Shown: piece by piece, positions 1 to 64,000 of the stretch
Layout: each line of letters starts with the position of its first letter
How positions within the stretch are numbered: position 1 is the stretch's first letter
NCBI GenBank assembly: GCA_030390025.1
Contig: CM059431.1
Location: forward strand, 113,090,001 to 113,154,000
Direction: 5' to 3'
Length of the DNA: 64,000 nt
DNA from: Squalus acanthias
Taxonomy: Eukaryota
Position numbers and translations under genes: made by a program
The notes under the pieces: model-generated
Told to the model about the DNA's origin: nothing
What the model saw: the letters and a program-made list of their open reading frames with translations, nothing else
Databases searched by the model: none

Positions 1-900
1 CTTATGTTGGAGGGAAGGTCATTGATGAAGCAGCTGAAGATGGTTGGGTCTAGGACACTGCCCTGAGGAACTCCTGCAGCGATGTCCTGGGGCTGCGATG
101 ATTGACTTTCAACAACCACAACAATCTTCCTTTGTGCTAGGTATGACTCCAGCCAGTGGAGCATTTTCCCCCTGATTCCCATTAACTTCAGTTTTACTAG
201 GGCTCCTTGATGCCACACTTGGTCAAATGCTGCCTTGATGTCAAGGGCAGTCACTCTCACCTCACCTCTGGAATTCAGCTCCTTTGTCCATGTTTGGACC
301 AAGGCTGTAATGAGGTCAGGTGCCGAGTGGTCTTGGCGGAACCCAAACTGGGCATCAGTAAGCAAGTTATTGGTGAGTAAGTGCCGCTTGATAGCACTGT
401 CGATGACACCTTCCATCACTTTGCTGATGATTGAGAGCAGACTGATGGGGCGGTAATTGGCCGGGTTGGATTTGTCCTGCTTTTTGTGAACAGGACATAC
501 CTGGGCAGTCTTCCACATTGTCGGATAGATGCCAGTGTTGTAGCTGTACTGGAACAGCTTGGCTAGAGGCGCGGCTAGTTCTGGAGCACAAGTCTTAAGA
601 ACGATAGCCGGGATGTTGTTGGGGCCCATAGCCTTTGCTGTATCCAGTGCGCTCAGCCGTTTCTTGATATCACGTGGAGTGAATTGAATTGGCTGAAGAC
701 TGGCTTCTGTGATGGTGGGGACCTCGGGAGTAGGCCGATATGGATCATCCACTCGGCACTTCTGGCTGAAGATGGTTGCAAACACATCAGCCTTGTCTTT
801 TGCACTCACGTGCTGAGCTCCACCATCATTGGGGGTGGGGATATTCATGGAGCCTCCTCCTCCCGTTAGTTGTTTAATGGTCCACCACCATTCACGACTG
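1..900 (-). mobile_element. CR1-group LINE ORF2 fragment (RT region), runs off the window start
   Basis: Minus strand reads ...[26 protein letters not shown] (RT motif GVPQGSVL.P), with further RT-like sequence upstream. Confidence 0.85.
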
Positions 901-904
901 TTGA

Positions 905-1060
905 ATTCAAGAGTTATTATACAGTCTTTTACTACAACTCATTCTTTTCTCAGAGCTCAAAACTGTGGAACTACTTGCCTCTCAGTGTTCCTTCTACAAT
1001 TTTCTATGCTTTTAAGGTCCAAGTTTGGCATTACCGAATTCATACTATGACTTATTCATC
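905..1060 (+). mobile_element. Old LINE 3' end fragment
   Basis: YYNSFFSQSSKLWNYLP resembles the C-terminal SFF....LWN.LP motif of CR1-group ORF2. Confidence 0.5.
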
Positions 1061-2016
1061 TTTTATTTTGCTCTTTTCGGACTTGGCTCACTTATTTAAA
1101 TCTCAGCAGTATAAATAAGGGAGACTAGAGTGCAGTTTGTCATGGAGTGCAGATTGGAACAGAGTGTTAAGCTGCGAGTTTGGTGAGTGAGGGAGTAAAT
1201 CTTAAAGGTTAATCTCTTATTTTTATAAATTCTAGTCTTGTGTGCTTGCAATTAGCATTTACATTTACTGTTTCAAGTTTTAAGTTTCTTCCAGGCTTGG
1301 GCAGGGCTAAGCAAGCTCTGTGCTGGAGAGCAGGTGAGAGTAATTGTGGTAACACAATACAGCTTCCTGTGACTTGAACTTTATTACATCACTTCCTGTG
1401 ATTAGTCCAGGATAAATACTGGGCTGAGCAGTTGGATCCTGGAGAGGCATAGAGTAAGACCTCTTTTGTATGTAGCACCTTTTTAGTTGATTAAAGCTTA
1501 CTTTAAGTTCACCACGCGTAAGGCTCATTCTTACGACAGTAATTAATTAATTAACTGGTCTAATCTAGTTCTGTAACTGCCAGAGAGCTCACTTATTTCA
1601 ATCTCAGCAGTATAAATAAGGGAGACTAGAGTGCAGTTTGTCACAGAGTGCAGATGGGAACAGAGTGTTAAGCTGCGAGTTTGGTGAGTTCGGGAGTGGA
1701 GGTGTTCCTTCCTTTTTCCATCTTTGTCAGCTTCCTGGTGCGGCGGCGGACCTGCGTGAGGCGAGGTGGCGGCAGAGGGTTTAAAAGGCTCCAGAGACCA
1801 GGTAAGGCGGGACCAGTCTCCGAACTCGGAGGGAGGGAGAGAGGTAAAAAATAATCGAGGTGTGATGTCACCAGAAAGCAGGTAAGTAATTGGTTGGTGA
1901 GTATTTCTCTCTTTTTAAACTTAAACTCTGTGGTTTATAGTTTCTAAGGTGTGATATTCATCAGGCGGGGCAGAGGGTATTTAAAAAATATTAATACATT
2001 TAATTAATTACATAGA

Positions 2017-2940
2017 ATGGGAGAGCAGGTGATGTTACTGCTGCAATATGTGGGAGCTGGTGGACACCATTGATGCTCACGGTGATCACATTTGCAGTAA
2101 GTGTTGGCTGCTCGAGGAACTCCGGCTCCGTGTTGATGAGCTGGAGTCCGAGCTTCAAACACCGCGACACATCAGGGAGGGGGAGAGTTACCTGGACTCT
2201 GTGTTCCAGGAAGTAGTCACACCAATTAGATTAACTAATTCAGATGTAGTCCGTGGTCAGGGACAGGAGGGTGTGACTATGAGTGAGGCAGGTACGGGGA
2301 TCCAGGAGGTAGTGTTGGAGGAGCCGCAGCCCTTGCTCTTGTCCAACAGGTTCGAGGCTCTTACTCCCTGTGAGGCCGGGAGCAGGGACTGCAGGGACGA
2401 TGAGCAACCTGGCCACAGCACCGTGGAATGGGGGACCATTCAAGTGGGGGGAGTAAAAAGAAATGTTGTAGTGGTAGGGGATAGTATCATAAGGGGGATA
2501 GATAGGGTTCTTTGCAGCCGAGAGCGAGAGTCCCGAAGGTTGTGTTGCCTGCTCTGGGCTGGAGAGAAACTTGGAGTGGAAGGGGGAGGATCCAGTTGTC
2601 GTGGTCCATGTTGGTACCAACGACATAGATAGGACAAGGAAAGAGGTTCTGCTGAGGGAGTATGAGCAGCTAGGGGCCAAATTAAAAAGCAGAACCACAA
2701 GGGTAATAATCTCTGGATTACTACCTGAGCCACGAGCAAATTTGGCTAGGGTAAATAAGATCAGAGAGTTAAATGCGTGGCTGAAAGACTGGTGTGGGAG
2801 AAATGGGTGTTGCTTCTTGGGACACTGGCACCAGTACTGGGATGGGAGAGAGCTGTTCCGTTGGGATGGACTTCACTTGGCCAGTGCTGGGACTAGAATC
2901 CTGGCGAATTGAATAACTAGGGCTGTAGAGAGGGCTTTAA
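2017..2940 (+). pseudogene. CR1 ORF1p (zf/lz + SGNH esterase), frameshifted
   Basis: Split across ORFs 2048..2632 and 2571..2912, with a premature stop at 2910-2912. Confidence 0.85.
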
Positions 2941-2983
2941 ACTAATTAGTGGTGGGGAGGTTTCAAGAGAGCGAAGAATAAAA

Positions 2984-5926
2984 ATGTCAGCGGAGAAGGC
3001 AATAGAGCAAATTAGCAGTGGGGAAATTAAAAACCAGAGCGTGTCAGGAAGGGACAGAATATATAAAGATAAAGGTAAAGTAGTAAAGGGGGTAAAAGCA
3101 GGAATAAATTGTCACAAAACATGTTTAAAAGTTCTTTATCTGAATGCACGCAGCATTCCTAACAAAATAGACGAGTTGACGGTACAAATAACTACACATG
3201 GGTATGATCTGGTGGCCATTACAGAAACATGGCTGCGAGGTGACCATGACTGGGAACTAAACATCCAGGGGTATTTGACTATTAGGAAGGACAGACAGGA
3301 AGGAAAGGGAGGTGGGGTGGCTATGTTAATAAAGGATGGAATCACTGCAATAGTGAGAAATGATATTGGGTCAAAGGATCAGGATAGTGAAACAGTTTGG
3401 GTGGAGATAAGGAATAATAAGGGGAAAAAGTCACTAGTGGGCATAGTCTATAGTCCTCCTAACAGCTGTAACTCTATTGGTCGGAGTATAAATCAGGAAA
3501 TAGTTGGGGCTTGTAATAAGGGAGCAGCTATAATCATGGGAGACTTTAACTTTCATATTGACTGGACAAATCAAATTGGGCAGGGCAGCCTTGAGGAAGA
3601 GTTCATAGAGTGCATTTGGGATGGGTTCCTTGAGCAGTATGTTACTGAACCAACCAGGGGGCAGGCAATCTTCGATCTGGTCCTGTGTAATAAGACAGGA
3701 TTAATAAAAAATGTCCTAGTAAAGGATCCCCTTTGAATGAGTGACCATAACATGGTTGAATTCCAAATTCAGTTGGAGGGTGAGAGTTGGATCTCAAACC
3801 AGCGTACTAAGCTTAAATAAAGGAGACTATGAAGGTATGAGAGCAGAGTTGACTAAAGTGGACTGGGAAAATAGATTAAGGTGTAAGACGGTACAGGAGC
3901 AGTGGTATACATTCAAGGAGGTATTTCACAACTTTCAAGAAAAATATATTCCACTGAGGAAAAAGGGGCATAAAAGAAAAGACAGCCATCCGTGGCTAAG
4001 TAAAGTAATAAAGGATAGTATCCGACTAAAAACAAGGGCTTCTAAAGTAGCCAAATCTAGTGGGAGGATAGAAGATTGGGAAGCATTTAAAAGCCAGCAA
4101 AGAATAACTAAAAGATTAATTAAGAAGGGGAAGATAGATTATGAAAGTAAACTAGCAAAAAATATAAAAACAGATAGCAAGAGTTTCTACAGTTATATAA
4201 AAAGAAAAAGGGTGGCTAAAGTGAATGTTGGTCCCTTAGAGGACGAGACCGGGAAATTAGTAGTGGGGAACACGGAGATGGCAAATACGCTGAACAAATG
4301 TTTTGTATCAGTCTTTACAGTAGAGGATACTAAAAATATCCCAACACTGGACAAACGGGGGGCTATAGTGGGGGAGGAGCTAAACACGATTAAAATCACT
4401 AAAGAGATGGTACTCGGTAAGATAATGGGACTTAAGGCGAATAAATCCCCTGGACCTGATGGCTTACATCCTAGGGTCGAGAGAAGCAGCGGTAGGGATT
4501 GCGGATGCATTGGTGGTAATTTTCCAAAACTCCCTGGATTCGGGAAAGGTCCCAGCAGATTGGAAAACTGCTAATGTAACGCCCTTATTTAAAAAGGGCA
4601 GTAGACAAAAGGCTGGAAACTATAGACCAGTTAGCCTAACATCTGTGGTTGGTAAAATGTTGGAGTCCATTATTAAAGAAGCAGTAACAGGACATTTGGA
4701 TAAGCATAATTTAATCGGACAGAGTCAGCATGGTTTTATGAAGGGGAAATCATGCTTGACAAATTTGCTCGAATTCTTTGAGGACGTAACAAACAGGGTG
4801 GATAAAGGGGAACCAGTGGATGTGGTGTATTTGGACTTCCAAAAGGCATTTGATAAGGTGCCACACAAGATTACTGCACAAGATAAAAAATCACGGGATT
4901 GGGGGTAATATACTGGCATGGGTGGAAGATTGGCTATCTAACAGAAAACAGAGAGTTGGGATAAATGGTTCATTCTCGGGTTGGCAATCAGTAACTAGTG
5001 GTGTTCCGCAAGGGTCAGTGCTGGGACCCCAACTCTTTACAATCTATATTAACGATTTGGAGGAGGGGACCAAGTACAACGTATCCAAGTTTGCTGACGA
5101 TACAAAGATGGGAGGAAAAGCAGTGAGTGAGGAGGACATAAAAAACCTGCAAAAGGACATAGACAGGCTAAGTGAGTGGGCGGAAATTTGGCAGATGGAA
5201 TATAATGTTGGAAAGTGTGAGGTTATGCACTTTGGCAGAAAAAATCAAAGAGCAAGTTATTATCTAAATGGAAAGAAACTGCAAAGTGCTACAGTACAAA
5301 GGGATCTGGGGGTCCTGGTGCATGAAACACAGGTTAGTATGCAGGTACAGCAGGTGATCAGGAAGGCCAATGAAATCTTGGCTTTTATTGCAAGGGGGAT
5401 GGAGTATAAAAGCAGGGAAGTCTTGCTTCAGTTATACAAGGTACTGGTGAGGCCACACCTGGAATACTGCGTACAGTTTTGGTTTCCATATTTAAGAAAA
5501 GATATACTTGCTCTCGAGGCAGTTCAGAGAAGGTTCACTCGGTTGATTCCGGAGATGAGGGGGTTGACTTCTGAGGAAAGGTTGAGTAGGTTGGGCCTCT
5601 ACTCATTGGAATTCAGAAGAATGAGAGGCGATTTTATCGAAACATATAAGATTGTGAGGGGGCTTGATCGGGTGGAGGCGGGGAGGATGTTTCCACTGAT
5701 GGGTGAGACTAGAACTAGGGGGCATAATCTTAGAATAAGGGGCTGCCGTTTCAAAACTGAGATGAGGAGAAACTTCTTCACTCAGAGGGTAGTAAATCTA
5801 TGGAATTTGCTACCTCAGGGAGCTGTGGAAGCTGCGACATTAAATAAATTTAAAACGGAGATAGACAGTTTCCTAGCTGATAAGGGAATTAAGGGTTATG
5901 GGGAGCGGGCAGGGAAGTGGACGTGA
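2984..5926 (+). pseudogene. CR1 ORF2p (APE endonuclease + reverse transcriptase), disrupted
   Basis: Four overlapping ORFs (2984..3736, 3741..4574, 4459..4908, 4820..5926) reconstitute ORF2; in-frame TGA at 3734-3736 (PL*MSDH) plus several frameshifts. Confidence 0.92.
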
Positions 5927-6215
5927 GTCTAGGTTCGGATTAGCCATGATCCTATTGAATGGCGGAGCAGACCCGAGGGGCCATATGGCCTACTCCTGCT
6001 CCTACTTCTTATGCTCTTATGTTATGTTGGCGGTATTCTCTATGATCGGTCATGATCCTTCATCTTTGATTATCAATTAAATAAACAAAAAATAAAAATC
6101 TCATGTATTTGACCATGTTTATATGTTTTGTGCTAATCAAGGTGAGAGTTGTAAGTGCTGCGGACTGTAACAATTTCCATATCAGGCACCAAGGGCTGCA
6201 ACATTAAGAAACTAA

Positions 6216-6671
6216 GGGAGAATAATTCCCCCTCGCGCCCTGCAGCAGCGCCGGGTGATGTTACCGACTGCTGCAGGAGTCGCGAACAGTGAGGCCGGCC
6301 GCTTGTGGGGCGCCATTTAAATGCGCCGTGACCGGCCGACATTAAAAAAAAAATTCGCCGGACGCAGGCACCCCGGTGCTCCAGCAGATGCCAAAAAAAA
6401 TGCAGAGCTCACAGCGGGGAGCCCTTCCCTTTAATTGAGGGAAGAGCCCCTGCAACACGGCAGCACCATGCGTGGCCACATGTGGCGCTGCTGAGCACAT
6501 TGCCTCGGAGCGGGACATTCCCCGCCTCTTGCGCTCCAAGAGGCAAATAGAGCGCTTGATTTAGCTCTCCACTTCCTTCTTGGAGCAAAAAATGGGAATT
6601 TCTCAAATGCTAACTTTTCAAACATTTTTGACTTAGCGCCCCAAATGGCCCTCTAGGGGAATTTCTTCCCC
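6216..6671. mobile_element. PIF/Harbinger-type MITE
   Basis: Imperfect TIRs gggagaataattcccc / ggggaatttcttcccc with TAA on both sides (6213-6215, 6672-6674); GC-rich non-coding interior. Confidence 0.7.
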
Positions 6672-6880
6672 TAAGATTTTGACTCAACTAAGAACAGCAT
6701 TCTTACATTTTTCTATTTCATCTACCAACCCTCCTGTGAACTATTTGAGTAAGATTGCCAATCTCTGCTAACTTGGGGTTTGTTTCATGTCATGGGCCTA
6801 AGTACACTAGGAACTGGATTGAGACTGACAAACTCAATTCATCAGAATCTGATGAATAGTTGTAGAAATTGAAGTGTGTG

Positions 6881-7633
6881 TGCCATAATTTGCTGTGGCA
6901 GGGCATTAACGACGTCCTTGCACGTTCACGTTTTAAAATTTTTGTGTGGTAAGTTGCTGAAAGTGCAAACTGATAATGTCGCAGCAAGGGAAACTGACCC
7001 TCTGGGACCTGAGTGAACAGGTCAAGCAACTGGGTATTTCCTTAACAAATCAGATTGAGAAATTAACAGCGCAAGGACTGAGAAGGAAGTGTAAATTAGA
7101 GTGGGTGAATTCAATGTCAAATCAGGTACAGGAAGAGAAATAAAGAGAGGGAAAGAAAGATTGGATTAAGAGAGGAAGAGAAAAAACAGAAAGGAAAAGT
7201 AAAAAAGATTTTAATTTAAAATTTTACTTTTTTTAAATCTCCAACAACAATTAAAACCTGAAGGAATGAGGCTCCACACTTGTAATAGTTAATTTTCAGA
7301 GCCAGAGAGGTTGATTGGCAGTAATTAACACTCATCACATCATTAAAAGGGTACAGTCTGAAATGGACAAGACTAAACATTTTGTGGCAAGTTTAGTTTG
7401 TATCTTCCACACAAATACATCAACTTCAGCCGTTCAATGCTTTTCAGTTGTGAGGCAGACAGCGAGATGATGTTTTCGCGAAGCTAATGGCTGAGCGGCA
7501 CATCTCATACAGCAACTTTTGGATTGTGGCATTTAACCACACATCTGCCCTCGCTGGCACCTGTTGTAGCATTTTGCGCATCAATAATAGAGGGCAATTA
7601 GCCTCGCCATTATTTTGACAGCAGATTATTGGC
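6881..7633. mobile_element. Probable non-autonomous DNA transposon (Harbinger-like ends)
   Basis: Left end gccataatttgctgt versus right end acagcagattattggcc (imperfect inverted termini); purine-rich interior. Confidence 0.45.
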
Positions 7634-7635
7634 CA

Positions 7636-7830
7636 TTGAAGTATACATACACAGGTGTGTGTGTATGTTGAACCATACTTAAGTACACAGGTACATGTGC
7701 TAAACATACTAAACTTTACACACACAGGTACATGTGCTAACAGACTGAAGTATAGAGACACAGGTACATGTGCCAAACACTGAAGTACATACACAGGTAC
7801 ATGTGCTGAACACACTGAAGTATACACAGG
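7636..7830. repeat. Minisatellite, unit ~31-36 nt, core acacaggtacatgtgc..ctgaagta
   Basis: Four clear copies of acacaggtacatgtgc plus degenerate flanking units. Confidence 0.85.
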
Positions 7831-8139
7831 TTTGCAGCAATAAAACCAGGACAGGTTAAAAAATGTAAAAGAAACATTCAAACGGGTGAGTTGTAGCACT
7901 CTTGCAAGACGACATTCCTCCTTTGATGTGGGCGGCGCTTTGGTGACAACAGCCACCCCCCCCACCCCCCACCATCCCTCTTTGAATAAAAGGTTTCATA
8001 TTATGCAACAAGAAACCAAAAGTGTCTCCTTATGCTTTTATTAGAAAAAGCACACACGCACTCATATAGAGTAACTGCTGCCATTTGAGTGTGTGAGAGA
8101 GAGAGGGGGCTGGCACATATTAATCTAACGTAGAGGAGG

Positions 8140-9352
<1,213 letters not shown>

Positions 9353-10920
9353 CACTGTCCGTTCAGACTCAGTACTTAATCATCTTCCACCACCATTTGC
9401 CAATAAGATGCCTTTCTACCTTGTTGTATTGTCCAAGCTTTCCCTTTATGTTTGTGTCACTGATCCACACTCTACAAGTCTGTGTTTCATCCTTTAGATT
9501 TCTTGTCTGTGTTATGATCATGTTTTATAGCATCTGCCAATTGACATGCGATGCTGTTTTAAAATAAAACCACTTTCCATCCTGTCTTGGGTCCAGGTTG
9601 ACTGGTCACTGAAAGGGCTGAGGTGCATTTTTGTGGTCCTTTAGGGTCGTGCCATTTGATGTAATCTTCCTTTTGATTGAAAAGGAGGTCAATAACCATA
9701 GTGAAATCAGATTTTTATTTACCAGGTTAACCTCCTCATTAAAAATTAAAAAACAGTTTAAAACCATTGTGTGTTGGAAGCGGTTTGCTGCTCATCGCAT
9801 TCTGAAGCAATATTTTAACAGTCCTTGGGAATTACAAGCCTATAGTGACTGACTTTATGCTTGAACGGGGAGTGATAACAAAAGCAGAAAATGAGAATGC
9901 AAGGATCCTTTAATTAACTCCAGGTCTCCAATTTCAGCGCTCAAACTGCCTGATGTTGCACAAGAACCACTGAATTATAGTAAACCATTTGTACGTTTTG
10001 TACTGTTTTGCTTTGTTGACAGTTGCGTTTTAGGCCTTTTTTAATTGACCCCAGTGTCACCGAACAGGAACATAAAAGCATTGTTGCAGGGGCCCTAGGG
10101 CACCACTATAATATAATAAACAAAGTCTAATTAATATGCTTGATAAAGCAACAGAACACCAATTAAATTATGATATTGGCGTCTAAAATGCACGCTTAGC
10201 CCAGCAGCGCCCATCGGTCGCGGAACATTTTTATTGATCATTAGAATGTTACTTGTCAAAGTCAAGTGGATCCTTGACCTAATACACTCTACCTAATAAT
10301 GCTGTGTAAAAATTGGCAAGGGACATAGTTATACTATGATCTCATTAAATGGCGGAGCAGGCTCGAGGGGCCAAATGGCCTACTCCTGCTCATTTCTTAT
10401 GTTCTTATTACTATAGGTACTGGCACCTGCTTTAAACTATGTGGAGCCATCAAACCCAAGCTATACTGCTGATTCCACATCACTCTCTGACCAGGGGAGA
10501 AGAACTCTTAACTACTCACTGACATCCAAATGCTGGTTACATTTTAACGCTAACAAATTGCTGATAGGACACTAAACCTTTGCTCAGATTAAAATTCATT
10601 CTTAAGAACAAGGGTCAGAAGAGATCCAGTAAGATAAGTTTTAAATGTAATTTTACAGGTTTCCTTGTGGGCCAGGAGGAGCTGGAGTGCTCCTTTGGGT
10701 CCCACAATGAAACCATGGGCTTCCCCTGCCCTGGTTTTAATGGCCGGGCAGCCGCTTCCTGCTGACTTCCTGGCCGTTTAGGCCCGGTCGTGAATATGAA
10801 CTGAGTTGCCCTGTTACCGCTCCTGGGTGAGCCAGCTGCTCATTTCCCGTGCTCCTGCCCAGGAGATAAAATTGAGCCTGACATTGCAGCACTGCCTCAG
10901 TACTGTCGCGTCAGTTAGAA

Positions 10921-11688
10921 TGGCCCGTAATTTCCGATAGGAGGCTTCCATGCGTGCGGATGCCTCCTATCGGGTGGGGGGGGGGGGGGGGGGAATCTAC
11001 GGCCTTACCTGAGGGCTCCCGAGGTCCGGCTATTTCCGATCCTGGGCCTCTCCATGATGAAATGCGCAGGGCCCAGGTATCCCAGGGGCGCAGGCAGTTC
11101 GCAAGCGTCCCTGGGATCACGTGGGCCAGGCCAGCCAATGGGAGAAGGGAATCCCCCTTCATACTTTTGACGGATAGACCTGTCAAATATATGAATGGGG
11201 ATCACCCCAAAAAGACATCAAAACATAAAATAAATTTAAAAAAATCACATTTTTAAAATGAGTTAAAATTACATTAAATTAAATATTTTAAACAAAAATT
11301 TAATTTTTTGAAAAAGATCATTGAAGTTTTTTACGGGGCTAAAAATAAACTTTTTTAAAAGTATTTTTAAATTATAAATGAGTGGAAAAAAAATTATTTT
11401 TTAAACTTTTTAAAACTCTTATGCTGGTAAAAGCAGGCCTTATGCCTGCTTTTACCAGGCGTAAGATTTTTAAGTGATTTCAGCGGGCGGAGGTTCTGCA
11501 GAAAGTGGAACTCTCCACCCCGCAGAGGCCCTTCTCCAGGGCAGGCGTCCGATCTGTCGAGGATTCTTGACAGATCGGAAATGCCGGTTTTCAGCGCATG
11601 CACTTCGCCTGCCTGAAACCGGCATTTCCAATGTCTCTACGTGCGTACACAGTGCGTACACACCCGTAGGGATCGGAAAATACGGGCC
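10921..11688 (+). mobile_element. ~750 bp MITE family A, copy 1 (Harbinger-like), nested in a decayed SINE
   Basis: TIR ggcccgtaatttccgat / atcggaaaatacgggcc; homologous to 18391-19061 and 48398-49160. The flanks (10887-10920 and 11690-11777) rejoin to give a SINE 5' region on the minus strand. Confidence 0.85.
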
Positions 11689-12049
11689 ATCATCTATTCA
11701 AGTGCTGGTTTGAGGTTTAAGCCCATAATCGCTCGAGTCTGAAGGCGGAAGTGTTACCATTGAACCAAGCTGACACGAAATAGCTTCAAAATGGTGCTAC
11801 AAATCTTCAATGGCTGATTGCTGTACTGATGTATACCACTGAGAAATTGCGTAGACGTCTAACTAACACAATTGGGGGCCTAATTTTACCGTCATTAACC
11901 AAAGACTGGTGGGAGTTTCTGGAAACAGTACAAAAGTTGATCAGAAAATTGGATAAAGTGCTAAATGGATGGAAATCTGGTGTACTGGGTCTATGCCATT
12001 TTACCCACTTTACACCTGTTGATCGGGTGTAACCAATCATCAAATCCAT

Positions 12050-12425
12050 TCTGAAATAAAAACAGAAAATGCTGGAAATATTCAGCAGGTCAGGCAGCAT
12101 CTGTGGAGAGAGAAACAGCGTTAAAGTTTCAGGTCGATGACCTTTCATCAGAACTGGAAAAAGTTAGAGATGTAACAGGTTTTAAGCAAGTGCAGAGGCA
12201 GGGAAAGGACGGAGGGGAGGAAAGAACAAAAGGGACGGTCTGTGATAGGGTGGGAGGCTGGAGTGATTAAATGACAAAAGGGATGATTGTACAAAGCAAA
12301 AGGAGAGGGTAATGGCGTAAGTAAAGAAACAAAAGATGGGTCTAGAAGTGTAAATGGGAAGGGCAGAATCATCAACAGCTGCCATCTGGAAAAAATAGAG
12401 GCAGAGTTTATGGTCTAATGTGTTT
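12050..12425 (-). mobile_element. Penelope-like element 3' region (family P1) with hammerhead motif at 12120-12155
   Basis: Same terminal sequence as 23655, 24028, 36448, 45422 and 56160. Minus strand reads agtt-CTGATGA-a-AGGTC atc GACCT-GAAA-ct-TT-aac. Confidence 0.7.
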
Positions 12426-12749
12426 CTAATATCCCTCGGTATAGTACTGATGTACATTGCATTTCTAGATGCGTGGGTTGGAATCATGAATGAAAAGTGG
12501 CTGAACAGAAGTAGCATTGAAACATAGCGAACACAATGCCATTTAAAAACCAGTAGTATTTTTGTCCCAGAATAAAAGGCACCGTTATTTTCAGTCTTTC
12601 AAGCATGTAATAAAAAGGGGCTTGAGGTTGTTATGAATGAAATGCATTCCTATCTAATCCTCTTTGTTCAATTTTAATATTTATCAATAGAATGCATAAA
12701 CTAATTGCATATTTTAAAAGCAGAAACCTATAACACTATATTTATGACC

Positions 12750-13583
12750 ATCATAGAATCATAGAAAGTTACAGCACGGAAGGAGGCCATTTCGGCTCAT
12801 GTCTGCGCCGGCCAACAAAGAGCTATCCAGCCTAATCCCACTTTCCAGCTCTTGGTCCGTAGCCCTGCAGGTTAGAGCATCCCAAGTGCACGTCAAAGTG
12901 CTTTTTAAATGTGATTAGGGTTCCTGCCTCTACCATCTTTTCAGGCAGTGAGTTCCAGACCCCCACAACCCTCGGTGAAGAAATTTCCCCTCAAATCCCC
13001 TCTAAACCTTCCACCAATTACTTTAAATCTGTGCCCCCTGGTTTTTGACCCCTCTGCTAAGGGAAATAGGTCCTTTCTATCCACTTTATCTAGGCCCCTC
13101 ATAATTTTATACACCTCAATAAGGTCGCCCCTCAGCCTCCTCTGTTCCAAGGAAAACAGACCCAGCCTATCCAGTCTGTCCTCATAGCTAAGATTCTCTA
13201 CTCCCGGCAACATCCTTGTAAATCTCCTCTGTACCCTCTCTAGTGCAATCACATCTTTCCTGTAATGTGGTGACCAGAACTGCATGCAGTACTCTAGCTG
13301 AGGCCTAACTAGTGTTTTATACAGTTGAAGCATAACCCCCCTGCTCTTGTATTCTATGCCACGGCTAATAAAGGCAAGCATTCCGTATGCCTTCTTAACC
13401 ACCTTATCTACCTGGCCTGCTACCTTCAGGGATCTGTGGACATGCACTCCAAGGTCCCTTTGTTCCTCTACACTACTCAGTGCCCTACCATTTAATGTGT
13501 ATTCCCTTTCCTTGTTGGCCCTCCCCAAATGCATTACCTCACACTGCTCTGGATTGAATTCCATTTGCCACTGTTCTGACCAA
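12750..13583 (-). mobile_element. CR1 LINE 3' fragment
   Basis: ORF 12941..13618(-) WQMEFNPEQC...QRDLGV...RPQLEYC...RGHRFK; (ttctatga)n tail at the left end. Confidence 0.92.
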
Positions 13584-14805
13584 TCTAACATCATCCTCTT
13601 TCCCACAAGAACAACCATTGTAATTTGAACAAATGCGCAATTGCTCTTTTTAAAGTATTTTACTGTAAATTAAAAAATGCACTTGGGGACTGTGTGCTGT
13701 GTGTACTGTTTGTTGTTTTGGGTCTTGGAATGAATCCAGGCCAGACTGATGGGTAACAATTTCCCCTCTCTGCCAGCTGTTGGGGTCCAGCATGAAATCA
13801 GTGTGGGCAACCTCAGACAGGTTTCCAGGACCACAGGTTCACAATATGCTGCAAGTTGGCAATTAAATTCAGACAGGTTATGAGGATGGTTGGTATGGCG
13901 ATTATAGAAAAATTCATAAAATGGGGATGTTACTCTCCTGAGGTTGTGCCTAACACATTCTTGTGGCATATTGGAGGAAACTTTACTTCAGTGTTGTCAC
14001 TTATTTAGGCTTGCCTGTTTCAGGCAATAGGCTCCTTTTTTTAATGTGGAAATCGGGGGTTCCTAAGTCGGACCCCGATTGCCAGTTTAGGTCGGCGCCT
14101 CCTCAGTGCACACTCGGGACCAAAGAAGCCCGCCAAAGGTAAGTATTAGATTATTTTTGTAGACGCCGGAGGAGCTGGCTCCTCTGGGGCCCACAAAAAT
14201 AATGCGGGCCGCCCCCACCACTTACCTTTCTGGCATCTGCTTTGGCCTAATTTTGAGGCCTCTATCTGGCGAGATGCACCGGGATGCCTGTTTGGCGCCC
14301 TATCGCTCGCCTGCCAGATTGAAATGACGCCGGGGCCTCTTCGCTGCAAGAATGGACGGCCGACCAGCACGCTCCCAAAAGTCCAAATCGACCCCTCTTG
14401 TTACCAACGAGCAATAGCAACATTCTCATTTAAATCAATATACTTTTTGTGTGATACCCTTAAATCATTGCCTAAAACAGTTCCCACCATCAGCGACAGA
14501 TCTGCAATAATAAATACTTTAGCCGAGTGTTTGTTTTAAAGCTAAAAGTGCTGCCACCAGGTCAACCCATATCTGGAAGGACAAAGCCATAAACACCCAA
14601 AAAAATGTGCAGTGAAAATCTAATACCTGCTTTCCTGTGTAAATCTCATAGAATTCCTCTAGTGATCCAGCTGTTCTGTTCCACAAAGACCCAATTACAG
14701 AATCTTAAAATCTTTTTTGAAAATCCAGGCAGACTTTTTGCATATTAAAATCTGAAATATTTTAATTTTATCAAACCGTTTCACAAATGTTGCCATTTAC
14801 ATAAT

Positions 14806-15508
14806 GGCTCTGAATATGTGGCGGGTAATAGCAGTGAGCGAACAGTGATCACTGTTATTACCCCTTTGAAACTGACTGCAACTTCAGAATCCTGAAGTCA
14901 GTCATTCACTGCTCCGATACAGGCTGCGCTGTGGTCCTCCCCCCGCCCAAAGCCGGCAATCAGTGTAATCAGGGAAAGCGGTGAAACTGCTGAAAACTTT
15001 GGCTTTGCCGCGGTAATATCGTTGTTAAATATCCCATTAAAAGTTAGACCCTTTTGGATTGGTTTTAACAGTGTATCGACTGCTAATCAAATGTTATGGC
15101 CCTGAAAAACTAATTTTAATTTTGTGGAGTGTTCAATTTATCCATTTTAATAAAAATTTTTTTTTTTTAGTTTGTTCATCTTTATTTCAGGTTTGCCTTT
15201 TCCCCCCATGTGAGAGCCCCCACTCTTTGTTTTGCTCTCTGTTACATTTTTAAAAAGTTAGAATCAAAGGAGCTTACTCACTTCCTGGTTCTCGCCCTGT
15301 GAGAATTCTGCATTGTGATTGGCTGCTTAGACAGCTTGTTGACGTCACAGCAGCTGGCGTTGGGGATTCCCCATTAACTTGCACTGCTTTCAATTGCACG
15401 TCGGAAAAGCCGAATGTCTCGCCACAGAGATTGCAAGATCTTTGTGGGATGCTTATTTTGGCCCAGCTCGAACCCCTTTGCTTCGCTGCTGACCGCAAAT
15501 TACGGGCC
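14806..15508. mobile_element. Probable Harbinger-like MITE
   Basis: Right end gaccgcaaattacgggcc resembles the family A TIR; the left end ggctctgaatatgtgg is degenerate. Confidence 0.4.
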
Positions 15509-15791
15509 AACGGTGTTTGAGATATTTCTTGGTAGGGAACGGATCTTAGCTGTTACACATCGAATTCCTATGAGTGGTGCCATCCCCTGATTGGCCTCGG
15601 GGAGTGGGTCTGGGGTCCGCCATCCTCCACCCCTTCCCAAGTGCCATCAGGGCTCAGGCACACCTACCCCAGTGTGGCCAGGCCTCGGTTTTGAAGAGTG
15701 CTTCCGGCCTGCAGACTGCCTACTCCTCCCAAGTTCCAAAATGAGCTCAATACCTCCCAGCACCTTCAATCGTTCCATCAATCGTTCCATC

Positions 15792-16235
15792 AAGAAAGGA
15801 AGAAGGAATTTCCATTTATATAGCGCCTTTCATAACCTCAGGAGGTCCCAAAATGCTTCACAGCCAATTAAGTACTTTTTTGAAGTGGAGTCACTGTTGT
15901 AATGTAGGAAACGCGGCAGCCAATTCACGCACAGCAAGCTCCCACAAACAGCAATGTGATAATGACCAGTTTTAGTGATGTTGGTTGAGGGATAAATATT
16001 GGCCAGGGGAGAACTTCAAGTAGTGCCGTGGGATCTTTGAGAGGGGGCAGACGGGGACCTTGGTTTAACGTCTCATCCGAAAGATGGAAACCCCGACAAT
16101 GTAGCGTTCCCTCAGCACTGTACTGCAGTACTGAAGTGTCAGCCTAGATTTTGTGCTCAAGTCTCTCGAGCGGGGCTTCAACCCGCAACCTTCTGACTTG
16201 GAGGTGAGAGTGCTGCCCACTGAGCCATGGCTGAC
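15792..16235 (-). mobile_element. tRNA-derived SINE (DeuSINE/SacSINE1-like)
   Basis: Minus-strand head gtcagccatggctcagtgg (A box)...ggttgaagccc (B box); central gctgtttgtgggagcttgctgtgc domain; tail ggcgctatataaatg. Confidence 0.85.
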
Positions 16236-17271
16236 ACAGCAGTCCAGGTGTCCCTCTCCTGAACTCAATTCCAACCCCAACTGTTCTTCTCACTTGCACG
16301 TACTGCAGTAGCTGATGGGCATTCCGTGTGGACTGATCTTCACATCTACCTCTGACCTGGTATGTGATAGCTGCCCTCTTGCTGTGCACTGTAAACTTGT
16401 ACTCAATTTTTATTTCTTTGTAAATCAGTGAAGGAACATGTTTGATAGCCATTCAGAGATTGGGAGTCATACAGAAGGTAAAGGGGACAAAGGGAAAGAA
16501 AAGAATGACAGAGAAAACAAATATAGTACAAATGGAGATATTGGAAAAACAAAGTGTGTGTCAGCCATATAAGGAGTGACTGTGCGCTACTCTGCTTCAA
16601 TCAGAGAAAGATGAACAGAAAGAATTAAGATTGGGAAAGAAGCAGAGAAACCGTTACAGAAGGAACAACACCACTGAGTAGAAATTTAGATTTTTGAGGT
16701 TGGGGAATGGTTTTCAGATCTCAAAACAAAATACACTTACGGTGACTATCTGAACCACTGAGCTTTATCCTCCTTCATCTTATCTGAGATATTCAGTTTG
16801 TACAATGTTGTCTTATCCCCACTCACTTGCTTTCACTTGTTCCTTTCCACTTTTGAGTAATAGAAAATTTTCTTTTGAAGCATGCCTGCCTAATTTTTCA
16901 TCTTATCAAATAAGAATTTATGTTATGTGATTTTGAACCAACTTGTGCCAGGATAGAAGCTGACTTTCCTTGACCAAAATGAAGACCAGAGGGCAGCTGT
17001 CTCCAAGAGACGGGTCCTTTGATCTGTAGATAAGACAGAATGCAGAAGCTTGGTTCAAGGTACTAATCAAATAATAGCTCCTTTTGAAGGACAATGATAA
17101 TTTATATTTTAACACCAGCTTATGTCAATCAGACAACCATTTCAAATGCTGGCAAGTATGCAAGCCTATACACCAATTCATTGCATCTTAAATGACTGAC
17201 TGATCAAGGAGGTTTTGTTCTAATAGGGTTTCAGTTGTACAATGTTCAAAAACATTAACCAAAACCACCAA

Positions 17272-17790
17272 CTCCAGTGCAGTACTGAGGGAGCGCTGCA
17301 CTGTCGGAGATGCCATCTTTCTGATGAGGTGTCCTCTCGGGTGAACGTAAAACATCCCATCCCATCCCATTCGAAGAAAGGAAAGACGTGCATTTATATA
17401 GCACCTGTCTCAACCACAGGATGTCCCAAAGCGCTTTACAGCCAATGAAGTACTTTTGAAGTGTAGTCACTATTGTAATGTAGGGAGAAGAGCAGAAATT
17501 CCCAGCCATGATCTTATTGAATGATGAAGCAGGCTTGAAGGACCAAATGGCCTACTCCTGCTCCTGTTTCTTCTATTTCTTAGTGTCCTGGTCAATATTT
17601 ATCCCTCAATCAATGTCACTAAGAAACAGATTATCTCGGCATTATTACATTGTGGTTTGTGGGACCGTGCTGTGTGCAAATTGGCTGCCATGTTTCCTAC
17701 GTTACAACAGTGACTTCACTTCAAAAGTACTTCATTGGCTGTAAAATGCCTTGGGACATCATGAAAGGCGCTATATAAATGCAAGTTCTT
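17272..17790. mobile_element. Mosaic of SINE pieces in both orientations plus a CR1 tail
   Basis: SINE body (+) 17272-17350, SINE tail (-) ~17375-17485, CR1 3' UTR ~17505-17580, SINE 3' half (+) ~17585-17790. Confidence 0.7.
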
Positions 17791-18390
17791 TATAAGATCT
17801 GTTTCCGGTGCCCTTTGCATCAAAAAAAGGCACCCAATATAATTTACAGTTGATCCCAAAATTTTCAGTCTTTGACATGGCCTTAATCACTTGAGGGTGC
17901 TTAATAGGCTCTGTGCAAGGCCATCTCTCATTTAACGTCCATCAGAGAGAAGAACTACTGAAAAGCATTTTAAACTGTCTGTTTCTTGTTTTGAAACAGT
18001 TTATTTTATTGGGGTTACTTTGCAAAATTTTGGAAGTTTGGACCCCTGCCCCCTATGCTTTTTATTTATTTAAAGTAATGGATGGGGAATCATAGGGAGT
18101 GAATTCCCAATATGTACTCCAAGTTCTGCGGCAGGAGTGTAAATTTGTAACAATATCTAATTTTGTAAATCTAGTATTGTGCTTTTAGTATTTAGTGTTT
18201 TTCCTGTTTCCGTATAACATCTTTCTTGTAAATAAATTGAACTATTTCTTTTAGCCTGAATATAGTCAAACAATGTTATATTTACTGCCTTTTGGAGTGA
18301 ACAGGAGAATGTTCTGGGGCATCTAGTTTGATGCACATGCAGCAACTGAGATACAGTACAAGGGTGCAGGTTTTGGTTCACCGGAGACTC

Positions 18391-19061
18391 TAGCCCATAT
18401 TTTCCGATCCCTACGGGTGTGTATGGGCTGTGTACACACCTGTAGGGACATCGGAAATGCCGCTTTCAGGCATGCGCTGAAAACCAGCATTTCTGATCTG
18501 TTAAGAATGTTCTTGACAGATCGGACACCTGCCCTAGAGAAGGGCCTCTGCGGGCAGATAGCTCCGCTTTCTGCAGAAACTCCGCCCGCAGAAAACCCGT
18601 AGAAATCTTACGCCTGGTAAAAGAGTTGAAAAAAGTGAAAAAAAATTTCACTCATTTATAATTTAAAAATACTTTAAAAAAAGGTAAGTTTATTTTTAGC
18701 CCCGTAAAACACTTTAATTATTTTTTTCAAAAAATTAAAAAATGTGATGGTTTTTAAAAAAATTATTTAATGTTTTACTTTGTTTTTGGGGTGATCTCCA
18801 TTCATACATTTGACAGGTCAATCTGTCAAAAGTATGAAGGGAGATTCCCTTCTCCTATTGGCTCCCCATGGCCCACGTGATCCCAGGGATGCTTGCGAAC
18901 TGCATATGCCTCTGGGATACGTGGGCCCTGCGCATTTCGAGTTTGTAGAGGCCCAGGAGCGGAAGTGTCTGGACCTCGGGAGCCCTCCGGTAAGTTCGTA
19001 GTTTTTTTTCCGATAGGAGACATCCGCACGCAGGAAGCCTCCTATCGGAAATTACGGGCCC
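18391..19061 (-). mobile_element. MITE family A, copy 2 (inverted relative to copy 1)
   Basis: Ends agcccatattttccgat ... atcggaaattacgggccc; interior colinear with the reverse complement of copy 1. Confidence 0.85.
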
Positions 19062-22000
19062 ATGTTTATGGAAACTACCTTTTCTGTTGTGGACACAAAT
19101 GTAATGTTTTCAGAAAAACCCTACCTGTAACAGTTCCCGATAAGTATATTTTATAGTTCAGGGAAATTCCTTTTATATTCTATTAATGGAACTGCTCTTC
19201 CATTGATAATTTGTTTTAAAGAAAATGTTCAAAAGCATAATCATTCTAAACCCACATCACACAGTAATAGCACTCGTGCTGTCTGGAGTGGCAATGGAGC
19301 CAAATCACAAAGGAATAAACTGGACCATTAAACTCCTTGTTTACCGAACACCTTATTTAAGATGTTAGAGGATATGAGTTATATGCCATTTTTGGTGCTG
19401 ATCATAAGTCGTGAGCATAATTCCTCAGGATATCCCATAGGTATAACATTATTCTCGAGCTCTTAATGTCTAGTACAGATTTTACCATCAATTCTTTCAA
19501 AAACTATGATGTTTTTGTTCTCTATAAAGTGTGCTCTAGTAACTTAAAATTAATGTGGGTAACTGTAACAAAATGTACTATTTGAATATAAGAAAGTCAG
19601 GATTGAGAAAACGCCATTTGACTCATCAGTTCTTTGCCATCCAGAGTTCATGGACCTAATCCCAACCATTACCACCAGTCTCGATCCTCTACTTTATGGA
19701 ATGCTAAATAACTCCTGCTATGCTGGAATTCTAAATTAAAAACAGAAATGGCTATAAATAGGCCGGACAGCATCTATAAATGAACAACAGACAGGTTATG
19801 ATGTTTTGGATGCGCATCCATCTGAAATGCCATGATCTGTTTTTATTTCTCTTTGCAGTATTTTCTGTTTTGATTTCCCTGTAACGGTGTCAGTTAAAGC
19901 TGACTCGATAGCCTTCTCTGTCACGTGCCCACTATCCAGTGGGGCGGGCGGTAAGGGGGAGTGTTTTTGTAATTTTGGGCATTGCTCGAAGCTTGTGAAT
20001 GTTCTGCTTGTATCCTCTAGCCCTAAAGGCATTGTCCAAATATAACTGAGTATATTCAAGGCTGAGATCAATAGATTTTTGGACTCTAAGGGAATCAAGG
20101 GATATGGGCATTGGGTGGGAAAGCAGAGTTGATGCCGACAATCAGCCATAATCTTATTGAATGGCGGAGCAGGCTCGAGGGATCATATGGCCTACTTCTA
20201 CTCCTATTTCTTATGTTATCTTAAGTTCAAGATGCTTACTTATCATGCCAAAGCTTTCAATATTTTAAAGACCTGTGTCATGTCTCTCCTCTGTCTGTTA
20301 TCCAGTGAAAATTAGTTTAGTCATTTGAGCCTCTCTTCATAACTTGATCTAAAGATTCCTGAAATCACTCTGGTCACTTTTGTTTAAATACTTAACTGAT
20401 GTATCTATACTATTTTTAAGATCAGTTGACCAAAATTGGATCCCATACTGCACAATTGGTCTCACCATTGACATGTACAATGCCAGTATAACTAGTTCTA
20501 TAATCACATGCCCCATAGATGGCTTGCTTTAGTAATAACTGCTTCACACTAGCCAGATGCTTTCAGGATATGATCAATGATCCCTTTCCTTTTCAGCCTC
20601 AGCCAGTGGACCCTACTTGTTTATTTTTGTTCACTCGGAGCGCAGGGTGAGCTGACTGGTGAACTGATGGGTCTGCTCCTTGGCCTGGTAAAGTCTCCCA
20701 GCTGCAGGTCCAGGATTAGTAAGATCGCTGGGCTGGATTCTTTTAACTGTTGTTGGGCTTTAGTTTATGTCAGATGACTGAGTACCAATATGCAGATTCT
20801 ACTGACTCTCCAAATTTCCTTTGGATTTCCCCTGATTTTACTGTTTTATGATTTAATATTTTCTGTTTTGTAAAATCCGTTTGGATAGACCAACTTCTTG
20901 AATTTTTCATGATGCCCTCCTTGTAAGGGGAGATAGCTGAAGATGTGTCTTGCAAGCCAGTGGCCTACTACAAAATAGGACCCTTTCATGTTTATTATTC
21001 TCTGTTTGCTTCTGTCTTGATGTGCATTATCTTGCATTTATCCACATTAAAATCTCTTTTGGATTTCAAGTAATTACTGTTTTCTGCTAGCCTCCACCAA
21101 AATAAAACAGTAAGACTTAGCTTTTTGACACCTGCAGTGGGTAGTAGAAATGTGTTGATTTTTTTACATACAGTATTTCAAACGACTGGTCTAAATATGA
21201 ACATTTTTGTCACAGAAACTTTATTGCTTACAGGTTTGAGTCCAGTCAACCAGTGCTACCTTGGTAAACGAGGTGGATAGGTTTTCTGCCAACTGTTCTA
21301 AAGAGCCGTGTCACTTCAGTCAATGACATCGTGACATCTTGATTTTCTCATGTGTTCCGTGTGTGAATACTGTGGTATTTCCGGATTTTATATGAACTAT
21401 TTCCTTTGGCTCAGCTACATTGGCCACTCCTACTAGCGGACATCACATCCCCCTGTTGAATGGCAGAGCAGGCTCGAAGGGCCAAATGGCCAACTCCAGC
21501 TCCTATTTCTTATGTTCCTTCACCTGCACAATATTTAAGCAAATGTAGTGAGACTCGGGCTCCAAATGGAGAGCCTTTGTCACTATATTCTAGCTTCCTG
21601 GCATACACCACATGTCACCCTGTGACTGCCTTATTTTTGTTGAGCACAAGAATATATGCTCGACCAGTTTGTGGCTCAGAATATAAGCCATTAGATACAC
21701 TGAACATGAAACGGGCAAATGACCGTACTCGGCGCAAATACTAGGTTGCGCAAAAGACCGAGGAATTTCAAGCGCAACTTACGTCCAGCACAAATCGAGT
21801 TTCCGCGATCTTTTGTGCTGGTTTAGAAAAACATGGTGCTGGAAGCCAGCCCCCACCCACAAAACTGGCCACACCCCCGATCGAATTAATCACCATGGGG
21901 AGTTTCCGCTAATTGCGCTCGTTTGCGGCCCTACAAGGAGGCTCTTAAAATTAAGCTTTTTAGGCGCAAGGACCCTAATAGCCGCCTTTTTTAAAAGCTT

Positions 22001-22809
22001 TTAAATATTAAAATATTTAATTTACTAAAACTGACTAGCGTACACCAATGAAACTAGTAAATGGTTCTGTATATTTTTTAAGTCATTTTCAGGTATTTAA
22101 AATTGGGTTACTCACAGGTGGTCGACTAGACACTCTTATTAAAAATGCTTATTTTTTGTGACAAACCCATTTTCAGCTATATTAATAAAACTGCACTCTT
22201 GTACATCAAGGAATAATGCAAGAAAAAAAACATAATTATGTTCTATTACGCTGCCCGATTGCGTTGGTTCATGGAAGATTTTACGGCCAGATTGCCGATT
22301 GTGCCCAAAGCGAAAGCTCTACCCCTATATACACAATTTATACAAACTTTCCGAACCTCCTGAGAATCCAAAAAAAAACCAACAATGCTCCTTGAGCTCT
22401 CAACATAAAAATAGCCCTTGATGCACAACTCCTTTACAGTGTATGCTGTCACTGAGCTGTTGACCCACTCCTTATCTGCGCTGGCTTCAAACTGACTGCT
22501 GTCTAGTTACAATACAGCTAAGATACATGGTTCCAAATTTCTTTGAAGAGATCACAGAATAGAGGTAATTATAGACTGCCTTTCTCGTAACTACTTTTAG
22601 GCAATCCACCTTTAACTGTATTTGAACTGAGTAGCTTGATCTTTTCCTAAGAAATATGCAGATCTGTTCTAACACCTTTGAACATCTCTGATTGCAGAAA
22701 ATTAACACTCCTCCAGACGGTTATTGGGGACACTTGTGAACAGAATGGTAGTTATAATGATCTGCACTTAACATACATTAGCATATTAAGCCACCTTTTG
22801 CTTCACAGG

Positions 22810-23600
22810 AACATAGAATATACGGCATAGAAAGAGTCCATTCGGCCCAACCAGTCCACGCCGGCATTTATGCTCCACTCGAGCCTCCTCCCGTCCTTCC
22901 TCATCTAAATCTATCAGCATAACCCTCTATTCCCTCCCTCATCTGCTTATCTAGCTTCCCCTTAAATGCATCATATATTATTTGCCTCAACCACTCCCTG
23001 TGGTAGTGAGTTCCACATTCTCACCATTCTCTGGGTAAAGAAGTTTCTTCTGAATTCCCTATTTGATTTCTTGGTGACTATCTTATATTGATGGCCCCTA
23101 GTTTTGCTCTTCTCCACAAGTGAAACACTCTCTCTGTGTCTACTCTATCAAAGCCTTTCATAATTTTAAAGAACTCTACTAGGTCACCCCTCCGCCTTCT
23201 CTTTTCAAGAGAAAAGAGACCCAGCCTGTTCATCCTTTCCTGATGGGTATAACCTCGCAGTTCTGGTATCATCCTTGTAAATCTTTTTTGCACCCTCCCC
23301 AGTGCCTCTTTTTTTTAAAATATGGCGACCAGAACTGTACACAGTACACCAAGTGTGGTCTAACCAAGGTTCAATACAAGTTCAGCATAACTTCTCTACT
23401 TTTCAATTCTATCCCTCTAGAAACAAACCCTAGTGCTTGGTTTGCTTTTTTTAAATGGCCTTATTAACCTATGTCACTACTTTTAGTGATTTGTGCATTT
23501 GTACTCCTAAATCCCTTTGCTCCACTACCCCATTTAAATTCTTATTTTCTAAGTAATGTGTGACCTCATTCTTCTTACCAAAATGTAATAGTTCACACTT
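22810..23600 (-). mobile_element. CR1 LINE 3' fragment
   Basis: ORF 23078..23293(-) QKRFTRMIPELRG...LGLFSLEKRRRRGDL; CR1 tail at the left end. Confidence 0.88.
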
Positions 23601-23654
23601 CTCCAACAGATGTGTGTTAATACCTATAAAATGACCGATGTTCTATCAAACTGT

Positions 23655-23960
23655 AATAAAAACAGAAAATGCTGGAAACACTCAGCAAATCAGGCAGCAT
23701 CTGTGGAGAGAGAAACAGCACTTATGTTCCAGGTCGTTGACCTTTCATCAGAACAGGCAAAAGTTAGAGATGTAACAGGTTTTAAGCAAGTACAGAGGCA
23801 GGGAAAGGGGGGCGCGGCAGAGGGAAGGGGAGGAATGAACAAAAGGGAAGGTCTGTGATAGGGTGGAAGGCAGGAGAGATTAAATGACAAAGGGGATGAT
23901 GGGGCAAGGCAAAAGGGGGTGGTAATGGGACAAGTAAAGAAACAAAAGATGGGTCTAGAA
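23655..23960 (-). mobile_element. Penelope-like family P1 3' region (hammerhead core mutated)
   Basis: Colinear with 12050-12350; minus strand CTGATGAaAGGTCaacGACCTGGAA. Confidence 0.7.
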
Positions 23961-24027
23961 AAGTGTTGTCATAATTCTCTGCAGCTTGCAGAAACAACTA
24001 GCAGTAACCAAAGTAACTACTTTTAAT

Positions 24028-24208
24028 AGCAAAATACTGCGGATGCTGGAAATCTGAAATAACAACAGAAAATGCTGGAAACACTCAGCAGGCCAGGCAG
24101 CATCCGTGGAGAGAGAAACAGAGTCAACGTCCAGACCTGAAACGTTAACTTTGTTTCTCTCTCCACGGATGCTGCCTGGTCTGCTGCATGTTTCCAGCAT
24201 TTTCTGTT
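24028..24208. mobile_element. Fold-back mini-Penelope (family P1) with 15-bp TSD
   Basis: Arms caacagaaaatgctggaaaca... and ...tgtttccagcattttctgttg; perfect TSD gtaactacttttaat at 24013-24027 and 24209-24223. Confidence 0.8.
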
Positions 24209-26326
24209 GTAACTACTTTTAATGGTTTGTGTATTGACTCCCAGATCCCTTTGCTCCTCTACCCCATTTAGATTCTTATTTTCTAAGTAATATGTGACCT
24301 TATTTTTCTAACCAAAATGTAATTAATACCTCACACTTATCCTACTGCCTGCGTGTTAATGCTGATAAAATGACCTATGTTCTATCAAACTGTAATAAAA
24401 ACAGAAAATGCTGGGAACACTCGGCATGCCAGGCAGCATCTACGGACGCTGTGACCAGCAGCAGCAGATCCAACAAATATTCACAGAAAAAAATGTTGCA
24501 TTTTTTGCACGGTATGTGCGTGTGCGTGTATATGAACATATGTGCGTGTATATGAACATATGTGCGTGTGCACGCATCTGGATGTTCTTGGATTTTTTTA
24601 TGTACTTGCTTTCCTTTTTATAGTGATGCTATTTCTTCCAGTGGCCAATTTAGAGAGTGACAGCATGAATAATTCAGTTCTTTGAGCACTGTGTGGTAGC
24701 TTGAAGCTAAAGACCATAATACATTGTTTTTGAAGGAAAAGCACACTTTCTGGGTTAAAGATGGCAATGTTTGGTGCCTGAGAGAGATATATATATATAT
24801 ATATAAAATCATTTTTGCATAATGTATAATTTCCGTAAAAGCTAATGCGACAAGATTGCTAAATTTCTCAATAGAGAGCATGGGGTGGATTTTAACTATC
24901 AGGCAGCCAACCGCTAACCAATTTTAATCCTATAGCCGCATCGAAAGTGCTGGTGGGTGGCCTCGTCGATTGTGATGGCCAGGCCTCACTCATTGCCATG
25001 CTGCCAGGTGGGAAATGGTGCCCTGCTGCAGTTAGGTGGCACAAACCCAGAGGCCAATCTGACCGGCAACAAGATAAGTCCTGTGGTGTGGTTGGGGGTG
25101 GGGGGCAATATTGGGAGGTGGGGGGGGGGGAGGTGGGTGACCATCGGGTATCAGCTTTTCACATTATTCTTGTGGATCCAGGAGAAGGCTGAGGGGTGAC
25201 CTGTTTGGCCATACCGCCAGGTAAAACCGGGCAGAGAGTGCGTGGTACGCGCTCTGCCTAGCTATCTCCCAGATTGGCACTCGTGGTCCTAGGTATGTCA
25301 TAGTATTTGCATGTTAGAAGGGCCAAATGCCTGAAACGGGTGCTCTGGGTGCCCAGTGGCGTGCCCCTTTTCAGGATGGCATTGGCCGGTTGAGGCGGTA
25401 AGTTTTCCTCCGCTATTTTCAGGGCATTATCATAGAATAGTACAGCACAGAAGGAGGTCATTCAGCCCATCGAGTCTGCACCCGCTCTTTCATAGAGCAG
25501 TCCAGTTAGTCCCACTCTCCCACTCTTTCCCCACATCCCCGCAATTTTTTCTCCTTCAAGTATCTATTCCGTTCCCTTTAGAAGGTAACTATTGAATATG
25601 TTCACGTTACCACCTCATTTCCACCTGGAAATCTCCCCCCTCCATATACCATTGGTTTCTGTATTCTATTCTTTTATGACTAATATTGAGATCTTGCGAT
25701 CCTATGAACTATGTTTTAGCTGTGCTATCATGAGCTCATCTTAGCTAAATGACACAGAACTTGGCAGCTGCTAAGATGGTGAGGTTATTCCTGTCAATAT
25801 TAGATAATAGAAGGTCACGAGTACTAAACAGGATTACTCATTTTGTGTGTGTTGGTGCTGATTTTCCAAATGTAAGCTAGTGGCATGGCGCTTTGCCATT
25901 CAACTGTGCATATCCGAAATTGCAGGCATAATGGATGGGAAATCGTGGACCGCACACCTGCGGTTTCTTGGAATGTGCAGCCAGCAGGCACTGTTCCTTG
26001 CCTGTAGCACGCATTCGGAATAGCAACCCTGTTGACATTTTGCTTAAATTATTATTGTCAGACTGACCATTATTAAGTGAATTTTCTAATAATATAAGAA
26101 GTTAATAAGAATACTTATGTTTTTTTTTGAAGTTTTAATTTCTTCCTTGTAGAGATTATTTTTGCCTGAAATGTGATTCTTTACACTTCTGAATTTGAAA
26201 CTGGATATGCACAGTTAGGCATTTGTGCAGCTTTAGATATCTTCTTGCTCTATGCAAAGTGATCGGTTGATTAATTGAACCTTGTGCTGTTTGTCATAAA
26301 GCATGTACAAGAATGCTTCCCAGTTA

Positions 26327-27250
26327 CAGTAAACTCTTGTTTAAACGGCACTTAATCATCTGGAATTCTCTAATAACCGGCAAAATTGATACTCAGAAAA
26401 CCACACCTCAATAACTGGAAATGTTGCGAGTCCGAGTCTTGGTTTCTGTTTGCTTCAGAATATTGAGAGTGGCAGCTACTTTCGAATTGAATATGTGTTT
26501 CCCAGAGACTCCATGGATGAGTTCATTTTTCAGGATGTTACTGTGCCCTATAGACTAGGGAAGTCCCAGGTTCTATTGCCGATTTGATGTGAAATTGATT
26601 TTCTGAAATCACTGGATTCTCTTGGGATGCTGAGAAATTTCTTTATAAAACTTATGGGGTTTGTTTTTTTGCTGTTTCTCTTTGCTCATCATTGTAACAA
26701 ATGACAGTGCTGGGAAATGGAGCACTTTTTGGTGAGAGAAGTTAACATCAAGGACAGTCAGGTTATGTACTCAATCCCTGTCGGGGAGAAAGAGCTGAAT
26801 TTTCTCCATTTGGAGGTTTACAGGTGTGTGTTAACCACCCGATGGATTCATGGCTGTCAGGTGATAGGTCGGAAATCTTCAGTTGTATAGGGAATAATAA
26901 ATAGTTGGTAGGGAATAATAAATACTTCATCGGGACTTACCCAGAAGAAAAAGGTGACTGGCTGTTGGTGAGTTAGGTAGAGATTGAAATGTGAGTGTGG
27001 ATAAGCTATATAGAAGGCATTGGTGTGGATAAGTTACTTGGAGGGCAATGTACACTTGCCAGTGAAAGCTGAAAATTGATGTCCAGATAAGGATTATACC
27101 AGATAAAAGTTGGTCATGTTATGTAAATAGCATTCAAATCTTATTTTATTTTTGTTTGTTAAAAATAGCCTCAGTAGATATACCTCTCCGTTATCCGGAA
27201 TTTTCAATCAACCGGCATCATCTCGGTGCCAGATACGAAAGAGTTTACTG
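26327..27250. mobile_element. Old Tc1/mariner-pogo(Tigger)-type non-autonomous element
   Basis: TA|cagtaaactct ... agagtttactg|TA; both subterminal regions are homologous to the younger element at 29468-29886. Confidence 0.75.
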
Positions 27251-27359
27251 TACTTCCTAGTTTTGAATTGTACTGTAGACCGGGCAAAAATGATCTGGTA
27301 GTGTAGCATCTTAGTGCTGACACTATTGAGTGGTAGGATGTAGGTATCCTTTGGGTTTC

Positions 27360-27610
27360 CTGTTTGAATCCCTCTCTAATTCCCACCAATCCAGCTTCCA
27401 CACCACTCTCCGCATCGAGACAGCCTTTAACCAAAGTCACCAATGACATTCCCCGTGACTGTGACCATGGTGCATTATTCCTCCTCATTCTCTTTGCGGC
27501 CTCCAGCATCCTTCTCCAATGCCTTTCCTCCCTTGTCCTGCTCCGTGGCACTGTCGTTGTCTGGCTCCACTCTTGCCTATCCGATCATAGCCAGAGCATC
27601 TTTAGCAAAT
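27360..27610 (+). mobile_element. L2-type LINE RT fragment
   Basis: Frameshifted ETA..KVTNDIPRDCDHGALFLLIL, resembling the STETAL.KVTNDI...D.G motif of L2 RT. Confidence 0.6.
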
Positions 27611-27887
27611 GGCGGCCCCGATTTTGGTCCCTCCGTCGCCCGCTTTTTCATTTTTAGTGCACAGAAGCTACTGAAGATCATTAAAGGTTTTGAGTTTATC
27701 GCAAGATGATAATAACTGACTTTGATTAACATTGATATAGCAATTTTTTTCTCCTTGCCCTGACTGAGACTGCATTAAGAATAACTACTTTTACGCTCCG
27801 CATGAGTTTGTAAAAATGAGAATTAATTGTGGTAAGATCCATTTTTTGTGGTAAATGACTACAAATGGTATGTTTTTTCATTTATAG

Positions 27888-28027
27888 GTTGTATGTTTCA
27901 CCAAGGAAGCCGCCCACAGTGGAACAGAAAGCCCTGAGTCCTTTAGAGTGGTGCAGACAGGTGCTTGATCACCCAGGCCATGAGATTGAGGCAGCAAAAC
28001 GATCATTGTGCTTTAGACTTGATCAAG
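27888..28027 (+). CDS. SLAIN1: SLAIN1-like coding exon 2 (140 nt)
   Basis: Acceptor tttttcatttatag|G, donor CAAG|gtaaga. Encodes (W)LYVSPRKPPTVEQKALSPLEWCRQVLDHPGHEIEAAKRSLCFRLDQ, matching the recalled SLAIN W-L-Y...PL.WCR.VLD.P motif. The EAAKRSLCFRL end resembles SLAIN1 more than SLAIN2. Confidence 0.92.
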
Positions 28028-28726
28028 GTAAGAACAATGCGCACAAAAGTTTCCTAAGTCATGCTGCTAACTGCAGTCTCATCATTAAATAAGCCTATAA
28101 TTGTACAATTTGTTTTTATCATGAGCACAGCATTTGTTTCAGTATTCGTTAGCTAGGGAACAATTCCCTCCATTATTCTAAATAATCCTTTATTAAAGTT
28201 AATTTAATCACAAGTCATTTGAGGAAGTAAAATTACATTAGAAAGAAGGTAAAAAGGGCACAGACGATGCTCAAAGCAGCTTGTCGGTTATGTAGGCAAG
28301 AACAATCCTGAAGTGTTAGCTGGCATAGAATCCTTGTACTTTTTACCTCCTGATGAGTTTGTCATGATTTGAATCATGCCTATTTTTCATGACTGTGATG
28401 GGAACTCTTTATATTTGCTCCGAGAGGAAGGGAAAGCTTCCATTGGTATTTTTGTACTGTTAAGAACATGATTCTTCATTGACTATGGGTCACATTGCCA
28501 GAGATTCATGATGTCCGCTACCCTGATTTCTCTATGGCTCCTTGAAGGAGTCTGGAGCAAGATATTTGCCTTTGAAAATGAAAGTGAGACTGTAAATACT
28601 GTCTGAAAAACATTTTTTTATTATAACTAAGTTGACTATATGTAAGAAGATACAGCATCACTTTATCAAACTAAAAACAGAATTTGTGGACGCTTAACCT
28701 ATAAATCAGCAGGCCTAAAGAAGAAG

Positions 28727-30547
28727 CCACTACTCAAGAAAGGAGGGAGACAGAAAACAGGAAACTGTAGGGCCAGTTAGCCTAACAGCTGTCATTGGGA
28801 AAATGCTGGAATCCATTATTAAGGAAGTAGTAGCATGACATTTAGAAAATCAGAATACAATCAAGCAGAGTCAACATGGTTTTATGAAAGGGAAATAGTG
28901 TTTGACAAATTTACTAGAGTTCTTTGAGGATGTAACGAGCCGGGTGGATAAAGGGGAACCAGTAGATGTAGTATATTTGGATTTCCAGAAGGCATTCGAT
29001 AAGGTGCCACATAAAAGGTTACTGCACAAGATAAGAGCTCAGGGTGTTGGGGGTAATATATTAGAATGGATAGAGGATTGGCTAACTAACAGAAAACAGA
29101 GAGTTGGGATAAATGGGTCAATTTCAGGTTGGCAAACTGTAACTAGTGGGGTGCCACAGGGATCAGTGCTGGGGCCTCAACTATTTACAATCTATATTAA
29201 TGACTTGGATGAAGGGACCGAGTGTACTGTAGCCAAATTGCTGACAATAGAAAGATAAGTGGGAAAGCAAGTTGTGAGGAGGACAAAGAGTCTGCAAAGG
29301 GATATAGATAGGTTAAGTGAGTGGGCAAAAATTTGGCAGATGGGGTATAATGTGGGAAAATGTGAAGTTATCCACTTTGGTAGGAAGAATAAAAAAGCAA
29401 ATTCTTATTTAAATGGGAAGAGAGACTACAAAATGCTGCGGTACAGAGGGATCTGGGGGTCCTTGTACAGGAAACTTTCGTTTATCCGGCACCCAAATAT
29501 CCGGAATTCTCGCTTAACCGGCAAAAATCATCCTCCGAAAACTCCTCACAAATAACCGGCAATGTTGCCGAGTCGCAGTCGAGTCTCCGCGAACGCCGAG
29601 TGCTCCGAAAAATCCTCTCAAATAACCGGCAATGTTGCCGATCCCGAGTCCGAGTCCGAGAACGCCGATTTAGTCAGTAGGGGTACTTTTCAAAAGTGCC
29701 ACTACTCGGCCTCCTGGCGCTGTCGCAAGTCCGAAACATTGCAGTAGCAGGAGTAGATTCTCCTGTGCTGCTTGGAGTCTCTTTGTTAAAAATAGCCTCG
29801 GTAGATATAACTCTCTGTTATCCGGTACTTTCGATAAACCGGCACCACGCCGGTCCCGTCGATGCCGGATAAACGAAAGTTTCCTGTACATGAAACACAA
29901 GTTAGCATGCAGGTACAGCAAGTAATTAGGAAGGCAAATGGAATGTTGGCCCTTATTGCAAGGGGGATGGAGTATAAAAGTAGGGAAGTCTTGTTACAAC
30001 TGGTGAGACCACATCTGGAGTACTGTGTGCAGTTTTGGTCTCCTTATTTAAGGAGGGATATACTTGCATTGGAGGCAGTTCAGAGAAGGTTGATTCCTGA
30101 GATGAAGGGGTTGTCTTATGAAGAAAGGTTGAGCAGGTTGGGCCGCTACTCATTGGAGTTTAGAAGAATGAGAGGTGATCTTATTGAAACATATAAGATT
30201 CTGAGGGGGCTTGACAGGATAGATGCAGGGAGGATGTTTCCCCTTGTGGGGGAATCTAGAACTAGGGGGCATAGTTTCAGAATAAGGGGTCGCCCATTTA
30301 AAACGGAGATGAGGAGGAATTTCTTCACACAGAGGGTGGTGAATCTTTGGAATTCTCTACCCCAGAGAGCTGTGGAGGCGGAGTCATTGAATATATTCAA
30401 GGCGGAGATAGACAGATATTTTGAGCTACAGGGGAGTTGAGGGTTATGGGGAGCGGGTGGGAAAGTGGAGTTGAGGCCAAGATCAGATCAGCCATGATCG
30501 AGGGGCCAAATGGCCTACTCCTGCTCCTATTTCTTATGTTCTTATGT
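28727..30547 (+). mobile_element. CR1 LINE 3' fragment interrupted by a MITE
   Basis: ORFs 28902..29258, 29259.. and 29862..30440 closely match the ORF2 at 4459-5926; ttcttatg tail at ~30530-30547. Confidence 0.93.
29468..29886. mobile_element. Tc1/mariner-pogo(Tigger)-type MITE, 419 bp
   Basis: Perfect 24-bp TIR caggaaactttcgtttatccggca with TA TSD; excision restores CR1 ...gtccttgTAcatgaaacacaag (LVHETQV). Confidence 0.92.
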
Positions 30548-31016
30548 AAGTTCTCAATTAGCCTACAATTTCACAATTTTAAATAATATATCTCGCTCTA
30601 TGTCAGGGTTCATTTTCAAATAATCTCTTCGAATTTGTTACTTATCTTCACTATAACAATGTTGCCTTCTTGAATTTGTTTTGAAGGACTTGCAATTATA
30701 TAACGTGCACTAATGGCACGCAAAGCAGCTTGTTGTTTCTGTAGGTAAGACCAACCTAGCTTCTGTTCGTAGTACATTGGTCTGTACTGAGGAACGCTCC
30801 AAGCTGTTGTCTCTTGCATCCTTTTCTCATTTATCAGTGTCCATTTTGGAGGTTCGGCGACCACAACTAGTTAACGTGCAGGATGGTTAAAATTCTGAGC
30901 ACCAGCAGCGATTCATTGTGACTGATGGCATCCAACAATCAATAGATGATAAAAACAAAAAATGCTGGAAATACTCAGCAGGTCAGGCAGCATACAGAGA
31001 GTGAAACAGAGTTAAC

Positions 31017-31879
31017 GGGCTCGATTTTCCGGTTCGAGGCGGCTTGGGTGCGGGGCAGCTGCCTTCCGGGTTCCAGTCCCGCCCCAACGACATCAGACGC
31101 ACAAACGTGATTTTTGCGTCAGTTGGCCTTGTTAAGCCTGCCCTGCGGGCTTGCCGGCCAATTAAGAGGAAGCTGGTGTCAGATGACGTCAGTTGATGAT
31201 GATGCGACATCTGCCGGTTTTCTTAAAGAGGCCGCGCACATTTTTTTTTTGACAACTGATTTCTCAGTGTTTGACAGCATTGAGGTGCTGCAAACACTGA
31301 CAATCACTGTACAAAGATGAGCTCTTGCACCCAGGCTCTCCAGTGACTCCCTCCTTAGGCTAGAACAGATGGCAGCTGCAGGTGAGGTTACAGAAGCAAT
31401 CTGTCACTGGTGAGAGAGGTTCTCCCAATGAGGTGGGACTACACATACAAATCAAAACTTGTTACCTACAGAGAAGTAGGTTAAAATGATTTTTCCAACA
31501 TTATCTTACCTCTGAAACTCACCAGTGCACCATTGGATCCTTCACACCACTTCTGCAGCTGTCATCAATGTAGAAACATTACAGTAGACCCACAACACAC
31601 CACACTTACCTGGCGTGGTGTCCGGACGTCAGGGAAGCCCACAGTAGAACTGTCAAAATTGCCAAAAACCTCTTAACTACCTGTTAATAAACTGTTAATA
31701 AGCAGTTAAGTGGCTATAATCCTCTTCCCGCCGCTAGGAGTCGGGTCCATGCGCAAACCGGGGACCCGACACTTGGGAAGATTGATTGGAGGTGGGTTGA
31801 CAGCGGGTTTCCGACCCGCTGTCAATCTTTGCGATTTTGCCGGATGTCCCGCCCCCTGAGCGCTTGCTTAATTCCGGCT
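31017..31879. mobile_element. Harbinger-like element nested in a Penelope P1 fragment
   Basis: Begins gggctcgattttcc. P1 sequence 30950-31016 (…gagttaa) resumes in degenerate form at ~31880 (taatgtgtccagttgttgaacttttgtcagaa). Confidence 0.5.
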
Positions 31880-33449
31880 AATGTGTCCAGTTGTTGAACT
31901 TTTGTCAGAATGAATCAATAGATCTGTTCAGCCTTCAGGAACCCAGAGCTGCTAATCTGTAATGTAGATGGGGTGCTTTTGTTGCCTGAAATATTAAATT
32001 TAAATTTTAAATAGGATAGGAATTCCAGATATAGCTTGGGCGTATTATCTCTTGACTATTGACCGTTCACCTAAACCTACTGAGAACAGTTCTATAACAT
32101 TAACACTCAACAGAATGAATCAAAATTGTTCATATTGTTACGATTTACAAAGAATGACACAACAGGGTTTACAGTATCTGATTAATTTTGAATAGCAGTG
32201 TTGTTGTTTCACATCATAATAAGTTCTTTGTGAAAGGCTAATGCTACAGGCTGCTGTTCAGTGGATCAAATGAGCTTTTGTTTTTTTTTTAACATCGCTC
32301 TGCCTCTTGCTGTGTATCTTAATGATACGTTTATATTTGAAGGCACATAAAAGTCATTGTGCTCTCTTCCATTGCAAGGGATGCTGGGATGAGAAATGAT
32401 CCAAATAAGGAAAGATTGATTAAAAAGCATTTGGTAGCAGATGTGGCTGATGAGTATTTTGAACTCTACAAAGAGCCACCCCGCCCCCATCCAGGCCTGA
32501 ATGTGTGACTATATATATTTACAGGTGCTCAGCCCTGTATTACTGAACACTGAGAAATAATGAGATCGTAAATACCTGAAGCACATCATATAGTAGTGTT
32601 CAGAGATTTGATTGATTGACTAGTTCTGTTTTACCGAAGAGGATGTTTAAAATTAACGTTGACTTATTCTGAGAGAAACCGGTAACAAGCATCACTTGCT
32701 GACATTGCCATCATTTTAGGCAACTATAATTATTTCACAGTAACAGTTAATGCTCTGCATGTTTCAAAATGTCAGTTCGAGAAACGGTAGAAAAGAGATC
32801 GCACAAGAGATATGCAGCAGGAAAAAGGTTTTATCTGGAACCCCATGGGCTATAAGGTAGAATAATAATCTTGGTTTAATGTACATTGAGGCCAATTTCC
32901 GTCTCCCTACTGTAGCAAAATGAGGCGATAATAGGAAGAAAAATAGGGAAAGACGAAAAAGGCCGACTTACTTCTGGAGGTCCACCTCTTCAGAATTTTT
33001 GAGCAGACGTTGATCAAGGCGACCAGCGCTCCCATCAGACGCAGGTGGGGGGGCCTCATAAATATGTGCAAATAGGGGTCACCTGACATGGTCAGGACCC
33101 ACAACGCCATTTTGGTTTCAGTCAGCACTACCATCGCTACTTCATCAACCCGCGCACAAACCATGAGCAGTACAGGTTGGGTAGCCGCCATTTATAGGGC
33201 TATTTAAAGGGAAGCTCAGCTGCTCATTTAAAATACAGTAAAAGCTTGGGAAACATTTTGTTGATAGTTTATAGCTTTTTTTTAAGCTACTTAGACAATT
33301 GTAAAATGCTTGTAGTGGTTGTACGCCCTTCTGAAATCTTAAGAGGCTTTGGCATCGCACTTTTTAAAAAAAAAAAAGGTTTGTTCTGGCAATTCCACTC
33401 TGGCTAGAGGAAGAGGAGCAACAACAGGAGGAAGGATCAAATAAAGTGC

Positions 33450-35200
33450 AGCTGGAGAGAGACCAGATAGAAGGAGGCAAGCTCAGAGGAATCCTTACCC
33501 TCTCGAGGGTATATAGGATACCTAGGCCCAGGACAACGTATGGGCTGTTCTCCGAGGACCAGCGTATAAGGAGGCTGCGCTTTTCTAGGGAGGCTGTCAC
33601 AGATTTGTGTCACTGGCAATTTTGGCATTGCATTGCCTGTCAAGGTCACTATAGCTCTGAACTTCTTTGCTTCTGGCTCCTTCCAGGCTACAACAAGAGA
33701 GATCAGTAACACCAGTCAGTCTGCAGTTCATTTCTGCCTTAAGCAGGTGACTGATGCCATATTTGCTAAAGCAAACTTCGAATGATACAGCACAGAAGGA
33801 GGTCGTTTGGCCCATTGTGCCTGTGCCGGCTCTTTGAAAGAGCTATCGTTAGTCCCACTCCCCTGCTCTTTCCCCATATCCCTGCAAGGTTTTCCTTTTC
33901 AAGTATATATCCAATTCCCTTTTGAAAGTTACTATTGAATCTGCTTCCATCACCCTTTCAGGCAGCGCATTCCAGATCATCAAAACTCGATGAATAAAAA
34001 AAATTCTCCTCATCACCCCTCTGGCTCTTTTGCCAATTACCTTAAATCTGTGTCCTCTGGTTACCGACCTTCCTGCCAGTGGGAACAGTTTCTCCCTACG
34101 TACTCTAATAAAACCCCTCAAAATTTTGAACACCTCTATTAAATTTCCACTCAAACCTCCCTGCTCTAAGGAGAACAATTCCAGCTTCTCTAATCTCTCC
34201 ACATAACTGAAGTCCCTCGTCCTTGGTACTATTCTAGTAAATCTCTTTTGCACTCTCTCCAAGGCCTTGACATCCTCCCTAAGGTGTGGTGCTCAGAATT
34301 GGTCACAGTACTCCAGCTGAGGTCTAATCAGTGATTTATAAAGGTTTAACATCATTTCCTTGCTTTTGTACTCTATGCCTGCATTTATAAAGCCAAGCTT
34401 TTTTAACAGCCTTATCAACTGATCCTGCCACCTTCAAAGATTTGTGCATTTAAACATCTGGTTGGGGGGGGGGGGGGGCTCTGTTCTTGCACCCCCTTTA
34501 AAATTTGCTATTTAGTTTATATTGCCTCTCCTCATTCTTCCTTCCAAAATGCATCATTTTACACTTCTCTGCATTAAATTTCATCTGCCATGTGTCTGCC
34601 CATTTCACCAGCCTGTCTATGTCCTCCTGAAGTCTGCTACTATCCTCCTCACTGTTTACTACACTTTCATCACTTTCCCCATGGACAGCCAGAAGCAGCA
34701 GGTATAGGGTTCTGGGGTTCGCACAGATTGCAGACTCCGCCCCCCCCCCCCCCCCCACAAAAAAAAGTAGAGAGGGTCATTAACTGCACCCACACCAGCT
34801 TGCAGGCTCCTTCAGATGAGCCTGCCACTTTCCTGAATGATGAGAGCTTCCACTCCATTAATGTGCAACTGATTACCAGCAGTGCATCATACAGGTCTGT
34901 GCCCACCTTCCTGACAGATGCCATGGCACATTTATATTGCGGCAATCCTCCAGCATCTTTGCCCCTGCACAACAAGTGAGAGGCTGGCTGCTTGCACACT
35001 TGGCTCATGACTCCTCTCAGGAACCCACGCTCAATGAGATCTATGGGTCAACTGGAGCCCAATTCGAGCAGACCATTGGAGTACTTGAGCAAGAATTCCA
35101 CTGCCTGGACAGGTTGGGTGGCTTCCTATAATACAGCTCACAACAACTGTCCCGTATGATAATGGTTTGATGTATGCTGCATAACTTTGCCCTGTAATGG
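33450..35200 (+). pseudogene. Decayed PIF/Harbinger transposase (HARBI1-like DDE), split by a CR1 insertion
   Basis: RVYR..RTTYGLFSEDQRIRRLRFSREAVTDLC; ALPVKVTIALNFFASGSFQ...SQSAVHFCLKQVTDAI. After the CR1: INCTH..QAP....FLN.ESFHSINVQLI; EQTIGVLEQEFHCLDRLGG; CMLHNFAL. The element probably spans ~32890-36440. Confidence 0.85.
33782..34655 (-). mobile_element. CR1 LINE 3' fragment inserted in the Harbinger transposase
   Basis: ORFs 33849..34262(-) and 34498..34758(-): LQEDIDRLVKWADTWQMKFN...ERVQKRFTR...GYGERAGEWD. Confidence 0.92.
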
Positions 35201-36447
35201 GGACAACACATGGAGCCACTATTAGACGAGGACCTTTAGCAAGATGAAGTTGACGACACTGATGACCTAGAAGATGGTGAAGGAGCAGGAGGGCTGCAAC
35301 ACCTGACTGCAGCCAAAGCTTCTGATGATCAATCCCTGCTGCCCTGCATTAACAGTCACGTCCAACATCAGTCCCAGTCCTTCCACCCTTCAATAAACTG
35401 CATCTGCCCAAAGGTCAACATTGATACTTACATCACCGAACATTTCAGGATCACCAGCTACTGCAGGAACATGCTGCACACAAAGATTTCAAAAGGTTTA
35501 TAATTTTACTGACTTACACAAATGCCTAGGCACCGATTATCACTCAGCTCATAGTGCCTGTCTTAGCTTCTCTTGTGCTTCTATGAAGTGCTTCCCAAAT
35601 GGCTACAGCATGGGAGGTAAAACTCTGCTGTGGCTCAGACCAGGGCTCTGGAGATACTTGTGGTCGGTGACTTCTCCGAGTCGGAGCTAAGAGGGACCGG
35701 CTGCAAACTGCAGCAACTTGATGGCTACCAAGGCAGCCTTGCCCAGCTGCTTTTCTGGAACCAGGATGGGTATTGATATAGTGGTTGGCGAGCGTGCAGA
35801 TGTGCTGTCATCCTGAGAGATGGCAACATGTTCCACTCCCGTTTCATGACCTCTCCTGCTATCGGGCTACAGCTCAACGCTCCCACCGATCTGCAGGAGA
35901 GCAGACTGTAAGGACCCCTGCGATCTGACAAACTCTTATCCATTCATCCTAGGCTGAGGAGATGATAAAGCCCACAGCCTCCTGGGCCCCAATATGAGCA
36001 TCCCTGAGAGATGCCACTATTGGGTGCCACAGATTCCTACAAGGAGGACCCAGTGCAGTATCTATTGTGCAGCTCCATAGTTGACTACAGAATGATGATG
36101 CCAAGTGCCAGAACCCCACACACGCTGTTAGTAGGCTCCTCCACCATCTCCGACATGTTGGGGTAGCTCCCTGGTAGGCAGTCTAATGCATTCAGCAATT
36201 GCCGGTGAACAGAAAGCATTTCTTCTTTTCAAGACTGGTCCCCTAAAGTCGTCATCGCGGTCAGATTCACTGATCTGATCCTTGAGCCAGGCAGGTCAGC
36301 AGCACTGTTGAGTATTGACCAGCCAGCCAGGCTCACTAATGGGACCCGCAGGGAGTTGGGATTATTTCCAGTCCACTGTAGAGAATCCTGCAAGTCAATA
36401 ACCTATCGTTGGTCTTGACTGGAGAAACAGCGGGAAGTCTGCCAGTA

Positions 36448-37182
36448 AAAGGAAAATACTGCAGATGAGAGAAATCTGAGTTTAAAAATAGAAAATGCTA
36501 TAACCACACCGCAGGTCAATCAGCATCTATAAAGTGAAAAGACAAATTAATGTTTAGGGTGTATTCCTTTCATCAGAACTGAAAACTAAAAGATAAGCAG
36601 GCATTTCTGTAAAGTTGGAATGATAGACAGAAAAAGGGTGGGGCGAGTAAGTGCTCCAATTACAGAGAGGGAGTTATTGGGTTGAATGACTTGCAAACTG
36701 TTAATAGAAGACTGTTGGGTGATATAGAAGATCGTCTCACTGAAGCAATGAAAAGACATTAAAAGAATAAATAAATGCACAATTTGAGAGGGTAAGAATA
36801 ATACAGAAGAGGCATCTGCAGATGAAAAGGCAGGAAAATGCCAGAACGAGAAAAGAAAATCTGCAAATCCGAAAAGAAAACCAAAAGTGCTATCTAAACG
36901 TAGTGGCTTGGGCAGTCTTGAAAAGAGACAAAGGAAATGCCGCCAATGGTACAGACCCACCCCCAACAACATTGTTTTCTGACAAAGGATCTAAGCCCTC
37001 CAGCACTCACTGCCCCTCGCCCACCCCACATCATCAGCACCCCCTGTTGTATGAAAAATGGATAATACAGCTAAGATCTGAAGTTGCTAAAGTCAGTGTT
37101 CAAACCAGAGGGCTGCAGGGAGCCCAAGGAAAAGATAAGAGACTATTCCTGGTGCTTGCGTTGAGTGCTGATTGGAACAGTG
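36448..37182 (-). mobile_element. Penelope-like element 3' end including the ORF C-terminus
   Basis: 37071-37163(-) reads QRKHQE*SLIFSLGSLQPSGLNTDFSNFRS*, resembling the recalled Penelope ORF end (R...EQ.LIF.LGTL.P.GLN..F). It is followed by a degenerate hammerhead (~36550-36580) and the P1 terminus. Confidence 0.75.
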
Positions 37183-37241
37183 CTCTGTGCTAATAGGCTG
37201 CTTGGTTCTAGTTTACCAAACTATCACAGTACAGTCCCCAC

Positions 37242-37362
37242 CAATGTTCAGCGCACCTCTCTGCCGGTCCCGCGCAGCCTGAGACCGGCTTTTACAATGT
37301 AAAGTTTTGCGCAGCCCCTTAAAGGGGCGGTACACCAAAAAAAAAATTAAGAGGGCGCATTG
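37242..37362. mobile_element. hAT-type MITE, 121 bp
   Basis: 8-bp TSD gtccccac (37234-37241, 37363-37370); ends caatgttc ... gagggcgcattg. Confidence 0.8.
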
Positions 37363-38113
37363 GTCCCCACCACTTACAATGTCCACATTTAAAACGGGCA
37401 GTCACTTATATTGGCCAAAAAAACGATAACCATTATACATTTAGAATAAGGCCAATTACAGAGTTGCCGGTTAAAGCGTCTTACGGGCTTCGTTTTTTTT
37501 TCGAGCAGAAACCGCTGTGCTTACTCACTAGTTTGCACCCCGTTAAGGTGCACTGAATGTAATAAAAGAGCCTTATCGAGGCAGACTTTATTTTAATATT
37601 TTATATTTTCGGATGAGAATCTTTCAAAACCTGCCTGACTATGTAGGTGATATCCCCGATTTAAGGACTGATCAAAGACTTACCGTTCCAGTGAATTTGT
37701 GCCTACAGTCCACCAGCTGTAATGAATGGCCCAGACTTGAAAGCTATCTGGTAAATATAGACTTCTGGTAACACCTGGGTATTTTTGTTACATTTCACTT
37801 GGTTTTTACTGATCTTTCAGCTCTCTTTAGCACGTGCTGCAGTGTGTATTTTAACCGTCTTCTCTCTGGCAGTCTTTAAAACTGTAAAATACAAATTCAG
37901 CCACCTGAGGCCAACTGACTGGAACTGAAATGATTTTTATTTTTATTAATGCTACCGCATTACACCTGCCATCATGTATAGCGGGCAAATCGTGTTTGCA
38001 CGTACACGCCTGCTATGAGCGGTGGGGATTGTACTTGGGGGTCTCTTAGACTCAGATCCTGCTAATACAGCATCTAAATGTTTTGTACTAGCATAAGTGG
38101 GATATGTCCCCCT

Positions 38114-38512
38114 AAAAAGAAAGAAAGACTTGCATTTATATAGCGCCTTTCACGACCACCAGATGTCCCAAAGTGCTTTACAGCCAATTAAATACTTTTT
38201 GGAGTGTAGTCACTGTTGTAATGTAGGAAACGCGGCAGCCAATTTGCACACAGCAAGCTCCCACAAACAACAATGAGATACTGACCAGATAATGTGTTTT
38301 TTTAGTAATGATTGAGGATTAATTTTTTTGACCAGGACACCGGGGATAACTCCTCTGCTCCTCTTCGAAATAGTGCCGTGGGATCTCTTGCGTCCACCTG
38401 AGAGAGCAGACGAGGCCTCGGTTTAACCGTCTCATCCGAAAGACGGCACCTCCGACAGTGCAGCACTCCCTCAGTACTGCACTGGGAGTGTCAGCCTAGA
38501 TTTTTGTGCTCA
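38114..38512 (-). mobile_element. tRNA-derived SINE, 5'-truncated
   Basis: High similarity to 56545-57007; (aaag)n tail at the left end. Confidence 0.88.
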
Positions 38513-38849
38513 AAATTATATATATATTTATCTCAAAATATTGGGAGAAAATACACTCCAGAACGGGCAAACAGAAACTCTGCTTGTGCGGATTTCTCAG
38601 TAGCTTGGTTTAGAGACATGGTGATGGGTTTCTGCTTGTGTCACATCTGACTGAATCCAAAATTGTTGGATTTGTTTTTTGACTGTTTTGCCAGTATTTT
38701 CCCCACTATATAATAATGCGTTTCATTGGTAAAGAATTTGATCTTAATAGCTAAAAAATGTCTTGAGTTGAAACATAACCGTGTATCCACTCATAAGTTG
38801 TCCAGACAATTGGGTATATTGGCCAAGCAGCATCTGATCAAATCAATCA

Positions 38850-39300
38850 ACTTGCATTTAACATAGAAACGCACCCCAAGGCACTTAACAGCGATAAAGG
38901 AGAAGGCACCAAACCTTTGTTGGAAGGGTAGAAGCGGTGACCGAAAACTTGGTTGAAGAACTATTTTTTGTTTTAGAAGAGTTTTAAAAGTGGGGAAGAA
39001 GGTAGAGAGGTGGAGGGACCTCCAAAGAGTGGGGCTGAGACAGCTAATGGTTCTGCCACTGAAGGTGGAGTGGGGGATGCACAGGATGCCAGAGCCAGAG
39101 GATCGAAGCGCATGAAGGGGAAGTAAAGCTGAAGAAGGCGAGACAGTGGAGTGATTTGTAGATGAGAATGAGGATTTTAACTTCAATCCATTGGGGACAG
39201 AGAGCCAACGGTAAATGGTGAGGTTGGTGAGGGTGAAGAGTGACCAGGGCTGCTTGTAGAATAGGATGTGAGCACTGGAGATTTGGACAATTTAGAGTTA
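38850..39300 (-). mobile_element. L2-type LINE 3' fragment
   Basis: Minus strand KILILIYKSLH..., G.TISCLSPTLWRSL; tail shared with 48000-48397. Confidence 0.7.
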
Positions 39301-42300
39301 ATGGAGGGTAGACATCAGGAGGCGGCAAACAGATCATTGGTCACGTTTACAGTGGGCATCATTGGTGGCTTTAAGTTTGAGTTTCATATTTCGCAATCAG
39401 ATGGATTAACACATTATATTTTGACTGTGCATAAGGGCGTTTTGGTCAGAAATCTTAACTTGTACTGCCTACTCAGGTTGACCTTAATTTTGTACTGTTG
39501 ACTCCGTTTTGTCTGGGAACCGTGGGCATCAGGTAAAATTGACGAAGTAGGTCTGCACAGATCAGGCAGCTGTGAGAGTTACACTGTAATCGCAGCCTTG
39601 GTTTTCCTATCCCATGCATCCACTGTTCCTCCTCTTGATCATCTTTCAAACTTACCCTATTTTCCAATTGGAATGAATTTAAGCCCCAGTTTTCACTCCA
39701 GGCAGAAATCAGGGGTGCAGGGGGGTGAAGTAGGCTGTGAACTGCCCATAAGGAGGGTGAGGCCCGAGAGACTTTCACTCCTGGGCCTCATTACTGTGCT
39801 GCAATACTGACTCCCGCCTGAAGCCGGCAGGGATGTCATTACCGCTGCCGGACAGAAGTCTAAATTTGTGGGGGTCAGGCTATCGCCGGGGACCCACGGA
39901 AACGGTCGCTGGGCACCCATGGCAACGGTCCCCGACGAGCTCTGCCAGTAGTGGGGGTGGGGGGGAGGAATTGGAAAAGTCCACGATGGGGCGAGGCTGG
40001 GGGAAGCCAGGGGAGGCCCAAGGTAGCCTCGTGGGGCCAGGAGGAGCCAAGTTAAATTTATTCTTCTTGGTGATACACAGGGGCACCTGAGGGAATACTT
40101 CTGATTTTTATTGCTCTCACCCTCTGTTGAGGGTAAGCACTTGGGTTTTGCTTTCTTTGTTGATACAGTGGCATGTGTGGGGGAGGGCAGAATTGTGCTC
40201 ACAAACTTTCATTGTGGTGTTCGGCACAGATGGTCTGGCGCACTGCAGAGCAGTGTAGATTATTACATACACGCTGCCTTGTTACTGTTGAATGCCAACC
40301 ACAAACCTTCAGAATTTCTGACAGTGGAAGAAAGCTGTTCAGAGGTGCTGATGAGCATTAGCTTCTTAATTTAAGAGTTTTATAGGAGTATGTTCAGCGC
40401 TTGTAAAATTATATCACCTGCAGTAATTTCTACAAAATAATTTTACAAATGAACATCTATTGTGGAAAAACTGTCAGTCTTTCAGAAATAATGTTTGCAT
40501 GCTTTTCATTACTATATATAACCTCCTATTTACAGACAATGTGCAGCAAGATCTGTGCTCATTTGTTCGCTGATTATTCACTGCAACTATATGTCACCCA
40601 GTTTAATTACAGAGCTTGGTACAGTGCATGGAGCAATGACGTGATAATCACTGTGATGCTTGGTCTTGCCCATTTGCAAATAAAAGAACAGATGGTGAAA
40701 GACTATTGAGGATCTCAATCCTTTAACTAAGACTTGTATTGTTTTGGAAGACATTGATTGTCCACATAGATATTTCTCTTTCATATTACAGCTGTCTCCA
40801 AAATTACATAGTAAATGTAACCCAGCATGTAATGTCATTATTTATTGCTTGTTTCATATTTCTAAATTTTCTGGGCTTACCTAAGTTACAAGTACTTTCA
40901 TAATGCACCATTTTATTTGATGCCTGCATTATACGTAACATGTAAAGGACTTGGGGAAATACACTACATCCTTGACGTAGTCGCCACTATGAATGCAGCG
41001 CCTTTTATGTGCAATACTGGCACGTTCAATACTTTTGTAATGGTTGCAACTGATAGCTATCACCTGAAGGAATAGGACAAAATGTGTGCACAGGTTATGT
41101 TTTATTATTACTTGAAGCCACTTCATTTGAACAGTACTCTCAGACAGTGCCTTGACTGAAAGCTACACTTTAGTTATGAAGCCATATATTCTGGGAAGGG
41201 AAGGCTGGTATAGACGATGCAACCTTTTGGAAGACACACCTTTGTCTAGAAGCATGATTTTATTTTTCAAAAGTGTGTTTGATGTTTAATTTTGAAAAGG
41301 AATACAGTGTATTTACGGCCTAAGATTGTGAAAGCAGCCGAATAGAATGCAGGGTTGTCTAGAGGTTGACCGTTTCTGTGGCAGCAGCGTGGGACTAATA
41401 TGCACTGTTTTAACATCAGATTGCAAACGCTTCATATGAAGTGAAACCAGTCTCCAATAACTTTTTTTAGCAACCCTCTGGTGGTCTAACATTCAATGTT
41501 TTATTGTTGGAATCAAAATAAGACTTGAAATCCGCTTCACGGTGAAAACCAACTCTCCTGAGTGAAGTAATATGTGGAAACTTGAAGCGCACAATTTTAC
41601 CAAATACACAGCAGTTGGAAATGAAATATGTTCAGTTACTGTATAAGTATATTTTCTGATCACTGGCGATATCATCCATTCCGAGTTCACAATAACTGCA
41701 CACTTGACATTCTAAGCTGCTGCTTGTGTATATTGAGTAGGATAACGTAGGGTGTAGTTGCCGAAACTGTAACAAGAGCAGGTATCTCAAATATTTGACC
41801 ATAATGATTCCTGGGTACATGGAGATACTTGGAGAAATTGTGTTGAGGTGCCCAGAGCTTCCGACCTGAGGAAAAAAACTGAGAGGATAAAATCGCCTGG
41901 CATGGTCAAACTGACCAGGCCTGCAGAAATGTTGGCAGTGATTTCTGAACTTGAAACCTCCTATTCTCATCAACCAAATATGTCCCACCCACCCACCCCT
42001 CCTCCTAGCCTTTTTGCAAGGACTGATTGGTAAGCCTCTGCGTCCTGTGTGCACTGCTGTGATGTACAACATGTTTTTGGCCTGTCTGTTCTTTTAGTCG
42101 TACTATAGCGTGTTGTTCTTACCGGGAGGAACATTGGTTGGATGGTTGCTAAGGTGATTTGGGGAGTGGAGGGGTAGGGGAAGCTTGTGCACCTGGCTCG
42201 CAATCGTGAGCAAACAATGATTCAAACCCTCAGTTATACTGGCACTAAAAGAACCAAATAAATCATTTATTTGTTTGATACAAAATATGCAAGCAAATTA

Positions 42301-44715
42301 AGCACTCATAAGTGTAAGCATATTGAAATATCTTGGTGGCATTCAATAGCATGAGAGTGAGTGGGCATTTATAATAATACTTGGGTTTGTATGAAACCAT
42401 TCATATTGAAATGTTTAGAAGTGGTTCACACCATTCATTTTTGACAAGCTTTGAGTGTTGTGATGAAGATAAAATGTTATGGCTATTCTGTGACAACATC
42501 TCGCAAGTAGTTATGAGATCTGTTTTGTGGTGGTATTGGTTGGGAGGAATCTGGTCCTGTGCACCGGGAAAACTTTTCAAATAGTGCCATGGGATCTTTA
42601 ATAGCCATCTGAACCACTTGATGCCAGATAGTCCCCGACAATCGGGAAAGATCGTGAGTTGAAGGGATGGGGTTCAGATCGGGAGGGAGGGGAAGATCAA
42701 AGGCCAGAAGAGGGGGGGGGGGGGGTGGGGGGGAATGGCAGTGAGGAGAGGTCACGATCGGCAGAAGATTTGTTTGAGGGGCCGGGGGAGCACTCCTGCT
42801 GCTCCTGGCTCACGAGACGTGCTGTAAATGCATTTGCCAAGCTGGACCTGGCCGCTCCCGTCTCTGTCGGGAAACCTGGCCGGCCGGCCAGCGATTAAAC
42901 TTAAATCGGGCTCCCAACTGCACTGTGGGAGACTGAAATAAATATTATAATCAAATGACCCGCCTCTCGAGTGCGGGACACGGACACGGCTCGCACCCCC
43001 CTGCTGTAAAAGTGGCGGCAGGCACGTATGCGGTGGGTTGGGGTTGCGTTTCATGATTTAACATTTTTAACCCCCCCCCCCCCCCAATCCCCTCCCCCCT
43101 GTTATGGGCGGGGGATAATATCGACCCCATAGATGCTGCTCTTGAAATGAAGGGAAACTGAAAGCTTGGGTGCACTAACGGGAAAGCCTCAGACTTTTTG
43201 TGCCTGTTCCACCAGCCCTGCTTCACCAAATGAAGGTTAGTTCCAAGTTTAACCTGGCGTTCGTGAATTAAAGTCTGGAAAACCATTCATACGTAGCAGA
43301 AGTGGTGTGGGCTTTATTGCTGCCATTCTGTGCAAGCTTGGATTAATACTGAACGTTGAAAAGCAGCTATCCTAACAGGAGATGTGCAAAATCTAGCCAG
43401 CAGGTCAAATTTAAGGGGATGTGTGTGATTAAGGGTGGTGCATATGGGGCCAAATATTCTTCAGCCTTTAGAAAGTTTCAAAAATGAATATCGGCCTCTG
43501 CCAAGGTTGTGGGGAGTGGAGGGGAAGGAGTGGCGGGCAGAATTGAAGTAAAAGGAAACCCAATGTGAAGGCACGAAACGGAATCTGTGGGCATGTAATG
43601 GAGTGGTGCAGTGCCCGACTCCCTGTTTGATGGCTGGCAAAGTGAATCTGCTGCTGCATGAGGTGGGTGCGAGGGAAGGCGCCTTGTTTGGAACTTCACC
43701 AGTCCTCCCCAGCTTGCCTGTCTCAAGGTGTCAGCCAGCCGTAGCGGTCTGTATAGTAGCACAGTTACCATTTACTACACGTTGTACTCTTGGGAACCCC
43801 AGCACTCAGGAAATGTTCTATGTCCTGTTGAGCTGATCTCTCCTTTCCACAGAGAAAGTGATGAAGATTTTGACTGTTGCAGATAAAATCTCTTTTGCTC
43901 GACGCAGCTAGCTGACTTATTGATGTGACACTCGTTACCAGTGCTAGTTTGGAAGGAACCAGTGACGTAAAGGTTTTATGCACACTCGTGGGAAGAGCCA
44001 TCACTGTGGCGCAAGTTGTCTTCAGGTTGGCTTCCAAGAGATAGCTATGTGACAGCCCCTTTTGTAAAGCAAGGGCAGCAAATACAGGAAGAACCATCTG
44101 GGCATGTCATAGTAGATCTGCCTTTCGCACTTCCACTTCATGAAGGGGCTGCCATTTAGCCGTGGCCTCTCTCCCAAGTGCCCAGATTAGCAGACACCTT
44201 ATGCAAGCCTGTGAACATACAGCATGCACGCACCTTCTGTTAGTAGTGTGCTTGATGTTTGTTGCTTGCCATATTTCATGGGCCACAGGACAAACATATT
44301 GTCAACACAGAGTGCCATGATAAAAAAAAATGGTCATGCCTCTGCATTTGAAAAGTATGTGAATAGTTGCCAGAGTTGTTATGTCTGATAAACACTCAAG
44401 TTGATGTAGTAATGTGATAACTGCTTTTATTTCAGATTCTCTGGAACATTCTCTCTAGATATAACAAACAGAGGAGACCTGTACTGTAATTGCAACAGGA
44501 TGCTTGCTCCAATCAGGGGGCCTTCTAGTGTCCAGTTAACAATATGCAATATACAATACGTTTCACTTTTTCCCCCCTCAGAATATCAAAGTGACAATAA
44601 TCATCTCCAAGAATAAGCCTGGTTAACAGCTAAATAACATTAAGTAAAGAAATTCTGAAACTATGTAATTCAAAAATAGAGTACAAAAGCCAGGTAGTTA
44701 TGCTAAACCTATGTA

Positions 44716-44930
44716 TGATGTGGAGATGCCGGTGTTGGACTGGGGTGGACAAATGTGAGAAGTCGCACAACACCAGGTTATAGTCCAACAGTTTTATTTG
44801 AAATCACAAGCTTTCGGAGCGCTGCTCCTTCGTCAGGTGACTTCACCTGACGAAGGAGCAGCGCTCCGAAAGCTTGTGATTTCAAATAAAACTGTTGGAC
44901 TATAACCTGGTGTTGTGCGACTTCTCACAC
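44716..44930. mobile_element. Fold-back mini-Penelope-like element (family P2) with 11-bp TSD
   Basis: Perfect 87-bp inverted repeat 44754-44840 / 44843-44929 plus a 38-nt unpaired left end; TSD aaacctatgta at 44705-44715 and 44931-44941. Confidence 0.85.
44843..44879 (+). ncRNA. Minimal type I hammerhead ribozyme motif (mirror copy on the - strand at 44804-44840)
   Basis: tcac-CTGACGA-a-GGAGC agc GCTCC-GAAA-GC-TT-gtga: stem I tcac/gtga, stem II of 5 bp, palindromic AGCT stem III, UH site ending at 44875. Confidence 0.8.
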
Positions 44931-45421
44931 AAACCTATGTAAAACACTAGTTCAGCCCCAGCTTGATCAGTGTGCCCAATTCTGGGCACCACACTTTAGG
45001 AAGGATGTGAAGGCTTTGACGAGAGTCCAGAAAAGATTTACTCGAATGGTTCCAGGGATGAGGGATTACAGTTACGTGGATAGACTAGAGAAGCTGGGGT
45101 TGTTCTCCTTGGAGCACAGAAGGGTTAGAGGAGATTTTATAGAGGTGTTTAAAATCATGAAGGATTTAGATAAAGTAAAGAGAAACTGTTTCCAATGGCT
45201 GAAGGGTCGATTAATGAGAGGGCACAGATTTAAGGTGAATGGCAAAAGAACCAGAGGCGACATGAGGAAACTTTACGCAGCGAGTGGTTAGGATCTGGAA
45301 TGCACTGCTTGATAGAGTGGTGGATACAGATTCAATAGTAGCCTTCAAAAGGGAATTGGATGAATACGTGAAGGAGAAAAGATTGCAGGGGTATGGGGAA
45401 AGAGCCAGGGAGTAGGACTAA

Positions 45422-45632
45422 TACAAAAGCAAAATACTGCGGATGCTGGAAATCTGAAATAAAAACAGAAAATGCTGGAAATACTCAGCAGGTCAGGCAG
45501 CATCTGTGGAGAGAGAGAAACAGAGTTAATGTTTCAGGTCGAAGGGTCATAGACCTGAAATGTTAACTCTGTTTCTCTCTCCACAGGTGCTGCCTGACCT
45601 GCTGAGTATTTCCAGCATTTTCTGTTTTTATT
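45422..45632. mobile_element. Fold-back mini-Penelope (family P1) with 15-bp TSD
   Basis: Near-perfect arms ~45458-45540 / 45552-45632; TSD agggagt(a/g)ggactaa at 45407-45421 and 45633-45647. Confidence 0.85.
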
Positions 45633-45897
45633 AGGGAGTGGGACTAACTGGATTGCTCTTCGAAAGAGTTGGCGCAGACTTGATTGGCCAAATGCCTCCT
45701 TCTGTGCTGTACTACTCTATGATTCTATCCCATAATTCGCAGGAAAGATGGGTTATGTCAACATGAGAACCATGGTGAAAACCCACACGCAAAGCTATCT
45801 ACAAATCTAAACGATTTGGAGGTTTCCTTGACCTTTGAAGATATCTTTGAGTAGGTTTAACCATTGGTGAGCTGGGACTAATAACAGGAGCAGTAGA

Positions 45898-46338
45898 GTC
45901 AGCCTTGGCTCAATGGTAGCACACTCTCCTCTGAATCGGAAGGTTGTGGATTCAAGCCCCACTCCAGAGACTTGAGCACATAATCTAGGCTGATATTTCT
46001 GTGCAGTACTGAAGAAGTGCTTCACTATCTAAGGTGCTGCATTTCAGATGAGACATGAGCCCTTTCAGGTGGATGTAAAAGATTCCATGGCACTATTCTA
46101 AGAAGAGCAAGGGAGTTCTCCTGGTGCTTTGGCCAACCTTTATCTCTCAACCAACACATAAAACAGATGATCTTTTCATCTGTTTCTTTGCTGTTTGTGG
46201 GACCTTGCTGTGTGCAAATTGCCTGTTGCGTTACCTGCATTACAACAGTGACTACACTTCAAAAGTACTCCATTGGCTGTAAAGTGCTTTGGGATATCTT
46301 GAGGTCATGAAAGATGCTATACAAATGCAAGTCTTTCT
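45898..46338 (+). mobile_element. tRNA-derived SINE, full length
   Basis: Head gtcagccttggctcaatgg (A box), ggattcaagccc (B box), central domain, tail atgcaagtctttc. Confidence 0.88.
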
Positions 46339-46349
46339 CATGGTAACTT

Positions 46350-47990
46350 CTTGGGTTTGGTTTCAACATTGTTGTGTTTCACAGCTTTCTTCAGAGACTG
46401 TCCTGGAGATTTGTCTCCAGAATTAGGAGCACGAGCCATGTCCTGGGAGGATGATTGGTTCGTAACACATATGAATAGGCAAAATATCTGAAGCTTTCTG
46501 AGGACTTGCAACAGTTACTTGCTTAGTATCAGTTGTCAGCTCCTGAACCTGTTTCATTAACTGTTGAAACATCGGTGGTGTGAACTGGTTCCGGATGCTT
46601 CTCACTCTTTGGAATAGTTCCTGTGATTTTTGTACTTCAGAACCATAAGGAGCTCCTTCTCATTCACTTTGTGACTGCCTTCCAAAATCTGCATCGGATG
46701 GTGTGACGTCTCGGCCCTTGGACAGCATTCGTGATGGGTCTGAATATCTTGTTATTAGCGTTGGTTTGGTTAATCTTGTGAAGAACAATATCGCTGTCTT
46801 TTGGCAAGCCATCTGGTTCCTGGATACTGACAGGGGGGGTAAGTGGAAGCCAGGGAAAAATCCCTGGTCATCTCGCTTCTTTCCCTCAGTATTGAGACAT
46901 TTCTACTGCTTCTTTGAAGCCACACAGCAATCTGCCATCAGGGCTTGTTTTGGTGCATTCACTCTCAAACAATTTCCGAACCATTTTGCTCAGGTTTTAC
47001 CCAGGCATGATTGAGCTAGCCCAGTCGCTATAGTCGATTTTCTCGATTATGCCCTCACATTCCATGCAATCTAATTCCGCTGATATTCTTTCCTTTAGAG
47101 CATAGGATAACCCTGCGATCTTAACTTTTTTTTTGCCTTTGCCTGCTCTTTCACGTTAATTGGATACGCTTTGCTGGACCAAGTTTCGGGCTGATTAAGG
47201 ACTTGTACTTTTCTATAAGTATGTCCATGGGTTTTGGAGTAGTGATCTTCTTAATACTGGCCCAGTTTAACTTCACGATACGAAGCCAATTGCCCCTTTC
47301 CTGCTATGGGATATGCAGGAAAATGCATTTCTTCTTCATATGTATCTCCTTGTGGTGCGATTTCATCCTCTGGTTCTTCGTCCAAACCAACTTCTGCTGA
47401 TTCCTCACAGCACTAATATGATTTAGGATCGCTTTTTCTTCCTGCCTTCAATCTACTGGCTTCCGGCTACCAGCAACAATTCGCTAAATGGATGGATTCC
47501 ATGAATTTATAGCATTTGACCATTTAAAAAAAAAACATTGATCTGGATGATTATTTTTACAACATAGTTGAGTGACTCTGGTCACTCTGGAGCTGTTCGA
47601 CTCTGGCCTGTAACTTGCTAACATGCCTGGCTGCAGTCTCCATCCTAAGTGCTATTTCATGAGCTCTATCAGATGTGAGCTTGTCTTCTACCGACAGTTT
47701 CCTCTATATCGACATTTCCTTCAAACCACAGACAAAGTGGTCTCTTATTGTGTTGTCGAGAAACTCACTAAAGTCTCATGTTTCAGACAGTTTCTTCAGT
47801 CCTGCCACAAACTGAGAAGCATTTTTATAATTCCTTTGCTTTCTCTGGTTAAACTTGAACCGTTCCACAGTAACGAGCGGCTTCAGGATCAGAACCAACT
47901 CCTCATACGTTTTATCTTTAGGCTGGGCAGGAGCATTCAGATTCTTAATCAATATATATGTTGCAGGTCTGCAGATAACAAGCAAAACTA
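46350..47990 (-). mobile_element. Heavily deleted Gypsy LTR-retrotransposon relic (gag-RT-integrase pieces)
   Basis: gag-like ICRPATYILIKNLNAPAQPKDKTYEEL...ERFKFNQRKQ (47780-47990); RT-like YALKERISAELDCMECEGIIEKIDYSDWAS (~47010-47105); integrase-like [12 protein letters not shown] (~46550-46595). No LTRs recognised. Confidence 0.75.
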
Positions 47991-47999
47991 CTCTCTTTC

Positions 48000-48397
48000 C
48001 CTGTGCTCGCTGACCTACATTGGCTCCCGGTAAGCAACGCCTCGATTTTAAAATTCTCATCCTTGTTTTCAAATCCCCCCTATCTCTCTCATCTCCTCCA
48101 GCCCCACAACCCCCCCCGAGATATCTGCGCTCCTCCCATTCTAGCCTCTTGAGCATCCCTGATTCTAATCGCTCAACCTTTGGTGGCCGTGCCTTCTGTT
48201 GCCTAGGCCCTAAGCTCTGGAATTCCCTCCTTAAACCTCTCCGCGCCTCTACCTCTCTTTCCTCCTTAAAACCTATCTCTTTGACAAAGCTTTTAGTCAT
48301 CTGCCCTAATATCATCTTGCGTGGCTCAGTGTCAAATTTTGTTTTATAACGCTCCTGTGAAGCACCTTGGGATGCTTTACTACATTAAAGACACTAT
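48000..48397 (+). mobile_element. L2-type LINE 3' end
   Basis: PVLADLHWLPV.QRLDFKILILVFKS...GGRAFCCLGPKLWNSL; its tail resembles the SINE tail and resumes at 49161. Confidence 0.85.
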
Positions 48398-49160
48398 GGG
48401 CCTGTATATTCTGATGCCTACAGGTGTGTCCAGGCTGTGTACACACCCGTAGGGACATCGGAAATGCTGGTTTCAGGCATGCGAAGCGCACGCGCTTAAA
48501 ACCAGTATTTTCGATCTGTCAAGAATGGTCTTGACAGATTGGCCGTCTGCCTTAGAGAAGGGCCTCTGCGGGGGGGGAGAAGAGAGAGTTCTGCTTTCTG
48601 GAGAACCTCCGCCCGCAGAAAACCCTTAGAAATCTTACGCCTGGTAAAAGCAGGCATAAGGCCTGCTTTTACCAGCATAAGAGTTGAAGAAAAAAAGTTT
48701 AAAAAAAATAAAAAAATGTTCACTCATTTATAATTTAAAAATACTTTTTTAAAAAAAAAGTAAGTTTATTTTTAGCCCCGTAAAAAAACTTTAATTATTT
48801 TTTCAAAAAAATAAATTTTTGCTGTAATTTCAACTCATTTTAAAAATGTGATTTTTAAAATTTATTTCATGTTTTACTGTGTTTTTGGGGTGATCTCCAT
48901 TCATATATTTGACAGGTCTATCTGTCAAGTGTATGAAGGGAGATTCCCCTCTCCTATTGGCTCCCCATGACCCACGTGATCCCAGGGACGCTTGCGAACT
49001 GCATGTGGGTCATGGGGTACGTGGGCCCCGCACATTTCGAGTTCGGAGAGGCCCAGGAGTGGAAGTATACACACCTCGAGAGCCCTCAGGTAAGTTTGTA
49101 GATTTTTCCCAGATCGGAGGCCTCCGCACGCAGGAAGCCTCCGATTGGAAAATACGGGCC
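48398..49160 (-). mobile_element. MITE family A, copy 3, inserted in an L2 tail
   Basis: Ends gggcctgtatattctgat ... attggaaaatacgggcc; apparent 3-bp TSD TAT. Removing it restores the LINE tail ..cactatataaat. Confidence 0.85.
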
Positions 49161-49462
49161 TATATAAATAAAAGTAGTTGTTGTTGTGTCTGTTATAATA
49201 TAATATAATTTGCCTCAAAATAAAAATTCTCTTTCAACACATTCACTCCAGCTGGACCCCTGCCGGTACTCTTTGATTGTTCCAACCAACGCTGACATGA
49301 TAAAATTGCAGTGATAAGGTTGATCGCTATTTAATTAACTAAGGTGTCCAATATTCAGAATGTGCTGCCTGTTATCATTGTTGCTAACTGTTGTGTTTGA
49401 TAAACACTCAAGTTGGTGTGGTAATGTAATGACCGCTTTGATTTCAGACTGTCTGAAACATT

Positions 49463-49649
49463 GGGGGTATATTTAACCTAATTCACCCATCGGGAAACTG
49501 CCTGGATCGGGTACAACGCTGGTTTTACACCCCATCCCATTTTACTGTCCATTGAAGTCAATGGAGGGCATTATTGGGCGGGTTGTAAAACCGGCATTGC
49601 ACCCGATCCTGTGGGAGCCCGCCTGGCAAGTTAGGTTCAAATTACCCTC
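49463..49649. mobile_element. Palindromic ~187 bp Harbinger-like MITE
   Basis: Ends gggggtatatttaacctaa / ttaggttcaaattaccctc; internal inverted arms ggatcgggtacaacgctggttttaca / tgtaaaaccggcattgcacccgatcc; ATT TSD confirmed by the empty site in a paralogous segment. Confidence 0.8.
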
Positions 49650-52600
49650 ATTCTCTCTGGATATAACAAACAACATAAGGGAAGATTCTGCGGTGTAATT
49701 GCTGCAGGGTTCTTGCTCTCAACAGGGGGGCCCTCGAGCGTTCAGTTAACAATATGCAAATACAGTACATATCAAGAGTGTTGTGGATTCTTCCTCTGTC
49801 ATGCTGCACCAAGGTTTCAGTGAATTGATGTTATGATCCATTGTAAGGCAAGATTAAACAAAATTGACTTGCCGTTCCGTTGGGAATCATCTTCTCCTCC
49901 GGTTCAGTGCAGCCCTTAATCTTTTTTGCCGCCTCCACTCGAGCTGCTGTGGTGCTGATATTGAATGGAGGGCATCCCTCCACTCCAAAAAGGACCACCC
50001 TTCATCGCAAGGCATCCCGCAGCACCGCTAAAGCTGCTTCATTGACTGGAATAGTTCTAATGCATCGTCTTGCTGCAGCCCCCCGCCGCCCCTCCCCTTC
50101 AGTTGTAAGAGAGCTTTCAGAGCTACTGCGCCTTGTAACCTGCTCCTTAACCCAGATGCACAGCCAGTGTGCCATGCACCATGCACAGTAATGGTGTGGT
50201 AATGAGCTGACCTCGCATTATAGTGGAGCGTCAGCTCTCGGTGCTGCAGGTATGAATTGTGTCGGCAGCAGCAGCCCCAGTGCCTTTGCATTGTGATTGC
50301 ATTTGATGGCCCTAAAACATTTTTCATGGAGCTGTAATTATGAGCATTGTGAGAAGGAGGAACCTGCATTTATACACGAGGAAAATTAATAAAATATTTT
50401 AAATGGGTTTAGATTGCTTTGCCCAATATTTTTTTTTTTCCTTCTCTGTACTGATCTCCTACCATGGTCCATACCATGATGAAAGGGCTGAATTATTTGC
50501 CACTCATGTGGGTTTTTTTTTCCAGCTTCTTCTAAATCTGTGTAAGCAGGGAGGTGTTTTCAAATGATGGACCTGATGAGAGAAGTTTCTACTGTGAATA
50601 GCCTGGGGAATGCTGGACCACATACTGGGCACGAAATTAAAGGGAGTTGTGGAATTAATTGTTCTCGCCTTGGAAGCTATAAGTTTTTTTTTAATTTAAA
50701 AAAAAAAGGAACTGAATTTAGCCCGTGCTCAAATTAGATCTCATTAATACTGTCATGCACGTTTGCTTCCTGCAGAAGCTCCATTCTCTCCCTGGTTGCT
50801 TCTCCCAGCTGAGAAAGTTTTACATAGAATTACATAAAGTCTAGCACAGAAACAGGCCGTTCGGCCCAACTGGTCCATGCCGGTGTTTATACTCCACACG
50901 AGCCTCCTCCCACCCCTCTTCATCTAATCCTATCAGCTTATCCCTCTATTACTTTATCCCTCGTGCTTATTTAGCTTCCCCTTAAATGCATCTATGCTAT
51001 GTTTTTGAGCCAAGCTGAACGTCAATGTGCCTATAAAGTGATATAATGAATGCCATTGGAGTTCGCATCAGTTTTCCTGGACTAGGGAAGCAAAAAATCA
51101 GCAAGGATTCCTAATCTCGACCACTATCTGGTGACTCCTACAAGAGTATATGTGTGTGTGTGTGGACATTGAGGGAGGATGGGATTGGACTCAACTGTGA
51201 TATACCCAGTGGAAGAATAGGTTGTTGACGCTGCTATTTAAGTTCATACATGAAGACTGGCTAGTTGGGCAAGGCACTGGCGGGCTGACATACAACCATA
51301 CAAGTTAGCACCTTTACGGAAGAACAAATGAAAGAAAATTATATTATGCAAAATTATAGTATTCTACATTAATTTTTATGGTAGTTCAAAATTTAATTCC
51401 AAAATTCTAGCAATATATATGACCTCCAGTCCTGTTGTAGTGCATTGGCTGATTTACTACATCTTGGTCTCATTGCCCTTTGACCCAGCAGGGAAAACCA
51501 GCTTTGTCTGAAATTCCCCTCTCTGCTATTCCAGTGGAAGCTCTAACCTATTTAAAATGAACGGGTCAATTCCTCTGCTGAAACATCAGGGAAATTTCAG
51601 ACTAACATAATTAAGCATTCGTGTGCTATTATTCTGTACCATAATGTCAGAGTGACAGTTTCTTCATGTCTCTGAAAAGTTCAGCTAACCATCTCCGCTG
51701 ACCTTAAATGGAACTCCTTCATCCCGTCCATTGCAAATCCTCCTAGAAACTCCGTTTCCTCTTTTGTGCCAAATACTATACTTACTTTCTCTCAGCGACT
51801 TTTAACTTTCTCTGAAGCCCAAGTCTATCTTAAGACTTTAATATTGCTGTCAGGTTTGGGACTGAGGGCGCTTCTGACACCTCTTACTTTACTGAGCAGG
51901 ATTTAATTAAAAAGGAGATTGTCTGATGATCATTCCCTTTCTCATCTCTGGCCTCCAATTTCCTCAGTCAAAACCATTTTTTATCTCCCTCTCTCATCGA
52001 TGCATTTGTGGTCAGTGGTCCTCTGAAGCTCCCCCTCTTGTTCTTCCTAGTCTGCAAATATACCATCCTACCCACTCTTCTTCATCCCTGTATTGTCATT
52101 GTGCATAATTCTGTTGTAGGAAAAGACCTGGTTCACCCTATAAAGATGATATGATTTCTGGCACCAACAGCACAGCTGCACATTGGCTGTTAGCTCTCTC
52201 TTATGGGGCACTGAGGCCTACAGAGCACGTGATGGGCATTGCATCTAACAAGCTGACCTGGCAGCGCATAACCCGCATGTAGCCTGTGCAGCAGTTGTGC
52301 ATCTGGCTCATTAAGACCCCAATTCACAAGCAAATTGGGCAATGTCCCCATAATGCAACTAGAGCACCTGAACTGGCTAAGAATATACAAGGATTGGGCA
52401 CTTGGATAAAGCAGTAGAGACAAACGCCTTGGAATTATTTAAGAAACAATTGAATTCCACAATGAGCAATTCCGAGTCGTACAGAATTAACCATTACTTA
52501 GTGAACCAAGGTTGGTGAGTTATGGGAAATCAGTGACGTGCCCATTGATATTTCAATACAGTTTACAGTCCCCAGGCTTAAATTGTGCGAGACATCAATT

Positions 52601-53259
52601 CTTATTACAATTGCCTTGGGTTTTACCTTGTTTTTCTGCTGTCTAATATCCAGAAATTCATTAATTAAGATTCCATTCTGTAGTCGAATATGGATGCTTT
52701 ATAGCATGTTAGTGTAGCCACTGCTGCAATCATTTGTTTGTAATAAATGGTGAGTATGGAAGCTGTGAATTAATTTGCGTTATGTTGAAAGCTTAATGAC
52801 TGTAGCATTGTATTTGGGGAAAATTAGATACTAGACATTGCAAGTTGCGATGAATACTGTTTACTGTGATCAAAATGTTTGCTATTTATTGCATTCACAG
52901 AATTTGGAACATTTATGTGGTAAATTTTATGATTCAGTGTTCCTGGTGCAGAGCAGTGGGACCTAGTTTTGATAGACCAATCATTAGGCCGCGATCAGAC
53001 ACGCTAACCCCGAATTCCCAATCTGTAATCTGGCTGTGCGAAGCTCTGTGCTGGACACACTAAGCACAGAACGTCACATGCCAGAAGTACATATCAGAAA
53101 ATTGGGCATCTGCTGCCCATGATTTTTCATCTATTTAAATGAATGGATATTAAATTGTGGGCAACACCCACCCTGTTTTCTGATTTTTGTATACCTGAAG
53201 CTCTATGCTGGGAGCAGTACTACTATGACTAAATTCCTGTTCAGCGGCGACGATGGGGC

Positions 53260-54560
53260 TGAATAAATTCACTCCTCTATTGTCGGTTCTGAACTAGCCT
53301 GGCCGCCTCGGCCATCTGTATCCCTTTCGGTGACAAGTCACTCTTGACACTGTCTATCCAGCGTTTCCTTGATCTTCCTTGCCGCCTTGTTCCATGTACC
53401 TCTGTGTGCAGGGCCATGAAAGGTATCCCAGCTCTTTCCATTCATGAAACGTGCCCAAACCGTCGCAGTCGTCTTTCTTGGATCTTCTGTGCAAGCTATG
53501 TTTCTTGTCCATGTTGTTCTTGTATCATTCTTGATTCTTTGCACCCCGGATACTCCAGTACTCCTCTCGACCAACTCCCCTCTGCTGTTAGTATGTTTTG
53601 CTTGTCAACCTTTCTTATGATCCAGCGTGCTGATCCGTATAATAATATGGAGATAATCATCGCTTCATAAACGCTTACCTTTTATTTTTACCAAAATATC
53701 TTCAGCCTTCCCTATCCTGCTTAATCTTCCATAAACGAGTCCAGTCCTTTTGATGTCTGTTTCACAACTCCCATTCTCTGACACTAACCCAGCAAGGTAT
53801 ACAAACTTATTCAACTGTGTCCCCTCTAACCGTATTGTGTAAATCTTCCTGATGCTTCACAATGACATAACTCTTGTCTTTGTGCGGACCTGTAAATCCA
53901 AATGTTCTACTCTCCACGTACACCTCATCAGTTGGCCTCTGCAAATCTGTTTTAGATGTTGTTATAAGGTCAGTGTCATCAGCAGATCCGAGATTGTTTA
54001 AAATCTTGCCACGTAAGGATGCACCTCCAATATCATCTTCAAGTGCAAGATTCATTACTGCTTTCGGTACTAGATCAAATAAATCAGGCGACAGTGTGCA
54101 TCCTTGTCTCACCCCAACTGTTGGTCTAAACCATTCTGTTAGTTTCCTATCTAATCTAACAGTGCTCAGCGATTTGTTATCGATGTTTTCTATCAGTCTG
54201 ACAAGTTTCTCTGAAATACCATACATCCTCAAGACATGCCATATCACTTCTCGCCAGACACTGTCAAAGGCCTGCTTAAAATCTATGAAATTGTTGTAAC
54301 AATGGATGTTGTGTTCTATAAATTTCTCTGAAATCTGTCTTGTCACAAACAGTAGATCTATCCTACTTCGTCCGTCCTGATCTAAAACCAGCTTGTCCTT
54401 CATGCAGTGCCACTTCTACATATCTTTTCATTCTCCTCTGCAGTATGTTTGTAAATACTTATGTGGGTAAACTCAGTAAGCAGATTCCTCTGTAGTGGCT
54501 GCATTGACTCTGGTCTCCTTTCTTTGAAGCTTGGTATTATCACCATGCCCCAGGTTTCAG
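53260..54560 (-). mobile_element. RTE-clade LINE RT fragment
   Basis: ORF 53807..54403(-): FIDFKQAFDSVWRE...GVRQGCTLSPDLF...NNL.SADD; a WLD-containing RTE-type C-terminal region near 53340-53420. Confidence 0.85.
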
Positions 54561-55329
54561 CTACGTGTCCTTCACAAATTTTGCTAGGAGGACTAAAGAT
54601 GAAAAATTGATCCTTTACATTTTCAGATATATTTTCAGCACAGTAAGGCCAACAATTAATTGTTGAAACATTGTACAATGTCATCTTTGATGCTTGGTGG
54701 GGGTGGGGGGTGGGGGGTGGGGGTGGTAGTTATTTATAATGTAATTTTTAACAGATAAATGCCAGATACTATAGTATAGATTTTGCAATGCTACGGCCAC
54801 AGCGCAGAGCATCACTGGTGTCAGAAAAGTGGGCGATAAAGACACCATGCCTGATTCGCGGTGCCTTTGTTGTGGCAGCAACATTTTCACATTTTTTTGG
54901 ATGTTGTACTGCTTGCAAATGGATGCCATGCTGGATAACTCCTCTTTTTGCCCTATGTTCTCCTCCGCAGTGCAGCTCCCCCCCGCCCCACCCCCCCCCC
55001 CCCAGGATACACACACAAGGGGCACGAGTGTTTGTTTGGCTTGGCCTTTCGAAGTTTGCTTCTTTAAAGATGTAATGAAGTTTTGAATGTTTCTTTCCCC
55101 CACTTTATAGCTAGCTTCACCTGCATTTTCATTATTGCGTTACTTCCTGTATGCACCTTTTTTTTTTGCACTGTAGAACTTTTATTTATCGCTCCTGTTT
55201 CTTCAGTAATCTCACTTGTAGTTGCAATTTCACTTCCACTGAGAATGCCAATTTCTTGGTGAGTTCCAGTGGTGCTCCAAGAGTTGGAAGAGGAATTCAT
55301 AAGGGGACAAGAAAAGGTCATGACACCTC

Positions 55330-55760
55330 GGGCTGTGAGCGCAAATTTGTAAAATCTTTCCTAATGTATGTACCTGTTCGTAACACATTTATAGACCCGG
55401 GCAGTCCTACCTGGACATCACAGATGGGAACTCTCTTTGTTGTTTCCACTCTCACTGAGTTGTACCATACTCTCAAGGCTACGCTGCAGGAAACATCTGC
55501 CCTTGGGATAGCTCTTCCTGTAGATGTGAATGTCAGTATTGCGCTCAGCTTTTATGCCGCCAGACCCTTCCTAGCCACCACTGGTGATGTATGCCCAATC
55601 AATCAGTCATCTGTCCACAGGATGCATCAAGTAAGAGACTGGCCTGTTTGAAAGAGGCAACCTGTTCATAATTTTTCCTGAAGAAAAATGGCATCAGTCC
55701 AACAGGGCACAGGACCTTTCCTGGGTGGCAAGAGTTTCCAAGATTGCTGGGCTTTGTGCA
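55330..55760 (+). pseudogene. Second decayed HARBI1-like Harbinger transposase fragment
   Basis: LTELYHTL...ALPVDVNVSIALSFYA...ATTGDVCPINQSSVH parallels the 33600-33770 transposase segment. Confidence 0.7.
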
Positions 55761-56154
55761 TCACACCCTTATAGCCATCTGAGGGACGTAAGGCGTCTAC
55801 AGGTTTAAGTTCCTGGGACAGAATGAGTTAATGTGCATCTTTATTCCTTTATTTGTCCCATTGTTGAAAGCAAATATTTGGGACGTAGCATCAGCATTGC
55901 GACGTAAAAACATATGTGCTTCTTTACTTGCAATATAACTGCTATAAATGTAAGCTGAGACAAAAGCCTAACTTTACCATTAACTCTAGCCGGCAGGGCA
56001 TTATGTAAATTCTAGTCACCACAGAACGCAATTGTCTGAGTAAATGTTAAGATATTCCAAACGTTGTGACTTTTGTGACCAGATATGTAAATGTTTCTAG
56101 TAAAGGTTAAGAATTGTATCATTTTTCACACTGAACTATGCATGTGGATATTTT

Positions 56155-56287
56155 CTGACAAAAAAGGTCATCGACCTGAACCGTTAACTCTGTTTCTCTC
56201 TCCACAGATGCTGCCTGACCTGCTGTGTATTTCCAGCATTTTCTGTTTTTATTTCAGATTTCCAGCATCCGCAGTATTTTGCTTTTG
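56155..56287 (+). mobile_element. Penelope-like family P1 terminus with degenerate hammerhead
   Basis: ctgacaaaaaaggtcatcgacctgaaccgttaactctg...gcatccgcagtattttgctttt. Confidence 0.75.
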
Positions 56288-56544
56288 GATATCTTCCATA
56301 TGGGTTGAGGGCTTGTTGCTGAGCATGCTCAGCTTGCATAATAGTAAACATGTTTCTATTTTAAATATATAGAAACTGCAACCTATTATTTTAGGACCTA
56401 GGAAACATCAGAACTCTGTGATGCTAGTATTGGACTGGAATTGTAAGTCAGCAGTAAGAGGCTTGCTTATGTAGCAGGCATGAGTGAAGCGCATTACATA
56501 CCATCACCTCATTGCATTGCCACGGTTGCCGTGGGTGTTTGTGT

Positions 56545-57007
56545 AAGAAAGACTTGCATTTATATAGCGCCTTTCACGACCACCGGACGTCTCAAAGCAC
56601 TTTACAGCCAATGAAGTACTTTTGAAGTGGAGTCACTGTTGTAATGTGGGAAACGCGGCAGCCAATTTGCGCACAGCAAGGTCCCACAAACAGCAATCTG
56701 ATGATGACCAGATAATCTGTTTTTGTTATGTTGGTTGAGGGATAAATATTGGCCAAGACACCGGGAATAACTCCCCTGCTCTTCTTCGAAATAATGTCAT
56801 GGGATCTTTTACGTCCACCTGAGAGAGCAGACGGGGCCTCGGTTTAACATCTCATCCGAAAGATGGCACCTCCGACAGTGCAGCACTCCCTCAGCACTGC
56901 ACTGGAGTGTCAGCCTAGATTTATGTGCTCAAGTCCCTGGAGTGGGACTTGAATCCACAACCTTCTGACTCAGAGGCGAGTGCGCCGCCCACTGAGCCAC
57001 AGCTGAC
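56545..57007 (-). mobile_element. tRNA-derived SINE, full length
   Basis: Minus-strand head gtcagctgtggctcagtgg...ggattcaagtccc, central domain and tail all intact. Confidence 0.9.
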
Positions 57008-58899
57008 GCATACTGTGCGCTGAAACTTGAATGCCATCTTTTTCATGTTCATGCTGCACAATTTCAGTGGAGTCTGAGCTTTGAGAAAAAACATCAAAGT
57101 GCCCAACACATGCAGCAAGTAAAGGAAAGCTGTGCATGTTTTAAGTCCCGTCACCATTGGTACAAGGGTCAAACAAGCCAGTCAGTATGGGGTGATGTAA
57201 ATGAATGCTGTGACATTGTGACATACATTGGAATTTGGGAAATTATGTTGCCTCCGGCTCTTGAACTGGAGTCAAAATAGTGGTTCAGCAGAGATGATTT
57301 AGCAGAATTGGAGAAGTAATTGGCTTCTCAATTCGATGTTTTTTTTGTGCTGAATCTGTGTTACTGTTGGGAGTAAATTTGGCACAAGACTCAATGCTAG
57401 TGACATCAGGAACTGGCGTACAATAGGCATAGTTAAGAAAGTCAGTGAAGTGGAGACATAAAATGTCACCCAGAAATATTAAATAGATTAACTGTGTTAA
57501 GATTACAGGGTGTTCAGAATGTGTGTATATGTAAGCATTGGGGCCACTTTGCGTCAAAAATATTAATGCTTTGCTCGAGCATAATAATTGGAGTATTATA
57601 TAAGTAAGCACAAGAGAAAATGGAATAGTCTTGTTCGGCACAACTGTCGCGTTTCAGGATCTGGACCCCTAAATCCTGCTGCTCCAACACAGCTCCTCGT
57701 GTCTCGCCATTAAGAAAATACTCTGATTACCCTTTCTTGGATCCACAGTGGGTGACCTCACACTTCCCCACATTGAACTCCATCTGTCACAGTTTTGATC
57801 ACCTCAGTTAACAGGAACAATCATCCAAACGGGAAACAGTCTCTTCACTTTCCACTTGGTGTGGGGGCGGGGCACCGGAGGATTGACGTGCTGGGCGACC
57901 AATGGCGGGAAGGTGGGGCGGGGCAGTTGCGGCGGGAGTTTTCTTTGTGCCTATTTTTAAGTTGGTTTTTTAAAAGAAAAAAACTGCCACATCTTGTCTT
58001 TTTCTGACTTCATTTTATATTTTAAATTGTCCAGTGACTAATTGCATAGATTACATAGAATATACAGCGCAGAAACAGGCCATTCGGCCCAACCAGCCCA
58101 TGCCAGCGTTTATGCTCCTCCCATCCTTCCTCATCTAACTCTATCAGCATAATCCTCTATTCCCTTTTCTCTCATCTGTTTATCTAGCGTCTGCTTAAAT
58201 GCATCTAAACTATTCTTATGCATGTGGCTGGGCATCACTAGCAAGATTTACCCATGGTCTTTATATTAGACAGCTGACTGCAGTTTAGTGATGCAGACAC
58301 AATTGCAGAATGATGTGGTAAATCTTGGCATAATAATTGCAGTTGTGGAGGCTGTCACTGTATGGTTACTGCAGTATAATACAGCTGACTTTTAAACAAG
58401 GCTATTATTATAGCGATATTACAGAAATGCAGAATGTAGGACACCGCTTTCTGTGTATGTGCTGGGGTATAATGGTTTTGGGGGAAAGCACTGCTGCAAT
58501 TTCTGGGTCATCTATTTTTGTTGCAATCTCAAGTCAAGAGATTTATACATGTAATGATTGTCTTGTTACGTTCTGCACAGTTACTGTTTACACTGTAGAT
58601 GTAAGAATCATTTTAATTGGCAAGGTTCAATTCTCTTCCTACAGAAATACATTAAATTCTTTCAGCAATCAAAGCTGCCTTAACTACCAATAGTATTGTA
58701 AGTTATTATACCTATGTACCTTAAAACTGCTTTGGTCATCATTAGATTCTTGTATCTCTGTCATGTGACTCCTGCACCTTGGTTCCTGACAATGCTCTAT
58801 ATGCTATGTATGACACACTCCCTGTAACTTGAATCTTGTCTTAACTTGCACATTGCTTGTGTTCAAAAGCTCCTGTTGTAATTAGAATGGAGTGTTGGA

Positions 58900-59182
58900 T
58901 GCAGCAAGACCTGGATGACATTCAGGCTTGGGCTGATAAGTGGCAAGTAATATTCGCACCATACAAGTGCCAGGCAATGATTATCTCCAACAAGAGAGAG
59001 TCTAACCACCACCTCTTGACATTCAACGGCATTACCATCGCCGAATCCCCCACTATCAACATCCTGGGGAGGTCACCATTGACCAGAAACTTAACTGGAC
59101 CAACCAATAAATACTGAGGCTACAAGAGCAGGTCAGAGGCTGGGTATTCTGTGGTGAGTGACTCACCTCCTGACTCCCCAGA
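58900..59182 (+). mobile_element. CR1-group LINE ORF2 fragment (post-RT)
   Basis: MQQDLDDIQAWADKWQVIFAPYKCQAMIIS...TINILG. Confidence 0.8.
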
Positions 59183-60439
59183 ATCTTCCTTTTTTTTATT
59201 AAAGGGTGAAAATCTGAGGGAATTTTCTGGGAGTTGAGGACATATCCTGGGAATTCTCTTTGTTTTAAAAAAAATGGTAAAATCGCAGGGGGTTGAGGAT
59301 GATGGAAGGGCGAGTGTTAAAGTGTCTCAGTTTAAAAAAAAATCTCGGTGGTGGGGGGTGTTTGCAGGAGAATGAATTTTTGTTTTAAAAAAAAACTGAG
59401 GAAAGCTTTGCACATTTGTGGTCCTGGTTATATCAGGATAGATTTGCTTTGTTGGCAGTACTAGTGAGGACATCATTGAGGACCATCGAAAGATTAGGCC
59501 TACAATTCGCGAATAGACAAAGCCTGGCATTTTCCAGCTGGACTGTGTTGATGTTATAGGAGGCTCTTCTACTGGTGAAACCCTCACCTAAGGGTTTAAA
59601 AATGATTTAAACTTACTTAATTAGCTGCTCCCCGTGACTTCCTGAGAATTGCCCAACAAAATATGCTAATAGCATTGTATGCCCGCCTGAAGTGGATGTA
59701 TTTGAGAAGTTACTGCTTGACCTTTTGACAACTGGGGCGGGCAGGAGGGAAATGGGACAGGAATCTGGACCTCTCCTGATTTCAGGCAGGATTGTAGAGG
59801 AAAATTCAGCCCTTGCTCCCTACTTCTCTTAATTCAAAGTTGCTTAATTCGAGTGGTCCACTCTGCCGCTCACCTTGGCCTAGGGAGAGGACAAATCGTT
59901 CTGGGTGCTGATTCCCCGATCAGCATCCGGCGACTCCTGCTGCAAAGTGTGCATGGGTTGATATTGGGTAACGATGGGATCGGGCTCCGCTGTGATGCCC
60001 CTGCTGTTGAATAGCCTGTGGACGCTCATGTGGACAAGGCATTGGATGGTGACGAGCACCTCAGTCAGTGCTTTCAGGAGTAGTGGAGAGAAAGTAAGTG
60101 ATAAAAGCATTTCATCCTCTCCGGGTAGAAGGAAGCTCTAGCCTGGCCTATTCAGAAGCCTGGTGTTCATTGTCACTTTTCCAAGAATAAATTTGAATAC
60201 CGAGTTTTGTTGAATTTATAAATTATTGGTAAATTTATAAAACTTCATTGTGTACACATGCCACCCTGGATCTTAGAGTTGGAAACCATGTGATTATAGT
60301 TGGCTGCTGGCATTGAATATAATACTGCATGAAGCTACTCCACGCTGTAATGTATATACATTATTGTTTTTTTAAGTTAACGCTTCAAGCAGAGCTTTGT
60401 CAAATCTAATTCTGTGTCTTTGCTTCTTTCCCTCAAAAG

Positions 60440-60589
60440 CCAATCGATGGAAAAGCCTCTTTTCGAGTTCTTACACTTCTGGCCTTCCATGTAGCCCGTT
60501 TGCAGGGTATAGTCCATATACCAATGGGTTTAGCTCTCAAAGCCTCTACAAACCTGTTACTAAACAATTACTAATCCCTGAAAGAACAG
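60440..60589 (+). CDS. SLAIN1: SLAIN-family coding exon 3 (150 nt, phase 1-1)
   Basis: Pyrimidine tract then cctcaaaag|CC, donor ACAG|gtagag. In frame after exon 2: (A)NRWKSLFSSSYTSGLPCSPFAGYSPYTNGFSSQSLYKPVTKQLLIPERT(G). Resembles the recalled SLAIN2 segment SYTSPYSP..SPYSSGF...P.VKQLILPGNSG. Confidence 0.8.
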
Positions 60590-62888
60590 GTAGAGTATAA
60601 AACTGGAACAGCTTGAATATGTTTGTTGCTATTAATGTGAGCATTGCACATGTACTGCTACCTGCATGCACCGCTTAACATAATTCTATGAAGGAAAACC
60701 TGGGTAATCTGTGAAAAATCTCGTCTGTTTGGATTAAGATTTCGGTAACAAAAAAGTGAAATTTGATGAATATCTTCTCTAGAGATACTCGCGATGACGA
60801 AGCACCATAGAAAGATATTCGGTAGTGATGATAAGGTTAATGTCCTTGTTTCTAAGATTTTTCCTGAGGGAAAACGACTCCAGATATGCACAGTCTTAAA
60901 TGTGTTAAATTGGCTTTGATTATAACCATTGTGGATGTTGCTACTACTGTAGGCATAGCAGCCAATTTAATTACTGCCTCGTTCCTCCCCCACTCCCTAA
61001 AATAGGGACTTTAAAGAGCTCCTTCTGTTATTTTTTTTCAGCATTTTCTGGGCAGGTATCTGATCAGCAAGGACACAATGTGAGAAATTGAAGCTAAATC
61101 AATTCACGTTGGGGAATACTAGCACAATGCATTTGTCTGAAATCCCCTCACTCATTCATCTGAAATGTCTTTGTCCACTCTTTTAGGCGAGGCATTAACC
61201 CATTTATTTATGTTGAATAGGCTAGAATAGCGGAGGAAAGATGTTCAGATAAAAACATTTGAAGTGCTCGTATGCCGTTATCCCACGAAGTAATTTCAAG
61301 GCCTAAGCTTGCTATACTTTACACCCGATTAATAATTACCATTATCTGAACTGAAGATGATACTTGCTGTTTGTATTGAAAATGTTGCTGACTCTCACCA
61401 GTGTCGTTTTACACTCGTGTTTTGTTTTCTGGCTGACTTGAGTTTTTTTTTTATTGAGAGACTTTGGAAAAGGGCCAAAGCTCATATTGTACGGCACCAC
61501 AAAAATTTGAAAAGAGTAGGGGATAAGAAGATGAACAAGAATCAGTGGTTAAATGATATTAAACTTGGGTTTAAAAAGCCTATAGATTGTAAGATAAGAG
61601 TTGACGGAGGTAAGGAATTCCACAGTTTGAAGTCCTTGGAAAGAATAGGGCTGATTTTTCTCTGTCCTGCTCCCAAATATCATCTGAAGAAGGATGCAAT
61701 GCAGAGAACAAATGAGCACTAATCCTTTGCTGCCATTCTGCTCCTGAGTTGTACGACACCCAAATTTCCTACCTGGCTTTTCTGGTGTTTGCACCTGAAG
61801 ATGTTTACGTTTCATTCACATGAACACCAGAGACCTCTGCATTCAGGATTACCCTAATAGCATTGAATGCAGATCAGGAGCAAACTGTCCCCAGGAAAAT
61901 CTGTTGCGACTACTTCTAGAACTGCCATTTCAGTGCCATCTGTCTTCAGGGTATTGTCAAAAAAAGGTCTTTTGGCGCTTTGAATAAAAATGTTTTTGCT
62001 GCTTCTGTACTTGTTGCAGAATATTTTAGATTTAGTGATGAGGGCCATGTTCAGTATAGTGCCACCCTCTCCCCTCTTGCAATGTGACTCATTTAGAGAC
62101 AAGCGAGGGGATACAACCACAAGTCCCCTTGTTACCTGTTGAAGTCATTCACCTGTGCCTCTCCTGAACCACTAACAATTCTTTTCCTACCACAGTATAG
62201 GAATCCCTGCGCCCCTTGATCTTACACCTGTTCTACGCCACCTAGAATAAATAGAGAAGACTCCCAATAAAGCCAGCACCTTCCTCCTATTCCTGCACCA
62301 TCATTTTTCATACCTACACTTGCTTTCCCTGCTCCTCCACCTACTACCTGGCACCGCTGTGCTGCCCTTTAACCATCTCCCACCAAAGCAGACTGTTGGG
62401 GCACGTGGACTCCTGCTTGGAGTACTGCTGCCATCCCAGCCATGGCACAGCAGCACTCGTTCACAGGGGCACAATCCTTATACACGAAGACCACCAATAT
62501 GCAAATTACAGCATCTGGTGCACACACATTAAATTACAAACTTGTCACAATTCATCAAAATCTGGTACTATAAAATACTGCTGCATTATCTTTTTAAAAA
62601 AAGACTTTCATGGGCCATTCATTTTACTTGCCCCTTTAACAATGCTGCTGCCTTTAAAGCTCAGGCAGCATCAGGACTTAATCTGGGGATCTTCATAGTA
62701 CCAATAGAGCATCTCCAGCAGTGTCCGATGTCTGCCCTCTCCATGATAACCAGGTCCAGCAGGAAATCCTACAGCTAATCTTCCATGAGCATAGTGCGCC
62801 TCTTGTACACTGCGCCGGCATTGCTTTCAGTCAATGCCTGGAATGGAAGATCAGCCCTAATGCGTTCGCTTAGGAGATCGTACAATGA

Positions 62889-63254
62889 TTGTTCTCCTTA
62901 GAGCAGAGATGGTTAAGGGGAGATTTGATTTGAGGTGTTCAAAATCTTGAAGGGTTTTGATAGAGTAAATAAGGAGAAACTGTTTCCACTGGTAGAAGGG
63001 TCAGTAACCAGAGGAAACAGATTTAAAGTAATTGACAAAAGAACCAGAGGAGAGACAAGGAGAATTTGTTTTACGCAGCGAGTTGTTGTGATCTGGAATG
63101 CACTGCCTGAGGGTGGTGGAAGCAGATTCAATAGTAACTTTCAAAAGGGAATTGTATAAATACTTGAAGGGGATAAAATTGCAGGGCTATGGGGAAAGAG
63201 CAATGGGTTGAATGGTCTCCTTCTGTGCTGTAAGATTCTATGATTCTATTCTAT
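62889..63254 (+). mobile_element. CR1 LINE 3' fragment
   Basis: FKILKGFDRVNKEKLFPL...FTQRVVVIWNALP; attctatg tail. Confidence 0.88.
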
Positions 63255-64000
63255 GAACCTCTTTCAACACATTGTGGGCACAGGGAGGAGAAAAGAGCAT
63301 GTAGAATGTACTTGAGTTTAAGATGAATAAGAGAGGAACATTCAAAGGAGTAATGATCATATTGTTGATAAAATGTGCAAGGAAGATTAAGAAGAAATAG
63401 TTGGAGAGTAAAGGAGTGCTGTACTTCACCAAAAATTCAAAATGACAACAAAAATCTATTAATCATTATACTTCTCCATGCTGTGGCTAATTTGCTTCAA
63501 ACTGCTTCAAAATCTGTCAACAGCAGGAAGGGCTTTTCAATAAACCAGTCATGTATTATGTGAGTTCGAAGTCTCCAGCAGCTTGAAGAGTTAATCCAAT
63601 CCAGAACGGTTGAGATAGCAAAGGCCTTTCGTGGCAATTTGGTAGGTTAGTACATCAACCTTCCTTCTCCTGTGAGGTGCCAAGAGGCATTGGGAAGGAG
63701 GTGCACCAGACACAACACTGACTAAAGATTTTCTCCTGATCTACAAGTCTGCAGTATTGTTGATGGTGACTACAGAACTCATAAAGCACATACATAAATC
63801 TGTAGAACCAGATGACCCAGTGCAGCCAGCCATTCTGCAGACTTCAGTGCAGTGGGGCTGGATTCAACCAGTAATAATCTTATCAATGATGACCACACGT
63901 CAAGCAGAAAAAAATCAAGATGAGCTCCTGGACACTTCTGTATGATTGATTTATACAGGTCTGAGCAAAACAGAAGTTTCAGTGTCGACTGTTAATCGTG

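What the first reader, a model, noticed from the sequence alone, without database searches (positions are those of the whole stretch)
44716..44930. Perfect 87-bp palindromic mini-element with an intact hammerhead ribozyme on each strand and an 11-bp TSD
Seen: a 215-bp insertion in a CR1 relic, flanked by the exact duplication aaacctatgta. It has a 38-nt unique end plus a mismatch-free 87-bp inverted repeat with a 2-nt spacer. Each arm holds tcac-CUGACGA-A-GGAGC(agc)GCUCC-GAAA-GC-UU-guga, i.e. the full hammerhead core with stem I, stem II and a loopless palindromic (AGCU) stem III. An AATAAA follows ~10 nt after the predicted cleavage site (44875). Known: Penelope-like retroelements carry such minimal hammerheads, thought to cleave as dimers, and often integrate with an inverted terminal repeat. 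Inference: this is a young, protein-free ribozyme-bearing unit mobilised in trans (retrozyme-like). The + strand copy lies in SLAIN intron 2 pre-mRNA, where the 87-bp fold-back should compete with and mask ribozyme folding.
Basis: partly seen in the sequence, partly recalled or inferred. Interest (0 to 1): 0.8.

Follow-up and report, generated by a model that had tools for sequence, protein, structure and literature searches.

The report
Head-to-head stub of Penelope-like retroelement
This hairpin-shaped insertion is a common dead-end by-product of a known jumping gene (a Penelope-like retroelement): two DNA copies of its ribozyme-bearing front end were joined head to head, and the joints of thousands of sister insertions record how such elements probably land.

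Summary
In detail: an 87-bp perfect inverted repeat, an 11-bp target duplication and a minimal hammerhead motif in each arm. The reading as a separate retrozyme-like unit is not supported. Each arm is the 5' leader (start site to ATG) of an autonomous Penelope-like element (892-aa RT + GIY-YIG ORF); the 38-nt end is the published PLE 'tail'. The genome holds 3,099 head-to-head pairs with short, variable centres; about 420 share this one, in both polarities and on many subfamily backgrounds. The stub lacks the parent's TATA box, and read-through RNA would bury both ribozymes in a hairpin. What the junctions add: arms stop at the Inr A 30 nt behind the TATA box and carry a non-genomic G there (3,137 vs 366 control matches), as expected from copying a capped 5' end. 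The commonest centres are the symmetric overlaps of two such cDNA ends. Best model: both target strands prime cDNA, both run off the 5' end and are joined. Ribozyme activity and the start site were not shown on RNA. This scan noted the same kind of stub in two other shark genomes.

The parts
44705..44715 (.). Left copy of the 11-bp target-site duplication
   Evidence: family D6; frame restored at the empty site
44716..44753 (-). 38-nt PLE 'tail': last part of the parent's 5' leader, ending at the A of the ORF start codon; marks the outer reverse-transcription start site
   Evidence: the same letters run into ATG-GCT-ACT... in 77 copies; tail concept from PMC11167929, PMC8557442
44716..44840 (-). 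Tail-bearing arm: parent leader from +4 to the start codon
   Evidence: 96-98% identical over 125 nt to leaders in L116, L118, L122; 90-92% to full-length L091-L094
44804..44840 (-). Minimal type I hammerhead motif, minus-strand copy (predicted cut between 44808 and 44807)
   Evidence: mirror of the + copy
44837..44844 (.). Head-to-head junction. 44840 is the inferred +1 A of the tail-less arm, 44839 the non-genomic G at -1; 44841-44842 is the unpaired centre
44840..44929 (+). Tail-less inverted arm: parent leader from +1 to +90, ending at the inner reverse-transcription start site
44843..44879 (+). Minimal type I hammerhead motif: stem I 44843-46/44876-79, core 44847-53, bulged A, stem II 44855-59/44863-67, GAAA 44868-71, GC, UU; predicted cut 44875/44876
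44885..44890 (+). AATAAA 10 nt behind the predicted cut (mirror copy on the - strand); part of the parent leader, role untested
44931..44941 (.). Right copy of the target-site duplication
44640..45290 (+). Host site: decayed CR1-like LINE fragment (approximate bounds) inside a SLAIN intron
   Evidence: the CR1 label is recalled

Best explanation
The 215 bp are a dead-end integration product of a Penelope-like element (PLE) of Neptune/Nematis type. Shown: the arms are two copies of the parent's 5' leader joined head to head between duplicated target bases; one arm ends at the ORF start, the other about 40 nt short of it. Inferred: the parent's pLTR promoter (TATA at -30, Inr TCACTTC) makes a capped RNA that begins ACUUCACC, just ahead of the hammerhead. 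The PLE protein cuts both target strands and primes cDNA from each, at the two internal start sites that bound the tail. Both lie in the leader, so both cDNAs run off the 5' end after about 90 and 128 nt, and RT adds a C opposite the cap. The two ends (...GGTGAAGTC-3') are then joined; here they overlap by six bases with two central mismatches, which repair or replication resolves to AG or CT. The product keeps two uncut hammerheads as passengers, has no promoter, and in read-through RNA such as SLAIN pre-mRNA folds as an 87-bp hairpin that masks them.
For: Parent found: pLTR-ORF-pLTR copies with an 892-aa ORF (L091-L094; RVT_1; relatives carry GIY-YIG PF01541); the window's own tail runs into the ORF start in 77 copies. 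Family scale: 24,647 matches of a 17-nt ribozyme piece, 3,099 head-to-head pairs with centres up to 20 nt. In 40 loci taken in order, 26 head-to-head elements were seen, none with this exact centre; 21 of 26 have an arm ending between -2 and +4 (the pattern forces one arm to reach +4). After the run-off end GAAGT, C follows 3,137 times and T 366 times; neither is genomic: -1 is C or T in the ACTTCACC-type rows among the 100 listed, and G at -1 behind a TATA box has 11 matches genome-wide. Of 82 loci in the first 100 rows, the three symmetric overlaps of two C-extended ends make up 29, 21 and 17, against 3 for the equally placed T-only microhomology and 1 blunt join. In subfamilies with T at -1 (100 of 100 rows) a central C:G pair that neither strand templates occurs in 6 of 76 loci. 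L095-L097 carry the extra G on both arms; L108 and L109 carry it on solo arms (20 loci picked, most chosen for lying outside the common classes). Both polarities occur, 177 and 413. Target duplications of 9 nt or more in 16 of 19 unselected same-centre copies, against 24 of 342 mismatched pairs. Precedent: a purified anole PLE cuts and extends both target strands from two internal start sites, using uncut RNA (PMC11167929); an extra G marks capped 5' ends in L1 products (PMC11702581).
Against: No RNA 5' end was seen: the runs laid were contigs only. The extra C could be plain terminal-transferase bias and not cap copying. Polarity is 30:70, not 50:50. Arms agree at subfamily-diagnostic sites in 40 of 48 copies scored, which also fits one cDNA folding back. 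A sister family did not give a clean repeat of the test: my first guess for its +1 failed (24 matches, no C bias) and the second guess is confounded by a GTAC palindrome (75 C, 14 G, 11 T). Duplex energies did not favour the C-extended end. In CUGAGGA subfamilies the TATA lies at about -32/-33, not -30. Two pairs of nearby loci share long-centred junctions (L043/L044, L046/L048), so junctions can sometimes be passed on.
Confidence: 0.72

Rival explanations
1. Same PLE by-product, but the mirror arm is made by one cDNA folding back on its own 3' end and copying itself (self-priming), with no second primed cDNA.
For: Arms agree at diagnostic sites in 40 of 48 copies, and L066 shares two private changes on both arms. 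Self-priming was proposed for palindromic PLE junctions (PMC3846280, passages). The 30:70 polarity could reflect which site primes first.
Against: Eight of 48 copies differ between arms at subfamily sites, L017 at two linked sites. The common centres would need hairpin loops of 0-2 nt. Both outer ends sit at the two start sites with intact duplications, which fold-back alone does not explain. The published version needs an antisense template, whereas the arms here end at the sense start site with an added G.
Confidence: 0.15
2. One reading: a fixed 215-nt palindromic, ribozyme-bearing non-autonomous element that is transcribed by read-through and re-copied in trans as a unit.
For: 420 exact copies of the centre; the 30 best copies are 98-100% alike with their own duplications (selected for likeness). 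Priming from both strands on a hairpin RNA could also give both polarities. L043/L044 and L046/L048 show shared junctions at different sites.
Against: The centre recurs on at least eight stem/loop II backgrounds and at a similar share in diverged subfamilies, so it must arise anew many times. No TATA box in the unit. The L043/L044 junction has 2 copies in the genome, 103 kb apart, which points to a local event. No head-to-tail tandem; ribozymes masked.
Confidence: 0.1
3. A MITE-like DNA transposon or a microRNA hairpin.
For: Short, palindromic, many copies; Rfam microRNA models score the hairpin below threshold (mir-1597 50.9 against 93 bits).
Against: Duplications vary from about 9 to 15 nt, the ends are asymmetric, and the arms are the leader of an RT-encoding element.
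Confidence: 0.02

Closest known systems
Inverted pLTR plus 'tail' insertions of EN+ Penelope-like elements (PMC3846280; PMC8557442 Fig. 2 legend; PMC8969392)
   Same: Head-to-head 5'-truncated pLTR copies, a 30-40 bp tail on one side, variable-length target duplication, TATA plus TCACT initiator in the pLTR.
   Different: No ORF at all: both copies stop at the start site. Published text (passages read) explains junction palindromes by self-priming on an antisense template; the junctions here point to two sense-RNA cDNAs with an added terminal C.
Minimal hammerheads of metazoan PLEs (PMC4209133; review PMC6765202)
   Same: 4-bp stem I, bulged base before stem II, G-C closing pair, palindromic loopless stem III; that paper already reports pairs 100-700 bp apart on opposite strands.
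   Different: Here the pair is 2 nt apart. No shark family is mentioned in the parts read.
PAc (Poseidon, green anole) in vitro system (PMC11167929)
   Same: Two internal RT start sites bounding the tail, both target strands cut and extended, uncut RNA as template, AT-rich targets.
   Different: In PAc the start sites lie 111-118 nt inside the ORF and the ribozyme overlaps the ATG; here they lie at and about 40 nt before the ATG. Inverted products are not treated in the text read.
Animal non-LTR retrozymes (PMC7229834; bioRxiv 10.64898/2026.07.22.740005)
   Same: Short, non-coding, type I hammerhead, derived from PLE pLTRs.
   Different: Retrozymes are head-to-tail tandems that yield circular RNA; this is head-to-head, with one sense ribozyme per strand.
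L1 twin priming and cap-derived 5' G (PMC11702581, passages)
   Same: Two target-primed cDNAs joined at an inversion junction; extra G at fully copied 5' ends.
   Different: L1 primes from poly(A) and a random internal site, giving inversions without a palindrome; here two fixed sites on the same leader give a palindrome.

Membership tests
EN+ Penelope-like element insertion | Parent with one ORF: RT followed by C-terminal GIY-YIG endonuclease with CCHH motif | tested here: met
   892-aa ORF in L091-L094; RVT_1 35.1 bits, cut-off 29.6. The GIY-YIG part gave no Pfam hit of its own; it is read by eye (VVY..C..C..YIG, later H, H, E, N) and relatives carry PF01541.
EN+ Penelope-like element insertion | ORF flanked by direct pseudo-LTRs | tested here: met
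   4 of 4 full-length copies fetched
EN+ Penelope-like element insertion | Inverted 5'-truncated pLTR and a 30-40 bp tail on one side | tested here: met
   Window: 38-nt tail, 87-bp inversion; same layout
EN+ Penelope-like element insertion | Target-site duplication of variable length | tested here: met
   11 bp here; 16 of 19 unselected copies with 9 nt or more, control 24 of 342
Neptune/Nematis-type PLE | CX2-5CxxC motif in the RT-EN linker (PMC8557442) | tested here: met
   C-HGKL-C-KT-C in L091-L094
Neptune/Nematis-type PLE | Placement in Neptune rather than Nematis by RT phylogeny | not tested
   No named reference sequences at hand; hits bear no clade names
Minimal type I hammerhead of PLEs | Core boxes, stems I and II, bulged base, G10.1-C11.1, palindromic 15.2-16.2 | tested here: met
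   Read against PMC4209133. Sister subfamilies keep stem II while loop II varies from 3 to 9 nt, change stem I from UCAC/GUGA to UUAC/GUAA, and vary N7 and H17 (the search pattern required the core, so core conservation is by construction).
Minimal type I hammerhead of PLEs | Match to a curated Rfam hammerhead model | tested here: not met
   Best 15.3 bits against a gathering score of 75
Minimal type I hammerhead of PLEs | Self-cleavage as a dimer | not testable with these tools
   Genomic footprint test inconclusive; RNA runs were contigs only
Non-LTR retrozyme | Head-to-tail tandem repeats, each with a hammerhead | tested here: not met
   Single head-to-head pair
Non-LTR retrozyme | Circular RNA from double self-cleavage | not testable with these tools
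   Only one sense ribozyme per strand, so not expected
Independent non-autonomous element | Fixed internal junction inherited from a master copy | tested here: not met
   Variable centres; same centre on many subfamilies and both polarities. A minor inherited share is not excluded.
Independent non-autonomous element | Own promoter | tested here: not met
   The parent's TATA lies 30 nt upstream of +1 and is absent from the insert; an internal promoter was not assayed

The most novel reading that the evidence does not exclude
The thousands of head-to-head stubs are an in vivo record of PLE integration: both nicked target strands prime cDNA on capped, uncut sense RNA, RT copies the cap as an extra C, and the two ends are joined through that C. 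This would explain PLE inverted repeats without an antisense template, fix the transcription start to one base directly ahead of the hammerhead, and suggest that partial tandems form when a run-off end jumps to a second RNA (L117, L119, L120, L123).
Probability: 0.6. Interest if true: 0.6.

Novelty: new member of a known kind. Interest (0 to 1): 0.38.

Why it matters
The insert itself is ordinary for a genome rich in Penelope-like elements: one of thousands. The value lies in the population. How PLEs build inverted repeats is called unresolved in PMC8557442 and PMC3846280. The junction spectrum here gives a specific, testable answer (two primed cDNAs, cap-derived C, end joining) that fits the one in vitro system (PMC11167929), and intact 892-aa parents exist for such a test. 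It also implies that the hammerhead is usually uncut in the RNA that gets copied, and that host introns carry many perfect 90-bp hairpins that could feed A-to-I editing or small RNAs (untested).

Tried and rejected
Rfam: no hammerhead family near threshold. Polarity as a test against a master copy: both polarities occur, but priming from both strands on a hairpin RNA would give both too, so it is not decisive alone. Genomic footprint of ribozyme cleavage: about 14 of the 100 listed junctions have an arm starting at the predicted cut (490 matches in all), but all share GTGA microhomology from stem I, and a 2-nt microhomology class reaches about 10; no clean signal. L043/L044 junction as a propagating master: 2 copies only. 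Sister-family start at its first Inr-like A: not supported; second guess confounded. Duplex energies of cDNA ends with or without an added base: uninformative, T scored best. RNA runs: 24 listed, 4 laid, all contigs and of guessed RNA type; they hold the leader but show no ends, strand or editing. No look-alike of the sequence among earlier scan findings. Literature searches that found no report of cap-derived G or twin priming at PLE inverted junctions, nor of this shark family; whole-word 'cap' is absent from PMC3846280 and PMC8557442. Repbase/Dfam, subscription papers, the 2017 dimer paper and all supplements were not seen, so the family and the idea may be in print there. A genome-wide tree of arms could not be built because the genome was available only in pieces.

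Full report
Observation. The sequence is as described. Arms 44754-44840 and 44843-44929 are 87 nt and fully complementary, and an 11-nt direct repeat bounds the 215 bp. The empty site reads as one continuous LINE-like frame. SLAIN Pfam hits on the + strand either side place it in a SLAIN intron. Each arm holds a minimal type I hammerhead motif; Rfam does not recognise it.

What it is. The genome (3.7 Gb; nearest named relatives of the parent protein are shark proteins at 86-92% identity, so the host is probably a shark, by inference) holds 24,647 exact matches to a 17-nt piece of the ribozyme. [quoted passage not shown] That is a Penelope-like element of Neptune/Nematis type by the criteria in PMC8557442 (passages read); Neptune against Nematis was not tested. 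The window's tail-bearing arm is 96-98% identical to the stretch between the promoter and the ATG of the nearest subfamily (L116, L118, L122), and its tail runs into the ORF start in 77 copies. An inverted pLTR, a 30-40 bp tail and hammerhead pairs on opposite strands are all published PLE features (PMC3846280 and PMC8557442, passages; PMC4209133, parts 1-2 of 4).

Is it a unit of its own? The 30 best copies look fixed, but they were selected for likeness. In 40 loci taken in order (two pairs of them segmental duplicates) there were 26 head-to-head elements, none with this centre. Genome-wide there are 3,099 pairs with centres up to 20 nt, of which about 420 have this centre (slightly different flanks in the two patterns). 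It occurs with the tail on either arm (177 and 413; 4, 15 and 1 tail-less among the first 20 hits), on at least eight stem/loop II variants, and at 22 of 76 loci in diverged CUGAGGA subfamilies against 29 of 82 in the main group. So the junction is built anew many times. The stub lacks the parent's TATA box, and a read-through RNA of either strand folds as a hairpin of -172 to -180 kcal/mol that takes in the ribozyme. Against this reading: L043/L044 and L046/L048 share long-centred junctions at different sites. The first has only 2 copies, 103 kb apart; the second was not counted.

How it most likely forms. Parents carry TATATAT 30 nt ahead of an initiator-like TCACTTC. Arms tend to stop at that A: 21 of 26 elements have an arm ending between -2 and +4 (one arm is forced to reach +4 by the pattern, yet non-inverted copies in the same sample run on for 60-600 nt). 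The base beyond the stop is C in 3,137 cases and T in 366, though a G at -1 is almost absent from promoter-bearing copies (11 matches). Counting by hand the first 100 rows (82 loci of 1,286 strand matches): 29 have the window's centre, 21 GAAGT|CTTCACC, 17 GAAGT|C|ACTTCACC, 3 an extra untemplated C, 3 GAAGT|TCACC, 1 blunt, 8 other. The top three are the 6-, 3- and 1-base symmetric overlaps of two ends ...GAAGTC-3'. The third class could use a genomic C at -1 in this group, but it persists (6 of 76) where -1 is T; there the blunt palindrome rises to 8 of 76, as the genomic T predicts. Three loci carry the added G on both arms and two on solo arms. An added G at fully copied 5' ends is the known mark of cap copying in L1 products (PMC11702581, passages). 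A purified anole PLE cuts and extends both target strands from two internal start sites and uses uncut RNA (PMC11167929, parts 1-2 of 4). Together: two cDNAs primed from the two target strands run off the capped 5' end and are joined. The anatomy and counts are shown; the start site, the cap and twin priming are inferred.

Results against or unclear. No RNA ends could be seen. A sister family did not give a clean repeat. Duplex energies did not favour the added C. Arms agree at subfamily sites in 40 of 48 copies (2 of 50 not scored), which fits fold-back as well as one source locus; 8 discordant copies favour two cDNAs. A cleavage footprint at the ribozyme site is confounded by stem I microhomology. 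In CUGAGGA subfamilies the TATA spacing is -32/-33.

The ribozyme. It has the features of PLE minimal hammerheads, and sister subfamilies vary as a working hammerhead allows: a double-sided change in stem I, free loop II, N7 and H17 (211 motifs, 64 variants, core required by the pattern). Selection acts on the parent, not on this stub. Such ribozymes cut weakly and as dimers in vitro (PMC4209133; PMC6765202, passages). Activity here is untested.

Comparison and novelty. It works like, and is, a PLE inverted-pLTR insertion. It is not a retrozyme as defined in PMC7229834 (passages) and bioRxiv 10.64898/2026.07.22.740005 (part 1 of 5 and passages), which require head-to-tail tandems. PMC2377424 (passages) describes a TATA-less internal promoter for Drosophila Penelope, unlike this family; PMC8969392 (passages) lists inverted pLTRs as routine. 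My searches found no account of cap-derived G or twin priming at PLE junctions; supplements, Repbase/Dfam and subscription papers were not seen. Two earlier notes of this scan on other shark genomes reached the same verdict on the stubs; they are unchecked and did not shape my reading.

Verdict. Real feature, known kind, interest 0.38. The insert is ordinary; the junction evidence for how PLE inversions form is the part worth testing.

Noticed in passing
window 45458-45632: A second inverted repeat (66-nt arms, 94% complementary, with an inner 30-nt pair) lies 500 bp downstream; similar sequence appears in flanks of L078 and L079, so it is another dispersed hairpin-shaped repeat.
   Followed up: no
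L117, L119, L120, L123: The ORF start is joined directly to the leader at or next to +1 (in L120 with a G before it), suggesting that a run-off cDNA end jumps to a second RNA and so forms partial tandems.
   Followed up: partly
L043/L044 (G000:C1:2938290, 3041878) and L046/L048: Nearby but separate insertions share an identical long-centred junction; L043/L044 carry the tail on opposite arms. Local gene conversion or local re-insertion is the likely cause.
   Followed up: partly
L099, L100, L101, L103: Four of 20 loci share a junction in which the run-off end is followed by CA and the partner starts in stem II; both polarities, different subfamilies. Unexplained.
   Followed up: no
L092, L094: Full-length copies with intact ORFs carry CCGACGA in place of CUGACGA in both pLTRs, a core change expected to weaken the ribozyme (recalled), hinting that cleavage is dispensable for copying.
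   Followed up: no
L091: The 5' and 3' pLTRs of one element belong to different subfamilies (85% alike), pointing to a chimera made from two RNAs.
   Followed up: no
flanks of many loci: Many insertions sit inside CR1-like LINE fragments, as this one does; may only reflect how much of the genome such LINEs fill.
   Followed up: no
window 28899-29255 and 2033-5923: An RT fragment (RVT_1 hit) lies near the first SLAIN-like exon, and long open frames at the window's left end look like another retroelement.
   Followed up: no
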